From an uncultured delta proteobacterium (GTDB taxonomy: Bacteria; Desulfobacterota; Desulfobacteria; Desulfobacterales; JAHEIW01), in NCBI GenBank assembly GCA_963706575.1, contig CAVPNL010000003.1, positions 352,001 to 416,000 on the forward strand: a stretch of 64,000 nucleotides of DNA, given 5' to 3'. This document shows positions 1-64,000 of the stretch, one piece after another. Under the pieces are notes generated by a model that was not told the DNA's origin, did no database searches, and saw only the letters and a list, made by a program, of their open reading frames with translations. How positions within the stretch are numbered: the stretch's first letter is position 1; each line of letters starts with the position of its first letter. The position numbers and the translations under genes were made by a program.

Positions 1-1100
1 GTAGCGGCCACGCCAAGAACATCTCCCACGCCAACCTACAAACCGTCCAGTTGCGTGATGTCAACAACCGCTTTGGATGCTCTGGCGACAGCATCGATGG
101 GTGGGATTGAGTTTAAGGGAACCCCGCCTACCCCCATACCCATATTGGCATGAATGGGTATGTTGGACTGCGCTGTACAGGCCTTTAGGAAAGTAACAAC
201 TCGCGCTACATTCCAGGCACAGGAATCATTCGTGGTTGTATTGATAACCGGGCCAAAAATGGTAACGCCTGCTTTCTCAGCCAGTTTGACCTGCTCGTGT
301 GGAAACAATCCTGCTAAACGAATATCTTCATAGTGGAGATCTCCATGCATTCCTAAGACAAACTCGCCAGACATCCCCATTTCAATACACATATCGGGGT
401 ATTTCTTTTTAAGGATTTCAACCGCTTTAAGGGTTGCCAAAAAATCAGGATCTCCGGCTGCCCCGGTGGTGTCGAAATCGATTCCATCCGCCCCGGATTC
501 ATAGAGCTCACTGGCCACAAAAACCATATCCGCGACCGCATACTCAATCGCTGCTTCACTGGCCGCCCTGGCCTCATCAATTTTTCCCGCGGACATCAGT
601 TCAGATGAATTCGGAGCGGGACCGTCCGGTTGGCTATAGATGCCCAGATTTGGCATCGCCCCATACATAACGGGGACCGTTGTGACCAACAATGCCTGCT
701 CCAATATGGATCTTTCATAGCCGACAATGGGTTTGATTGCCTTGAAACTGTAATCGATATGGCCCAATTCAACGGTGTCGGCACCCAGTGCCTTCTCATA
801 CAGCTGAAGCATTTGGGTCCTGTCGATGGGAAGAAGATTGCGTTGTATTTCGTTACAGGTTGTATCGTAAGTAAAAATCACCTCGTTGCCTGGCTCCACA
901 TGTCCCGGTGGTGAGGACGAGCTGTAGATATCAAAAAGATGATCCAATTCATCCTGGGTGAGCGGATCGATTTTTCCGATGTCTGCGGCATCCTTAGTCC
1001 CCTCTTCGAGATCTTGCTTCAGTTCAGCCTCGGAAAGCGCTAATAAGGAACCATCTCCCATTCGGGTTCGGATTTTCTTATTCGCCATGATCAGCTCCAT
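1..1100 (-). CDS. mtbB: Dimethylamine:corrinoid methyltransferase (MtbB family), pyrrolysine-containing; runs off the window edge
   Basis: MtbB motifs RMGDG, ELGHIDYSFK, YGAMPNLG, FDTTGAAGD, MGMGVGG. The ORF-track stop at 36-38 is TAG, and the frame continues DGL*VGVGDVLGVAA, matching MtbB DGI-O-IGVGDPLG. The real start is probably ATG 1088 (GGAG upstream). Confidence 0.92.
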
Positions 1101-1163
1101 TTATGTATGATGATCATTCAGATAATACCTCAGTTGGAAAATTTCCCAAAAGCGGTTATTTAT

Positions 1164-1967
1164 TCAAAGGGTCTTTTCAAATAAACTGCCAAACTGGGGC
1201 AAACCATCATCCACGCCGGCAAGACGCAAACAGTGCCAGCCAAGGACCAGATTGCTTGAAAGAACCGGTTTGCCCAGTTCTTCTTCAGCCGCTTTAATGA
1301 TTCCGAGGGCCCGCACACTCGTACAGGAAATGAACACCGTGTCAACAAGATCCGACCCGCCCAACTTTAGGACAACTTCCTTGATCGAATCCGGTGTTAT
1401 GCGGCCGACATTTTCATCTTCTGGTTCATTCCATGATCCCATAACCGGAACCTTGAAGCCGTCATCCTGAATATAACCGCGCAGACGGCGATTAATATCA
1501 TCCATATAGGGCGTGATCAGCGCAATGCTGCCGGACGATAAGGCCTCAAATGCAGCGATTGCGGCCTGCAAAGGCGCCGTGCAGGCAACTTCCGGGCGCA
1601 CTTCATGAATTCGTGCGTGCACATTTTCGATGCCGATTTGCATTGAGCCAGAGGTACATCCGTAGGCAATCACATCCAGCGGCAATCCGGTCATGATCAG
1701 ACGGGTGGCCTCAGGGATTTTGCTTTCCATATCCTTGAGTGTCTGCGGGGTAATGGTCGGTGCGCAGTACAGGCGATTCCCATATAATGATACGCCGGGA
1801 AGATCCAGCAGCTGCCGAATTTCATATTCGATGGTCTGATCACCCGATAGCACGATCAGCCCTATACGGGCGCGTTCCCCCAGGCCGCTATCCATTTTAT
1901 AGGGAATGTTTTGCTCATCAATCACAAGATCTTCCCCTGATTGCGCGTTGGCTTTAACCTCTTGCAT
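1164..1967 (-). CDS. Asp/Glu racemase / maleate isomerase family protein (EutA-like)
   Basis: RIGLIVLSGDQTIE N-terminus, both catalytic-type Cys motifs (YGCTSG, ISCT), ITPY and PVLSSN; AAAGGAGG RBS. Confidence 0.85.
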   Translation of the reverse strand: MQEVKANAQSGEDLVIDEQNIPYKMDSGLGERARIGLIVLSGDQTIEYEIRQLLDLPGVSLYGNRLYCAPTITPQTLKDMESKIPEATRLIMTGLPLDVIAYGCTSGSMQIGIENVHARIHEVRPEVACTAPLQAAIAAFEALSSGSIALITPYMDDINRRLRGYIQDDGFKVPVMGSWNEPEDENVGRITPDSIKEVVLKLGGSDLVDTVFISCTSVRALGIIKAAEEELGKPVLSSNLVLGWHCLRLAGVDDGLPQFGSLFEKTL

Positions 1968-2079
1968 GGTTTCCTCCTTTATTTACTTTGCCAATGAGGT
2001 ACTGCGATCTTATATTTCCTTTTTAATACCGCTTTTCATAATAATGTTTCGAATTGTGGCATAAGCGGGTGTGCGGTTG

Positions 2080-2113
2080 TAAAAAAAACGTTTGAATCTC
2101 GGAACGTTTTTTT
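2080..2113. terminator. Intrinsic terminator-like hairpin (possibly bidirectional)
   Basis: AAAAAAACGTT-N10-AACGTTTTTTT inverted repeat just after the stop of 2137..3291; the stem is AT-rich. Confidence 0.45.
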
Positions 2114-2136
2114 GACAATCACTATAAATGACCTGA

Positions 2137-3291
2137 TTACAGCTCGATCAAATCCCTTGATGTCTTTGAAAGAATCTCTGCGCCCGTCTCGGTCATGAGA
2201 ACATCGTCTATGATTCTGACCCCGACCCGTTCTTCGCTTATGTATACCGGTGGTTCGATGGAAACAACCATTCCGGGCTCGAGAGTATACTTGCTGTCCG
2301 CGAACAGGTGATTGTTCTCACCCCATGAGGGCGGATAACCCGGTCCAATCCCATAGCCGGTGGTATGCAGGCGATATGAATCCAATCCCGCATCTGCGAT
2401 AACCTTCTTGGCGACTTCATGGGGCTTTACCATGGGGACGCCTGGTTTCATCTCCGCTATACAAAGATCACAGGCCTCACGAACCACTTTATAGACCTCT
2501 TTAACACGGGGCCTGGCCTTTCCCAGGCACAGTTGTCTGCCGATGGTGCAGTGGTAGCGTTTGTAGCAACCGGAATATTCAATGTTGATATCGTCTCCCT
2601 GTTTGAGTTTGCGTTCTGTCGGAAACCCATGCGGATAAACAATTCGCTCACCGGACACAAAATTCATGGGGCTGGCCGATGCGTCGCTGCCCAGAGCCAT
2701 GAGGGTTCGATGCATCTCTCCAGCGATTTCGAGTTCGGTTTTTCCTTCGGCTAAGGTGTCCAGCCCGGTTTGAAATGCAGCATCTGCAATATCTGAAGCC
2801 TTGCGAATATAGGCAATCTCCGCCGCTGATTTGGCAAGCTTCAAATCTTCAATCAAAAAAGGCACTTCTTTGACGGAACAATCCTTGAGAAGGTCTTTGA
2901 GCTTTATATAATCATGGGGGCCCAGGTAGTAGTAAGGAACCTCGAAACCGATGCGGTGCTTAAAATAGCCCTTTTCTTCCATGATGGTTTTGACCACGTC
3001 GATGGGATCTTCCGGTTCGCGCCCACCCCAGCCGCGTATGTCTTCCGCCAGGCTTTGCTCGGTGTACTCCAACACCTCCGCCAGTCGCATCGTCACAGTG
3101 AGCGGACCCGGTTCGCGCGTGAAAAAGAGGCATTGAAACTCCTGGAAGCTTTTGGCACGGGTTCCGATCAACCAGTGTATGCTCTGGGGAGCAATAACAA
3201 GGAGGAGATCCAGTCCTTCTTTATCCATAGCCTCTCTGACCCGCCGCTGCCGCGTTTCAAATTCCTCCATTTCAAATTCATGCTTTGACAT
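2137..3291 (-). CDS. M24 (pita-bread fold) hydrolase, ectoine hydrolase EutD/DoeA- or creatinase-like
   Basis: Creatinase_N domain plus KSAAEI, IEYSGCYKRYH, GYGIGPGYPPSWGE, LEPGMVVSIEP. Several canonical metal ligands are replaced, as in EutD/creatinase. Confidence 0.8.
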   Translation of the reverse strand: MSKHEFEMEEFETRQRRVREAMDKEGLDLLLVIAPQSIHWLIGTRAKSFQEFQCLFFTREPGPLTVTMRLAEVLEYTEQSLAEDIRGWGGREPEDPIDVVKTIMEEKGYFKHRIGFEVPYYYLGPHDYIKLKDLLKDCSVKEVPFLIEDLKLAKSAAEIAYIRKASDIADAAFQTGLDTLAEGKTELEIAGEMHRTLMALGSDASASPMNFVSGERIVYPHGFPTERKLKQGDDINIEYSGCYKRYHCTIGRQLCLGKARPRVKEVYKVVREACDLCIAEMKPGVPMVKPHEVAKKVIADAGLDSYRLHTTGYGIGPGYPPSWGENNHLFADSKYTLEPGMVVSIEPPVYISEERVGVRIIDDVLMTETGAEILSKTSRDLIEL

Positions 3292-3645
3292 TTTGATCCT
3301 CCCAGTTCAAAGGGTTTAAAAATAATCAGTTTAAATGAACCTTTATTTAAAATGCTCGCTCCGTCAAGTGTTTTCAATTAATTTTTAAAATAACCCATAA
3401 TGTTCATACTCCATATTGTTCAAAAAAAGAATTGGAATTAAGGCAATACTGGAAAGCACATTTTGGGTGGGTCCAAAAAAGGGGGGGTATATCGAAAAGC
3501 TACAGCGTTCACCCGGTAGGAATCAAAGGGTGCCTTTCAGACCTTCGGTGAATTGTGATATAATACCTTGTAAAGCCAGAGATTCTATGGTACAAAAACG
3601 GCGTTTTCGCCTCGGGAATTTATTTTAGGAAGGGAAAGAGTGTTT

Positions 3646-3792
3646 ATGTCCGAAAAGCATCCGGAATGTCCGCTTTATAATCCACTCAATTGCAAAGAAT
3701 ATTATAATCCCAAGCTTTGCGCTTTTGTCAGAAAAGATAAGGACTGCCTGAAGAAAAAAAAACCAAAAACTAAAGCCAAATCAAGCGCTTAG
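3646..3792 (+). CDS. Small 48-aa protein with four Cys and a Lys-rich tail (not in ORF track)
   Basis: ATG 3646 to TAG 3792: MSEKHPECPLYNPLNCKEYYNPKLCAFVRKDKDCLKKKKPKTKAKSSA. Purine-rich leader (AGGAAGGGAAAGAG); fills an intergenic gap. Confidence 0.65.
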   Translation: MSEKHPECPLYNPLNCKEYYNPKLCAFVRKDKDCLKKKKPKTKAKSSA

Positions 3793-3810
3793 AGAAAACC
3801 AGAATTCGAA

Positions 3811-4383
3811 TTAAGCGTGTCCGGCCGTGTCTGAAAGCAGCGCCGGATCGATTCCCATCTTCCTTACCGCCTTTTCCCAACGATTTTCAACCGGCATTTC
3901 AAAAATATTCTCCTCGAACACCGGAACCGTTAACCAGGCATTTTGTTTGATCTCGGCTTCCAGCTGTCCCGGCCCCCAGCCGGCGCACCCGAGTACGATG
4001 ATAAATGAATGCGGTCCTTTACCCATTGCAATGGACTCGATAATATCCCTTGTATTGCTCAGGGCCAAATTTTCGGTAATCCTTAAAGACCCCTCCCAGT
4101 CAAACGGGGGGCCGTGAAGTACAAAGATTTCTGCAATGTGCACCGGGCCCCCTGTGTGGATTGGAATCTTTTCGGCCTCCGGCGAGTGTTCAATTTTGAG
4201 CTCCTTAAAAATATCCTTGGCCGTCAAGGCCTTTTGGACCCGGTTGACCACCAGTCCCATGGCGCCTTGCGAGTTATGTTCACACAAACAGGTCACCGTT
4301 TGATGAAAATTGGGGTCCACCAGTCCCGGCATCGCCATTAAAAACTGTCCTTTTAAAGACCCCTGATACCCCTCATCTTCCAT
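3811..4383 (-). CDS. YqgE/AlgH family protein
   Basis: LMAMPGLVDPNF, GAMGLVVN, GGPV, GCAGWGPGQLEAEI, C-terminal AGHA. Confidence 0.95.
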   Translation of the reverse strand: MEDEGYQGSLKGQFLMAMPGLVDPNFHQTVTCLCEHNSQGAMGLVVNRVQKALTAKDIFKELKIEHSPEAEKIPIHTGGPVHIAEIFVLHGPPFDWEGSLRITENLALSNTRDIIESIAMGKGPHSFIIVLGCAGWGPGQLEAEIKQNAWLTVPVFEENIFEMPVENRWEKAVRKMGIDPALLSDTAGHA

Positions 4384-4401
4384 GGTTTCCTCCGATGGGT
4401 T

Positions 4402-6987
4402 TTAACTGGCAGCCACGACATAGGGTTTGCCCGAGTTTCGTTCGAGCAATTCGAATACTTTCCTGCCGCCGAGCTCCTTGTCAAGGTCGGATGAAATTTT
4501 AATTTCTCCGACATCGGGGCGGGTCCGTGCCGCCTGCAAGGTATTTTCGCTGATGAGGATACCATTCGGAAATGATTTGGTAAGATTCTGCAGCCTGAAG
4601 ACCGTATTTACGGAATCACCGATCACCGTATAGTCCATCTTCTGCTCGAATCCGATATTTCCAACCACCACCTCACCGGTATGGATGCTGATTCCCATGC
4701 AAACGGTGGCACCGAATTTCCTTTCCAGGAATCGATTCACGGCAGCCAGTGATTTTTTCATCTCAAAACCGGCAGCGATGGCATTGTCGGCATCCTCTGT
4801 GCTCGATACCGGAGCACCGAACAGGGCTAAGAATCCATCACCTAAATATTTATCCACGATCCCGTGGTGCTTGAACACGATACCACCCATTGCCGAAAAA
4901 AAGCTGTTTAGAAGCGAGACTGTTTTTTGAGAGCCGATCTCACGGGAAAGCTTTGAAAATCCACGAATGTCGATATTTAGCAAGGTAAGGGTTTTCAATT
5001 CTTCAACCACCGGTTTGCCGTTTTCGGAATCATAAATGATTTTATCCAGAACTTCTTTGGGAACAAATTTCTGGAACATATGCCGGATATCGCGTTCCTG
5101 TTCGGCCATCGAAACGGTCTCTTTGTAAAGACGCGCGTTTTCCAATGCAATACATACCGAGGTTGCAATAGACTGTAAAAGATCCTTGTCGTCTGTATCA
5201 AACTCACCATCGACCTTATTGAGTACCTCAATAACGCCAATGACCTTTCCCTGTGAAACCATGGGCACACAGAGCGCCGATCGGGTTTGAAAACCTGAGT
5301 ATTCATCAACCATCGGGAAGAAATGGGGAGATTTTTCAATATCATTGACCAGGATTGATTTACCCCTGGCCGCCACGTAGCCGGCAATTCCCTGGCCGAT
5401 CTTGAGACGGAACTTTTTCATGGATTTGATTTTAATATTGAAGGCCACGGCAATCTCAAGCTCGTCTTCTTCCAGAAAAAGCAGAGAACCGGCCTCAATG
5501 TTCATCACTTCTCGGATCATATCCATGGTATATTTCAGAACTTTGCTGATATCAAATGTGGAAGACGCCAGGGCACTGCCGACCTGGCGGATGGTATCCA
5601 ATTCCTGATTTCGCTTGACGACCGCCGCGGACAGTCGATTGCGTTCAATTGCCAACGAGAGACCATTGGCGATCCAGGTGATGAGTTTGGGTGCATTGTA
5701 AAAAATACCGACATTTTTGGCTGCCAGCGCTAAAATGCCGGTAACAATACCGTCACTTTTTAAAGGGGCCAGCAGACAGGACGTGCAGCCGTGATCCGTA
5801 AAAAGTTCACGGTCCAACGAATTGGCAATCGAATTGGTATTTTCCACCAGCAGGCTGGTTTCCTGCTTGAATACCTTTTCAATAATTGAGCCTTTGATCG
5901 GATAACTGGTGCCTTTCGCAAGGTTTGAAGGCCCGCTGATCAGCAAGTCGAAGATTTTCAGATGCCCGGATTTGGCATCATCTTTGATCAGTACAAAGGC
6001 AAGGTCAAAGGGAACCACGCTTTGAAGTTCATTGAGCACCGCGTGCAGCAATTCCGTATCTCTGAAACTGGAAATGAGTATTTTAAAAATCTTTTCAATG
6101 GACTTGAGGTGCATCGTGTTGCGCTCGTTTTCCTTGATCAAGCGCAGATTTTCATAGGTAAAAGCGGCGTTGCTCAGCAGAGGGGTTAACACTTCAACAT
6201 CTTCCTGGGTATAAACACGATCGTGCCTCGACGAGATCGTCAAGACCCCAAAAATATCCTTGCTGGTTTTGATCGGCATGCAGACAAATGATTTCGTCCC
6301 GTAATGTGCCAGGTTGGCTCTTCCAAAACGGTTATCATTTTCGATATCCTCAACAACCAGAGGCGATTTATTAATGACGGCATATTTGGCGATGCTGGTT
6401 TCGAAATCAATGCGGTCTCCGGCCTTGACAAATTTCCCGAGACCCACCGTCGCTTTAACCATGAAAGATTTCGGCTCCGCCTTATTAAGGGTCAGGATAG
6501 AACCGAGATCTGAATTGGTCAGCAACAGGGCGCGCTCCAGCGTTATGTGAAGAATCTCCTCCGGGTCAAAAGTGACATAGCAAAGCTCTGAAAGTTCTTT
6601 AAGGATGGATATCTCGGACGCCTTTTTTTCAAGCGCATGAAACGTGTTGCTAAAACGATGTTCGATGGCACTGAAGGAATGCACAATTCTTTGAAGCTCG
6701 TCGGAACCGGGCGAAAGCTGGTCATCTGAAAAATCGCCAAGGTAATTGGACGACATTTGCTGCGATATATTGGAGATTTTATCAAATAGTTTTTTCAGAA
6801 TTGTAAAGCCGGCAAAAGAAAAGATCAGGATACCCAGAAAGAATAAAGGGACCCATTTGTCTTTCAGCATGTCGTATTTAATACTAAAGAAAATAAACCC
6901 CAGGACCGGAAAGAAAAAGAAAAGACCAAAAATTAAATTTAGCTTTGTATATAAGTTTTTTTTCCTCAAAAATGATCTCCCAGCCAA
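4402..6987 (-). CDS. Membrane-anchored class III adenylate cyclase with three GAF domains
   Basis: Two N-terminal TM helices, three GAF repeats, cyclase motifs DIRGFS, DKYLGDG, GNIG..MDYTVIGDSVN. The Lys/Asp pair indicates ATP specificity. Confidence 0.9.
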   Translation of the reverse strand: MAGRSFLRKKNLYTKLNLIFGLFFFFPVLGFIFFSIKYDMLKDKWVPLFFLGILIFSFAGFTILKKLFDKISNISQQMSSNYLGDFSDDQLSPGSDELQRIVHSFSAIEHRFSNTFHALEKKASEISILKELSELCYVTFDPEEILHITLERALLLTNSDLGSILTLNKAEPKSFMVKATVGLGKFVKAGDRIDFETSIAKYAVINKSPLVVEDIENDNRFGRANLAHYGTKSFVCMPIKTSKDIFGVLTISSRHDRVYTQEDVEVLTPLLSNAAFTYENLRLIKENERNTMHLKSIEKIFKILISSFRDTELLHAVLNELQSVVPFDLAFVLIKDDAKSGHLKIFDLLISGPSNLAKGTSYPIKGSIIEKVFKQETSLLVENTNSIANSLDRELFTDHGCTSCLLAPLKSDGIVTGILALAAKNVGIFYNAPKLITWIANGLSLAIERNRLSAAVVKRNQELDTIRQVGSALASSTFDISKVLKYTMDMIREVMNIEAGSLLFLEEDELEIAVAFNIKIKSMKKFRLKIGQGIAGYVAARGKSILVNDIEKSPHFFPMVDEYSGFQTRSALCVPMVSQGKVIGVIEVLNKVDGEFDTDDKDLLQSIATSVCIALENARLYKETVSMAEQERDIRHMFQKFVPKEVLDKIIYDSENGKPVVEELKTLTLLNIDIRGFSKLSREIGSQKTVSLLNSFFSAMGGIVFKHHGIVDKYLGDGFLALFGAPVSSTEDADNAIAAGFEMKKSLAAVNRFLERKFGATVCMGISIHTGEVVVGNIGFEQKMDYTVIGDSVNTVFRLQNLTKSFPNGILISENTLQAARTRPDVGEIKISSDLDKELGGRKVFELLERNSGKPYVVAAS

Positions 6988-7147
6988 TTGCCAACATCGG
7001 TTTTATTCTGATGTGTTTTTCAGAAACGTCAAATTTGCGATTGGCTCTTATTTTATGCGAAAATAAAAAATCTTAAACATCATACCTCGGAATTTCTACA
7101 ACTGAATGAAAATACATGGTGTTTTTGAGGAATGAGTTTTTGCCTCA

Positions 7148-7304
7148 ATAATGGAATAATGGAATAGCGGAATGATGGAATAGTGGGTTCTTAAATAATA
7201 TCTATCACTTAAAGCTTTATCATCAAGCCGATATTTTGCCAGTTACCCAATCTTGCAGTATCCCAACACCCATTTTTCCAATATTCCAGCATTCCACCAT
7301 TCCA
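7148..7304. repeat. Inverted pair of 8-bp periodic arrays
   Basis: GGAATAAT GGAATAGC GGAATGAT GGAATAGT (7153-7184) faces TTTTTCCA ATATTCCA GCATTCCA CCATTCCA (7273-7304). Confidence 0.8.
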
Positions 7305-7571
7305 AGCGGGGCGAAGCCTCAAACTCGATACGCAACTTATTTATATTATAAAAATGATCATTCTTCAACCAAAATAGGTCTTTTAACGCTGCAGAGGGTT
7401 TCCCGGTTTCTAAGCATAACCCATGGCTTTCCGACAGGATGCACTTCAGCTTGACATTACCTGGCGACTTTTTTATAGGGCAATGCAATTAGATTGCTTG
7501 GAAAATCGAGATGATTTCTATAGAATATATTAAACAATAATTCAAATAATGTAAATTTTTGGGGATATTTT

Positions 7572-8012
7572 ATGCGGGCGGTTGTTCAAAGAGTCAAACA
7601 AAGTTCCGTTAAAACGGATGGTGAAGTGGTGGGCCGGATCGGCGGGGGTCTTTTAGTCTTGCTCGGCGTGGCCAAGGGAGATCGCGCTGAAGATGCGGAT
7701 TTTCTGGCCAATAAGATCATCAACCTGAGGATATTTGAAGACGAGGACGGTAAAATGAACCGATCGTTGCTGGAAATCGGCGGTGAATTGCTGGCCGTTT
7801 CTCAATTTACCCTGTTAGCCGATTGCCGCAAAGGAAGGCGCCCCTCGTTTATAGCAGCGGCTGAACCCGAAAAAGCCACCGAACTCTACGAAAAGTTTAT
7901 TGAGCGGGTACGCCAAAAGGGTGTCGCGGTTCAGACCGGCCGGTTTCAGGCGACGATGGAAGTCGCTCTGATCAACGATGGCCCGGTAACGATCATCATC
8001 GAAAGTCGGTAG
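7572..8012 (+). CDS. dtd: D-aminoacyl-tRNA deacylase
   Basis: [25 protein letters not shown] motifs. Confidence 0.98.
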
Positions 8013-8014
8013 AT

Positions 8015-9226
8015 ATGGGGCCAAAACCCGTTATCTTGATTTTGTTGTTGGCGGTGCTGTTGGGTGTCCTGTTTTTTCCGGCCGACCTGCACGCCCAGGA
8101 GCTCTCTGATCTGAATCGCTTTATCGGCAAAAATGATTCAATTTTGGTCGTCAACGCCAACGGTCAGATTATATTAGCAAAAAATGCCGATAAAAAGCTG
8201 ATGCCGGCTTCGATTTTAAAAATTTTCACCTCCCTGGTGGCCCTGCACTATCTTGGTGACGATTATCGCTTTCCAACCGAATTTTACCTGGACAAACAAT
8301 CAAATCTCAAAATTAAAGGCTACGGCGACCCGCTCCTGATTTCCGAGGTGGTCTCCAAGATATCGCAAGTCCTTGCCGCGCTATTAAAAAACAGCCAACC
8401 TTTGAATGATCTGATTTTAGATGATTCCTATTTTCAACATCCGTTGACCATCCCGGGAATCACATCGTCCCCACAACCTTATGATGCGCCCAACGGTTCA
8501 TTGTGCGTCAATTTTAATACGGTCAGCTTTAAGCGCACATCACAGGGTTATATCAGTGCAGAGCCCCAAACACCGCTGCTGCCCTTTGTGATCGAAAAAA
8601 TAAAAGCATCCGGATTAAAACAGGGCCGTATTGTTTTTTCTCACGACAAAAATGAAATCACCCTGTATGCGGGGAAGCTCTTCCAGTATTTCTTTGAAAA
8701 ACAGGGGATACGTTTCAACGGAGTAGTCAAATTGGGGCGAATCAATGACAACACCGACCGGCTGATATTCAAATATGTTTCCAGTTCATCACTGGCGGAA
8801 GTTGTCGTAAAGCTCCTGGAGCATTCCAACAATTTTACGACGAACCAGCTGCTGATCGCCACCGGCGCCGGAGTCATCGGTCCACCGGGCACCCTCGCCA
8901 AAGGTGTCGCCATTGCCTCCGACTATGCCAAAGAGATGCTGGATCTCGAGGATATGATGATCGTCGAAGGCTCGGGCATATCCAGAGACAATCGAGTCTC
9001 GGCCGTACAGATGGATCAGGCTCTCCAGGAATTTTTGCCCTATCACTATCTGATGCGCCGGCAGGGAAGAGAGTTTTATAAAACCGGCACACTTTACGGC
9101 GTCAGCACCCGCGCCGGCTATATCAAGCGAAGTGATGGCGAATTTTACCGCTACGTCATCATGTTCAACACCCCGGGCAAATCCACCGACTCCCTGATTC
9201 TAAGGCTCCTGCGCATCCTGGATTAA
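8015..9226 (+). CDS. dacB: D-alanyl-D-alanine carboxypeptidase/endopeptidase (peptidase S13, PBP4-like)
   Basis: Signal peptide; PASILK (SxxK), GYGDP, HSNN (SxN), EGSGISR, KTGTL. Confidence 0.88.
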   Translation: MGPKPVILILLLAVLLGVLFFPADLHAQELSDLNRFIGKNDSILVVNANGQIILAKNADKKLMPASILKIFTSLVALHYLGDDYRFPTEFYLDKQSNLKIKGYGDPLLISEVVSKISQVLAALLKNSQPLNDLILDDSYFQHPLTIPGITSSPQPYDAPNGSLCVNFNTVSFKRTSQGYISAEPQTPLLPFVIEKIKASGLKQGRIVFSHDKNEITLYAGKLFQYFFEKQGIRFNGVVKLGRINDNTDRLIFKYVSSSSLAEVVVKLLEHSNNFTTNQLLIATGAGVIGPPGTLAKGVAIASDYAKEMLDLEDMMIVEGSGISRDNRVSAVQMDQALQEFLPYHYLMRRQGREFYKTGTLYGVSTRAGYIKRSDGEFYRYVIMFNTPGKSTDSLILRLLRILD

Positions 9227-9328
9227 TCTGCGATTGCCCCCTCATAGCCGTAATGGCACCTTTCGCAAATTTGGCTTTGGATCCAGTTTGGATGTTCACC
9301 GAGAATTGCCGGCGACCAAAACGCGCAA

Positions 9329-10138
9329 TCAAATAAAGGATACCTCCGCGGTACCCATCGTTCCGAAATCGGCAACGATGTGGTCCCCTGGTTCTGCAAG
9401 ATAGATATCCGTGCAGACCCCGGTGCTGACCAGATCGCCCGCCTTTAACGCTTTGCCCTGTTCGCACAGGGTATTGGCGAGCCAAACCAGGGAGTTCAAA
9501 GGGTTGCCCAGAACCGCAGCGCCTGAGCCGCTAAGTTTCTCCGCACCGTTGACCCTGAGACGGACCTCGTGGGAGGCAAGGTCAATGTGGCGCCACGCCT
9601 CGGTGGCGCTTCCCCGGACCCAACCGCTGTTGCACCCGTTGTCCGAAATGAGTGAAGGCAGGGGCACCTCCGTCCAGACGGTATACCGGGTGTCCACGAG
9701 TTCGATGGACGGTAGGATTGCCGCCACCGCGTCGGCCACGGATTCCCTGTCGTAGGGGGCACCCTCTCGGGGCAGATCCTCGGCCAGTTGAAACGAAAAT
9801 TCCGCTTCAATGAGCCGCATGGAAAAATTTTGTGCGTTGACCCGGGCTGGGCTTTGATATACAAATGGTGAGAGGAGCCGTCCGTAAAAAGGGGTGTCGG
9901 TGCCCAGGAGTTCCTGGGCAAGCTTGTTGGTGCAGGCCACCTTGTATCCAACCGCACGGCCGCCGTTTTTTTTAAGCAGCCGGTCCACCACCCCTTCCTG
10001 TACTGCGTATCCCGAGGCAAGATTGTCCGGCCGAAAGGTTTCAGGGATCTGGGGTTCCTGGCGAAGCGCAAAGCGGAGCTCCGCGATAAACTCGGCGGCT
10101 TTTGAAATCTGGTCCATAAACTCTCCTTGAAAGATCAA
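9329..10138 (-). CDS. 2-keto-4-pentenoate hydratase-like protein (FAA hydrolase family)
   Basis: GYKVACT, IEAEF, IELVDTR, SDNG, LGNPLNSLVWLAN, GDLVSTG. The start is probably MDQIS near 10117. Confidence 0.85.
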   Translation of the reverse strand: MIFQGEFMDQISKAAEFIAELRFALRQEPQIPETFRPDNLASGYAVQEGVVDRLLKKNGGRAVGYKVACTNKLAQELLGTDTPFYGRLLSPFVYQSPARVNAQNFSMRLIEAEFSFQLAEDLPREGAPYDRESVADAVAAILPSIELVDTRYTVWTEVPLPSLISDNGCNSGWVRGSATEAWRHIDLASHEVRLRVNGAEKLSGSGAAVLGNPLNSLVWLANTLCEQGKALKAGDLVSTGVCTDIYLAEPGDHIVADFGTMGTAEVSFI

Positions 10139-10472
10139 AAGACGAATGATCTGCTTGTAATTATTTTAATCGAATGACAATTGCCCCAGTTATCTATCAT
10201 TTTCTGATTTGTTCTATATGACTCGCTAATCTGAATAATTTTGGCTTTGTGATATTGCATATTCATAGCCGCTACACAATTCAACCAAAATGTGGGTTGC
10301 GGGACCTAATATACAACCACGGATAGTAACGAAATTGGCATAATTTTAAACCTGAGATATAAAATGAATATCACAAGAATTTTGATGATTCAAAACCTTT
10401 GATATGTTGGAGCTAATCTGCAACTTCAGATGGGCGGGCTAATTAGACACATAGGGCAAGAATTTATATTTT

Positions 10473-11081
10473 TCAGAAGGCAAATTTTAGTCCGAGACAT
10501 AAGTAGTTAGAAACACTTTGCCCGATTATTCCTTTGGCACCTGATCGATGGTGAATGCGGAGCATTAAATCCCACATAGAATATTGCGGAAGGCCAAATG
10601 TAAATTCAAACGCAAGGTAACCCAACAAGTGTTGAGCGTTTTTGTCTCTTTTCAACTCAGTTTCAGATATATCGCTATAGTAAGACAGGCCACCCCCCAT
10701 AGCAAAGCTGGTATCGATATACTTGTCCCAAGGAAATGGATGCCAGCGCCCAAGCACCAGTCCTACAAATTCCCAATGATCATTGTCTGATCCGAAATGT
10801 TTTCCTACCTGGCCTTCGAGCTCAAAACTTAACCATTGCTTGTATTGATAAATCTCTCTTGCCAGAGCACCAACAGCCACATAGTTTCCATCTGAATAAT
10901 CCGCATTAAGGGTAGCGATCTCAGCCAAATTTTCTTCTGTACGTGCTCCCCCGTAGATAGACACAAACCATTTGTAATCCGATTCAGTTTTTTCAGTGTC
11001 TGAAGAATTAGCACTTACATTTGATGAAATTAAAACTAGCAATATTTGTATAACTACCCAAAAGCATCTTCGTGAAGTCAA
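10473..11081 (-). CDS. Putative outer-membrane beta-barrel protein (PagL/acyloxyacyl hydrolase-like)
   Basis: Signal peptide, alternating aromatic beta-strands, RIHHRSG and SN motifs, C-terminal Phe; visibly AT-rich surroundings. Confidence 0.55.
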   Translation of the reverse strand: MTSRRCFWVVIQILLVLISSNVSANSSDTEKTESDYKWFVSIYGGARTEENLAEIATLNADYSDGNYVAVGALAREIYQYKQWLSFELEGQVGKHFGSDNDHWEFVGLVLGRWHPFPWDKYIDTSFAMGGGLSYYSDISETELKRDKNAQHLLGYLAFEFTFGLPQYSMWDLMLRIHHRSGAKGIIGQSVSNYLCLGLKFAF

Positions 11082-11398
11082 TACAACACCTCTTTTTCAG
11101 CCCAGATTTCGACATTAAAAATCCCATCCCAGTATTTCTGCCCTCATGGAGATGTTTTAAAGGGTGAATTGCAATTATTACAAAGTTGAGTCTAACTATC
11201 ATTACTATAGTGTGGTGCCAACCTTAAATTTACTGAGGAACCACCAAAAATCGAAAATCTTGTGGTACGTAAATGAAATCCCGATAATTGAAAGTCTCCA
11301 AAAATCTAAATTATCTTACCATAGCACAGCTTCGGCAAAATCCCATATATGAGAATATCACAGGTTCAGCAATATAGCAGATGTGCTAATTTGGCAAG

Positions 11399-11423
11399 AA
11401 AAAACCCCGACGCGTCGCCGGGG
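11399..11423 (-). terminator. Intrinsic terminator
   Basis: Minus strand CCCCGGCGACGCGTCGGGG followed by a T-run, downstream of 11694..12878. Confidence 0.65.
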
Positions 11424-11501
11424 CCTCTTATGCTTTTTCGAGGGTGATTTTTCTAGTATTTGTTGATGGAAGTTGCAAATTTCTGTAATGTCTGCATCAT
11501 A

Positions 11502-11697
11502 CTAGAACCCATCTCAAAAATAGGATTTTGGTTCAAGGTCGCGGCGGAGCCGAGCTTTCCAGCGTTGCTGGACTTCCCGCCTGATTAAATCCTCTTTGTG
11601 GGTCGTAAACCGCAGGCATACTGTTGTATGTTGAGGATTTAAAGCGAATCACCAACAAAGATATTGGACCAAAAGACATTTTTGAGACGGGTTCTAG
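11502..11697 (+). mobile_element. MITE-like element, copy 1 (48-bp internal insertion)
   Basis: Terminal IR TAGAACCCATCTCAAAAAT ... ATTTTTGAGACGGGTTCTA with CTAG at both outer ends; body closely matches 55507-55652 and, reversed, 38347-38492. Confidence 0.8.
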
Positions 11698-12878
11698 ATA
11701 AAATTCAACGCACTATCGAGATCTGTAATTAAGTCATCTACTTCCTCTATTCCCGCAGAATATCGAATTAGGCTTTCCGGAATTCCCATCGCCTCTCTTT
11801 CTTCGGCTGTGCATTCTACGTGGCTGGTCGTCGCCGGCGGTCCCACTATGGTTTCCACTGAGCCTAAGTTGGCAGCCCGATGCGCGTATCTAAGCCGAGG
11901 TAGGAAGGCTTTTACTGCATCATAGCCACCTTTGACCATGAACGCAAGCATGCCCCCATAACCATTCATCTGCTGTCGGGCAATATCATGTTGAGGATGA
12001 GACGCTAGTCCTGGATAAAAAACTTTCATCACCTTAGGATGTTTTTCCAAATGTTCAGCTATTTGCATGGCGTTTTGACTCTGTCGACGCACGCGCAGGT
12101 GAAGGGTTTTCATCCCGCGCAACAAAAAATAGGCAGACATTGGCTCCAAAACCGCCCCGTTTATTTCTCGAAAATGATAGATTTGCTCGACCAGCTCCGA
12201 GGGCCCGCAAACTACCCCACCTAAGGCATCTGCATGTCCTCCCAGGAATTTGGTGGCACTATGCAAAACCAGGTCAGCTCCCAACTTCAAAGGTTTCTGG
12301 TTAATGGGTGTAGCAAATGTGTTGTCCACCACAACGAGTGCTCCGACCCTGCTGGCAGCATTTGACAAACGAACGATATCCACAATTTTCATGGTGGGGT
12401 TTGTGGGGCTTTCCAGATAAAGTATTTTACAGCCTGAACTTACAGCATTCTCTATGGCTTCGTGATCGGTGGTATTGCACAGAGTGACTTCAATATTAAA
12501 GCGCGGCAGAAATTCAATGAAAATCTTATTTGTTCCACCATAGCTGTCTTTAATTGAAACGATCCGATCTCCGGGCGATAGCAGGGCAAAAAGCGTGTTT
12601 GAGATCGCGGCCATTCCGCTGGCGAAACTGGTGGCTGAAGCCGCCCCTTCCAGTTGGCGAATTTTATTCTCAAAGACCCGCACCGTAGGATTGGTATTCC
12701 GGCTGTATATATGGCCCCGGGCTTTGCCCTGTCCGATTTCCAACCACTTATCCAAATCATCATAACCGAATGATACGCTGTGAACGACAGGAACCTGAGT
12801 GGCGCCTTCCCATAATGGTTCTTCTTCACCAGCCCAGACAGCCATGGTGCCTTCTCCAGGGGTTTTTTTGTGACTCAT
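11694..12878 (-). CDS. PLP-dependent trans-sulfuration enzyme (cystathionine gamma-synthase / methionine gamma-lyase family)
   Basis: YSRNTNPT, FASGMAAI, ESPTNP, VDNTFATP, HSATKFLGGH (PLP lysine), ANLG. Confidence 0.92.
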   Translation of the reverse strand: MSHKKTPGEGTMAVWAGEEEPLWEGATQVPVVHSVSFGYDDLDKWLEIGQGKARGHIYSRNTNPTVRVFENKIRQLEGAASATSFASGMAAISNTLFALLSPGDRIVSIKDSYGGTNKIFIEFLPRFNIEVTLCNTTDHEAIENAVSSGCKILYLESPTNPTMKIVDIVRLSNAASRVGALVVVDNTFATPINQKPLKLGADLVLHSATKFLGGHADALGGVVCGPSELVEQIYHFREINGAVLEPMSAYFLLRGMKTLHLRVRRQSQNAMQIAEHLEKHPKVMKVFYPGLASHPQHDIARQQMNGYGGMLAFMVKGGYDAVKAFLPRLRYAHRAANLGSVETIVGPPATTSHVECTAEEREAMGIPESLIRYSAGIEEVDDLITDLDSALNFI

Positions 12879-13011
12879 TGTATATTCTCCTTCTCTCCTA
12901 ATTACTAAAAGGCTTTTCCTTTTCTGATGCAGTATTTTTAGGCCTTACGGTTTGAAAACATCCGACGAACTTTCCATTTTTTAAAATGGGTGAAAGGGTT
13001 ACACAAATGAT

Positions 13012-13782
13012 TTAATCGCTGGTGATATGCGCGTATGCGCTGTGGTTGTGGATGGATTCGAAATTCTCGGCGCTGACTGAATACCAGGTGATATTGTCAT
13101 CTTCTTCCAGTTTTTTGGCAATGTCCCGCACAATATCTTCGACAAACTTGGGATTGGCAAATGCTGTTTCGGTGACATGCTTTTCGTCCACGCGCTTTAA
13201 AACGGAGTACACATCGGTAGAAGCCGCACCTTCCACCAGTTCAATCATATCTTCCATCCAGATGAATTTCTTAAAGCGGGTCGCCAGCTGCACCTCACCG
13301 CGCTGGTTGTGGGCGCCTTGGTCGCTGATTTCCAGCGAGCAGGGACAGACGGATGAGATGGGCACAATGACTTCTGAAACCAGATCGATTTTGCCGGACG
13401 GATCACTGGTACCGATGATGCGGCAGGTGTAATCCATCAAACCCGGCAAGGTGCTGACCGGCGCTTTCTTTTCGATAAAGTAGGGAAATGTGACTTCAAT
13501 GTGCGCCGAAGCCGCATTGAGGTGCTTCTTCATACTTTCCAGGATTTCAGAAAATTTTTGCAGTGAAACTTCCGTTTGTAAAAGATGAAGCATCTCGACA
13601 AACCGGCTCATGTGAGTGCCCTTATACTCATGGGGCAAATCAACATACATATTGATGGTGGCAACCGTATTTTGCGAACCGTCACGGCGATCACGAACCG
13701 TTATCGGATATCGCAAATTTTTGATACCGACCTTATCAATCGGGATGTTGCGGTAATCGCGCTGGTTTTGGGTGTCTTTCAT
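13012..13782 (-). CDS. folE2: GTP cyclohydrolase IB
   Basis: IDKVGI, KGTHMSRF, SVCPCS, GAHNQR, KRVDE, PKFVED, ESIHNH. Confidence 0.97.
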   Translation of the reverse strand: MKDTQNQRDYRNIPIDKVGIKNLRYPITVRDRRDGSQNTVATINMYVDLPHEYKGTHMSRFVEMLHLLQTEVSLQKFSEILESMKKHLNAASAHIEVTFPYFIEKKAPVSTLPGLMDYTCRIIGTSDPSGKIDLVSEVIVPISSVCPCSLEISDQGAHNQRGEVQLATRFKKFIWMEDMIELVEGAASTDVYSVLKRVDEKHVTETAFANPKFVEDIVRDIAKKLEEDDNITWYSVSAENFESIHNHSAYAHITSD

Positions 13783-13783
13783 G

Positions 13784-14515
13784 CTATTTTAGAAGGTAAT
13801 CTATTTTCACCCGGCTCATTGCCCGGAAGATGTTGCCTTTGATTTTTTTATTGCTGCGGTAAAGCTGCTTTAAAACGGTTTTTATTTCCCGGCGTTTTGA
13901 ATGATTTGCTGAAGGACACGGATTGACAAACTCGGGAAAACGTTGCTCCCCGGCAAACGCCCGGATAAGGTCCTCATCCGCATAGGCCAGCGGCCGGACA
14001 ACGGTGAACCTTCCCTTAAAGAATTTCTGGGAGGGAACCATGGTGCTCATTTCGCCCGCGTAGCAAATGTTTAAAAAAAGGGTTTCAATGATGTCGTCTT
14101 TGTTATGCCCCAGTGCCAGTTTATTGCATCCCAGTTCATCGGCAATTTCAAAAAGACGTTTGCGGCGCAGGCGCGAGCATAAAAAACAGGGATTTTCGCG
14201 GTTGACCGTGCTGTGTCCCAAAATCCCATAATCTGTATGCTCAACCCTTAATGGGAAGCCGGAATTGGCACAGTAGGTTTTAAGCGATTCACTGAATCCG
14301 CCTTCAAAACCCGGATCGATGTGTACCGGAAACAGCTCAAAGCTTATGGGTATGCGCGGCAGCCGTTCGGCCAGCACCCACATCATCGTCAGACTGTCAG
14401 CCCCCCCGGATATCCCCACAATGATTCGATCACCGTCCTGCAGCATGTCATACCGGTGTACGGCTTTGCCGACAGCCCGGTTTAAAGCCTTGTATTTCGC
14501 GCTATTCCTGGTTAC
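13784..14515 (-). CDS. ttcA: tRNA 2-thiocytidine biosynthesis protein TtcA
   Basis: PP-loop SGGADS, CFLCSRLRR, LGHNKDD, RPL, CP. The first ATG is at 14446, but TtcA-like sequence continues in frame upstream to about 14515. Confidence 0.88.
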   Translation of the reverse strand, partial: VTRNSAKYKALNRAVGKAVHRYDMLQDGDRIIVGISGGADSLTMMWVLAERLPRIPISFELFPVHIDPGFEGGFSESLKTYCANSGFPLRVEHTDYGILGHSTVNRENPCFLCSRLRRKRLFEIADELGCNKLALGHNKDDIIETLFLNICYAGEMSTMVPSQKFFKGRFTVVRPLAYADEDLIRAFAGEQRFPEFVNPCPSANHSKRREIKTVLKQLYRSNKKIKGNIFRAMSRVKIDYLLK

Positions 14516-14718
14516 GTTTCTGCCTCTTCCTTTTCGATCATTGTAATTTTTCCGGCGGCCACCTCCCGCAAAGCGACCACAACATCTTCATTCTTGGGAG
14601 AACTTACCAGATAATCAGATCCTTCCCGAATCTGTCTGACGCGCTGGGAGACCATGTTTACCAACAAAAATCGATTGCCAACTTTTTTTAGACAATCCTC
14701 AATTGTAATTCGTGCCAC
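14512..14718 (-). CDS. rpoZ: RNA polymerase omega subunit
   Basis: MARITIEDCL, NRFLLV, ALREVA; GGAGG RBS. Confidence 0.96.
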   Translation of the reverse strand: MARITIEDCLKKVGNRFLLVNMVSQRVRQIREGSDYLVSSPKNEDVVVALREVAAGKITMIEKEEAET

Positions 14719-14743
14719 GAAAAGACCTCCGTCGGATGTGTTT

Positions 14744-14836
14744 TATTTGTTTAATTTGTTTAAATTGGTTTTATTGGTTTGGTTCGGTGAACATCAATAA
14801 TTATTAAACCAATTGAACCAATCCAACCAATCGAAC
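14744..14836. repeat. Inverted pair of 9-bp periodic arrays
   Basis: TATTTGTTT AATTTGTTT AAATTGGTT TTATTGGTT faces TAAACCAAT TGAACCAAT CCAACCAAT CGAAC. Confidence 0.75.
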
Positions 14837-14839
14837 ATT

Positions 14840-15307
14840 CTACAATATCTCTATGAGTTCATACATGCGTTTGCCGCCGGGGACCTCAAGGGTAAGTTCA
14901 TCACCCGGCTTTCGGCCAATGATCGCCTTCCCGAGAGGCGATGATACGGATATGCGACCGTTTCCAATATCCGATTCATCCGGCCCCACCAGTTGATATC
15001 TTACATCCTCCCCGGTTTCGATGTTTTCAAGAACGACTTTGCAGCCGAAAACAGCCCGATCCTTGGGCAGTTTGTCGGTGTCAATAATATCAATATGGGC
15101 CAGCTTGAATTCCAATTCATTGATGCGCCCTTCAATAAAGCCCTGACGATCTTTAGCAGCGGCATACTCTGCATTTTCACTTAAATCACCGTGAGCCCTT
15201 GCTTCTTCTATTGCTTTTATATTTTGGGGGCGCTCAATTCTTTTCAGGTTTTGCAGCTCTTTTCTAAGGGCTTCAAAACCCTGCCTGGTGACGGGGACTC
15301 GTTCCAA
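14840..15307 (-). CDS. greA: Transcription elongation factor GreA
   Basis: ARAHGDLSENAEY, ISVSSPLGKAIIG. Confidence 0.97.
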   Translation of the reverse strand: MERVPVTRQGFEALRKELQNLKRIERPQNIKAIEEARAHGDLSENAEYAAAKDRQGFIEGRINELEFKLAHIDIIDTDKLPKDRAVFGCKVVLENIETGEDVRYQLVGPDESDIGNGRISVSSPLGKAIIGRKPGDELTLEVPGGKRMYELIEIL

Positions 15308-15319
15308 TTTGTACTCCTG

Positions 15320-15421
15320 GTCGAATTGAGTGAAGAAAACTCAATTCGACGTTAATTGTTATTTGTTATTTAAATTCTGAATTCCCAAATTCCTCAATCC
15401 TGCAATTCCTAAATTCCTAAA
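15320..15421. repeat. Hairpin plus 8-bp periodic array
   Basis: GTCGAATTGAGT-N-ACTCAATTCGAC stem at 15320-15350, then AATTCTG AATTCCCA AATTCCTC AATCCTGC AATTCCTA AATTCCTA. Confidence 0.65.
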
Positions 15422-15424
15422 TTA

Positions 15425-16447
15425 TCATAAATATTCTTTTGCCAGGATTTGGGCAATCTGCACGGTGTTGGTAGCGGCACCTTTTCTAATGTTGTCAGCG
15501 ACGATCCACATATTGAGGCCGTTGGGAATAGATTCATCCTGACGAATCCGCCCGACTAAGGTTAAATCCTGGCCGGCAGCATCTGTAGCCAGCGGGTACA
15601 GATTTTTACCGGGGTCATCCATCACTTGAACTCCCGGCGCATTTTCCAGCAAGGCCCTGACATCCTTAGCAGATACCGGTTCATGGGTTTCAATGTTAAC
15701 GGATTCGGAATGCCCGAAGAAAACCGGCACGCGTACCGTCGTGGCCGTGACGGCGATGGAATCATCCTCCATGATCTTGCGGGTTTCGTTGACCATTTTC
15801 ATTTCTTCTTTGGTATACCCATTGTCCAGAAAAGTATCGATATGGGGCAAACAATTAAAAGCAATGCGATGCGGGTATACCCGATTCTCATAATCCAAAA
15901 AATTGATCATCGCCCGGGATTGGTCGAAAAGTTCATCAATGGCTTTCTTACCCGTTCCCGATACCGCCTGATAGGTAGATACCACGATTCGTTTAATACC
16001 ATATTTTTTGTGAATCGGATGCAGCGCCACGACCATCTGGATCGTCGAACAATTCGGGTTGGCGATAATGCCCTTTTCCGTATGTTGAGCGATGGCATGT
16101 GGATTTACCTCAGGCACCACCAGCGGCACCTGGGGATCCATTCGCCAGGCGCTCGAGTTGTCTACGACCACACATCCGTCCTTGGCAGCAAAAGGGGCAA
16201 ATTTTTCGCTGGTGCCGCCGCCGGCTGAAAAAAGGGCAATATCGAATCCTTTAAAAGAATCCTCCTTCAGCTCTTTTACATCGATCAGGTCGCCTTTAAA
16301 TCTGAGCTGGCGGCCAACTGAACGACTCGAGGCCAAAAATACGACGGAATTCATCGGGAAATCCATCTCTTCCAGACAGCGGATCATCTGATTTCCCACC
16401 GCACCGGTAGCACCGGCAACCGCAATGTTCATTTTTTTCTGCGCCAT
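15425..16447 (-). CDS. asd: Aspartate-semialdehyde dehydrogenase
   Basis: GATGAVG, VDNSSAWR, IANPNCSTIQ, DNIRKGAATN. Confidence 0.98.
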   Translation of the reverse strand: MAQKKMNIAVAGATGAVGNQMIRCLEEMDFPMNSVVFLASSRSVGRQLRFKGDLIDVKELKEDSFKGFDIALFSAGGGTSEKFAPFAAKDGCVVVDNSSAWRMDPQVPLVVPEVNPHAIAQHTEKGIIANPNCSTIQMVVALHPIHKKYGIKRIVVSTYQAVSGTGKKAIDELFDQSRAMINFLDYENRVYPHRIAFNCLPHIDTFLDNGYTKEEMKMVNETRKIMEDDSIAVTATTVRVPVFFGHSESVNIETHEPVSAKDVRALLENAPGVQVMDDPGKNLYPLATDAAGQDLTLVGRIRQDESIPNGLNMWIVADNIRKGAATNTVQIAQILAKEYL

Positions 16448-16485
16448 ACCTTGTTCCTTGCATATTATTTTTTTTCAAACCACTT

Positions 16486-17559
16486 CTAACAGTTTTTTAC
16501 GATATAATCTACTACCAGATCCCCAACCGCCTGGGTCGAATGCCCCATTTTACCGGCTGCGACATCCTTGATATCTTCCCGCAATACTTTGGCAACACCG
16601 TCTTCAACAAGTGCGGCGGCCTTTTTTTCCCCGATGGTATCCAGCATCAACTGCGCTGCGGATATGGCTGCAATCGGATTTATTTTGTTCTGGCCGGTAT
16701 ACTTGGGTGCCGAGCCGCCGATGGGTTCAAACATCGAAACGCCATTGGGGTTGATATTGGCGCCGGCCGCGATTCCCATGCCGCCCTGCAACATCGCACC
16801 CAGATCGGTAATAATATCACCAAACATATTATCGGTGACGATCACATCGAACCACTCCGGGTTTTTTACCATCCACATGCACAGGGCATCAATATGGGCA
16901 TAATCGGTTTCAATATCCGGGTACTCCTCAGCAACCTCGTAGAATGTTCGTTCCCAGAGGTCAAAGGCATAGGTCAGTACATTGGTTTTACCGCAAAGGG
17001 TGAGCTTCTTGGTCTTGTTTCTTGTGCGGCAATAATCAAAGGCATATCGAATGCAGCGTTCGACACCTTTGCGAGTATTGATAGATTCCTGAGTGGCAAT
17101 CTCATCCGGCGTGCCACGCTTCAGGCAGCCACCGGCACCGGCATAAATCCCTTCCGTATTTTCACGTACGACGACAAAATCGATATCTTCAGCGCCTTTG
17201 TTCTTGATCGGCGTATAAACACCCTCATAGAGCTTCACCGGTCTTAAGTTGATATATTGATCCAGAGTAAACCGGATTTTCAACAGAATGCCCTTCTCAA
17301 GGACACCGGGTTGCACTTCCGGATGACCGATGGCCCCCAGAAAAATGGCATCTCTTTGAGCGAGTGAATCAAGCTGTTGATCGGAAATGGTTTCTCCGGT
17401 GGCCAGGTAATGATCACCGCCGATATCGTAAGTCGAGAACTGATAACCGAAATTACATTTGGCGGCCACCGCTTCAAGCACCTTTATGCCTTCGGCGACG
17501 ACCTCCGGCCCGGTTCCATCTCCCGGGATAACAGCGATATTATATGCTTTTTTCATCAA
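16486..17559 (-). CDS. leuB: 3-isopropylmalate dehydrogenase
   Basis: PGDGTGPEV, NLRP, VRENTEG, DNMFGDIITD, FEPIGGSAP; adjacent to asd. Confidence 0.9.
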   Translation of the reverse strand: MMKKAYNIAVIPGDGTGPEVVAEGIKVLEAVAAKCNFGYQFSTYDIGGDHYLATGETISDQQLDSLAQRDAIFLGAIGHPEVQPGVLEKGILLKIRFTLDQYINLRPVKLYEGVYTPIKNKGAEDIDFVVVRENTEGIYAGAGGCLKRGTPDEIATQESINTRKGVERCIRYAFDYCRTRNKTKKLTLCGKTNVLTYAFDLWERTFYEVAEEYPDIETDYAHIDALCMWMVKNPEWFDVIVTDNMFGDIITDLGAMLQGGMGIAAGANINPNGVSMFEPIGGSAPKYTGQNKINPIAAISAAQLMLDTIGEKKAAALVEDGVAKVLREDIKDVAAGKMGHSTQAVGDLVVDYIVKNC

Positions 17560-17632
17560 TAAATTCCATTAGTCTAAGATTTACATTTGAGATCGGTTAA
17601 AAAAAAACCGGGCTCTGTGAACCGGAGGATTC

Positions 17633-17691
17633 TTGAACCCGCCTCAAAAATGTCTTTTGGCCCAATACCTTTGGTGGGCACTTGGGTTCAA
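17633..17691 (-). mobile_element. Internally deleted MITE copy (59 bp)
   Basis: TTGAACCCGCCTCAAAAATGTCTTTTGGCCCAATACCTTTG...GGGTTCAA; matches one arm of the family, keeps an 8-bp IR and abuts the psd stop. Confidence 0.7.
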
Positions 17692-18369
17692 TTAAGGCAT
17701 CGCAAATCGTCCGATAACAGAAGACCCCGCCTTTACTTTATCACCGACTGACACCTTGGTTTCGACATCATCCGGCAGATACACATCAAGCCGCGAACCA
17801 AAGCAGATCATGCCGAAACGCTGGCCTTTACGCACATCATCACCGGGCTGCACCTTACAGATAATCCTTCTGGCAATCAAGCCGGCGACCTGAACGGTAC
17901 ACAGCGGTTTGCCGTCTGCAGTTTCAAGAAAAACGGCGTTGTGCTCATTTTGCAAAGATGCTTTGTCCAGGTTCGCCGAAAAAAATTTACCGGGATGATA
18001 ACCCACTTTTTTGACCTTACCGTCAAAGGGAATACGATTGACGTGCACATTAAATACAGACATAAAAATGCTGATCTTCTGGCAACTGCCCTCGCAAAAG
18101 GAAGTGTGATCAACGGGGCCCACCGCAATAACCTTGCCATCCGCCGGCGAAACGATGGCATCCGGTTGATTGGGAATCACCCGATCCGGATCCCTGAAAA
18201 ACCCGCAAAAGCAGAAGGTGAGCACCAGACCCAATAAGGTCAAATAGGTCATCCCTAACAGGGCAAAAATCAAGGTGACAAATGCCGCACCGAAAATCGG
18301 CACAAATCCGGCTCTTGCCACCGGAAAAGCCGTCTGGCCCGGTGGATCCGGCCAAGAATGTGGGTTCAT
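17692..18369 (-). CDS. psd: Phosphatidylserine decarboxylase proenzyme
   Basis: FFRDPDR, SPADG, IFMSVFNVHVNR, QVAGLIARRI, FGSR cleavage motif. Confidence 0.96.
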   Translation of the reverse strand: MNPHSWPDPPGQTAFPVARAGFVPIFGAAFVTLIFALLGMTYLTLLGLVLTFCFCGFFRDPDRVIPNQPDAIVSPADGKVIAVGPVDHTSFCEGSCQKISIFMSVFNVHVNRIPFDGKVKKVGYHPGKFFSANLDKASLQNEHNAVFLETADGKPLCTVQVAGLIARRIICKVQPGDDVRKGQRFGMICFGSRLDVYLPDDVETKVSVGDKVKAGSSVIGRFAMP

Positions 18370-18529
18370 GGAATTCTTATCTTGTCCCAGATGTTAAAAG
18401 TAAAATGGGTTTACGGAAGAATCTCCCGTAAACCTTAACCCGCATCCATATCAACATGGATACGGATTGTCAATGATTACCGTGGCATGGTTAGATAAGC
18501 CCTGACCCATTGCAGGCTTGAGCGTAACA

Positions 18530-19213
18530 TCATCGGCCAAAGTTTAATTCTGCATCCGATTTCCGGATGTAATGCGGGACCAGGCCGGCAATCGCATCTG
18601 TGTCTTCGGCCTCAAATCTGAGCCTGCTCAGAAAGGCAACACTCGATGCCCGTATTATATTTTGGCCCTCGGGGACAAAATGGGCCAAATTTCCCAGGGC
18701 AGCTATAATCTCTTGGCGATAAAGCCGGGCACCGGTTCCGATAAACACACAGGGCGATTTAATGCTCTCGACTACGGCCTCAGGACTCATCGCGCGCTCG
18801 CTTGTCTTTTGAACGAACTGATCCGCATTGAAACGATAGGTGGCAGCATATACCTCGCCTTTGCGAGCATCCAGCAACGGGCAGATTAAATGCGGTGTTT
18901 GACCACATTGCCGGGCAAGCGCTTTAAGCGTTGATACCCCCACAACCGGTTTGCCCAGCGCATGCGCTAATCCCTTGATCGTACTGATGCCGATTCGCAG
19001 GCCGGTGAAAGAGCCCGGACCGATCGTAACGGCCAGCCCGTCCAAATCTCCAACACCAAAACCGGCTTTTTCCAGAACTGAATGGATTAATTCAATTAAG
19101 TGTTTAGAGTGGGTCTGGTTTTTACTTATGGTTAATTCAGCGGCCAGTTTCCCTTCATCAGTTGCGGCAACACTGCAGCTGTTTGTGGCTGTATCCAGTG
19201 CAAGGATTTTCAT
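18530..19213 (-). CDS. tsaB: tRNA t6A37 biosynthesis protein TsaB
   Basis: ILALDTA, HS, GPGSFTGLRIG, DARKGEVY. Confidence 0.96.
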   Translation of the reverse strand: MKILALDTATNSCSVAATDEGKLAAELTISKNQTHSKHLIELIHSVLEKAGFGVGDLDGLAVTIGPGSFTGLRIGISTIKGLAHALGKPVVGVSTLKALARQCGQTPHLICPLLDARKGEVYAATYRFNADQFVQKTSERAMSPEAVVESIKSPCVFIGTGARLYRQEIIAALGNLAHFVPEGQNIIRASSVAFLSRLRFEAEDTDAIAGLVPHYIRKSDAELNFGR

Positions 19214-19216
19214 CGG

Positions 19217-21634
19217 CTATTTGCGTTTGGTTTTTGTCCGCTTTAATTTGCGCCGGGTTTTAGTCCCAATAATAGCCCGTGTCACAACCTCAGACATTTG
19301 TTTTACGGGGACAAACTCAATTTTGCGCCTAAGATGGTGGGGCAATTCAGAGAGTTCTTTTTTGTTTTTCTCGGGTATGATGACAGTTCGAATTCCCGCC
19401 CGCATGGCACCCAGGGCCTTTTCTTTTAAACCGCCAATGGGAAGAACTCGGCCTCTCAGCGTGATTTCACCGGTCATGGCCACATCACTGCGAACGGCTC
19501 TGTTTGTTAATGCGGATATGAGCGCTGTCGCCATGGCGATGCCTGCAGACGGGCCGTCTTTGGGAATAGCGCCTGCCGGGACATGAATATGGATATCAGA
19601 ATTATCGAATTTCTTTTCATCCAACCCCAATAACGCCAGATTCGCCCGCGCATAACTTACCGCCGCCCGGGCGGATTCCTGCATCACATCCCCCAGTTGC
19701 CCGGTCACAATCAAATCACCCTTTCCGCCGATCAATGATGCTTCAACATACAGCGCCTCTCCGCCGGCCTGAGTCCAGGCCAGACCGGTAGATAGGCCGA
19801 CCTGGTTCTCTTCCTTATCCATTTCCGGACCATATTTGGGGACCCCCAGATATTTATGCAGGTTGGTCTTGGTAATTGCAAAGGGTCCTTTTTGACCTTC
19901 AGCAATTTTACGCGCCACTTTGCGGCAGATTGCACCAATCTCCCTTTCAAGGTTTCGCAGCCCCGCTTCGGATGTATATTCCGTAATCATCTGCTGCAGT
20001 GCTCCTGCGCTTATAGTCGTCGAGCGGGCTTTAAGGCCATTTTCTTGGATCTGGCGAGGAATAAGATAATTTTTGGCGATCACGATCTTCTCTTCTGAAG
20101 TGTAACCGCTAAGCGGGATAACCTCCATCCGATCCAGCAAGGCTGAGGGGATGGTATCCGTTAAATTCGCAGTTAGAATAAACACCACTTTAGACAGATC
20201 AAACGGTATGTTGATGAAATGATCGCTGAAGGCAAAATTTTGCTCCGGATCCAGTGCTTCTAACAGCGCCGAAGACGGATCTCCCCGAAAATCAGCACCC
20301 AGCTTGTCAATTTCATCCATCATAAAAACCGGATTGTTGCTGCCACACTGCTTCAGACCCTGCAAAATACGGCCGGGCAAGGCGCCAATATAGGTCCGCC
20401 GATGACCCCTGATTTCGGCCTCGTCGCGGATTCCGCCTAGCGAAATTCGAATAAACTTGCGTTTTAGGGCCCGGGCGATGGATTGGCCCAGCGAGGTCTT
20501 GCCGACACCGGGAGGGCCCACAAAACAAAGAATCGGGCCTTTCATCTTGGGGTTCAGTTTGCGGACGCTCAGATATTCAAGGATACGATCTTTTACCTTG
20601 TTTAATCCGTAATGATCTTTTTCCAACACAGATTTAGCCCCGGCAATATCAAAGCGATCTCGCGATGATTTAGCCCACGGCAGATCAACTAACCAGTCGA
20701 GATAGGTGCGCGACACGGTTGCTTCAGCAGAGTCGGGATGCATCTGTTCGAGGCGTTTGAGCTGTTTGATGGCTTCTTTGTCCGCCTCTTTAGGCATCTT
20801 GGCACGCTTGATTTTTTTGTGGTAATCTTCAATCTCAACGGTCTTGTCATCCTGATCCCCGAGCTCTTTGTAAATGGCCCTGACCTGCTCGCGCAAAAAA
20901 TAATCTCGCTGGGATTTGAAGATTTCATCTTTTACCTCGGATTCGATTTTGGCCTGAACCGTTGAAAGGTCGAGTTCTCTTGAGAGCAAATCATTTACTT
21001 TTTTGAGACGCTCGACCGGCTCGGCCAATTCAAGAAGCTCCTGCGAATCCTGAATTTTGAGTTTTAGATTGGATGCCGCCAGATCCGCCAGCTTGCCGGG
21101 CGCTTCAATGCTATCTAAAATGGTGCTGATATCGCCGGACATCTCTCCGCGCAACGAAAGGATCTTTTCTGAATTTTCCCTGACAGTCCTCATCAGAGCC
21201 TCGATTTCCAGATTGATCTCGCCGGAGGGCTGTTCTTCAACTTTTTCAATTTTGACGCGATAAAAGGACCGTTTTCTGAGGTAACGCATAATTTTGGCCT
21301 TGGCAACGCCCTGCACCAGCGCTTTGACGCGGCCATCCGGCAATTTCAACATTCGCAGCACCCGGCTCACCGTGCCGACAGCATATATGTCATCGGTAGC
21401 CGGATCTTCGATTGCGGGATCCTTTTGGGTCGCCAGCATTAAAAACCCGTCCTTGGCCACACCTTCTTCAACCGCTCGGATCGATTTATCGCGACCGACA
21501 AACAACGGCAGCACCATGTCACAGAAAACGACGACATCACGAACGGGCAGTAAAGGAAGGGAAGTCGGAATTTCAAGATTTGCGCCATCGTCTTCGATGA
21601 GGCTGATCAAATCATCATTATCGCTTTGTGCCAT
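19217..21634 (-). CDS. lon: ATP-dependent protease La
   Basis: LON N-domain, GPPGVGKT, DEIDK, PKDGPSAG, IGGLKEK. Confidence 0.98.
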   Translation of the reverse strand: MAQSDNDDLISLIEDDGANLEIPTSLPLLPVRDVVVFCDMVLPLFVGRDKSIRAVEEGVAKDGFLMLATQKDPAIEDPATDDIYAVGTVSRVLRMLKLPDGRVKALVQGVAKAKIMRYLRKRSFYRVKIEKVEEQPSGEINLEIEALMRTVRENSEKILSLRGEMSGDISTILDSIEAPGKLADLAASNLKLKIQDSQELLELAEPVERLKKVNDLLSRELDLSTVQAKIESEVKDEIFKSQRDYFLREQVRAIYKELGDQDDKTVEIEDYHKKIKRAKMPKEADKEAIKQLKRLEQMHPDSAEATVSRTYLDWLVDLPWAKSSRDRFDIAGAKSVLEKDHYGLNKVKDRILEYLSVRKLNPKMKGPILCFVGPPGVGKTSLGQSIARALKRKFIRISLGGIRDEAEIRGHRRTYIGALPGRILQGLKQCGSNNPVFMMDEIDKLGADFRGDPSSALLEALDPEQNFAFSDHFINIPFDLSKVVFILTANLTDTIPSALLDRMEVIPLSGYTSEEKIVIAKNYLIPRQIQENGLKARSTTISAGALQQMITEYTSEAGLRNLEREIGAICRKVARKIAEGQKGPFAITKTNLHKYLGVPKYGPEMDKEENQVGLSTGLAWTQAGGEALYVEASLIGGKGDLIVTGQLGDVMQESARAAVSYARANLALLGLDEKKFDNSDIHIHVPAGAIPKDGPSAGIAMATALISALTNRAVRSDVAMTGEITLRGRVLPIGGLKEKALGAMRAGIRTVIIPEKNKKELSELPHHLRRKIEFVPVKQMSEVVTRAIIGTKTRRKLKRTKTKRK

Positions 21635-21910
21635 TTTAGCTCCAGGAAATTGCTGCGGGATTCAAGGTCCACCCTTTTTTTGCCGAAACTATATAATATT
21701 GGTCTTGCTTGCAGCGGGTTGCAAATCCAGGCCGATTTATAATAAGACAGAATTTCACTTTGACAATATCCATCTTATTTTTTTATGAAACACCTCGATA
21801 CTGGAAAAAATTCATTTTTTATTGCTAAAGCTGACATAACCCTACACCTGGCACACTGACATTTGCAGATGGCAGGCATGCAATCACTCAAAAACGGGGG
21901 CAGATAAACG

Positions 21911-22693
21911 ATGATAGCACCCTATTTAGCTGAATTTTTAATCTTTATTTTTGGTCTGTGTATCGGAAGCTTTTTAAATGTATGCATCTACCGGCTTCCG
22001 GAATCAAAGTCAATTGTCCATCCCCGTTCGATGTGCCCCAAATGTGAGACCCTTATCCCTTTTTACGACAATATACCGATTTTAAGCTATATCGTCCTTG
22101 GAGGGAAATGTCGTCATTGCAAGGCGCCCATCTCGTTTCGCTATCCCGTAATCGAATTTATGAGTGGAATGTTTGCGGTAGGCGTTTTTCTTAAGTACGG
22201 CATCACCTTTGAAGCGCTGATTTATTACACCTTTGTTACTGCTTTGCTGGTCATCACTTTTATTGATATTGATCACCAGATTATCCCTGATGTGATCACC
22301 CTGCCGGGAATACCCATTTTCTTTGCCGCCAGTTTGGCCCTTCCGAAAATTACCTTAGTGGAGTCCATCCTCGGAATTTTAATCGGAGGCGGAAGCTTAT
22401 TTTTGGTCGCCTGGTTGTATCATCTGCTGACCCGTAAAGAAGGCATGGGCGGCGGAGATATTAAACTTTTGGCCATGATGGGCGCCGTTATTGGATGGCA
22501 GGGGGTTTTGTTCACGATATTTGTGGCATCAGCCATAGGCACGGTCTCAGGCTTACTTCTCATGCTCAAAACCCGTAAAACGATGAAGCTGGCGATTCCA
22601 TTCGGCCCCTTCCTGGCTATTGGCGGTACGGCATACATTTTTTTTGGTCCCCAATTGATTACCTGGTATTTTAATCTGTTAAGACCGTCATGA
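21911..22693 (+). CDS. pilD: Prepilin peptidase / N-methyltransferase
   Basis: GSFLNVCIYRLP, two CxxC motifs, IDIDHQIIPD, GMGGGDIKL, IPFGPFL. Confidence 0.95.
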   Translation: MIAPYLAEFLIFIFGLCIGSFLNVCIYRLPESKSIVHPRSMCPKCETLIPFYDNIPILSYIVLGGKCRHCKAPISFRYPVIEFMSGMFAVGVFLKYGITFEALIYYTFVTALLVITFIDIDHQIIPDVITLPGIPIFFAASLALPKITLVESILGILIGGGSLFLVAWLYHLLTRKEGMGGGDIKLLAMMGAVIGWQGVLFTIFVASAIGTVSGLLLMLKTRKTMKLAIPFGPFLAIGGTAYIFFGPQLITWYFNLLRPS

Positions 22694-22789
22694 AAATTGC
22701 AACAAATCAAAATACCTGATCTGGGACTCCGTCGAAGATACGGTATATGTTTCATACCAAACACCAAACACTTGATGAATTCAGCTTTT

Positions 22790-23335
22790 TTAGTTTTTGG
22801 CCTCCTCACCCAACCCAAGCCCGATATCCAGTGCTTTGCGGTTCATATCCAGGAAGTCGGCCGGAATTCGGGTTTCAAGCGACTTCATAATGGATTCGGG
22901 TTTCACCAGACCGGTTAAGCCAATAACGGCCCCGAGCATGCAAATATTAAAAACAATGGGGTTGCCGATTTTGGCCATTACGGTTTCATACATCTCTAAT
23001 TCTCTTTGCTGGGCATCGACCTTTTTTTCAGTTTGCACAAATCGGGTATCGGTAATCAATAAGCCCCCCGGTCGAACAATCGGATAAAACTTACCATAGG
23101 CGGCCTGGGTCAAACAGACCAGCACATTGGGCTGAATCACTTTTGGAAAATGAATGATTGAGTCGGATATGATGACATCGGAGCGAGTTGCTCCGCCCCT
23201 GGCCTCGGCACCGTATGATTGGGATTGAACGGCAGTCAGGTTTTCGTAAAGCACCGCTGCTTCGGACAGAATAATGGATGCGGTGATGACCCCCTGCCCG
23301 CCCGATCCTGAAAATACCATCCTGCATCTTTCCAT
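22790..23335 (-). CDS. korC: 2-oxoacid:ferredoxin oxidoreductase gamma subunit
   Basis: GSGGQGV, QSYGAEARGG. Confidence 0.88.
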   Translation of the reverse strand: MERCRMVFSGSGGQGVITASIILSEAAVLYENLTAVQSQSYGAEARGGATRSDVIISDSIIHFPKVIQPNVLVCLTQAAYGKFYPIVRPGGLLITDTRFVQTEKKVDAQQRELEMYETVMAKIGNPIVFNICMLGAVIGLTGLVKPESIMKSLETRIPADFLDMNRKALDIGLGLGEEAKN

Positions 23336-23337
23336 CT

Positions 23338-24141
23338 TTAACGACCTTTCATCGCGTTTTGAACCACTTTATCATATTGGCTGCAATATTCCGGCATCTC
23401 TTTTTGTACAAAAATACCGCGCTCCAGCAAATCGGGATTCTCTTTTTTGGCATTTGAACCAATCGTTGTGGTATTTTTCTTAAAGTACTGAATCATATCG
23501 ACTGCATCACCGGTTTTGTTTTTGCGGCCAAAATAGGTCGGGCACTGGGACAAAATTTCCACCACCGAAAAGCCCTCGTGCAGGACGGCCTGTCGGATGA
23601 TATCGGTCATCTGCTGAATGTGGTAGGTGGTGGTTCGCGCCACAAACGTCGCACCGGCGGCTTTTGCCAGCTCAACGACATCAAAGCTGGGATCAATCGT
23701 CAGATAGGGCGCGGTGGTAGCGCGGATGTTCTCACCCGATAAGGGCGAGTACTGACCGCCGGTCATGCCGTAAATTCGGTTGTTCATGACAATGGCGGTG
23801 ATATCAATATTTCGGCGGGCTGCATGAATAAAATGATTGCCCCCAATCGCCAGTGCGTCGCCATCCCCCATGGGAACAATCAGATTCAGTTCCGGACGCG
23901 CCATTTTAACACCCGTCGCAAAGGCCAGCGCCCGACCGTGAATGGTATGCAGGGTGTGAAAGTCGACATAGCCGGTTATCCTCGATGAACAGCCGATACC
24001 GGAAACCATCACAATCTCGTTTTTGCTCATACCCAGTTTTTCAATGGCACCGAGGAGCCCGTTTAAAACCGTGCCGTGACCGCATCCGGGACACCACAGG
24101 TGAGGAAAAAACCGTTCACGCAAATAATCTTTAATCGCCAT
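23338..24141 (-). CDS. korB: 2-oxoacid:ferredoxin oxidoreductase beta subunit
   Basis: WCPGCG, SGIGCS, HGRA, GDGD TPP motif, YGMTGGQ. Confidence 0.9.
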   Translation of the reverse strand: MAIKDYLRERFFPHLWCPGCGHGTVLNGLLGAIEKLGMSKNEIVMVSGIGCSSRITGYVDFHTLHTIHGRALAFATGVKMARPELNLIVPMGDGDALAIGGNHFIHAARRNIDITAIVMNNRIYGMTGGQYSPLSGENIRATTAPYLTIDPSFDVVELAKAAGATFVARTTTYHIQQMTDIIRQAVLHEGFSVVEILSQCPTYFGRKNKTGDAVDMIQYFKKNTTTIGSNAKKENPDLLERGIFVQKEMPEYCSQYDKVVQNAMKGR

Positions 24142-24144
24142 GAC

Positions 24145-25293
24145 TTAAACCCCCTTTCCCTGGATCACCCGCAGGATATTCATGATATCCGATGGCGCGA
24201 TAAAACTGCCGTCAATCCGATTGGCCAGAAACACCTTGTCGGGTTGATCCACCGCCAGTTTCACGGCCTGCATAATCTGGCCCATATTCTGTTCCACAAC
24301 AACGACGGATTTTACATGGGCGCATTTTTCCCGTACAATTTTTTCCGGAAATGGCCATAACGTCTGCAGCTCCAGCAGGCCCAGGCGCTCGCCGCGTAAC
24401 CTTCTATCTTCGACAGTATGGTGGGCGGAGCGGGCTGCAGAGCCGTAAGACAGCAATAACTGCTCGGCATCTTCGGTATAATATTCCTTGTAGCGTGCCA
24501 ACTCATGCGCCCGGTTCTCGAGTTTATCGACCAGATGACGCAGCAAATCATGGACGGCCCCGGGATCACTGGATGGAAATCCCCACATGTCGTGAAACAG
24601 CCCGGTAACGTTGAAGCGGTGAACACCGCCGAAATCAGACATGGGCAGCCGACCATCTTCGCGCGGCAGATAGGGGTGATAATCGACGCCCTGTTTGACG
24701 GTGGTTTTTAAACGTTCGACCAGCGCAATTTCACCGGGTTGCGGAACCACGAAACGCTCCCGCATATGGGCAACAACTTCGTCCAGCAGCAAAATTACCG
24801 GCGTCCGGTAAATTTCGGCTAAATTAAAGGCCTCCACGGTAATAGCGAAAATATCCTGGTGATTGGAAGCCGTCAGTGCAATGATGGCATGATCGCCGTG
24901 CGTCCCCCAGCGGGCCTGATTAACGTCCCCCTGGCTGCCGTGGGTCGGTAATCCGGTGGATGGCCCGCCGCGCTGCACGTTGACAATGACACACGGAATT
25001 TCAGCCATAATGGCATACCCCAGCGCTTCCTGCATCAAGGAAAAGCCGGGCCCGCTGGTGGCTGTCATCACTTTGCTGCCGGTTAGCGAAGCGCCGATAA
25101 TAGCACACAGCGATGCGATTTCATCTTCCATCTGAATGAATTTCCCACCGATTTGCGGCAGCCGATAGGCTAAGGTTTCGGTAATTTCAGAAGACGGTGT
25201 TATCGGGTAGCCGGCGTAAAAATTAAGCCCGGCATACAAGGCCGCTTCAGCGCAGGCCTCGTTGCCTTGGACAAATTTTATGTTCTCGCTCAT
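24145..25293 (-). CDS. korA: 2-oxoacid:ferredoxin oxidoreductase alpha subunit
   Basis: YPITP, QMEDE, TSGPGFSLM, QRGGPSTGLPT. Confidence 0.9.
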   Translation of the reverse strand: MSENIKFVQGNEACAEAALYAGLNFYAGYPITPSSEITETLAYRLPQIGGKFIQMEDEIASLCAIIGASLTGSKVMTATSGPGFSLMQEALGYAIMAEIPCVIVNVQRGGPSTGLPTHGSQGDVNQARWGTHGDHAIIALTASNHQDIFAITVEAFNLAEIYRTPVILLLDEVVAHMRERFVVPQPGEIALVERLKTTVKQGVDYHPYLPREDGRLPMSDFGGVHRFNVTGLFHDMWGFPSSDPGAVHDLLRHLVDKLENRAHELARYKEYYTEDAEQLLLSYGSAARSAHHTVEDRRLRGERLGLLELQTLWPFPEKIVREKCAHVKSVVVVEQNMGQIMQAVKLAVDQPDKVFLANRIDGSFIAPSDIMNILRVIQGKGV

Positions 25294-25302
25294 ATCATAA
25301 GC

Positions 25303-25518
25303 CTATTCATTATTTTCGATCGTTTCGATCTCTATTGCAAAATCCGGGCAGCGCAACTCACAAAGCCTGCAACAGATACAGTCTTGTGGGCGCACCGCCG
25401 AGACCTTGTCCTGATCGTCTAATTCCAGAACCTTTTTCGGGCAAAGCGCAACACATATGCCGCATCCCTTGCACCAATCCCGGTTTATATGATGCTTTTT
25501 TAGTTTTGGTTTGGCCAT
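25303..25518 (-). CDS. korD: 2-oxoacid:ferredoxin oxidoreductase delta subunit (2x[4Fe-4S])
   Basis: CKGCGICVALCP, CICCRLCELRCPDFAI. Confidence 0.88.
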   Translation of the reverse strand: MAKPKLKKHHINRDWCKGCGICVALCPKKVLELDDQDKVSAVRPQDCICCRLCELRCPDFAIEIETIENNE

Positions 25519-25655
25519 CTAAAATCCCTCGGCTTTGAATAAATTACCTTTTGATTCGAATAATAGAAAATTCTTCTCGCTGCGCTTCGATTAAAACCTG
25601 CGAAACCCAGTCATTTCCGGGGTTGAGTTTTTTTCATGGGAACAGGTAAAGGGGC

Positions 25656-25684
25656 TCAATATTGATTTTAGGTATGATTGTCAA
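25656..25684 (-). promoter_or_regulatory. Candidate sigma70 promoter for korDABC
   Basis: Minus strand TTGACA-17 bp-TATTGA. Confidence 0.4.
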
Positions 25685-25719
25685 GAAAAACAAGGCCCTA
25701 AATCGTTTTCTTGCGGCTT

Positions 25720-28287
25720 CTAATTACTTTGCCGCAACCAGTGCACGCTATTGGATCGGCATTCAGGGCAGATCCGTTCACGGTTCACACTGAAAATACT
25801 GTCCCAATGATGCCCGCAGCGCATGCACGCAAATTCGGTCTTTTTTTCTTCGTTGGCAGGCTTCGGGTTGCGAGGACGCGGTACGCGTGCTTTTGCCAGA
25901 AGTTCTCGCGTCAGTTCCAATTCTTCCGGGGTCACCATCTCACGTTTTTTCTCAACAGCCTGCATAATGGTTTGCCAGCGGCCGCCCTCGGCAGCGGAAC
26001 ACCATTCCAACAATAGCCGGTCAGCGCGGACACCGGATTTTTCCAGGCCATCCCACAGACCGTCCATCCGCCGCACCGTGCTGCGGTTCGCGTCAATGTA
26101 ATGGCAGTCAACGTAATGGCAACCGGACACCAAGACGACCGGCGCACCCTTTTGAAATGAATACCACACGAATTCCGGATTCACCCGCCCCGAGCACATC
26201 GTGCGGATAATTCGCGCATTGGGTGGATATTCCAAACGGCTCACGCCGGCCGTATCTGCCCCGGCGTATGAGCACCATTTGCAGGCAAAAGTGACGATTT
26301 TTTTCTGAGGGTCTTCTTCCAGCATGGCGTCGATCTGAGAATATATTGCCTGGTCTGAAGAGTGCCGCATTTCAATTGCCCCAAATTTGCACTCGGCAGC
26401 GCAAGTCCCGCAACCGGCGCAAGCCGCACTGATGATCTGAGGGGGTTGCTTTTTTTGCCAGGTGATTGCACCAAACGGGCAAACATGAGCACATTGTCCG
26501 CATTTTGTACAGGCCGCTTCATACACACTGGCCGTAATCGCTTCCACCGCAAATTGATCTTTACGCAACAGAATCGAAGCGTGTATGCTCGCAGCGCTGG
26601 CCTGGGTAACACTCTCACGAACGTCCTTGGGACTTTCGGCAGCGCCGGCAATGAATACCCCTTTGGTGGGCGTCTCTACCGGACGCAGTTTTGCATGCGC
26701 TTCCTTTAAGAAACCGTTCGGTGATTTAGAGATACTCACCATTTGCCGAATGGTTTCTGTTTCAATCGCCGGCGTTGCACCCACTGCCAGAACCAGCATA
26801 TCGAATTCGTGTTTCTCAAGGCGCTTTTTGATGGTATTTTCAACGGTAACCATCAGGCTGCGGGTTTGGGGATCTTCTTGAACATCACCCGGCAAGCCAC
26901 GGACATAGCGCACCCCGCTGCCCCGCGTTCGCATCAGAAGCTCTTCAAATCCCTTACCGTAAGCCCGCAGGTCAATGTAAAAAACGGTAATTTCCGTATC
27001 GGGGTAGTTGTCCTTAAGGTACTGTGCGCCTTTGATGGTGTTCATACAACAAATATTGGAACAATAGGGATTGCCCCGTTTGGGATCCTGGGTCCGCGAT
27101 CCAACACATTGGATAAATCCGATCCGATGGGGCCTGGCCTGGTCACTGGGTCGACCAAGGTGTCCCATCAAAGGCCCGCCGGTGGAAATCAGCCGTTCAA
27201 ATTCGATGCTGGTAACCACATTGACAAAACGGGTGTAGCCGTATTCATCCAGCGACGTGGGGTCATACACGTCCATGCCGGTGGCCACAATGATCGCGCC
27301 GACCTCAACTTCGAGAAGTTCATCCTCCTGGTCAAAATCAATACATTTCTTATCGCAAACTTCGAGACACTTCCCGCAAGCGATCGGATTGGCACCAAGA
27401 CAGTCTTGGGCCGAGATTAGATAGGCGGAAGGGACAGCCTGCGGAAAAGGAATATATATCGCCCGACGACTGCTCAAACCCATCTGGAATTCGTCGGCAA
27501 TAACGACCGGGCAAACAGTTGCGCAATCACCGCAGGAGACGCAGGCCTGCTCGTCAACGTAGCGGGCTTTTTTGCGAATGCGGGCCTTGAAGTTGCCCAC
27601 ATATCCGGTTACATCTTCTAATTGAGAATGGGTCAGCAGTTCAATTTTGGGATGTCGACCGACATCCATCATCTTGGGGCCCAAAATTCAGATACTGCAC
27701 TCGATGTCAGGATAGACTTTGTCAAGCTGCGCCATAATACCGCCAATCGATGGCGTTTTTTCGACCAGATAGACCTGATGTCCCGCATCGGCCAAATCCA
27801 ATGCTGCCTGCATACCGGCCACCCCACCGCCGACGACCAGGGCGGCATCCTTGACCGGAATTTGCTCTTCATCCTGCGGGTAAAGCCATCTGGCTCGCGC
27901 TACGGCCACTTTAACAATGTCTTTGGCCTTTACGGTGGCTTCGTCGGGGTCCGAGGTCACCCAGGAACAGTGTTCACGGATGTTGGCCATCTCCAACAGG
28001 TATTGGTTAAGCCCTGCGTCCTGAATACATTGCCGGAATATCGGCTCATATGACGATGGTGAACACGATGCAACCACGATCCGGTTGAGCCGATGCTCGA
28101 AAATCGCTCGTTGAATCTCCTGCTGCCCCGGATCCGCACAGGTATATTTATTGCGAATCGATAAAACAACACCCGACAGGTCCTCGGCAAACTTGCGCAC
28201 CTCCTCGGTGTCCAGAAAACCAGCAATATTTGAACCGCAATCGCACACGAAAACGCCGATACGTAAATCTTCTTTTGCCAACGTCAA
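25720..28287 (-). CDS. hdrA: Selenocysteine-containing HdrA-like flavoprotein fused to MvhD and a C-terminal Zn-ribbon (855 aa)
   Basis: ORFs 27688..28287 and 25720..27684 are one frame joined by TGA 27688-27690 (DKVYPDIECSI-U-ILGPKMMDVGRHP). Also GVFVCDCG, NIREHCSW, GGGVAG, QCVGSR, YCSNICC, ferredoxin motifs, MvhD CKWCSY/MCSGR/GCHYVDCHY, and a CMRC..CPEC tail. Confidence 0.92.
27643..27688 (-). promoter_or_regulatory. Bacterial SECIS element
   Basis: After the UGA: lower stem AAUUUUGGG/CCCAAAAUU and apical stem GGAUGUC-GGUC-GACAUCC. The G-initiated loop starts 27 nt after the UGA. Confidence 0.85.
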
Positions 28288-28383
28288 CCTCCTTGGATAA
28301 AATCAGGCATCGCCTGTCATACGGATGCACGCCCAAACGAAAATCGTCATCATAGATGGACACATCTCATGAATTAAATGTGA

Positions 28384-28863
28384 TCATCGAGTCGGATCGG
28401 TTTTGTCTCGCTGCCACATTTCATATTTTTGATCGCGAATAAATTCTTTGTCTTTCCAGGTTTTGCGATCACGGATAGTTTGTTCGACTGCGTCTTGAAA
28501 TGATCGTCGGAAATCATCTGAATCAAATTGGGCTTTACTTAAAAAATCAAAGGCCTGAAACTCTTTAAAGGCCTTGCGCTGAGTTTCCATGGTTCCATAT
28601 CCGGTAACCATGATAACCCGTGTAAAGGAAAGTCGTTTGCGGATTTCAGCCAGCAAACGCATCCCGTCTTCATTGTTTTCCTCGGTCTCTACCAGGCGGA
28701 TATCCAATATGACCAGGTCCAGATCTTTATTTTCATCGATGTAGGCCAGGGCGGCCTCTCTGGTACTCACCGATTCGACCAGATGTCCCTCCCGTTCGAT
28801 TAAACCGCTTAGCATGTTGCGCCAATCGGAATAGTCATCTACAATTAAAATTTTACCTCGCAT
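28384..28863 (-). CDS. Stand-alone response regulator (receiver domain)
   Basis: ILIVDD, LVILDI, DGM, MVTGY, FLSK; no output domain. Confidence 0.92.
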   Translation of the reverse strand: MRGKILIVDDYSDWRNMLSGLIEREGHLVESVSTREAALAYIDENKDLDLVILDIRLVETEENNEDGMRLLAEIRKRLSFTRVIMVTGYGTMETQRKAFKEFQAFDFLSKAQFDSDDFRRSFQDAVEQTIRDRKTWKDKEFIRDQKYEMWQRDKTDPTR

Positions 28864-28923
28864 TTTTTTCTCCCGGGTTTTATTTTTCTTCGGTTGTCTC
28901 CACTGCCGAATTACCGCTTTGGA

Positions 28924-30567
28924 TCATATCGATGATTGCCTGCCAATAGCAGCGGGTAGACGCACCACAAAGACCGAGCCTTTATTTGGTTCGCTATGGC
29001 ATTTAATCGATCCCCCCTGACGCTCGATAAATGTGCGCAACCACCACAGTCCGAATCCGAGCCCATCTTCGCTTTGTTGAAACATATTCCACAAATGCAT
29101 CATCTGCTCAGGGGTAATACCTCTGCCCGTATCCTTGATCTCAACGATCACCCAAAAGCCGGTATCATCTTGGTCTGAGTGTGTACTCACTTGTAGCCGC
29201 CGCTGATCGCTATCTTCCATGGCCTTACGCGCATTGGTTATTAACTCGAGGAATATATCCACTAACAGCAGGCTGCAATCCACCAACGGCAATTTTTTTT
29301 CGAAGGTTCGGCTGACTTCGATTTTATCGGGCAGATCGGCAGCCTCCAGAGCTTCATCCAGCAGGTGGTTGACGTCCAGCCGTGCTGCGGGACCGGAGTC
29401 TTTGAACGGTTTAAACAATGCTTCGCTGAGTTTAAGGACAAATCGCGCGTTACGCTCGACGCGTTCTAAATTGCCTTCAATCCATAGTCGCTCTGAATCG
29501 GCCATCTCCAATTTTGTCAGGGAGCGCAGGGTTTCCCTGGCACTGACCGGCACGATCCCCATCAGATTGTTAATCCGATGCGCCAAAGCAGTGGCGGCTT
29601 GACCCATGATCGCCCACTTTTCGGCGGCCAGCCGCTTTTCCTGCTCGGACAGAAGCTTTCGATGCTGGCTGGCATTTTGGATGGCGATGACGGCTTCCTG
29701 CGCCAGGGCCTCCAGAAGTTCGACATCCTGTTGATCAAAGGCGGCCACCCGTGAACTTTCCAAAAGCAAAACGCCTAAAAGCGAATCCGGTTTGCCGGGA
29801 TCTTCCAGTCCATATTGTAATGGAACCGAAATGCTTGAACGCATGTCTTCAAAAAGAACAACGTTCAGCGGATCATCGCGGACATCGGAGCTCAGATAAG
29901 GACGCCGGTTCTCTGCCACCCATCGGGCGATCCCCTGCCCGATGCGGGGGGTGTAGGCAAGCTTTTCGGGTGTCCACCCGTCTCCATAGTGGGCCCTGAG
30001 AACCAGTTTTCCCGACTCGGAATCCAATTGCCGCAAAGAACCGTGTTCGGCGTCAACCAGTTCTGCCGCCTTTTCAAGAATCATGTCCAATACGCGCTCT
30101 AATTCCAGGCTGGAAGTGAGCGCCACGTCAATGGTGTGCAGGGCTCGAAACTGGTTGGTCATCCGCGCCAGCCGCTCGTTTTGCTGAGCCATCGACGCCG
30201 TCATGTCGGCCAGGGACTGAAGCAGTGCGGCGTCCCGCTCCCGAAAGACCCGCTTTTGATTTCCATCAAACACGACGAGTACGCCTCGAACAGAATCCTG
30301 CCAGATCAATGGTGCCGCCAATGATAACGAACCATCGGGACAGATCTCAGTCATGGTTTCCCGGGAGTTCATCACACGTCCCGGCAATCCATCATCCCAG
30401 GGGACGTGCTGCAGGTTATGGGTGGCCACCAGCGATATTCGCTCCTTTTCCGAATCCCACAGATAAAAGCAGCTGCCGTCAGCGCGGCACTGGTAACTTG
30501 CTTGCCGGACAACGCTTTGTAGAAAATCCGGATCCAGAATTCCTGTCGGTGTTGATGGGTTTGCCAC
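28924..30567 (-). CDS. Soluble sensor histidine kinase with two GAF domains
   Basis: Two GAF domains, H-box ALAHRINN, N-box ELITNA, DTGRGI, GLGFGL; no TM helix. Confidence 0.9.
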   Translation of the reverse strand: MANPSTPTGILDPDFLQSVVRQASYQCRADGSCFYLWDSEKERISLVATHNLQHVPWDDGLPGRVMNSRETMTEICPDGSLSLAAPLIWQDSVRGVLVVFDGNQKRVFRERDAALLQSLADMTASMAQQNERLARMTNQFRALHTIDVALTSSLELERVLDMILEKAAELVDAEHGSLRQLDSESGKLVLRAHYGDGWTPEKLAYTPRIGQGIARWVAENRRPYLSSDVRDDPLNVVLFEDMRSSISVPLQYGLEDPGKPDSLLGVLLLESSRVAAFDQQDVELLEALAQEAVIAIQNASQHRKLLSEQEKRLAAEKWAIMGQAATALAHRINNLMGIVPVSARETLRSLTKLEMADSERLWIEGNLERVERNARFVLKLSEALFKPFKDSGPAARLDVNHLLDEALEAADLPDKIEVSRTFEKKLPLVDCSLLLVDIFLELITNARKAMEDSDQRRLQVSTHSDQDDTGFWVIVEIKDTGRGITPEQMMHLWNMFQQSEDGLGFGLWWLRTFIERQGGSIKCHSEPNKGSVFVVRLPAAIGRQSSI

Positions 30568-30641
30568 AGTGCTCGTCCCATCGCCTTAAGGCGCATTTTT
30601 GTTTTAACACACAGGTACGGGTAAACAACGCGCGTTGACGA

Positions 30642-31793
30642 TTACGGCAATCGATCCGCCAGTACCGTCGTCAGATCGCAAATCGGAATACCGATATCAT
30701 TCTCCAGGGCAGGATCCTGCTGGGCGCATTTAAAATGAATCTGACATTTAATGCAGGTTGTAATCAGCAGCTCGGCACCGGTGGCTCTGGCTTCCTTTAA
30801 CCGTTGTACCTGGATGTTTTTACTGACCTGGCCGCATGCGGTCCAACAGCTGGTACCGCAACACAGACTACTCCGATGAGTTTGCTCCATCTCAACAAGC
30901 TCCAACCCGCAAGCCTGCAATAATGCCCGGGGCTCGTCGTAAATCCCCAGATGCCGGCTCAACCGGCAGGCATCTTGATAGGTCGCCCTGGATTTCATTT
31001 TTTCCGAATTCCAGCCTAAGGTTGCAGCAGCCGGATGCCGGCTGATGAACTGGCTGAGGTGTAACACTTCCATTCCATGCTCGCCAACCCGTTTGGGGTA
31101 GTCCAGTCCCAGGGTCCGGGCGCATTCGGGACAGGTGGTGATAATTTGCCTGGCCTGGGTAGCTTTAAGCTGCTCAAGATTGAGGCGCGCCAGAGCGTCA
31201 AATGTCACCCTATCACCTTGCCAGATCTGGTCGTGGCCGCAGCAGCGTTCATCGGATAACACCTGCGGCTCGATACCCAGATGGTTCAGAATCCTCACGG
31301 CTGCCCTGGCAATCTCCAGACCTTCAATACCCAGGTCTTTAAACTGGGCCTGATAGTATGGCAGGCAGCCGACAAAATACAAAACTTCCGAATCCTGCGA
31401 GATTCTCAAATCATGGTCAAGCCATTCAAGCCTGTTTTGATTAAGGTCAGGATTCGTCATCATCTGGCCCAAGGTCTGGATGACCTTACCATGGGTGCAT
31501 TCTCCCGACTGGCCGTCGTTCATTGCCATAGCCCGGGCATCCCGCATAAACTCTGAAAACAGCACATCCGACGGGCACAGCTGGCTGCACCTTTTGCACG
31601 TCAGACATGACCAAAACAGGGGATCCTCATAAACATCAGCTGAAGGGCTATTAAGGGCTTTCTCGATCAGCAGGCGCGGGCTGCAATAAGCACGCTTCTC
31701 CCATAAGGTGATCGGGCAGACCGCACTGCATTTGCCGCATTCCAGACAATACCAGGCACGATTCTGATTAATGATTTCCTGCAGATTGCTCAT
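30642..31793 (-). CDS. hdrD: HdrD-like Fe-S oxidoreductase (2x[4Fe-4S] plus two CCG domains)
   Basis: CLECGKCSAVCP, CLTCKRCSQLCP, YFVGC, CCG, TTCPEC, YQDAC, CCG, TTCIKC. Confidence 0.85.
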   Translation of the reverse strand: MSNLQEIINQNRAWYCLECGKCSAVCPITLWEKRAYCSPRLLIEKALNSPSADVYEDPLFWSCLTCKRCSQLCPSDVLFSEFMRDARAMAMNDGQSGECTHGKVIQTLGQMMTNPDLNQNRLEWLDHDLRISQDSEVLYFVGCLPYYQAQFKDLGIEGLEIARAAVRILNHLGIEPQVLSDERCCGHDQIWQGDRVTFDALARLNLEQLKATQARQIITTCPECARTLGLDYPKRVGEHGMEVLHLSQFISRHPAAATLGWNSEKMKSRATYQDACRLSRHLGIYDEPRALLQACGLELVEMEQTHRSSLCCGTSCWTACGQVSKNIQVQRLKEARATGAELLITTCIKCQIHFKCAQQDPALENDIGIPICDLTTVLADRLP

Positions 31794-31795
31794 CC

Positions 31796-34700
31796 TTATC
31801 CCTGATTCCCGTTCAACCCCGCTAAAAAGGATTTGATTTGATTAACCCAGGCTTGGCCGTCACCAGCCGCCAGTCTATCCATTTTAAGATGTTGATCCGA
31901 ATAGCCCATGGTCCGAACCAGATCCTGCGCAACCGCAAAAGTCTCTTCCGCACGACGCCCCCCGAATTCGTAGCGACATTCATCTTGCGGGCAACCCAAC
32001 AATAGAACACCGCTTGCGCCGCGCTCAAATGCCTTCAGAATGATCCCCGGTTGAAGCCGCCCCAGGCACATCACTCTAATCGGATAAACTTGTGCAGAAT
32101 AGGATAGCCGTTCGATCGCCGCCGCTTCCATCCCGCTGTAAGGATTCCAGTTACAGGTAAAGACCAACGCGATTTGTTTTTGATCGATTCGCATGGGAAC
32201 TGGCGTATGCCAAATCGCATCTAGCATGTTTTCCAGCTGGGCATCGCTTGCATACCCCGCCGCAATTGCCCCCGAGGGGCATTGGGCCGCACAGGCTCCG
32301 CAGCCCTGACAGATGTGCGGATCGATCCAGGAAAATCGGTTGGGTTCAGCGCCCATCAACTGGGGTGCACCGAACTCGCAGATTTCAACGCAGGTGTTAC
32401 AGGCCCGGCAGCGGTGAGGCGCCACGACCGCGCTATGGCATTGGGGCGGTTTTGAACATTGACCCAACCAGGCGGCCACTTTCGCCGTTGCCGCCGCACC
32501 CACCGTTGAACTATCAAGGGCCGGGTCGCAGTAATAAACGCCCGGCCGGGTGGTTTCCAACTCCTGACAGTGGAAACGCGAACGCGGTTGGAAAGGAGCG
32601 TTTCCAAAAGCATGGCGCAATCTGTCAGCCTCGGCAGAATCGCACGGCGCCATTACTATCCCGGCAGCAGTCCATTCCTTGTCGTTTAAGGTCATGCAAT
32701 AACAGCCATTGACCCTGCGGATGCGTGGCGGCGCCCCGGCTAAATCGTGCACCGCAATACCCTGAGTGGACAGAAGTTCCCGGCAGGTCCGGGCAGCGCC
32801 GCCGCTGCCTAAAATCAGTGCTGACCGCTCAGGAGGTTGGTATTCCAGCAGCTTGCCGGAAGGTGTCTGATTCTTGGCCACGGCTGCTGATATTAGTGCA
32901 ACTGCTTTTGCTGTCGCCGCGCCAGGGTTTTCCCGGTGAGCCCAGGCGCATTGCTCCCGTATATTGACAAACTCAACCGCCGACGGTGGTAAAAACCCGG
33001 CCTTTAAAAGACCTTCGGGTTGTGTATGATTCTCGCGGAACTCAAACAGGCCAAGATGAGCCTTGCATCGAACGCGCTGATACGTGCAGCAGTAGCAAAT
33101 CTGATCAAGTGAACAGCAAGCGCAGGCACCCAGGGTAATTCGATTTAAGTCATGCACTTGCACCTTTTTTTGAATTGTCGCTTGCGCCTCCACCGTACAG
33201 GAAAATGGCAGCACCTCGGCGTGTACGACAGTGGGCCAGGCCGCCGCCCGTTCACGAAGTGTTTCGGTGTTCACGATATCAGAAATAGAATGATCACACT
33301 GACAGATAAAGACACCTGTACGGACACCATCTGCAGGCGGTGTCAAAACGATACCGGAAGGTTCGACGGATTGCACCGGTGCCAGGCGGCACATCACCTG
33401 GGCAGCAGCAGCCGATCCCATCAGCTCATCTTCCGCAGAAATGCGGTAAACACGTTTGCCATTTTCAGATAAATCATTTAGCGCCTGGGTTTGATCATCA
33501 GCGCAGATAATCGCTCCGACCTCCAGATCCATTAAGGTGGTCTGGCTATTTTGTACGATTGCCTCCGGCCCGCAGGCTTTCACACAGGCCAAACATTCAC
33601 TGCAGGGGCCGCACATCAGGCAGCGCTGAGCCTCAGCCATCGCCTGTTCTTGAGAATATCCCAGCTCGACCTCTGCAAAACTGCTCAGGCGCTTTTCCAT
33701 TGACAGCTTTGGCACGGGGATTCGTGGTTTGGGTAATAGCTCCACGTCACTCATTTGCCGTTGTGCGATTGCGAATTCATTAACGGCAGCTGAGTATTCA
33801 ACGGCCATTTTATCGCTGAGGTATGCATCAATCTCAGCCGCCGCTCTTTTTCCCATCCCGATGGCCTCAATTGCCGACATTTTATCGCGGGCTACGGCAT
33901 CACCGGTTGCAAAAACGCCCGGATGATCGGTTGCAAAAGTGACACGGTTTATCTGAATCCGTTGATCACGGGTCATGCTGATACGATTATCCGCATCCAG
34001 GCCTCTGATATCGGGTATCTGCCCGATGGCCAGCACCACCAGCTCTGCCGGCATCACAAATTCGCTGCCGCCTATGGGGACCGGCCGGCGACGGCCGCTT
34101 TCATCCGGCTCTCCTAGCTTCATGCGCAGACATTCCAGACCTATGACATTATTTTCAGAATCCCCGATGATACGGATAGGCGCTGTTAAATATTCAATCG
34201 ATATCGCTTCTTGTTCAGTATCATCGATCTCTTCTTCTAAAGCCGGCATCTCGGCACGGGTGCGGCGATAGGCGATACAGACATCCTCAACACCAACACG
34301 CTTGAGCGTTCGGGCAACATCCATCGCCGTATTCCCGCCACCCAATACAACTGCCCGGGTCTTTGTTCCGCAGGGAAGCACGCTTTCCAGAGCAGTCCGG
34401 TGCTCAGCCGCATCAAGTCTCTGGCTTAAATTGATGGTTTTTAAGAGCTCTATCCCCTGCATGACGCCCCGTAATGCTTCACCGGGTATGCGCAGAGAAA
34501 GGCTTTTATGCGCCCCAATGGCCAGACATACGGCATCATGCCCCATTTTAAACAAGTCATCCAGCGTATGATCACCATCAGGTCCGATAGCGGTATTGAG
34601 CTGAATTTTGACGCCCAGGGACTCAATGCGGCGATACTCGCGGTCAATGACGTGTCGCGGTAACCGGTAGGCAGGAATGCCCACCGATAACATGCCGGCG

Positions 34701-35506
34701 ATAACCGGCAGCTTCTCGAACACGGTCACCCGGTACCCCTTCCGTGCCAGACAATCGGCGACGGTCATGCCCGCCGGACCGGAGCCAACGACCGCCACTT
34801 TACGGGCGTTATCCGCGATTGAATTTTCCGCTGCTGGGGAGGTTTCGAAATTAGCGGATTCGTCAGGCTCCCAATCGGCCACAAAGCGCTTAAGCAAACG
34901 GATAGATACGGAGGTATCTATTTCAGACCGGCGGCAGTTCACTTCACAGGGATGGGTACAGATGCGTCCAATGATGCCCGGAAATGGAATAGCCTCGCGA
35001 ATGAGATCCAGTGCTTCCTGAAATCGCCCTTGCGCAATCAGGGCAACGTAACCCTGGGCATGAACTCCGCCAGGGCAGACACCGGCACATGGCGCCTTCC
35101 CCATTTTATCGATAGCCGCGCACCCCGGCTGGTGGCCGTCCATCAAATATATGGCCTTGTGTTGGCTTCCCGGCAGCATCACAGGACAGACTTCCACGCA
35201 ATCGCCGCATCCGGTACATTTGGCCAAATCAACATAGCGCGGGTGCTGCTGCAATTTTACCTGTAAGGCTCCCGTCTTCAACTTGGCACTTTGCAGAAAC
35301 GTATTGGTCCATACGTTAATGCGTGGATGCTTGGCCACTTCCAGCATGCGGGCATTTAACAGGTGATCGGGCACCCGGGTGCTGCCGCCATTTCCTAAAA
35401 AGGGAGATGACTCAATTAAGTGAACATGGATGCCGGAATCACCAAGATCCAAAGCGGCTTGAAGCCCCGCCGGGCTGCCACCTAAAATGAGAGCGCCTTT
35501 GCTCAA
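31796..35506 (-). CDS. HdrL-like multidomain protein: eroded HdrA parts, GltD/NfnB-type NAD(P)H module, ferredoxin, MvhD
   Basis: HdrA-like N-terminus, CP..GRICTHPCEVNC, GSGPAG, GGGNTAMD, YRR, GVFICQC, NIREQCAW, 2x[4Fe-4S], MvhD-like FTCNW/VMCLGR/GCPQDECRY. Confidence 0.88.
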   Translation of the reverse strand: MSKGALILGGSPAGLQAALDLGDSGIHVHLIESSPFLGNGGSTRVPDHLLNARMLEVAKHPRINVWTNTFLQSAKLKTGALQVKLQQHPRYVDLAKCTGCGDCVEVCPVMLPGSQHKAIYLMDGHQPGCAAIDKMGKAPCAGVCPGGVHAQGYVALIAQGRFQEALDLIREAIPFPGIIGRICTHPCEVNCRRSEIDTSVSIRLLKRFVADWEPDESANFETSPAAENSIADNARKVAVVGSGPAGMTVADCLARKGYRVTVFEKLPVIAGMLSVGIPAYRLPRHVIDREYRRIESLGVKIQLNTAIGPDGDHTLDDLFKMGHDAVCLAIGAHKSLSLRIPGEALRGVMQGIELLKTINLSQRLDAAEHRTALESVLPCGTKTRAVVLGGGNTAMDVARTLKRVGVEDVCIAYRRTRAEMPALEEEIDDTEQEAISIEYLTAPIRIIGDSENNVIGLECLRMKLGEPDESGRRRPVPIGGSEFVMPAELVVLAIGQIPDIRGLDADNRISMTRDQRIQINRVTFATDHPGVFATGDAVARDKMSAIEAIGMGKRAAAEIDAYLSDKMAVEYSAAVNEFAIAQRQMSDVELLPKPRIPVPKLSMEKRLSSFAEVELGYSQEQAMAEAQRCLMCGPCSECLACVKACGPEAIVQNSQTTLMDLEVGAIICADDQTQALNDLSENGKRVYRISAEDELMGSAAAAQVMCRLAPVQSVEPSGIVLTPPADGVRTGVFICQCDHSISDIVNTETLRERAAAWPTVVHAEVLPFSCTVEAQATIQKKVQVHDLNRITLGACACCSLDQICYCCTYQRVRCKAHLGLFEFRENHTQPEGLLKAGFLPPSAVEFVNIREQCAWAHRENPGAATAKAVALISAAVAKNQTPSGKLLEYQPPERSALILGSGGAARTCRELLSTQGIAVHDLAGAPPRIRRVNGCYCMTLNDKEWTAAGIVMAPCDSAEADRLRHAFGNAPFQPRSRFHCQELETTRPGVYYCDPALDSSTVGAAATAKVAAWLGQCSKPPQCHSAVVAPHRCRACNTCVEICEFGAPQLMGAEPNRFSWIDPHICQGCGACAAQCPSGAIAAGYASDAQLENMLDAIWHTPVPMRIDQKQIALVFTCNWNPYSGMEAAAIERLSYSAQVYPIRVMCLGRLQPGIILKAFERGASGVLLLGCPQDECRYEFGGRRAEETFAVAQDLVRTMGYSDQHLKMDRLAAGDGQAWVNQIKSFLAGLNGNQG

Positions 35507-35544
35507 AGAAATTTACCTCCATACCAACCGCTGTTGATTTTGTC

Positions 35545-37101
35545 TCATGCTGTTTTTTTAAGCTCAAGCCCCTTTTCAAAGCCAACATCAAACACATTTA
35601 AATTGACTTCCAAAGTTTTGGGTGGCACCGAATCCTTCAGGGACTGTCGCATGGCTTCCCGGCTGACAGCTCCGACGATTGCCGCCCAAAAGCCAAGCAT
35701 GGCCGAATTCGCCGCCCGGGCATTACCGCATTCCTCAGCAATCTGAGTCGCCGCAATTCCATAGGTTTTCAGATCCTGACGATGGTCTGCGGGCAGCGTC
35801 ACAAGCCCATCGTCAATCAGCAGGGTCCCATTGGCAGCAAGATGGGGCACATATTTAACGTAGGCTTCCTGAGACATGATAATAGCGCTGGTGGGTGCGA
35901 TAAGGTGGGGATGATGGATCGGTTCAGCTGCGACGACAACCTGTGATCCCGCAGCTCCGCCCCTTGCTTCCGGACCATAGCTCTGCGTAAAGCAGGCTTC
36001 GATTTTGTCGTATATTGTGGCCGCCTGGCCGATGATGCGGCCGGCGCTCATAATACCCTGGCCGCCGAAGCCACCGAGCTGCACGTCGGTTCGATCAACA
36101 AAATCGGTCCGGCCGGGTAGTTTCAGTCGCTGGTCCAACACTTTTTTAGCTGCACCCCAACGCTCCTTGGCGGTTTGGGCCGTGTGTTCAATTGCCGCCC
36201 GGAATTCAGGCTTGGGTTCGTTTAAAAATATACCTTCGATAATTGCTTTGATCTCACCCTTTTCATTTACTTTAACATCTGCGTCTTTGGGATGAGTCTG
36301 GTGGGCAATTTTGCCCACTTGCTGGTAATGCTTCATAACTTCCAAGCCGCGTCGGCCAAGTTTCTGCGGATCCAGTCCCCGGCCCTCCAGATTCCAACGC
36401 GCATAGGATGTAGAACAGGGCGCGATGATTTCGACAAAACTGAATCCGGGATGCATCATGGCCTCGCGCAGGGTCCACTCCAGCCGCCGGGCATGCAACA
36501 CCGTCCAACGGGCCACAAAAGATGCCCCGCCGGCTGCAGCCAGATATGGTAGATTAAAGGGATGTTCAAAATTACCATATTGGGTCGTAACTGCCCTGGC
36601 ACCGTGGGGCGTTGTTGGTCCCGCCTGGCCGCCCGTCATACCGTAATTAAAATTATTAACGCAAATAACGGTAATGTCTAGATTGCGTCTGGCCGCATGG
36701 ATAAAATGATTGCCGCCGATCCCGGCAATATCCCCATCCCCGGAAATAACAACGACTTTCAATTCGCCGTTGGCAAGTTTAAGACCCGTGGCAAACGGGA
36801 TGGCCCGACCGTGGGTCGTATGAAAGGAATCCAGACGAAGATAACCAGCAATACGCCCGGTACAGCCGATACCAGAAACCACAGACACCTTATCCAGGTC
36901 CCAATTCTCATTCTTTTCCAACCATTGCAGCGCTCCGATGAATGTGGTCAACGCCGTACCCAATCCGCAACCCTGGCACCAAATGTGAGGCAACCGTTCT
37001 CCACGCAAAAGTACGTCCATTGGATGCAGACCGGTTACCCAATCGCTTTGAGAATCGGGCTCATGTCCGCAGTGTTTCAACTGCATCTCATTTTCGGCCA
37101 T
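35545..37101 (-). CDS. 2-oxoacid:ferredoxin oxidoreductase fused beta-gamma subunit
   Basis: WCQGCG, SGIGC, GDGD, YGMTGGQ, followed in frame by GFGGQG and QSYGPEARGG. Confidence 0.9.
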   Translation of the reverse strand: MAENEMQLKHCGHEPDSQSDWVTGLHPMDVLLRGERLPHIWCQGCGLGTALTTFIGALQWLEKNENWDLDKVSVVSGIGCTGRIAGYLRLDSFHTTHGRAIPFATGLKLANGELKVVVISGDGDIAGIGGNHFIHAARRNLDITVICVNNFNYGMTGGQAGPTTPHGARAVTTQYGNFEHPFNLPYLAAAGGASFVARWTVLHARRLEWTLREAMMHPGFSFVEIIAPCSTSYARWNLEGRGLDPQKLGRRGLEVMKHYQQVGKIAHQTHPKDADVKVNEKGEIKAIIEGIFLNEPKPEFRAAIEHTAQTAKERWGAAKKVLDQRLKLPGRTDFVDRTDVQLGGFGGQGIMSAGRIIGQAATIYDKIEACFTQSYGPEARGGAAGSQVVVAAEPIHHPHLIAPTSAIIMSQEAYVKYVPHLAANGTLLIDDGLVTLPADHRQDLKTYGIAATQIAEECGNARAANSAMLGFWAAIVGAVSREAMRQSLKDSVPPKTLEVNLNVFDVGFEKGLELKKTA

Positions 37102-37106
37102 TGCGC

Positions 37107-38330
37107 CTATCTCTCCGTTTGTCTGTTATGAAGATCTGCTTGGAGCGCACCCGAGCGACCGGCGGCCTTGTATATTGCTCCCAGCACCTGTTGCCGTTCC
37201 AGAATATCGCCCCCCAACCGGTTGGCACCTATCACCTGTGCCTGACCGGCGGCACAGCGCTCGATCTCAAGACAAATTTGTCCTCTGTTGATCTCCGGCA
37301 CAACGAAGGCCCGGATCCTTTTCGCCAACTCGAAAATCCGCTTTTCCGGAAAAGGCCATATGGTGACCAGCCTAAGGAAGCCCACTCGGATGCCTTCTTT
37401 ACGGGCTTGCTCAATTGGCCATTGGGAGGTCCGCGCTGAAATACCGTAAGATACCACGATAATTTCAGCATCATCCAAATACTGTTCTTCCAGCTGAATG
37501 ATCTCATCGCGATGTGCGCTTATTTTATTAATCAGGCGTTTAATGTTCCATTCGCTGGATTCTGCAGTCATGGCTGGATAGCCAAGTTCATCGTGGGTCA
37601 AGCCGGTTACATGGAAGCGATAACCTTCTCCGGCAATCGCCATGGGCGATACGGCGCCATCTGCACCTTCCGAATCCATATCACGGTAAATGCGGAACTG
37701 GTCCGGCTCTATATCTCCTTTTCGGACATGAGGACGATTAATGATTTCAATTTCTTCAGGCTGAGGAATGACCACCCGTTCCGTCATATGACCGACCTCA
37801 GCGTCTGTCATCACCAGCACGGGTGTGCGGAACTTTTCAGATAAATTGAAAGCCCGTATGGTCAAATCGAAGAGTTCTTGTGGGGAGGAGGGGCAAAGCG
37901 CGATAATTTCATAATCGCCGTGAGTGCCCCAGCGGGCCTGCATCATGTCCTGCTGTCCGACCAATGTTGGCAGACCGGTGGAAGGGCCTCCGCGCTGGAC
38001 ATCAACCAGCACACAAGGGGTTTCCATCATGATGCCGAGACCCAGGTTTTCCATCATCAGCGAAAAGCCGGGGCCGCTAGTGGCTGTCATCGATTTAACA
38101 CCGGCCCATGAAGCCCCTAAGATGGCATTCATAGAAGCCAGTTCATCTTCCATCTGAATATAAATGCCATCGACCTGTGGCAGCCGGGTCGACATTCGCT
38201 CGGCTATTTCGGTTGCAGGCGTGATTGGATAACCGGCAAAAAAACGGCAGCCTGCCAGAATGGCACCTTCAGCGGCAGCATAATCTCCCAGCAGGAAATG
38301 TTCTCCGGTCAACAGGCCCTGATCACTCAT
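37107..38330 (-). CDS. 2-oxoacid:ferredoxin oxidoreductase alpha subunit (second copy)
   Basis: YPITP, QMEDE, TSGPGFSLM, QRGGPSTGLPT. Confidence 0.92.
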   Translation of the reverse strand: MSDQGLLTGEHFLLGDYAAAEGAILAGCRFFAGYPITPATEIAERMSTRLPQVDGIYIQMEDELASMNAILGASWAGVKSMTATSGPGFSLMMENLGLGIMMETPCVLVDVQRGGPSTGLPTLVGQQDMMQARWGTHGDYEIIALCPSSPQELFDLTIRAFNLSEKFRTPVLVMTDAEVGHMTERVVIPQPEEIEIINRPHVRKGDIEPDQFRIYRDMDSEGADGAVSPMAIAGEGYRFHVTGLTHDELGYPAMTAESSEWNIKRLINKISAHRDEIIQLEEQYLDDAEIIVVSYGISARTSQWPIEQARKEGIRVGFLRLVTIWPFPEKRIFELAKRIRAFVVPEINRGQICLEIERCAAGQAQVIGANRLGGDILERQQVLGAIYKAAGRSGALQADLHNRQTER

Positions 38331-38346
38331 TGTTTTAACTCAATTC

Positions 38347-38492
38347 TGGAATCCATCTCAAAAATGTCTTTTGGCCCAATATCTTTGTTGGAGCCTCGTT
38401 TAAAATCCTCGACATACAACAGTATGCCTGCGGTTTGAAACTCGGCCCCGCCGCGATCTTTAACCAAAATCCTATTTTTGAGACAGGTTTTA
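38347..38492 (-). mobile_element. MITE-like element, copy 2 (reverse orientation, degenerate ends)
   Basis: GAATCCATCTCAAAAATGTCTTTTGGCCC...AACCAAAATCCTATTTTTGAGACAGGTTT; reverse complement of the 55507 copy; lies between the delta and alpha genes. Confidence 0.8.
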
Positions 38493-38780
38493 TTGTTCGT
38501 TCACGTCACGGTCTTTCGCAAGCATCTGGCTGCTCTCGACATAGATGGCAAAATCCGGGCAAAGCAAAGCACACAATCCGCAATCGGTGCATTGGGAAAT
38601 ATCCGTAATCTCAGGCGGATGATACCCTCTTGGATTCGTCCGCTTTGACATAACAAAAACACCCCGTGGGCAGAATTCAACACAAAATCCGCAACCTTTA
38701 CAGCGAGCCTCGATAATATGGATGATGCCGCAGGGTACCTGAATGCGGTCCCTGTCCAAAGGCTGTCTCCAATATTTCAC
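38490..38780 (-). CDS. 2-oxoacid:ferredoxin oxidoreductase delta subunit (second copy)
   Basis: [37 protein letters not shown] before a GTG start. Confidence 0.9.
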
Positions 38781-39103
38781 GATTTCTCCTTAAATCCAGA
38801 TAGAATTTTGACAATGTCTACTGATAGCAGCAAATTGCCTTATTTGGCCAGATGCCCGTTGCTTAATATGGAAAATGAAACGCTCTCCAGACTGTTTTTT
38901 ATACCACAATTGGGTACAAAAGTCATCGTTCATAATATTCGAATAAGATTCAATCAGCAGATGGAATCCTTCTTTGACAACCGGCGGTCATTTTTATTAT
39001 GCTGATAGTGGGCAGCAAGTCGGATATTTGGACTGAAATCCAAAAACATCAAACTCGTCAAAACAGATATTCGGGCACAAGCAGACGTAGAAATCGGACA
39101 AGA

Positions 39104-40108
39104 ATGAAAAAAATCCTCCTCATTTCAGCGGTCCTCATATTCATAAGCCTCTGTGGCCTAGCGGTTTTCATTCTTAGTCTGCGGCACTATGCCCAACAAC
39201 CGGCCGGCCAGGCGCCGGAAAAAGTGGTGATTATTATACCCGCCGGTCAGTCATTGAAAACCACTAGCGAAGCCCTTTTCAAAAATGGGATCATCATAAG
39301 CCCTTTTAAATTCAACTTGGTTGCCCGCCTGAAGGGATATGACAAACGCCTTAAAGCCGGAGAGTATGCGTTGTCGGCCAGCATGGCCCCAATCCAGATA
39401 ATGCAAAAACTGGTGAAAGGAGAGGTCGAGCTCTATAAGCTTACCGTTCCGGAAGGCTATAATATCTACCAGATTGCCGACCTCATAGCCCAGGCTGGAT
39501 TTGCGCAGAATTCCAGTTTTATAGAGACCGCAAGTGATGCCGATCTGGCTCGCAAAAACAGCATAAACGCCAAAACTTTTGAGGGCTACCTGTTTCCGGA
39601 AACTTACTATTTCCCCAAAAACGTGAGCAGCGAAACGATCATATCAACCATGGTCAAACGCTTCTGGACGGTTTTTAATTCGGCCTGGAAAGAGCGGGCA
39701 GATCAGCTCGGGTTCTCGATTCATCAGATCGTCACCCTGGCATCGATCATCGAAAAGGAAACCGGGGCTGCTTTTGAGCGCCCCGTGATTTCTTCGGTAT
39801 TCCATAATCGCTTAAAAAAGAAGATGCGCCTGGAATCTGATCCAACGGTAATCTACGGGTTAAAGAATTTTGACGGCAATTTAAAACGCGCACATCTTGA
39901 AACTCCAACACCCTATAATACTTACAAAATCAAGGGGCTGCCCGTCGGCCCCATCGCCAATCCGGGAACAAAATCTCTGGAAGCTGCCCTCTATCCAGCT
40001 GACACGAAATTCATTTATTTTGTATCCAAAAAAAACAAAACCCATCAGTTCTCAACCAACTTAAAAGACCACAATCAAGCGGTTCGAAAATACCAGCTCC
40101 GCCGCTAG
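39104..40108 (+). CDS. mltG: Endolytic transglycosylase MltG
   Basis: N-terminal TM helix, KAGEY, TVPEG, EGYLFPETY, LASIIEKE, SDPT, GPIANPG. Start set at MKKILL (ORF track opens at 38999). Confidence 0.95.
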   Translation: MKKILLISAVLIFISLCGLAVFILSLRHYAQQPAGQAPEKVVIIIPAGQSLKTTSEALFKNGIIISPFKFNLVARLKGYDKRLKAGEYALSASMAPIQIMQKLVKGEVELYKLTVPEGYNIYQIADLIAQAGFAQNSSFIETASDADLARKNSINAKTFEGYLFPETYYFPKNVSSETIISTMVKRFWTVFNSAWKERADQLGFSIHQIVTLASIIEKETGAAFERPVISSVFHNRLKKKMRLESDPTVIYGLKNFDGNLKRAHLETPTPYNTYKIKGLPVGPIANPGTKSLEAALYPADTKFIYFVSKKNKTHQFSTNLKDHNQAVRKYQLRR

Positions 40109-40251
40109 GGTTGTGTACCGCAGATAAGTACTGAGTGCTGAACATTGAAAATGGATCGTCTTGACAGAGCAGTTGTCGGAATTTAGCTTAAAGCAGGCAT
40201 AATTTAAAAGAAAACTTTGCGATAAAGCAGATACGAAATAAGGAGGACATT

Positions 40252-40488
40252 ATGGCACGTTCTGATAAAAATCGATTAAAAACCATCATCGATCTTGAAA
40301 AACTGAATCGCTTTAATGATGAGGGATGCCCGGCCTGCAAGCGCAAGTTCACATTGGGTGAACCGGTTGTCCTGGCATGCGGCGCCTGGGAAGGCGAGCC
40401 AAAGTATATCCATGAAAATGAAGCCGTGTTTGATGAAGCCACAGCCACTTACTTCGAGCGCCGCTGTTATGAATCCCGCAAGGGATAG
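40252..40488 (+). CDS. Small hypothetical Cys/His protein
   Basis: Strong RBS AAGGAGG; CPAC..C..H..C motif. Confidence 0.75.
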   Translation: MARSDKNRLKTIIDLEKLNRFNDEGCPACKRKFTLGEPVVLACGAWEGEPKYIHENEAVFDEATATYFERRCYESRKG

Positions 40489-40646
40489 GGAACCGATCTG
40501 GAATGTCATCCTGCCGCTTAAGTTTTTATCCCAAATAGCCGATATATACCTGGTATCTCTTTTGATTGGGTCTTGGGGCTTCATAACCGGTCACTAAGAA
40601 TCTGAATGGGCCCCAATCATCCTGAAAATAAAATGATAACAGGGAG

Positions 40647-42668
40647 ATGTATCCCAAAAGGCAGGCAATGAATAATAAAAGGCGTCATGTCAACCTCGAT
40701 AGTATCGGCCTGATCATTATTGGTGGCGGAGTTTCGTTTTTCTATTATTATTTTGAAAAGACGATTTTGGCCAGCCCCAATCTGACCATATTTATTACCG
40801 TCGGGATCATTTTACTCATTAGTTTTTTTACACAATTGTTGATCAACAATATCAATCGATCCAAAGAAGCGCTGCGCGTAGCCAACGAAACCCTCGAGGA
40901 AAAGGTCAGGGAGCGCACCGCCGAGCTTCGTGAATCCGAAATGAAATATCGCACGATTTTTGAAAATACTGGTGCGGCAACGGTTATTATAGAAAAAGAT
41001 ATGACCATTTCCCTGGCAAATTCGGAGTTCGCTCATATCTCCGGTTTCGAAAAAAATGAAATTGAAAATATCAAATCCTGGCTGAATTTTATCGATGAGA
41101 AAACCCAACGCAGAATACGCAATGGAGAGATCATTAAGAAACATCTGGAATTCGACCAGATCCCTCCCAATTTCGAATGCAAATTCATCGATAAAGACGA
41201 CGCCCAAAAAGATATGCTGTGTTCCCTGGCCGCAATCCCCGGTTCCGATAAAAGCGTGGTGTCCCTGGCCGATATCACTGAGCTTAAAGAAGCTGAGCGT
41301 CAGATTTATCACCAGGCGTTCCACGATACCCTCACCGGTCTGCCGAATCGCGCCCTGTTTATGGAGCACTTAAACATGGCCGTAAAGCGCGCCAAACGCC
41401 GTGATGTTTACCGCTTTGCGGTTCTTTATCTGGATATCGACCGTTTCAAGCTGGTGAATGACAGCCTGGGTCATAGCGTCGGCGACCGTCTCATCGGCGC
41501 CTTTGCCAACCGTATACAGGAATCCCTCAGGGATATCGACACGCTGGGACGCTTTGGGGGGGATGAATTTGTCATCCTGCTTGAAGATATCGAAAATAGT
41601 GAATATGCCAGCGGTGTGGCTGACCGGCTGCAGCAGGAACTGAAACGCCCTTTCATGATAGAAGGCAAAGAGGTCTTTGCACCGGCCAGCTTCGGTGTGG
41701 TATTAAATACCAGAGACTATGAGGAGGCCGAGGATATCATCCGGGATGCCGACGCCGCCATGTATCACGCCAAAGAAAACGGCAAGGCCCAATATAAAAT
41801 TTTCGATAAAACCCTTCACAAAAAAGCGTTGCACTTGTTGGAAAGAGAAACCGATTTACGCAAAGCAATCCAACGGGATGAATTTGAAAACCATTATCAG
41901 CCCATAGTCGATTTGCAGACCGCCTCCCTGGTCGGTTTTGAGGCGCTGATACGCTGGAACCACCCCCAGCTGGGTCTTATTTATCCGGGCTCCTTTATTT
42001 CGATTGCCGAAGAAACCGGGCTTATCGTCCCCATGACCCAGCTGATTGCCCAACGGGCCTGTGGCGATCTATGTCAATGGCAGGATCAGCTCCAGAATAA
42101 ACTCAAACTCACAATGAACATCAATTTATCCAGCAAGCATTTTCTATCCCCCACCCTGCTGGAGGATATCAAAGAGATTCTTCGTAAAACCGGTATGCCG
42201 TCCGAGCAGCTCAAATTGGAAATCACCGAAACAGCCCTCATGGAAGATGCGGATGAAACCATTCGGCTGGTTCATCGTTTAAAAGATCTGGGTTTAAAGC
42301 TGGTAATCGACGACTTTGGGACCGGCTATTCATCTTTGAGTTATCTGCAACGCCTGCCTATTGACACCCTCAAGGTCGATCGCAGTTTTGTCTCAAGAAT
42401 ATCATCGGAGCCGGATGGTAACCGCAATATTGTCGAAGCGATTATTTCACTGGCCCATCGTCTGGAAATGATCGTGGTGGCCGAAGGGGTGGAAACCGAA
42501 GAGCAGTTTGCCATACTTCGGGAAATGAATTGCCAGTTTGGCCAGGGCTATCTGTTTTCAAAACCACTGAGCAAACCTAAAGCCGATCAACTTATTGAAA
42601 ACATTATCAAACTGTCTAAAGAAAACCCGGCCGCCAACTTCTCTTTGCCGGCGATGCTGTCGAACTAG
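40647..42668 (+). CDS. Membrane PAS-GGDEF-EAL diguanylate cyclase/phosphodiesterase
   Basis: Two TM helices, PAS domain, HDTLTGLPNR, RFGGDEF, FEALIRW, DDFGTGYSS, AEGVE. Confidence 0.96.
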   Translation: MYPKRQAMNNKRRHVNLDSIGLIIIGGGVSFFYYYFEKTILASPNLTIFITVGIILLISFFTQLLINNINRSKEALRVANETLEEKVRERTAELRESEMKYRTIFENTGAATVIIEKDMTISLANSEFAHISGFEKNEIENIKSWLNFIDEKTQRRIRNGEIIKKHLEFDQIPPNFECKFIDKDDAQKDMLCSLAAIPGSDKSVVSLADITELKEAERQIYHQAFHDTLTGLPNRALFMEHLNMAVKRAKRRDVYRFAVLYLDIDRFKLVNDSLGHSVGDRLIGAFANRIQESLRDIDTLGRFGGDEFVILLEDIENSEYASGVADRLQQELKRPFMIEGKEVFAPASFGVVLNTRDYEEAEDIIRDADAAMYHAKENGKAQYKIFDKTLHKKALHLLERETDLRKAIQRDEFENHYQPIVDLQTASLVGFEALIRWNHPQLGLIYPGSFISIAEETGLIVPMTQLIAQRACGDLCQWQDQLQNKLKLTMNINLSSKHFLSPTLLEDIKEILRKTGMPSEQLKLEITETALMEDADETIRLVHRLKDLGLKLVIDDFGTGYSSLSYLQRLPIDTLKVDRSFVSRISSEPDGNRNIVEAIISLAHRLEMIVVAEGVETEEQFAILREMNCQFGQGYLFSKPLSKPKADQLIENIIKLSKENPAANFSLPAMLSN

Positions 42669-42755
42669 TCCCATCTCTTATCCTCTCGGCTCAGCTGTGT
42701 TATAATCGAAGCAACGGTTGACGATCATTACCAGTTGGCGTAATGGAGTAAATAC

Positions 42756-42838
42756 GATTGCGGATTTTTGATTGCGGATTGCAGATTGAGAAATAATTCG
42801 GGCTTTATCTATTAATCAATCCGAAATCCGCATTCCGA
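42756..42838. repeat. Inverted pair of 7-bp periodic arrays
   Basis: GATTGCG GATTTTT GATTGCG GATTGCA GATTG faces AATC AATCCGA AATCCGC ATTCCGA. Confidence 0.8.
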
Positions 42839-42907
42839 TATCTTCTTTGCTCCATTGCTCCAAGCATATATTAGTTTCTCCATAAACTTGAAACGAAGAA
42901 CATTCTC

Positions 42908-43912
42908 ATGAATCCCGAAACTCTATCGATAGAACAGCTCGCCGGCCAACGTCTGATGGTTGGTTTTGAAGGAAAGCAGTTTAATGCGCATTTAAAATTT
43001 CTCATCCGGGATCTCAAGATTGGCGGAATTATCCTTTTTTCACAAAATGTCGAAACGCCTGATCAGGTCAAAAACCTGTGCGGTGCGGTGCAGCAATATG
43101 CGCGGTTGAAAGGGCAACCGCCCTTAATGATTGCCATTGATCAGGAGGGCGGCCAAGTCGCAAGACTGAAAGAACCGTTTACGCAGTTTCCGGGAAATTC
43201 TGTTATGACGGACGTTGCCGATGCCGTTTATTTTGCCCAAACGACAGCGAACGAATTAGCTCAGGCGGGAATTAACATGAATCTGGCCCCTGTCATGGAT
43301 GTCGCTCCTGAAGAAATCACCAGCATTATGTCCGCCAGGTCATTTGGCCAGGATCCCTTTTGGGTTTCCAAACTAGGCCTGACGGTAATTTCGCATCTCC
43401 AGCAAAACAAGATCATGGCCGTGGCCAAACACTTTCCCGGCATTGGCCGAACCGTCGCCGATTCCCACCTTGATCTCCCGTCTTGCGAGTGCGATCTGAC
43501 TGAATTGGAGTCCTGTGATCTGATACCCTTTGCAGATAGTATCGAGCAGGAAGTCGCCGGCATTATGCTGTCCCATGTGATCTATAAAAAAATTGATCCC
43601 CGATGGCCGGCCAGTTTATCACAACGCATTGCTCTGAAACTTTTGCGGAAGCGTATGCGGTTTTCGGGAATTTCGATGACCGATGACCTGGACATGGGAG
43701 CTATTAACAAACATTATGATATTAAAACAGCCATCCGCCAAATCCTTCAGGCCGACATTGATATGACCTTGATCTGCCACCAAGGCCCCAATATCGAAAT
43801 CGCCTTTAAAGAGATTCTAAAGCATCTGGGAAGCTCTCCTGAAATCAAAGCAATGGGCATCGAATCGGTGAAGAGAATTATGATGCTAAAAAAGAAGTAT
43901 TTAGGTGCTTAA
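42908..43912 (+). CDS. nagZ: Beta-N-acetylhexosaminidase (GH3)
   Basis: IDQEGGQVARL, KHFPGIG..DSH, TDDLDMGA. Confidence 0.95.
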   Translation: MNPETLSIEQLAGQRLMVGFEGKQFNAHLKFLIRDLKIGGIILFSQNVETPDQVKNLCGAVQQYARLKGQPPLMIAIDQEGGQVARLKEPFTQFPGNSVMTDVADAVYFAQTTANELAQAGINMNLAPVMDVAPEEITSIMSARSFGQDPFWVSKLGLTVISHLQQNKIMAVAKHFPGIGRTVADSHLDLPSCECDLTELESCDLIPFADSIEQEVAGIMLSHVIYKKIDPRWPASLSQRIALKLLRKRMRFSGISMTDDLDMGAINKHYDIKTAIRQILQADIDMTLICHQGPNIEIAFKEILKHLGSSPEIKAMGIESVKRIMMLKKKYLGA

Positions 43913-43948
43913 TGATGGGCTTTTGTTCATTTTGCGGTAATATTTTCT

Positions 43949-44031
43949 ACCACGAAGAACACGAAGTTGAAAAGGCGTTATTATAGTTTTCTTTGAATCT
44001 CATAGCTTGTGTTCTTCGTGATCTTCGTGGT
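43949..44031. repeat. Inverted pair of 9-bp periodic arrays between convergent genes
   Basis: ACCACGAAGAACACGAAG (43949-43966) versus CTTCGTGATCTTCGTGGT (44014-44031); 17/18 complementary. Confidence 0.85.
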
Positions 44032-44064
44032 TTTCCAATTTTTGGTTACAGTAGCCCTGCTGGA

Positions 44065-45063
44065 TCAAGCCTTCGTCCTGGAAAAAACATCGTCATTCAA
44101 ACTCCCCCGCACGCCGGCATTTAGGTAGTGGAAGCCCGCCGCCGCGATCATGGCCGCATTGTCACCGCACAGCTGGACGGAAGGGATGTGGGCTTTCAGG
44201 CCCCGGGCTTGGGCGTCACACTGGACTTTGTACCTTAAGCCGCTATTGGCGGCTACCCCGCCAACAACAGCGATATGCTCACATCCCTTCTTTAATGCTG
44301 CGTTGATTAATTTATAGACCAGCACCTCAACCACGGCCGCCTGGAATCCGGCCGCAATATCTGCCATTCGGGTTTTATAATCGGATTGATGCTTGCCGAC
44401 ATAATGGCTAACCGCAGTTTTGATCCCGCTAAAACTAAAATCAAAGTCGGATTTATTCAGATACGGACGGGTAAAGGCAATTTTATCGGGGTTCCCTTTT
44501 TTTGAAAGCCTATCAATAACCTCGCCGCCTGGATATCCCAGGCCGAGCAATTTTGCGACCTTATCAAAGGCTTCCCCGACGGCATCATCGCGAGTCTGGC
44601 CCATCAGTTCAATTGCCGTGTGGGAAGTTACATAATAAATAGCGGTGTGCCCTCCGGATACCAGTAAGGCGACAAAGGGAAATGGCGGTGCTTCCGGCTC
44701 CAGAAACACCGAATTGATATGACCTTCCAGATGATTCACCCCGACCAGCGGGACGCCCAGGGCATAGGCGTAAGATTTGGCAAATGAAAACCCCACCAAT
44801 AATGCCCCGACCAGACCGGGCCCGCGGGTTGCAGCAATGGCATCTAACTGATTGGTTTTTATCCCGGAATCGCTGGTAGCCTCTTCTACTACCGGGACAA
44901 TGGCTTCAATGTGCTTTCGCGAAGCCAACTCAGGAACGACACCGCCGTAACGATGATGGACTTCGATTTGAGAAAAAACCTTAGAAGACAGAACAGCGGT
45001 TCCATCCTGAACGACGGCCGCCGCGGTTTCATCACAAGATGTTTCAATACCTAAAATATACAA
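44065..45063 (-). CDS. tsaD: tRNA N6-threonylcarbamoyltransferase TsaD
   Basis: GIETSCDETA, GGVVPELASR, HLEGH, SGGHT, FSFSGIKT, DNAAMI. Confidence 0.98.
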   Translation of the reverse strand: MYILGIETSCDETAAAVVQDGTAVLSSKVFSQIEVHHRYGGVVPELASRKHIEAIVPVVEEATSDSGIKTNQLDAIAATRGPGLVGALLVGFSFAKSYAYALGVPLVGVNHLEGHINSVFLEPEAPPFPFVALLVSGGHTAIYYVTSHTAIELMGQTRDDAVGEAFDKVAKLLGLGYPGGEVIDRLSKKGNPDKIAFTRPYLNKSDFDFSFSGIKTAVSHYVGKHQSDYKTRMADIAAGFQAAVVEVLVYKLINAALKKGCEHIAVVGGVAANSGLRYKVQCDAQARGLKAHIPSVQLCGDNAAMIAAAGFHYLNAGVRGSLNDDVFSRTKA

Positions 45064-45243
45064 TCGTTTACTTTTTCTTTATTGATACTCTCCGAGCATC
45101 GGTCTTGCTACCGACTCAACCCTTGCATAAGGCGCCGGCCGTCTGCCCTTCAGCAATCCAATCAAAAAAACGGCTTATCTTTTTAATCAAATTCGCTCGA
45201 ATTGAGGAATTCGGGCTTTGTTCGCTTTTGTTTTTTACCATTG

Positions 45244-46287
45244 TTACTCCCAGACGAGGCGCTTGCCGGCTTCTCTACAATCCAGAATTTCACCGATAAG
45301 ATAGGCATGCTCGCCCATTGCGTCAATGCGCTGCATGACATCCAAGACGGCGTAATCGGGAACAACCAAAATCATTCCAATGCCCATGTTGAATGTGCGG
45401 GACATCTCTTTTGCGGATATGTTACCCGCCTGTTGCAGAAAAGAAAAAATGGGCGGAATATCCCAGCTTTCGTCACGAATTAGGATGCTGCAGGCCTGAG
45501 GTACGATTCTCACAATATTATCCGAAATACCACCGCCGGTAATATGCGCAATCCCATGAATCGGTAAATCTTTTAAAAGGCCACTGATGGCAGCAGCATA
45601 AATCTTGGTCGGTGACAGCAATTCTTCACCAATGGTTTTACCGAGTTCCGCTACGTGCTGATCGATTTTGAGGTTGAGCACTTCAAAACAAACTTTGCGG
45701 ACCAGGGAATAGCCGTTGCTGTGGAGGCCGCTGGATGCGATGCCGACAAGTTTATGCCCGACCCGTATTTCGGTTCCGTCGATAATCTTGCTGTTATCGA
45801 CAACGCCTACGGTGAATCCGGCCAAATCATATTCATTGGTCTGGTAGAATCCGGGCATCTCAGCGGTTTCACCACCTAACAGGGCGCATTGAGCCTGTTT
45901 GCAGCCCTGGGCAATTCCCTTGATGATATCCGTGGCACGTTGATTGTCGAGCTTTCCCATTGAAAGATAATCGAGAAAGAAAAGTGGCTTTGCGCCTTGG
46001 ACTATGATATCGTTGACGCACATTGCCACCAGATCTATGCCGACGGTATCGTGTTTATCCAGCATAAACGCAATCTTAAGCTTGGTCCCAACCCCATCGG
46101 TCGAACTGACCAAGACCGGTCTTTCCAGATTTGCAAGATTAAGCGAAAAAAGACCGCCAAATCCGCCGATATCGCTCATGACACCGGGGCGCGCGGTCTG
46201 TTTTGCAATCTCCCCGATGGCATCCACCAGCTTGTTGGCCTTGTCAATATCAACGCCGGCATCGGCATATGTGAAAGATTCCTTCAT
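45244..46287 (-). CDS. purM: Phosphoribosylformylglycinamidine cyclo-ligase
   Basis: YADAGVDI, GGFGGLF, TDGVGTK, GGETAEMP, HITGGG, TFNMG. Start set at ATG 46287 (CAGGAG RBS). Confidence 0.98.
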   Translation of the reverse strand: MKESFTYADAGVDIDKANKLVDAIGEIAKQTARPGVMSDIGGFGGLFSLNLANLERPVLVSSTDGVGTKLKIAFMLDKHDTVGIDLVAMCVNDIIVQGAKPLFFLDYLSMGKLDNQRATDIIKGIAQGCKQAQCALLGGETAEMPGFYQTNEYDLAGFTVGVVDNSKIIDGTEIRVGHKLVGIASSGLHSNGYSLVRKVCFEVLNLKIDQHVAELGKTIGEELLSPTKIYAAAISGLLKDLPIHGIAHITGGGISDNIVRIVPQACSILIRDESWDIPPIFSFLQQAGNISAKEMSRTFNMGIGMILVVPDYAVLDVMQRIDAMGEHAYLIGEILDCREAGKRLVWE

Positions 46288-46485
46288 AATGATCTCCTGA
46301 ATGTTGAGCTTATCGTATGAATTAAAATATGATGAAAACCCTTGAAAATTAATCTCATCCGGCATAAAAGTCAAAGAATTTTTGGAAGTCAAGTTCGATC
46401 TCGCAAATAAAGTTTTCTTTTTTAGGTTACGGCTGCATCAACAAGATGACCTTGCGTAATTGAAAGCATAAGTCAGGAGAAGGTT

Positions 46486-47652
46486 ATGTTTACGTTTGCC
46501 AGGCTGGATCGGCTGCCGCCTTATGTATTCGCAACGGTTAATGAAATCAAAATGGAAGCCCGGCGGTCGGGCAAAGACATTATCGACCTGGGAATGGGAA
46601 ATCCGGATCTGGGGACCCCACAACATATCGTCGATAAACTGGTTGAATCCGCCCAAAAGCCGCAGAATCATCGCTATTCGGCCTCAATGGGAATCACCAA
46701 ACTGCGGATGGCCATCGCCGACTGGTATCAACGCCGATTTGACGTTAGCATAGACCCGGACACTGAAGCCATCGCGACCATCGGCGTCAAGGAAGGAATG
46801 TCGCATTTGATTCTGGTTACGATTCGACCGGGGGACGTTGTATTTACGCCCAATCCGACCTATCCGATCCATCCATATTCGGCGATCATTGCCGGTGGGG
46901 ATGTCAGAGGAATCCCGCTGGGGCCGGAGGCCGATTTTTTTGAAAATCTGGTTTCGGCCACCAGGACCACATGGCCCCGGCCTAAGGTCCTTATCATCAG
47001 CTATCCGCATAACCCCACCACCGAGGTTGTGGATCTGGCTTTTTTTCAAAAAATCGTCGACTACGCCAGAGAACACAGCATTATGGTCATCCATGACTTC
47101 GCTTATGCCGACCTGGTATTCGACGACTACAAAGCCCCGAGTTTTCTACAGGCTGAAGGCGCCAAAGATGTCGGTGTAGAGTTTTTTTCTCTTTCAAAAA
47201 GCTACAGCATGCCGGGTTGGCGTGTGGGGTTTTGCGCAGGCAACGCCCAGATCATTGCCGCTTTGCGTCGCATAAAAAGCTACCTGGATTATGGAATTTT
47301 CCAGCCGATCCAGATTGCATCGATTATCGCACTAAACGGACCCTATGATTGCGTCGAGCAGATCCGTGATACATACCGGGAAAGACGGGATGCGCTCGTT
47401 AATGGATTGAACCGTATCGGATGGAATATTAAAAGCCCTAAAGGCACCATGTTCGTTTGGGGAAAGATTCCGGATAAGTTTATAAAAATGGGCTCGGTTG
47501 AATTTGCTAAATTTATGATAGCCGAGGCCGAGGTTGCCGTATCACCGGGTCTGGGTTTCGGAGAATACGGTGATGAACATGTTCGTTTCGCCTTGATTGA
47601 AAATCCCATGCGGATTAATCAGGCTATTCGGGGAATAAAGAAAATTATGTGA
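46486..47652 (+). CDS. alaC: Class I/II PLP aminotransferase (AlaC-like)
   Basis: [41 protein letters not shown]; lies upstream of hom. Confidence 0.8.
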
Positions 47653-47667
47653 TAAGGAGTGGTATAA

Positions 47668-48981
47668 ATGAAACAGATTAATGTAGGTTTACTCGGCTGC
47701 GGCACGGTGGGTACCGGCGTAGCAAAATTACTTATTGAGAGCCGACAGGTGATTGCTGCACGCCTGGGAACGACCTTGCATCTGAAACGGGTTGCCGATA
47801 TTGACATCGAAACAGATCGAGGTGTCCAGTTTGATGAAGGCGTACTGACGACCGATGCCAATGCGCTCGTAAATGATCCGGAAATCGACATCATTATCGA
47901 AATGATCGGCGGCGAAGGAATCGCCAAAGAGCTTATCTTAAAAGCCATCGACAACGGCAAGCAGGTGATAACGGCCAACAAGGCACTTTTGGCCAGCCAG
48001 GGCAACGCGCTGTTTAAAGCGGCTGCAGAAAAAGGTGTGGATCTGGCATTTGAGGCCGCTGTCGGCGGATGTATGCCGACGATCAAATCCATACGGGAAT
48101 CACTGGTCGCCAATCGTATCCAATCGATGACCGGCATATTGAACGGGACCTGTAACTATATTTTAACGAAAATTACCGACGAAAGAAGACCGTTCGGCGA
48201 TGCTTTAGCCGAAGCACAGGAAAAGGGCTATGCCGAAGCCGATCCTGCCCTGGATGTCGACGGAATCGATACCGCCCACAAGATAGCGATTTTAACGGCG
48301 CTGGCCTATGGAATGGAAATTAATTTAGCGGATGTGTATATCGAAGGCATCTCAGAGATTACGCCGCTGGATGTGGAGTTTGCCGAGCATTTCGGGTATC
48401 GGATCAAGCTGCTGGCCATTAGCAAAAGAAAGGGCGACAAAATAGAGGCACGGGTACACCCCACCATGATCCCGTTTGACAACCTTCTTTCTAATGTCAA
48501 CGGCACCGTCAATGCCCTTATGGTGTCCGGTGACGCAGTTGGCGATATCATGCTGTATGGGCGAGGTGCCGGTATGATGCCGACCGCCAGTGCGGTAATC
48601 AGCGACGCGGTGGACATTGCGCGCAACCTGATGGCAGGAACAACCCGCAGGGTCCCTGCCCTTTCTTTTCAAAGGGATCATGTCCAGGATATCAAAATTA
48701 TGCCGATGAATGAAATCGTCACGCATTATTATTTTCGATTCGCCGCACTCGACCGGCCCGGCGTGCTATCGAAAATTTCCGGTATCTTGGGCAGCCACGA
48801 TATCAGCATTCAATCGATGCAGCAGAAAGGCCGTAAAACGGACGGATCCGTGCCGGTTGTTATGGTGAGCCACCAGGCCAAGGAGGCCGATGTTCAGGAG
48901 GCCATAGCGGAAATCGATGATCTGGATGTCGTCGGTGAGAAGACAGTCCTGATTCGGATTGAAGATGAACAACTCGATTAA
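47668..48981 (+). CDS. hom: Homoserine dehydrogenase with C-terminal ACT domain
   Basis: GCGTVG, TANKA, FEAAVGG, GILNGT, GYAEADP, DRPGVL. Confidence 0.98.
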   Translation: MKQINVGLLGCGTVGTGVAKLLIESRQVIAARLGTTLHLKRVADIDIETDRGVQFDEGVLTTDANALVNDPEIDIIIEMIGGEGIAKELILKAIDNGKQVITANKALLASQGNALFKAAAEKGVDLAFEAAVGGCMPTIKSIRESLVANRIQSMTGILNGTCNYILTKITDERRPFGDALAEAQEKGYAEADPALDVDGIDTAHKIAILTALAYGMEINLADVYIEGISEITPLDVEFAEHFGYRIKLLAISKRKGDKIEARVHPTMIPFDNLLSNVNGTVNALMVSGDAVGDIMLYGRGAGMMPTASAVISDAVDIARNLMAGTTRRVPALSFQRDHVQDIKIMPMNEIVTHYYFRFAALDRPGVLSKISGILGSHDISIQSMQQKGRKTDGSVPVVMVSHQAKEADVQEAIAEIDDLDVVGEKTVLIRIEDEQLD

Positions 48982-49027
48982 ATAATTAGCTTTTTTAAAT
49001 GGAAACGACTTTAGGGGAAGAATAACT

Positions 49028-49633
49028 ATGTATATTATTTGCGCTGATATGGAAGGTATTTTTACGCCGGAAATATGGATTAACGTGGCTGAAATCACCG
49101 GCATTGATGAACTCAGGCTGACGACACGGGATATTTCCGATTATGATGTATTGATGAAAAAGCGTCTGGCCATTTTAGATGAGCATGGGCTGAAACTGCG
49201 GGATATCCAGGCGGTCATTTCTAAAATGCAGCCGCTTGACGGAGCCAGGGAATTCCTGGACTGGCTTCGATCTCAGCTTCAGGTCATTATCGTATCGGAC
49301 ACCTATGTGGAATTTGCAGGCCCCCTGCTTGAAAAACTTGGCCGGCCGACCCTGTTTTGCAACACGCTTTCGGTTGCGGCCGACGGGTCAATTTCCGGAT
49401 ATAACCTGCGCCAGAAAGATGGTAAAAGAAAGGTGGCCGCTGCACTTCAAAATTTGAAATATAAGGTCATTGCCGTCGGCGATTCCTATAACGACATCAC
49501 CATGCTCAAGACGGCCGAAAAGGCCATCCTGTTCCGCCCGCCCGAAAATGTTAGAGCTGAATTTCCGCAATTCCCGATAACGACGAACTACCGTGAAATG
49601 AAGCGAGAAATTCAAAAAATCATAAATCATTAA
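49028..49633 (+). CDS. thrH: Phosphoserine phosphatase / homoserine phosphotransferase
   Basis: DMEGIFTPEIW, LTTRD, GDSYND. Confidence 0.95.
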   Translation: MYIICADMEGIFTPEIWINVAEITGIDELRLTTRDISDYDVLMKKRLAILDEHGLKLRDIQAVISKMQPLDGAREFLDWLRSQLQVIIVSDTYVEFAGPLLEKLGRPTLFCNTLSVAADGSISGYNLRQKDGKRKVAAALQNLKYKVIAVGDSYNDITMLKTAEKAILFRPPENVRAEFPQFPITTNYREMKREIQKIINH

Positions 49634-49657
49634 GCTGGTTTGAATACGAGGGCGCAC

Positions 49658-50071
49658 ATGCCAACTCATAAAACCACCTGTCGTGTGATCTATGGCGACA
49701 CGGATAACATGGGGCAGGCTTATTACGGAAATTACTTTAGATGGTTCGAAATTGGTCGCACCGAATTGTTCCGATCGCTGGGCATTGCCTACGCAGCGGT
49801 TGAAAGCCGGGGCATATTTCTGCCGGTGGCAGAGGTCTATTGTAAATATTCGGTGCCGGCCAAGTATGATGATCTTTTGATGATTGAAACTTCACTGGAT
49901 ACCCGGCTGAAAGGCGCCATTAAGTTTGATTATCGCATATTCAGTGAAGACGGAAAAACCCTTCTGGCGCAGGGCCATACCAAACATGCCTGCCTGAATC
50001 GGGAGGGCAAGGTGGTCCGTCCGCCATCATTTATCAAAGAAGTCATCGAGAAAAATATCGAGAAATCTTAA
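49658..50071 (+). CDS. YbgC/FadM family acyl-CoA thioesterase
   Basis: RVIYGDTDNMG..YYGNY..WFE..R motif. Confidence 0.92.
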   Translation: MPTHKTTCRVIYGDTDNMGQAYYGNYFRWFEIGRTELFRSLGIAYAAVESRGIFLPVAEVYCKYSVPAKYDDLLMIETSLDTRLKGAIKFDYRIFSEDGKTLLAQGHTKHACLNREGKVVRPPSFIKEVIEKNIEKS

Positions 50072-50165
50072 AATATTATTAGAAGCGGCGTAAGGCAAGC
50101 GTTTCGATATCATCCTCGTATCCGGTGATCGCGGGTTAAATGACGATCGATATTAAAAAAATTGG

Positions 50166-50498
50166 GTGAATGAAAATAATCAAATGGTATTTATTCGGGA
50201 ACATTCCGAGGGCATCGTATTCAAGGTTTTTATACAATCCCGATCTTCAAAAAATATGATTATCGGACGGCATGGTGACAGCCTTAAACTCAAGGTGACC
50301 GCGCCGCCGGTTGACGGAGCCGCCAATAAAATGTGTATCAAATTCCTGGCGAAACGTCTTTCGGTATCTCCTTCTTCACTTGAAATCATAAGCGGACACG
50401 GTAGTCGGACCAAAAAAATCCTTTTAAAGTCTGATCATGCACCACCATCCACAGAGGAATATAGACATCTCGAACAACTCATTAAGCGGTTAATTTAA
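50166..50498 (+). CDS. DUF167 (YggU) family protein
   Basis: LKLKVTAPPVDGAAN, IISGHGSRTK. Confidence 0.9.
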   Translation: MNENNQMVFIREHSEGIVFKVFIQSRSSKNMIIGRHGDSLKLKVTAPPVDGAANKMCIKFLAKRLSVSPSSLEIISGHGSRTKKILLKSDHAPPSTEEYRHLEQLIKRLI

Positions 50499-50507
50499 TA
50501 GCATGCG

Positions 50508-50571
50508 TAGCCGGCTAACGGGCAAACGGGTAAACAAGCCAACCGGTAGACAGGCCAATTGGCAAACCGGC
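50508..50571. repeat. Degenerate 8-bp tandem array
   Basis: TAGCCGGC TAACGGGC AAACGGGT AAACAAGC CAACCGGT AGACAGGC CAATTGGC AAACCGGC. Confidence 0.65.
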
Positions 50572-50584
50572 CTAAAGAAAGCCC

Positions 50585-50613
50585 TTGACTAATTTCACTG
50601 ATTTGGCTATTAA
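50585..50613 (+). promoter_or_regulatory. sigma70 promoter of the tRNA gene
   Basis: TTGACT-17 bp-TATTAA followed by a GC-rich discriminator. Confidence 0.65.
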
Positions 50614-50637
50614 ACTCGCGCTTAAAGAATAATTTGA

Positions 50638-50714
<77 letters not shown>

Positions 50715-50721
50715 AACGATC

Positions 50722-50758
50722 AAAGGGGCTTAGACTGCGGTCTAAGCCCCTTTTTTTT
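50722..50758 (+). terminator. Intrinsic terminator
   Basis: AAAGGGGCTTAGAC-TGCG-GTCTAAGCCCC-T8. Confidence 0.92.
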
Positions 50759-50942
50759 CATTGGATCAAGCCGCATGGTCCCGATGAAAATAAACCCAAA
50801 GCAACGACGCATACCGAACTTTTATTTCTTTGACCATCCTTTGCAATTGTATTATATAAGACCCATCTCACATTCATCTTTAAGCGGAAATCTTATCTTC
50901 TAATTGGGGCGAAACCCATAACTTGTTTAAGGATCTTGTATT

Positions 50943-51272
50943 ATGGCTGATGCAAAGAAACCAAGTCCTAAGAGTGACAACCGGCGTTCGGGTTTAGATC
51001 GCAGGTGGATTATTGCACCCCATGAGGGCCCCGAAAGGCGAAGCGGCAAAGATCGGAGAAACACATTGGAAGATGGTGAAGTGATCTTAGCAGATCAGAG
51101 TGATTCAAATGAAATTGCGACGATCCAGGATCTATTAATGGCCAATTCCATGCAACTGGATGCTATTGCTCAGCTGCTGATCGAAAAGGGCGTATTTTCC
51201 AAAGAGGACCTCTTTAATATGCTCAAGCGCATTCAAAAGGAATACCAAAAGACAGGAAATATTGAAGACTAA
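50943..51272 (+). CDS. Hypothetical protein with repeated (D/E)RRSGxDRR motifs
   Basis: 109-aa ORF: DNRRSGLDRR, ERRSGKDRR, C-terminal LLIEKGV helix. Confidence 0.7.
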   Translation: MADAKKPSPKSDNRRSGLDRRWIIAPHEGPERRSGKDRRNTLEDGEVILADQSDSNEIATIQDLLMANSMQLDAIAQLLIEKGVFSKEDLFNMLKRIQKEYQKTGNIED

Positions 51273-51278
51273 AGCCGC

Positions 51279-52097
51279 ATGATTCGCAAAATCATTTCAG
51301 GGGGCCAGACGGGCGCCGACCAGGCCGCTTTAGATGCCGCCATAAAACTGGGCATCCCGCACGGTGGCTGGATACCGAAAGGCCGTTTAACTGAAAATGG
51401 TCCCTTGCCTGATAAATACAAATTGGCGGAAATGCCAGGCACCGCTTACGTGCTGCGAACAGAACAAAACGTTATCGATTCAAACGGCACACTAATTATC
51501 AGTCATGGCAAATTAAGCGACGGCTCAGATTATACACGCAAAATGGCCCTAAAGCACCATCGCCCCTGGCTTCATATAGATTTAAATAAAATCCCTGCCT
51601 TTAAAGCCGTAACCTTAATTTGCACCTGGATCGATGAAAATTCCATCGAAATCTTAAACGTCGCCGGGCCGCGGGCCAGTAAAGATGATCATATTTACCC
51701 GGCAGTATTAAAATTAATCGAAAGTGTCCACTACATGGAACTGATGACAACGGCCCATCCGCAGGCCGTCGAATTTCAGAATAATAGCCGTACTTCAACC
51801 CTAAAACAGCCGGAGACGGTTCAGGAAGCAATCGAAATCTTGATTTCCGACTTACCCTTAAAGGAAAAAACGACCATCGCCAACATGTTCGAGGAAGAAT
51901 TGATCAAGCTGAATGCCAATCTAAGCAGATACATTATGGATAAATTCGGCCTGTGGTCCGGAAATGAAAAACTGGTGGAATCCTGCCTGGAGCTCGCGGA
52001 TTACCCACTGCATGACGAGGATGATGCTGCCGCCGTCATCGTCAAAGAATTGTGGCGGAAATTGAGACAGACCCATAAACTTAGAATTGTAAGATAA
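51279..52097 (+). CDS. Putative molybdenum-carrier (circularly permuted YpsA/SLOG) protein with an extra C-terminal domain
   Basis: KIISGGQTGADQAALD, GGWIPKGR, RTEQNV.DS, LNVAGPRAS. Confidence 0.85.
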   Translation: MIRKIISGGQTGADQAALDAAIKLGIPHGGWIPKGRLTENGPLPDKYKLAEMPGTAYVLRTEQNVIDSNGTLIISHGKLSDGSDYTRKMALKHHRPWLHIDLNKIPAFKAVTLICTWIDENSIEILNVAGPRASKDDHIYPAVLKLIESVHYMELMTTAHPQAVEFQNNSRTSTLKQPETVQEAIEILISDLPLKEKTTIANMFEEELIKLNANLSRYIMDKFGLWSGNEKLVESCLELADYPLHDEDDAAAVIVKELWRKLRQTHKLRIVR

Positions 52098-52111
52098 TAG
52101 GGGGAGGTAAC

Positions 52112-52720
52112 GTGAAAGCATTTCGATCAAGCCACCCGGGAAAATACCGGCCGTTTTGGATTCGCGTTACGCTTTTTACGTTTACCACGATGCTTTTATC
52201 ATCCGGTGTATTTGCAGGAGATTCGCCTCAAAAAAAGAGCACAAATCAGGCCGATGAGCAGATTCAGATCGTTGCCGATAAATTGATCACCAACAGTGCG
52301 GAAAAGTTTGCGGAGTTTGTGGGAGATGTGCGGGCCAGTCAGGGAAATTTTGAGATTACCTCGGAGCGCCTCCGAATTTATTATCGCGATGATCCGGATC
52401 GCAATAAAGATCAAACCGGCAGCCAGGAATCAATAAAACGGATAGTCGCCAACGGAAATGTGCAGGTATCATCTGAAAAATACGAGGCCAAAACCGATCA
52501 GGTTGAATACGACCTGGATACGCAGGTCATTGTTCTTATCGGTGAAAATTCGACTGTGACGAGCGGGAAAAATATCTTAACGGGATCAAAAATTACCGTT
52601 TATCGAAAAAATGGGCAAATAACGGTGGAAAGAAGCCCGCAAAAGCGGGTTAAAGCGGTTTTCTATCCAAAAGAAAAGGCCCCAGATGAAAAGGGCCCGG
52701 AGCAAAATCCGAAAGAGTAA
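52112..52720 (+). CDS. lptA: LptA/OstA family LPS transport periplasmic protein
   Basis: Signal peptide, IQIVAD, FVGDVRASQG, IVANGNV, GSKITV, RVKAVF. Confidence 0.8.
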   Translation: MKAFRSSHPGKYRPFWIRVTLFTFTTMLLSSGVFAGDSPQKKSTNQADEQIQIVADKLITNSAEKFAEFVGDVRASQGNFEITSERLRIYYRDDPDRNKDQTGSQESIKRIVANGNVQVSSEKYEAKTDQVEYDLDTQVIVLIGENSTVTSGKNILTGSKITVYRKNGQITVERSPQKRVKAVFYPKEKAPDEKGPEQNPKE

Positions 52721-52764
52721 ATCGTTATGACGGATCGATTCGCTTTCGTATTTTTGAAATTGAT

Positions 52765-53034
52765 CTACCTTTTCAGCCGGCGCAACCTCTGCAAATTCTT
52801 ATACTTGAACATCAGATCTATCCATTGCTGGAATAAAGGCGCTAAATCCTCAACCGGCCGGTTAACGGTTGTATTTAACATTCTTTCCGCCTCCGCCAGG
52901 GCCTCGAGGTAATCCGTCCGTTCGGGTTCCATTCTCAGTAAATGGCGATAAATTTCAGCGGCCTTATCCCAGTGTCCCTGGCCGGCATAAACTTTTGCCA
53001 TTGTGCCCGTATAAAAGTCGGTTTCTTTTTCCAT
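52765..53034 (-). CDS. Short TPR-like protein
   Basis: FYTGTMAKVYAGQG..KAAEIYRHLL; start set at ATG 53034. Confidence 0.75.
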   Translation of the reverse strand: MEKETDFYTGTMAKVYAGQGHWDKAAEIYRHLLRMEPERTDYLEALAEAERMLNTTVNRPVEDLAPLFQQWIDLMFKYKNLQRLRRLKR

Positions 53035-53040
53035 TTCTAA

Positions 53041-53225
53041 TCCACCGATTACGTCGATGACACGGATTATCATTAAATCCGCAGATTTCGCCGATTACGC
53101 TGATTATTATTAACTCTGCGGACCTTTATTTTTGCGCATTAAATCTGCGTTAATCTGCGTAATCTGTTGATAAATAACCTGGGCCAGTCCGCGTAACTTC
53201 TATCTTCCTCTGATTACGCTGATTA
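53041..53225. repeat. 9-bp periodic arrays in both orientations
   Basis: CCGATTACG TCGATGACA CGGATT; CAGATTTCG CCGATTACG CTGATT; inverse AATCTGCGTT AATCTGCGT AATCTG; a further TGATTACGCTGATT. Confidence 0.8.
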
Positions 53226-53231
53226 AACGAA

Positions 53232-53531
53232 TTATTCAGAGTGATTCGGCATACTTTGGGGTTTGAGAATCAGTTCATCTTCTCCGACCATACCCAGTTC
53301 CTGGCGCGCCACGTTTTCAATATATTTCGGATCATGTTTTAACCGATCGATTTCAACACTCAGGGAGAGATTCTTGAGGGTCAGCTGTTCACTTTTTTCT
53401 GCCAGCTGATTCCTTTCATTTTTAAGAGAATTTAAATCGATCAAACCATGCTCGCCGAAGATGATAAAAAACAGCAAGGAGGCAAGCGCCAGAATGGCAA
53501 TGGATAAGAAGACACTTTGCTTTCTCGTCAT
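53232..53531 (-). CDS. ftsB: Septum formation initiator (FtsB/DivIC)
   Basis: TM helix, FGEHGL, coiled coil, YIENVARQELGMV. Confidence 0.9.
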   Translation of the reverse strand: MTRKQSVFLSIAILALASLLFFIIFGEHGLIDLNSLKNERNQLAEKSEQLTLKNLSLSVEIDRLKHDPKYIENVARQELGMVGEDELILKPQSMPNHSE

Positions 53532-55096
53532 TTTTTTCCTATTCCCTTTTTAACTTCGGCAACCATATTCGTAAATTCCGAACTTCTGGTTAAATAGGAG
53601 CAGACCCCGAAAACGACCAGGCCGCTCATTACACAGGCCGCCACTCCCGCAACCTGCCCGGTGAACGTGCCCCTTTCTGTCTCAATGAGCAGCCGCGCGA
53701 CCGTCCAGACAACTGCGCCCATGATTACAGCATTGCCCAATGTTTTACAGGCAGATTGGGCAATGCGTCTCCATCCCAGAGAGCCGAGCTTTCGGCGCAA
53801 GGCATACACGAGCAGTCCAAGGTTCAAAGCGGAGGCAAGCGATGTTGCCAAAGCCAACCCGCCGTGTCCCAGAGGACCCATCAAGATGATTCCCAGCATA
53901 ATATTGGCCAGGATGGAAACCGTCGCCATCATCATCGGCGTACGCGTATCTTTGAGAGCAAAAAAAGTTGCGGCAACGATCCGGACTGCCGAAAAGGCCC
54001 ATAGGCCTATAGCATAGTATAAAAGCGCCCTGGCAGTCAACCGGGCAGCCGCTAAACTGAATTCGCCTCTCTGGAATAATAAAGCAATGATCGGCTCTCT
54101 TAAAATAATTAAACCGACCATCGATGGGATGGTTAGAAACAAAGTTAAGCGAACTGAATAGCTAAAGGTATCTTTTAAAGCGTCAACATCATTGGTGGCT
54201 GCCTGCCGGGATAAGCTTGGCAATACAGCCGTGGCGGCCGCAATGGCAAATATACCTAACGGAAATTGAACCAGACGGTCCGCAAAATATAAATAGGTTA
54301 TGCTCCCCTCTTTTAGCAAAGATCCTAACAGCTGATCAATCAGTGTATTAATCTGATAAACAGCCCCGCCAAAAATTACGGGCAGCATTAATTGACCGAT
54401 CTTTTTTAAGCCGGGATGCAAAATTTTCGATTTCTGCCGGAGAAGAAATCCTTTTCTGAACATAGCCGGCAGTTGAAAGACAAGCTGCAAGACGCCACCA
54501 ATCATCACACCCACGGCCAGCCCCAGCACCGGTTGCGAAAAGTGCGGACACAGGAAAAAAACAGATAAAATCATCGCCAGATTTAGCAAAACCGGCGCCA
54601 GAGCGGGAGTTGCGAAATGCCCGAATACATTGAGTATTCCCATGCATAAAGCCACCAGCCCGATAAAGAAAATATAGGGGAACATAATGCGCGTAAGGAC
54701 AATGGTGAGGGATATTTTTCCGGGTGAGTCAATGAATCCAGGAGCTATGATTTTTACGATCAGAGGCGATAGGATGATGCCGCAAATGGAAACAACCACC
54801 AGTATTATGGACATGACCCCAAGGGCAGATCTTGCAAGTCTAAGGGCTTCATCCTTGCCGTCTTTTGCCAGATAGTCCGTCAAAACAGGCACAAAAGCAT
54901 TACTGATGGACCCTTCTCCTAAAAGCTTTCGGAGAAGGTTGGGAATTCTGAATGCCGCAATAAATGCATCCGAATTCAGGCCGGCGCCAAAATACCAGGC
55001 GATGACCGCATCGCGAATATAGCCCAGCGTGCGGCTCAATAGCGTCGCAGCCCCAACGACGCCGGCTGCCTTAATCACCTGGGATTTTTCGGACAT
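53528..55096 (-). CDS. murJ: Lipid II flippase MurJ
   Basis: SRTLGYIRD, AFRIPNLLR..GEG, YLYFADRLVQFPLG, DTRTP. Confidence 0.97.
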   Translation of the reverse strand: MSEKSQVIKAAGVVGAATLLSRTLGYIRDAVIAWYFGAGLNSDAFIAAFRIPNLLRKLLGEGSISNAFVPVLTDYLAKDGKDEALRLARSALGVMSIILVVVSICGIILSPLIVKIIAPGFIDSPGKISLTIVLTRIMFPYIFFIGLVALCMGILNVFGHFATPALAPVLLNLAMILSVFFLCPHFSQPVLGLAVGVMIGGVLQLVFQLPAMFRKGFLLRQKSKILHPGLKKIGQLMLPVIFGGAVYQINTLIDQLLGSLLKEGSITYLYFADRLVQFPLGIFAIAAATAVLPSLSRQAATNDVDALKDTFSYSVRLTLFLTIPSMVGLIILREPIIALLFQRGEFSLAAARLTARALLYYAIGLWAFSAVRIVAATFFALKDTRTPMMMATVSILANIMLGIILMGPLGHGGLALATSLASALNLGLLVYALRRKLGSLGWRRIAQSACKTLGNAVIMGAVVWTVARLLIETERGTFTGQVAGVAACVMSGLVVFGVCSYLTRSSEFTNMVAEVKKGIGKK

Positions 55097-55213
55097 GGCT
55101 AAATCTGCAGAAAACTTCTTGACATCTTAAATTTCGTTCTATATTAGTGATTGTTTATGCAACTAAAATGATCGTTTCAAATTAGGTATTATCTGGAAAA
55201 AGGAGTCGATACT

Positions 55214-55483
55214 TTGGCAAATCATAAATCAGCTGAAAAGCGTGCCCGTCAAAACGAGAAACGAAGGGTTCGCAACAAAGCAGTAAAAACCAGAATAAAG
55301 CACGTAACCAAAGAAGTTCGCCAGGCATCCGGTGACGCGTCAAAAGAAGAGACCTTGGCTAAACTGAAAGCGGCTCAATCCATTGTTGACAAAGCGCTCA
55401 AAAAAGGTGTGATTCATAAAAAGACCGCTGCCCGCAAAATATCCCGCCTTTCCAGACTGGTGAACACAATCGTCGTTTTTTAA
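55214..55483 (+). CDS. rpsT: 30S ribosomal protein S20
   Basis: MANHKSAEKR, KGVIHKKTAARKISRL; AAGGAG RBS. Confidence 0.98.
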   Translation: MANHKSAEKRARQNEKRRVRNKAVKTRIKHVTKEVRQASGDASKEETLAKLKAAQSIVDKALKKGVIHKKTAARKISRLSRLVNTIVVF

Positions 55484-55506
55484 CATCGATCCGTTCTCGC
55501 CCGCAT

Positions 55507-55652
55507 TAGAAGCCATCTCAAAAATAGGATTTTGGTTCAAGATCGCGGCGGAGCCTAGCTTTAAACCGCAGGCATACTTTTGTATGTTGAGGATTTAAAG
55601 CGAGGCACCAACAAAGATATTGGGCCAAAAGACATTTTTGAGATGGCTTCTA
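55507..55652 (+). mobile_element. MITE-like element, copy 3 (146 bp, perfect 19-bp terminal IR)
   Basis: TAGAAGCCATCTCAAAAAT ... ATTTTTGAGATGGCTTCTA; the right end overlaps the lptE stop codon. Confidence 0.85.
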
Positions 55653-56174
55653 GAAATCATCGCTAAACCTGTTGACGGTCCTTTCGGCGATGCGTTTCGA
55701 AAGCACTCTGATTGCATTCCTCCGGTTTGCGTCCGTCTGTTCCGTGTCCGTATCCACAAGGTATGCTTCAAAATCCGTAAGACTCTTTGGCAGCCCATAC
55801 AATCCTGCCATCTTTTTTCGTCAATTTCAAATCAACGCTAACGGTAACGCGCCGCTCATCGGCTACATCCGGTTTACTTACAGAGATCGTCACTATGGTC
55901 ACCAGGTTGACAACGCCGCTTAAGACGACATCAGCATCATCGAAACCACTCGCCAGTTCATCGGTTTTGCGCAAGGTCAGTTCGGTTAAAAGCGCGTTGG
56001 TTACAATGCTTTCAACGCCGGTCTCCTGCGTTTTGTTTTCCAGAACTTTTACGAAAAGACGCTCGGTATCTCCCGGAAATCCCCCCTGTTCCGCAAAGCG
56101 ATACCCGCAGGACACTACACAGCACCACTAATTAAAAGGATTATAACGCTGAACTTGCTTTTATTCAAATCCAT
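55650..56174 (-). pseudogene. lptE: LPS assembly lipoprotein LptE with two compensating frameshifts (possibly sequence errors)
   Basis: ATG 56174 MDLNKSKFSVIILL; shift near 56128 into VSCGYRF...IVWAAK; shift back near 55787 into SLTDFEAY...RIAERTVNRFSDDF*. Directly downstream of leuS. Confidence 0.8.
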
Positions 56175-56188
56175 CTCTCCGGTGATAC

Positions 56189-56328
56189 GCATAGCGCATG
56201 GCGCATAGAGCAAAGCGTTAAAATGTTTGAATTAAAATGAAGGAACTTTTAAGCTTGGTTTCGCGTTTCGTATTTTAATTCCACAATCCGAAATCTGCAA
56301 TCCGCAATCGATCGCCTGACACCTGACA
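56189..56328. repeat. Cluster of three different 7-bp periodic arrays
   Basis: GCATAGC GCATGGC GCATAGA GCAAAGC; AATCCGA AATCTGC AATCCGC AATCG; CCTGACA CCTGACA. Confidence 0.75.
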
Positions 56329-56333
56329 AACCC

Positions 56334-58925
56334 TCAAACAACAATGTTAACCAGCTTACCCTTGACATAAATGACCTTTTTTATGGCCCGGCCATCGACA
56401 AATTTCTTTAGGCGTTCATCCGCAAGCGCAATCTGCTTGATGGTCTCTTCATCGGTATCGGTCGCCACTGAAAACTTGCTTCTCAGCTTGCCGTTGACCT
56501 GAATCACAATTAACAGCTCATCCTTCTCGAGGGCCTCTTTCAGATAAGACGGCCACGGCGCCAGCAAAATACTGGATGAATTGCCCAGCGCTTCCCACAG
56601 CTGTTCGGCAAAATGCGGCACGATCGGCGACAGCAGCAATGTCAGAGTTTCCATGGCAAATCGCATCACCGCGACCTGTTGCGGATTGCTTGTGGCTTCT
56701 TCAATGGCGGACATCGTGTTAAACAGCTCCATAATAGCACTAATGGCCGTATTAAAATGGTAGCGGTTCTCGATGTCCCGGGTCACCTTCATTATGGTTT
56801 GATGCGTTTTTTTGTAAAGATCCCTTTCGGCACCCTCCAGAGCGTCGGAGCTGCCGTCGAATGCAGCCACATCCTTTACCCGATTCATCCACTCGCTTGT
56901 CAGGCGCCACACTCTGTTTAAAAAACGGAAACCGCCTTCAACTCCCTGCTCGCTCCACTCCAGATCGCGTTCAGGCGGTGCGGCAAACAGGCAAAAAAAC
57001 CGCGTGGTGTCGGCGCCGTATTTTTCAAGAAGCGTATTGGGGTCAATGACATTCTTTTTCGATTTGGACATTTTTTCTACGCGCCCCAGCGTCACCGGCG
57101 CATCACAATGCACACAAAAACGCTTTCCGTCCACAACCGTTACTTCATCGGGCAGCAGATTCCCGTGTTTGGGGCATGAAGCCGTTTCTTTGCACACCAT
57201 CCCCTGGGTTAACAAACGCGTGAAAGGTTCTTTGAACTTGACCAAACCCTGATCGTTTAAGACGCGGGTATAATAGCGTGAATAGAGCAGGTGCAAAATG
57301 GCATGCTCAACACCGCCGATATACTGGTCAACCGGCATCCAGTAATCTACCGCCGATGGGTCAAACATGCCTTTATCAAAGTGCGGGCTGCAATATCGGT
57401 CAAAATACCAGGATGATTCAACAAATGTATCCATGGTGTCGGTCTCCCGACGTGCTGACGAATGGCCGCATTCCGGACACTGCACCTTTACAAACGAATC
57501 CAGCTGATGCAGCGGTGACCTGCCGCCTTCCAACATTTCGACATCTTCCGGCAAGACGACCGGAAGGTCTGATTCCGGAACCGGTACAATTCCACAGCTA
57601 TCGCAATGGATAATGGGAATTGGCGCGCCCCAGTATCTTTGCCTCGAAATGCCCCAATCCCGTAACCGATAGCTAACCTCTGCTTGTCCCAGGTTATTTT
57701 TTTCCAGGAACGCAGCAATCGCCTGCATTGCTTTTTTATTTTCCATTCCGTTGAAATCACCGGAATTAACCATGATACCCGGCCCCACATAAGCCTCCAC
57801 AAGACCCTCAGACTCCAAATTTTCATCTTCCGACGTAACAACGACGATGATGTCCAGGCCATATTTCTTGGCAAAATCAAAATCGCGCTGATCATGGGCC
57901 GGCACAGCCATTACAGCACCTGTCCCGTATTCCATGAGGGCAAAGTTTGCCGTATAAATGGGGATGCGTTTGCCGCTCAAGGGATTAATACAGTGAGCAC
58001 CGAGAAATACACCTTCCTTCTCATATTCCTCCACAGCCTTGTCCGATCGATCCAGCATCGACATCTTATCGACAAACGCCGTCACTTGCTTTTCCTGAGG
58101 CGTCGCCCGTGAAAGCTGGAGGGTCAGTGGATGTTCCGGAGCCAGGCACATAAAGGTTGCACCGAAAACCGTATCATGACGGGTCGTAAATACCGGAATA
58201 ACGATATCCTGGTTTTCAACCGGAAAACGAATCTCAGCCCCGACGCTTTTTCCAATCCAGTTTTTCTGCATGGTGGTTACCTTTTCCGGCCATCCAGGCA
58301 GCTGATCGGAATAGGCCAGCAGATCACCGGCATAATCTGTAGTGCGGAAAAACCATTGCCACAGTTTTTTCTGGCGAACCTGCTGGCTGCAGCGCCAGCA
58401 TAAACCGGATTCAACCTGTTCATTAGCCAGGACCGTCTGGCAGGATTCGCACCAGTTCACAAACGATTCCTTGCGATAGGCCATTCCGTTTTCGTACATT
58501 TTCAAAAACAGCCACTGTTCCCAACGATAGTATTCAGGCCGGCAGGTTGCGATTTCTCTGCCCCAATCATAGGAGAATCCCAGCTGCTTGAGCTGAGCGC
58601 GCATGGCATCGATGTTGGCATAGGTCCATTTCGCTGGATGGGTTTTGTTGGCAATGGCGGCATTTTCTGCCGGCATGCCAAAGGCATCCCAGCCCATGGG
58701 GTGCAAGACATTGAAACCGCGCATTCGCTTGTATCTGGCCACCACATCACCAATGGTATAGTTGCGCACATGTCCCATATGAATCTTGCCGGAAGGATAC
58801 GGAAACATCTCCAGAAGATAATATTTTTCCCTGTCGGGATCTTCTTTGACTTTGAACAGCCCGTTCGACTCCCAGTAAGCCTGCCATTTGGGTTCAATTT
58901 TTCTGGGATCGTATTTCTCGTCCAT
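56334..58925 (-). CDS. leuS: Leucine--tRNA ligase
   Basis: [31 protein letters not shown]. Confidence 0.99.
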
Positions 58926-58980
58926 TACCGAAACCCGCCTTTTTCCTATTTGGTTGATCGTTTATGAATGCTTGACTTTC

Positions 58981-59008
58981 TAAAACCCATCTCAAAAAAT
59001 GGGTTCTA
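58981..59008. mobile_element. Minimal MITE remnant (fused terminal repeats)
   Basis: TAAAACCCATCTCAAAAA-ATGGGTTCTA. Confidence 0.65.
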
Positions 59009-59328
59009 AATAAAACATCCCCGTGATCCATCGTGGGACCCCAGGGAAAACTGTTCCCAACGTTTTTCATGCCACAAAATGATAACAATAGCAAGGCTGT
59101 CAAGTAACTCTACTGATAGGAGATGGGACAGCGAACGGGCACGTCTCATGAAACATGTCTATCAGGAAACAAAAAGGAACACGAGGGCGCATACAGGATT
59201 AGGCAACGTTCCTGTGCTTCGAACCTGTTGTTGTGTTCGTTCTTGTTATCGCGTATTTTCCGGCTTGGATGTCAACCCGGTGACTTGACTGCCGCGATTT
59301 TTGGGCCGAGAAATCGTTTGACTTGTTA

Positions 59329-59358
59329 TTGACAATTTCATATTCAGGCGCATACACT
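59329..59358 (+). promoter_or_regulatory. Candidate sigma70 promoter for rne
   Basis: TTGACA-18 bp-TACACT. Confidence 0.55.
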
Positions 59359-59434
59359 TAAGAATTAAAAATCGGGCGAAGTTAACGAATTCCATCAACA
59401 GGTCGTTTATGAAGGCATTAGGGGTTAAGACTTT

Positions 59435-60931
59435 ATGAGCACAAAAATCCTTATTAATGCAATTGCTCCGGAAGAATGCCGGGTCGCTATAGTCAAAGCA
59501 AAAAATCTGGAAGAATTTTATATTGAAAGCGCTTCGCGGGAAATCACCCAGGGCAATATATACAAAGGAACGATTTCGCGGATCGAGCCAAGCCTTCAGG
59601 CGGTTTTTGTAGACTACGGTGCCGAACGACACGGCTTTTTACAGCGCCATGAAATCCACAGCGACTATTTTCAGGAAAGTGAAGGGGGCGTCCATAAAAT
59701 AGAAAAAATCGTCAAACGTGGGCAGGAAGTTATGGTGCAGGTCACCAAAGAGCCGTTTATGAAAAAGGGCGCCATGCTGACCACCTATATCTCTTTGGCA
59801 GGTCGGCATCTGGTGTTGATGCCCGGCAGTGACAAACGGGGGATTTCTCGAAAGATTGAGGATGAAGATGAACGCAGCCGTATCAAGGATTTGATGGCTA
59901 AATTAAAATCCCCGGAAGGGTTCGGCCTAATCGTCCGGACCGTTGGTGTAAACTGCACTAAAACCCTTTTAGCCCGTGATTTAAGGTATCTGCTGCGTCT
60001 TTGGAAAAACATTAAAAAAAGCGTAATGAAGGATCCGGCGCCGGCACTTCTTTATCGCGAAAGGAACCTGGTTCTAAGGTCGATCCGTGATTATTTTACG
60101 CCAGAGGTAAATGAAATTCTAATCGATGATCCTGCTGTATTCCATGAAGTAAAGGATTTCATCAAAATTATTTCCCGCAAACACAATAAAATCGTCAAAC
60201 TATATAAAGGCGCCAAGCCGATTTTCACTCAATTTGGAATCGAAAACCAGATTGCGACCATATTTGAAAGCCGGGTAACTCTAAAATCAGGGGGCTCCAT
60301 TGTCATCGAACAAACCGAAGCCCTGGTGTCTGTTGATGTAAATTCCGGCAAATCCACTCATGAAAGATCGATTGAAAAAACAGCATTTCTTACCAACCTG
60401 GAAGCGGCCGAAGAAGCTGCCCGACAGCTTCGGCTGAGAGACCTGGGTGGCCTCATTGTCATTGATTTCATTGACATGAAAGAGCCAAAGCACCGTTCAG
60501 ATGTTGAGCGCCGGCTGCGAAGCGTTGCCAACGAGGACAAAGCCAAGACAAAAGTGGGGAAAATCTCAAGATTCGGATTGCTGGAAATGTCCCGCCAACG
60601 GATCCGTCCTTCGATCGAATTCGGCAGTTATCAACCCTGTCACTACTGCCAGGGTAAAGGACTAATTGCATCCACAGAGACCCTGGCGGTCGGTTTTCTC
60701 AGAAAACTCAGTTTAGAAACCCTTAAACCGGGAATTGCCTTTGTCAAAGTGGTGGTGCCGCTAAATGTCGCCGACTATCTGTTAAACAAAAAACGCAAAG
60801 AAATTGCCGAACTGGAAGAGCGGCGTAACCTGAATGTCAAAATTGAAGGCGACCAATCAATGATACCGGGAGACAGCCAGATTTTATATAACGATAAAAA
60901 GAATTCTCAGGGGTTAAAAGTTCGATATTGA
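59435..60931 (+). CDS. rne: Ribonuclease E/G family (catalytic domain only)
   Basis: GNIYKG, AVFVDYG, VDVNSG, LRDLGGLIVIDFIDM, C..CQGKG Zn-link; no long C-terminal scaffold. Confidence 0.93.
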   Translation: MSTKILINAIAPEECRVAIVKAKNLEEFYIESASREITQGNIYKGTISRIEPSLQAVFVDYGAERHGFLQRHEIHSDYFQESEGGVHKIEKIVKRGQEVMVQVTKEPFMKKGAMLTTYISLAGRHLVLMPGSDKRGISRKIEDEDERSRIKDLMAKLKSPEGFGLIVRTVGVNCTKTLLARDLRYLLRLWKNIKKSVMKDPAPALLYRERNLVLRSIRDYFTPEVNEILIDDPAVFHEVKDFIKIISRKHNKIVKLYKGAKPIFTQFGIENQIATIFESRVTLKSGGSIVIEQTEALVSVDVNSGKSTHERSIEKTAFLTNLEAAEEAARQLRLRDLGGLIVIDFIDMKEPKHRSDVERRLRSVANEDKAKTKVGKISRFGLLEMSRQRIRPSIEFGSYQPCHYCQGKGLIASTETLAVGFLRKLSLETLKPGIAFVKVVVPLNVADYLLNKKRKEIAELEERRNLNVKIEGDQSMIPGDSQILYNDKKNSQGLKVRY

Positions 60932-61028
60932 CAGCATTTTTATATTGAAGTATTTATCCTAATTTTGATCCGCGATAGCGCTTCAAAATGAAAACCCATT
61001 TTGTATCTTAAATGAAGGAGGCATTATT

Positions 61029-61358
61029 TTGATTGATATTGCATATGCAATGGGCGGCGGCGGAGAAGGTGCCGCAGGATTTAGCGGATTCATTCCGATC
61101 ATTCTGATGTTTGTTATTTTTTATTTCCTGCTGATCCGACCCCAGCAAAAAAGACAAAAGGAACACCGCACGATGATATCGAGCCTGAAAAAGGGAGACC
61201 GAATCATCACCAGCGGTGGCTTGCACGGTCGCATAACCGGAATAGATGACACGACATTGACCGTAGAAATAGCAGACAAAGTGCGGGTAAAAGTTGCCCG
61301 CTCCAATGTTTCGGCTATGTCTCAGCCGGGTTCACAACCGCAACCGGAAAAAAAATAG
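61029..61358 (+). CDS. yajC: Preprotein translocase subunit YajC
   Basis: FYFLLIRPQQK, LKKGD.IITSGG. Confidence 0.97.
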   Translation: MIDIAYAMGGGGEGAAGFSGFIPIILMFVIFYFLLIRPQQKRQKEHRTMISSLKKGDRIITSGGLHGRITGIDDTTLTVEIADKVRVKVARSNVSAMSQPGSQPQPEKK

Positions 61359-61404
61359 CCTGCAAATCTGCAGTCGATTTTATGCGAATTGGATATATGA
61401 TTTG

Positions 61405-61463
61405 TAAATGGTTGAATGGTTAAACGGTGTGTTGAAATAGCTGTTTAAACGTTCAACCATTTG
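61405..61463. repeat. Inverted pair of 8-bp periodic arrays
   Basis: TAAATGGT TGAATGGT TAAACGGT faces TGTTTA AACGTTCA ACCATTTG. Confidence 0.65.
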
Positions 61464-61555
61464 TCTATTTGGAGATTAATTTGCGGTGCCGCGTTCAGAT
61501 CCGGTTTGGCACCGCTGGCCGATATTAAAATACCGCCCCAAAAAGGAAGGCAGCG

Positions 61556-63127
61556 TTGAAAAATTTTTCATGGAAACTGATTTTGGTTTTTGCGGTTATT
61601 GTTGCAGCCGTTGTTTATGTACTTCCGACACTTGAACCCGGTTTATGGCCGCACAAACAGATAAACCTGGGTCTTGATCTTCAAGGCGGAATGCACCTGG
61701 TACTGGAAGTCGACACTGCCAAAGCCGTGGAGGGCCAGGTTGAGCGCATCGCACAGGAAATCCGAGACCAGTTCAGAAAAGAGCGGCTTCGCAAAGTTTC
61801 CTTGAATCGCATTGATGGAAATAAAATATCCGTAACGGTTCAAGACCCGCAAATTCTCGAAAAATTTAATGCGCTTTTAAAAAAAGATTTTGATTTTTTG
61901 AAGCGCACCCCGCGGACGGAAGGCGGCACCTCAACCATAATTCTTGAGATACCTCAACTGGAAGCCGAAAATACGAAAAAACTGGCGGTCGATCAGGCGC
62001 TGGAAACGATCCGTAATCGCATCGACCAATTCGGCGTGGCAGAGCCAGATATCCGCCGCCAGGGAGAAAAGCGGATCCTTATTCAGCTGCCGGGTATCAA
62101 GGATCCGGAACGGGCCAAGGATTTGATCGGACGAACAGCGCTTTTAGAGTTCAAACTGGTAGATGACACCCTCGATGTCAACGCAGCAGTGAAAGGCAAT
62201 GTGCCGGCCGGCAGAGAAGTTCTCTATCGGGTAGAGGAGAATACGGACACCGGCAAAGTTACCAAATTGCCTTTTCTGCTGAAAAAGCGAACCCTTTTGA
62301 CCGGTGCCAATCTGACCAATGCACGCGTCGACTTCGACCAATTCAATATCCCTTTTGTGTCCATTAACTTTGATAAAAAAGGGGCGCGGGATTTTGAACG
62401 CATCACGGGCGATAATGTCAACAAGCGGCTGGCAATTGTTCTGGACGATACGGTTGCGTCAGCGCCGGTCATCCAGGAAAAGATTGCCGGCGGTCAGGCC
62501 CGCATTACCGGGGACTTCACGCTGGACGAAGCCAAAGATCTGGCCATCGTGCTGCGGGCGGGTGCTCTGCCGGCTCCGGTCAACATACTGGAAGAACGCA
62601 CCGTCGGTCCTTCCCTTGGGGCCGACTCCATCCGTAAGGGACTGATTTCCATGCTGATCGGGGGTGTTCTGGTCGTTTTATTTATGATCGTTTACTACAA
62701 AGGCGCCGGGATCATTGCCGATGTCGCCCTGATACTGAACATCATCCTGATTGCCGGCGGTCTGGCGGCTGCCAAAGCAACTTTAACACTGCCGGGAATT
62801 GCCGGTATCATCTTAACCATCGGCATGGCGGTAGATGCCAATGTGATCATTTTTGAACGAATCCGGGAAGAACTCGCGCTGGGACGAACCGCGCGTGCGG
62901 CAGTAGATGCCGGCTATAACCGCGCCACCCTGACGATTCTCGATGCCAACGTTACCACTCTAATTGCCGCGATTGTGCTTTTTCAATTCGGAACCGGCCC
63001 GGTTAAGGGCTTTGCCGTAACCCTGAGCCTGGGCGTCATTGCCAGTCTGTTCACAGCCCTGGTGCTCTCCCGCTTGATATTTGATTACATCCTGGGGGGA
63101 CGCAAGGTTAAAACACTCAGTATATGA
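61556..63127 (+). CDS. secD: Protein translocase subunit SecD
   Basis: LGLDLQGG, RNRIDQFGVAEP, LRAGALPAP, GMAVDANV. Confidence 0.98.
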   Translation: MKNFSWKLILVFAVIVAAVVYVLPTLEPGLWPHKQINLGLDLQGGMHLVLEVDTAKAVEGQVERIAQEIRDQFRKERLRKVSLNRIDGNKISVTVQDPQILEKFNALLKKDFDFLKRTPRTEGGTSTIILEIPQLEAENTKKLAVDQALETIRNRIDQFGVAEPDIRRQGEKRILIQLPGIKDPERAKDLIGRTALLEFKLVDDTLDVNAAVKGNVPAGREVLYRVEENTDTGKVTKLPFLLKKRTLLTGANLTNARVDFDQFNIPFVSINFDKKGARDFERITGDNVNKRLAIVLDDTVASAPVIQEKIAGGQARITGDFTLDEAKDLAIVLRAGALPAPVNILEERTVGPSLGADSIRKGLISMLIGGVLVVLFMIVYYKGAGIIADVALILNIILIAGGLAAAKATLTLPGIAGIILTIGMAVDANVIIFERIREELALGRTARAAVDAGYNRATLTILDANVTTLIAAIVLFQFGTGPVKGFAVTLSLGVIASLFTALVLSRLIFDYILGGRKVKTLSI

Positions 63128-63136
63128 GGATTTTTC

Positions 63137-64000
63137 ATGCGGTTTATAAAACCTGATATTAATATTGACTTTGTTGGCAGAAAAAAAATCGCCTTCATCC
63201 TGTCCTTTGCCTGTATCGCCATCAGTCTTCTGTCACTAATTATTCACAAGGGCCCCCGTCTGGGCATCGATTTCGCCGGCGGGACGCTGGTACAGATAAA
63301 ATTTACGTCAGCGGTGCAGATCGATGACATTAACTCCGGATTAGGAAATATCGGTCTGGGCAAATCATCAGTGCAGCAATTCGGCCATCAAACCGACAAT
63401 GAATTTCTCATCCGCACAGAGACCTCCTTTAGAGGCGACGAGGGATTTACAACCGATATCAAAAAAGCCTTGGAATCATCCACCAAAGGTGAGGTGGAAA
63501 TCCGGCGAGTGGAAATGGTCGGTCCCCAGGTGGGAGAGGATTTAAGGAAGAAGGCATTGTTCGCCATGTTTTACGCGCTGCTTTTTATTACGATCTACAT
63601 ATCCGGCCGCTTTGAGCTCAAATGGATGTTGAGCGGCGTGGTGGCGGCCGCCCTTATTGGTGCGGTTTACATCTTCAACCTGTTTAATGTCAGCATTCCT
63701 TTTCTGATCGGCGCGGCCCTGATCGTTACCCTGGTTATTTTCTGGTTTTTGGAGCTAAAATATGCCATGGGCGCTATCGTTGCGCTGATACACGATGTCA
63801 TTATCACCGTCGGGATCTTCTCTTTAATGGACATCGAATTCACGCTGCCGATTATCGCTGCGCTGCTCACGATTATCGGATATTCGCTGAACGATACCAT
63901 CATCGTCTTTGACCGCATCCGCGAAAATCTGAGAAGATATCACAAAAAGCCGCTGGCATTTATCGTCAATCGCAGCATTAATGAAACACTGGGCAGAACG
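63137..64000 (+). CDS. secF: Protein translocase subunit SecF (3' end outside window)
   Basis: MRFIKPDINIDF, LGIDFAGGT, VGPQVG, HDV, GYSLNDTIIVFDRIREN; open to the window end. Confidence 0.97.
   Translation, partial: MRFIKPDINIDFVGRKKIAFILSFACIAISLLSLIIHKGPRLGIDFAGGTLVQIKFTSAVQIDDINSGLGNIGLGKSSVQQFGHQTDNEFLIRTETSFRGDEGFTTDIKKALESSTKGEVEIRRVEMVGPQVGEDLRKKALFAMFYALLFITIYISGRFELKWMLSGVVAAALIGAVYIFNLFNVSIPFLIGAALIVTLVIFWFLELKYAMGAIVALIHDVIITVGIFSLMDIEFTLPIIAALLTIIGYSLNDTIIVFDRIRENLRRYHKKPLAFIVNRSINETLGRT

Follow-up and report, generated by a model that had tools for sequence, protein, structure and literature searches.

Results

An MtbB-family gene is probably read through at an in-frame UAG

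The window analyzed here is a 64,000-nucleotide stretch (G000:C3:352001-416000) of a 5.67-Mb assembly in 25 contigs that is 91.8% complete and 6.4% contaminated. At its left edge, on the minus strand, lies part of an MtbB-family pyrrolysine methyltransferase gene (positions 1 to 1088). Upstream on the same strand are an EutA-like gene of the maleate-isomerase/Asp-Glu-racemase family (1164 to 1967) and an M24 (pita-bread) hydrolase gene of the ectoine-hydrolase type (2137 to 3291). The longest mtbB open reading frame begins at ATG 1100; the second ATG, at 1088, is probably the start, with a GGAG (1098 to 1095) six bases upstream. A start at 1088 gives a truncated form of 350 residues, which is the form found in the protein database.

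Positions 36 to 38 read CTA on the forward strand; the minus strand accordingly has a TAG that shares the frame of the ORF from 1100 to 36. It is codon 355 counted from ATG 1100 and is the pyrrolysine site of the family. The frame reads ITQLDGL, the amber codon, and then VGVGDVLGVAA up to the window edge. The read-through part occupies minus-strand positions 1 to 35 and then C3:352000 down to 351694, remaining open for 113 codons to a TAA (C3:351696-351694) about 306 bases left of the window; this TAA overlaps the stop codon of a convergent GNAT gene. The initial annotation had recognized the amber codon of an MtbB gene and had expected about 110 residues outside the window. The frame does go on, but 11 of its codons are inside the window and about 102 beyond its left edge.

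The similarity to MtbB persists past the window edge, which the initial annotation had proposed to check. The read-through product has 468 codons with one TAG, covers positions 3 to 462 of the 463 in PF09505 (634 bits), and scores 504.3 bits against TIGR02368, where the curated cut-off is 369.1. Its one in-frame UAG takes the O position of the conserved DG(L/I)-O-(V/I)G motif. TAG occupied this site in 82 of 82 homologous alignments and later in all 168 that span the codon; these came from 176 aligned pieces, eight of which do not span it, and this gene and near-duplicates are among them. Past the amber, five close relatives differ by silent and replacement changes of 4/1, 14/7, 15/8, 22/21, and 44/32, and by this measure the post-amber part is under purifying selection. 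The remark that gene callers truncate such genes was apt, as 119 of the 120 best database homologues are truncated, at 285 to 359 residues. Two full-length database proteins (P0045 and P0222) carry Gln at the pyrrolysine site and are probably gene calls made under a TAG=Gln code.

The pyrrolysine machinery is encoded on another contig

The pyl genes predicted to lie elsewhere in the genome are on contig C15. One tRNA-Pyl(CUA) at C15:118432-118505 (ARAGORN) is followed by pylSc, pylB, pylC, pylD, and pylSn, and each of the five proteins scores over its curated cut-off. The tetranucleotide correlation between C15 and C3 is 0.95, within the range of the other contigs. Furthermore, the C15 pyl block is 82 to 92% identical to that of two same-genus genomes, G005 and G014, and these two match the C3 region at about 91%. 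Therefore, C15 and C3 belong to the same organism. We regard it as almost certain that the mtbB UAG is read as pyrrolysine by the organism's own tRNA-Pyl and PylSc/PylSn. That UAG is instead a plain stop, leaving a pseudogene or a functional 350-residue truncation, is very improbable: UAG does terminate 759 of the 3296 long ORFs of this genome (23%), and mtbB is deleted in close relatives, but such a stop fits poorly with the TAG in 168 of 168 alignments, the purifying selection behind it, and the complete pyl set, and it would cost the structural model strand eight of its barrel and its C-terminal helices.

The proposal that the host is a sulfate reducer agrees with a dsrA over its cut-off and with the order Desulfobacterales. 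The genome also holds acetyl-CoA synthase, a pterin-type second methyltransferase gene beside a corrinoid gene, and the corrinoid and RamA genes that had been suggested as a check, namely, 11 corrinoid cap domains and 3 RamA/RACE-type activators. The rarity ascribed to pyrrolysine in Deltaproteobacteria does not extend to this lineage, in which 19 of 61 genomes searched have mtbB and 11 of 21 other same-genus genomes have pylB. One genome of the same order (G026) has twelve mtbB matches, eleven of them near full length, with one TAG each.

No corrinoid gene adjoins the window mtbB. The best MtbC candidate for it is on C15; this gene is frameshifted in the assembly and unbroken in related contigs, and it is the best match of the corrinoid gene that adjoins L095, a member of the same MtbB clade. 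A second mtbB, with its corrinoid gene behind it, precedes the pyl operon at C15:114430-116503 (L003:6430-8503), and each of the two has one extra base. The extra bases are absent from the related contigs listed (6 contigs of 3 runs at one place and 8 of 4 runs at the other), so these two frameshifts are probably assembly errors. C15 also carries an mttB (58716 to 60213) whose pyrrolysine site is a TAG (59213), with a frameshift upstream of that codon; a corrinoid gene follows. Elsewhere in the genome are three MtmB-family genes without any stop, at C12:17256, C4:159929, and C13:86217, and ten intact MttB-family genes without TAG.

A scan by coding potential listed 22 TAG candidates for additional Pyl genes and gave no credible new Pyl protein; it was insensitive, because it missed the window mtbB, though it recovered the C15 mtbB. 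Nor did a scan by hairpin of 5897 TAG-ended frames add a Pyl gene. A molybdopterin-oxidoreductase-like gene at C4:61100-62400 has a TAG in frame at 61913 with a frameshift behind it, and is absent from the hairpin-scan list; an error or a pseudogene is more likely here than pyrrolysine. Inside the window, an HdrA-like gene (25720 to 28287, minus strand) is split by an in-frame TGA (27690 to 27688) that is followed by a SECIS-like hairpin, and a tRNA-Sec lies at C3:141925. Scans for promoters and terminators did no better than chance. Parts of mtbB are covered by contigs of two RNA runs, mostly at less than 99% identity, and this does not show its expression.

A conserved hairpin lies behind the amber codon of bacterial mtbB

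We compared silent sites in 73 homologues of less than 85% DNA identity, drawn from 144 full-length genes. Of 289 silent sites, the six under the strongest constraint are all within codons 354 to 383. The strongest in the gene family is the UUG (Leu354; window positions 39 to 41, minus strand) directly 5' of the amber. TTG makes up 60 of 70 Leu codons there, against 13.8 expected, and occurs in 25 of 30 Bacillota; none of 9 archaea has it, their residue there being Val or Ile. The other five are GGA381 (71/73), CTG383 (68/73), TCG372, GGA376, and GGC375.

The 73 genes have as their standard consensus fold a single hairpin of 13 pairs, whose AGAY loop comes 80 bases after the U of UAG. In the window gene it comprises codons 377 to 387 (G000:C3:351940-351972, minus strand, 29 to 61 bases left of window base 1), from +66 to +98 of the amber, with 8 uninterrupted pairs and an AGAU tetraloop (-18.7 kcal/mol, z -2.3). 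It is a candidate bacterial pyrrolysine-insertion signal. Pairing holds in 92.4% of cells (72 rows); none of 500 shuffles reached this value, and slid controls gave 29 to 42%. Two-sided changes occur in 56 cells, compared with 19.8 in shuffles, and the number of pairs that have such a change (4) is not above shuffles. The pair between the third positions of codons 378 and 385 is formed in 56 of 73 genes against 28 expected, ranking first of 69,378 third-position pairs. Among 36 independent neighbor pairs on the protein tree, double changes kept pairing in 15 of 30 cases (7/14, 5/8, and 3/8), against 15% in controls.

An AG loop on at least five pairs is present in 66 of the 73 genes, with 7 failing, against a mean of 8.2 and a maximum of 16 in synonymous shuffles. 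Therefore, the amino acids do not explain the hairpin. In held-out Bacillota genes (n = 29, one already-used gene left out), it was found in 23 against 3.1 in shuffles, and the 378-385 pair formed in 24 against 11.5. Archaeal mtbB has it in 0 of 9 genes, all of one class (that of G705), despite nearly the same residues. The background in this genome is about 0.5% (35 of 7287 in-gene positions), and the hairpin follows 3 of 545 UAG stops, one of which is the window mtbB. Over the 100 bases after UAG, the folding energy is only mildly low (mean z -0.9, 45 genes), so the signal is local. Constraint outside the hairpin, at TCG372, GGC375, GGA376, and CAA388 (C3:351937-351987), is unexplained by the 13-pair stem; it may reflect a lower stem or pairing with the UUG before the amber.

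A similar hairpin occurs in pyrrolysine mttB genes

The Pyl-site mttB genes are unrelated to mtbB. Their most constrained silent site is the first loop base of an AGGN-loop hairpin at +74. The AG-loop hairpin is present in 28 of 39 Pyl genes, 11 failing, and in 0 of 63 non-Pyl homologues; for 38 Pyl genes, synonymous shuffles gave 0.9 against 27 observed. The mttB stem shows little two-sided change. The mttB on C15 has an 11-pair stem and an AGGG loop. Only 2 of 8 Bacillota Pyl-mttB genes have the hairpin, and both Desulfobacterales Pyl-mtmB genes compared lack an AG-loop hairpin at the mtbB-like distance.

The A and G of the hairpin loop are retained at sites that are silent or conserved. These patterns give an even chance, in our estimate, that a protein binds the hairpin and that this shifts the balance from termination toward pyrrolysine insertion. 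A somewhat doubtful but serious alternative is that the hairpin is real and has no readthrough role, serving instead to protect the untranslated rest of the mRNA after ribosomes have stopped at UAG, to block Rho, or to bind a regulator. Its position 80 bases away, outside the footprint of a ribosome at the codon, suits that alternative, as do the reports, in the available text of the sources, that PYLIS elements are not required (PMC9499178, PMC2933860) and that bacteria handle pyrrolysine by regulation and not by codon avoidance (PMC3941956). Against it, the strongest silent constraint is on the codon touching UAG, and an AG-loop hairpin recurs at a similar distance in the unrelated Pyl-mttB and in none of the 63 non-Pyl homologues.

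The window MtbB is a predicted TIM barrel of a distinct clade

The AlphaFold model of the read-through MtbB (mean pLDDT, 93.5) is a TIM barrel of eight strands, with residue 355 in the last strand (353 to 356). Its best structural matches are the barrels of methionine synthase, MtaA, and BHMT (Z scores of 18.7, 18.2, and 17.4). Neither MtmB nor MttB was among the fold-search matches listed, which is no evidence against kinship, and a sequence search of the PDB did not find an MtbB structure. In the accepted model for these methyltransferases, pyrrolysine faces the active site, and the amine is bound to it as an adduct.

Among 144 proteins placed in a tree, the window MtbB falls in a clade of 10 rows (SH-aLRT 100), apart from the mtbB genes of its own genus. 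The loop after barrel strand 1 (D79 to R94) has 16 residues in all 10 clade rows and 22 in all 23 archaeal-type rows. The 16-residue loop is also found in 100 of 127 other rows; residues within it are clade specific. The methanogen length occurs in 7 of 30 Bacillota MtbB proteins, so loop length varies among bacteria.

The clade is tied to ectoine-catabolism-like genes

The EutA-like gene lies 63 bases upstream of the longest mtbB ORF. It scores 176.5 bits against TIGR02990, below the cut-off of 318, and matches PDB maleate isomerases. The M24 hydrolase scores 148.4 bits against TIGR02993, below the DoeA/EutD cut-off of 613. It aligns with DoeA-like proteins, and its metal-ligand positions are unlike those of prolidases. 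The M24 gene, the EutA-like gene, and mtbB form a probable three-gene operon, with the M24 gene first. Between the first two genes lies a short intergenic repeat (window positions about 2020 to 2129) with 12 further matches in the genome and very high metagenome-contig depth.

Homologues of M24, EutA, DoeA, EutB, a U32-like protein, or a dehydrogenase flank mtbB at 9 of 10 clade loci, a count that represents about six independent lineages and used several query genes taken from clade loci. Eight have M24, EutA, DoeA, or EutB, and the ninth has the U32-like and dehydrogenase genes; the tenth locus begins inside mtbB. Such neighbors were at none of 129 other mtbB loci (124 others, 70 of them at least 8 kb, plus 5 of the sister clade). 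The five sister rows have pyl genes at three of their loci.

Three same-genus genomes that have pylB (G005, G014, and G015) carry the M24-EutA pair and no mtbB. Therefore, the pair does not need MtbB. In G005 and G014, the pair is at the same chromosomal site, and G005 retains the last ~25 bases of mtbB, which indicates that mtbB was lost there. A related cluster in G012 (C81; L197 and L207), with TRAP transporters and a Pyl-site MttB behind M24, adjoins pylSc-B-C; the G012 genome has no mtbB match. A search of 400 further genomes of the phylum at E 1e-90 gave no M24 orthologue, and viral contigs gave none either. Aerobic M24 relatives are on plasmids (four records, two examined), with Ehu or amino-acid transporters and dehydratase and deacetylase-like genes nearby; no annotated N-demethylase stood beside the M24 relatives in the two examined.

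The following assignments were considered and set aside. A creatinase role for M24 gained no support from its 22 PDB matches, none of which is a creatinase, and its metal-ligand positions differ from those of metal prolidase and DddP. A homarine pathway as a source of N-methylglutamate was dropped as unsupported; the hom genes described in the accessible portion of PMC13236597 (a flavin oxygenase pair, a peptidase, and an aldehyde dehydrogenase) were unmatched to the neighbors.

Dimethylamine use, as given in the initial annotation, is the activity presumed by default for the family; the neighbors and the loop of the clade are unlike those of methanogen MtbB. Because the clade is tied to ectoine-catabolism-like genes, dimethylamine is not assured as the substrate. 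Ectoine itself has no N-methyl group. We conclude that the neighbor cluster meets an N-methyl amine, and that the methyltransferase is accessory to it. Dimethylamine is the likeliest single compound, at a little under an even chance, and the chance of another secondary amine is about even.

It is moderately probable that the amine comes from the upstream EutD-like/EutA-like pathway, as released dimethylamine or as an N-methyl amino acid. The competing account, tenable though we hold it less likely, is an ordinary dimethylamine methyltransferase in a solute-catabolism island, with dimethylamine from the C15 Pyl-MttB or from outside. It draws on the passing score for the TIGR02368 equivalog, on dimethylamine as the family's described activity in the part of PMC2933860 available, on the Pyl-site mttB in the genome, on the neighbors that persist without mtbB in three relatives, and on the methanogen-length loop of the 7 of 30 Bacillota proteins. 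Against it stand the link to EutA/EutD-like genes across the clade (9 of 10 loci, compared with 0 of 129), a loop that is six residues shorter than in all 23 archaeal-type proteins and has clade-specific residues, and the up to 12 mtbB matches in one genome of the order. An amine from the upstream pathway is the source that we prefer.

Discussion

We propose the following scheme. The UAG of mtbB would be decoded as pyrrolysine by tRNA-Pyl with PylSc/PylSn, and the hairpin 80 bases downstream would favor readthrough over termination. MtbB would then demethylate a secondary N-methylamine and load the methyl on a corrinoid protein encoded elsewhere, and the methyl would move from the MtbC-like protein of C15 to the pterin-type second methyltransferase and into the Wood-Ljungdahl pathway. 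That the product is a secondary-amine:corrinoid methyltransferase feeding the Wood-Ljungdahl pathway of a sulfate reducer by this route is highly probable. The whole picture, with an intact pyrrolysine MtbB, a borrowed corrinoid protein, and hairpin-favored readthrough, we consider reasonably probable, reading as we do from sequence. A wider reading is tentative: Pyl codons may be marked by an AG(A/G)N-tetraloop hairpin 74 to 80 bases downstream in bacteria with dual-use UAG, with independent origins in mtbB and mttB and absence from amber-avoiding archaea, and be read by a putative factor, while the clade may demethylate an N-methyl compound of an undescribed ectoine-like pathway.

The core observation is known; pyrrolysine MtbB in Deltaproteobacteria, which the initial annotation also mentioned, has been in print since 2007. 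Worth following are the covarying, bacteria-biased hairpin and the neighbors of the clade, whose functions we infer. The ambiguity between Pyl and stop UAG is sharpest in bacteria, where UAG is a common stop (23% here). According to the text available of PMC9499178, which speaks for archaea, there is no known mRNA motif or factor by which a pyrrolysine UAG is told from a stop UAG. A hairpin defined to the base, which can be broken and repaired silently without changing the protein, makes the readthrough question directly testable. The hairpin could also mark bacterial Pyl genes for discovery and could raise amber-suppression yields. In addition, a Pyl clade tied to ectoine-like genes suggests that sediment sulfate reducers use pyrrolysine beyond the three methylamines.

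The window gene is like Methanosarcina MtbB (TIGR02368, PF09505) in its full-length match, its amber site, and its TIM-barrel model. It differs from archaeal MtbB in having about 47% identity and a loop after strand 1 that is six residues shorter, and it has Val at 361, where most bacterial members have Pro. Unlike the Methanosarcina gene, it is without an adjacent corrinoid gene and has ectoine-catabolism-like neighbors.

Also close are the deltaproteobacterial Pyl MtbB/MttB systems of the Olavius delta-1 symbiont (PMC1976440) and of sediment genomes (PMC8318568). As far as the accessible text of these papers goes, they share with this genome the split PylSc/PylSn, pylBCD, several mtbB genes, the coexistence of Sec and Pyl, and a proposed entry of the methyl into the Wood-Ljungdahl pathway. 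The portions seen of PMC1976440 describe a deltaproteobacterium with six mtbB genes, a full pyl set, and "no common RNA structures," and those of PMC8318568 describe a wider spread of pyrrolysine and the Wood-Ljungdahl route. Unlike here, neither mtbB subfamilies nor ectoine-hydrolase-like neighbors of mtbB are reported in those portions. In a literature search over a collection poor in subscription papers, none of the papers listed reported, in its title or the opening of its abstract, a bacteria-specific hairpin common to mtbB and mttB, and none treated mtbB subfamilies.

Ectoine and hydroxyectoine catabolism proceeds through eutABCDE, a pathway without a methyltransferase in the available part of PMC5924519. 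EutA-, EutB-, and EutD/DoeA-like genes are in the clusters of the clade, and the two in the window fall well short of the EutA and DoeA cut-offs.

The mtbB hairpin was already predicted by Rfam, as the second hairpin of PYLIS_2 (RF02509) has the same AGAc loop. The window gene scores 60.9 bits against that model (gathering cut-off, 36), which also scores coding-sequence likeness. Unlike in PYLIS_2, only the second (3') hairpin is supported by covariation here; bacteria retain it, and the archaeal genes tested lack it. The first (5') hairpin was absent from the standard fold of 73 genes and weak in the RIBOSUM fold, and silent-site constraint in its region (codons 356 to 369) never rose above z 4. 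The excerpted text of PMC3639795 predicts for mtbB a consensus structure, which may include this hairpin, and reports no structure in mttB, in contrast to the AG-loop hairpin in 28 of 39 Pyl-mttB genes here. Other partial sources describe PYLIS as not required and little conserved, and amber codons as avoided by archaea and not by bacteria (PMC9499178, PMC2933860, PMC3941956).

Bacterial SECIS elements are likewise hairpins within the coding sequence, 3' of a dual-use stop, with conserved loop bases. The mtbB hairpin is much farther from its codon than is bacterial SECIS, and it is not known to have a SelB-like partner. The SECIS-like hairpins of this same genome lie about 15 to 45 bases after UGA and have loops of 3 to 5 bases, while the mtbB hairpin spans +66 to +98 and carries a tetraloop.
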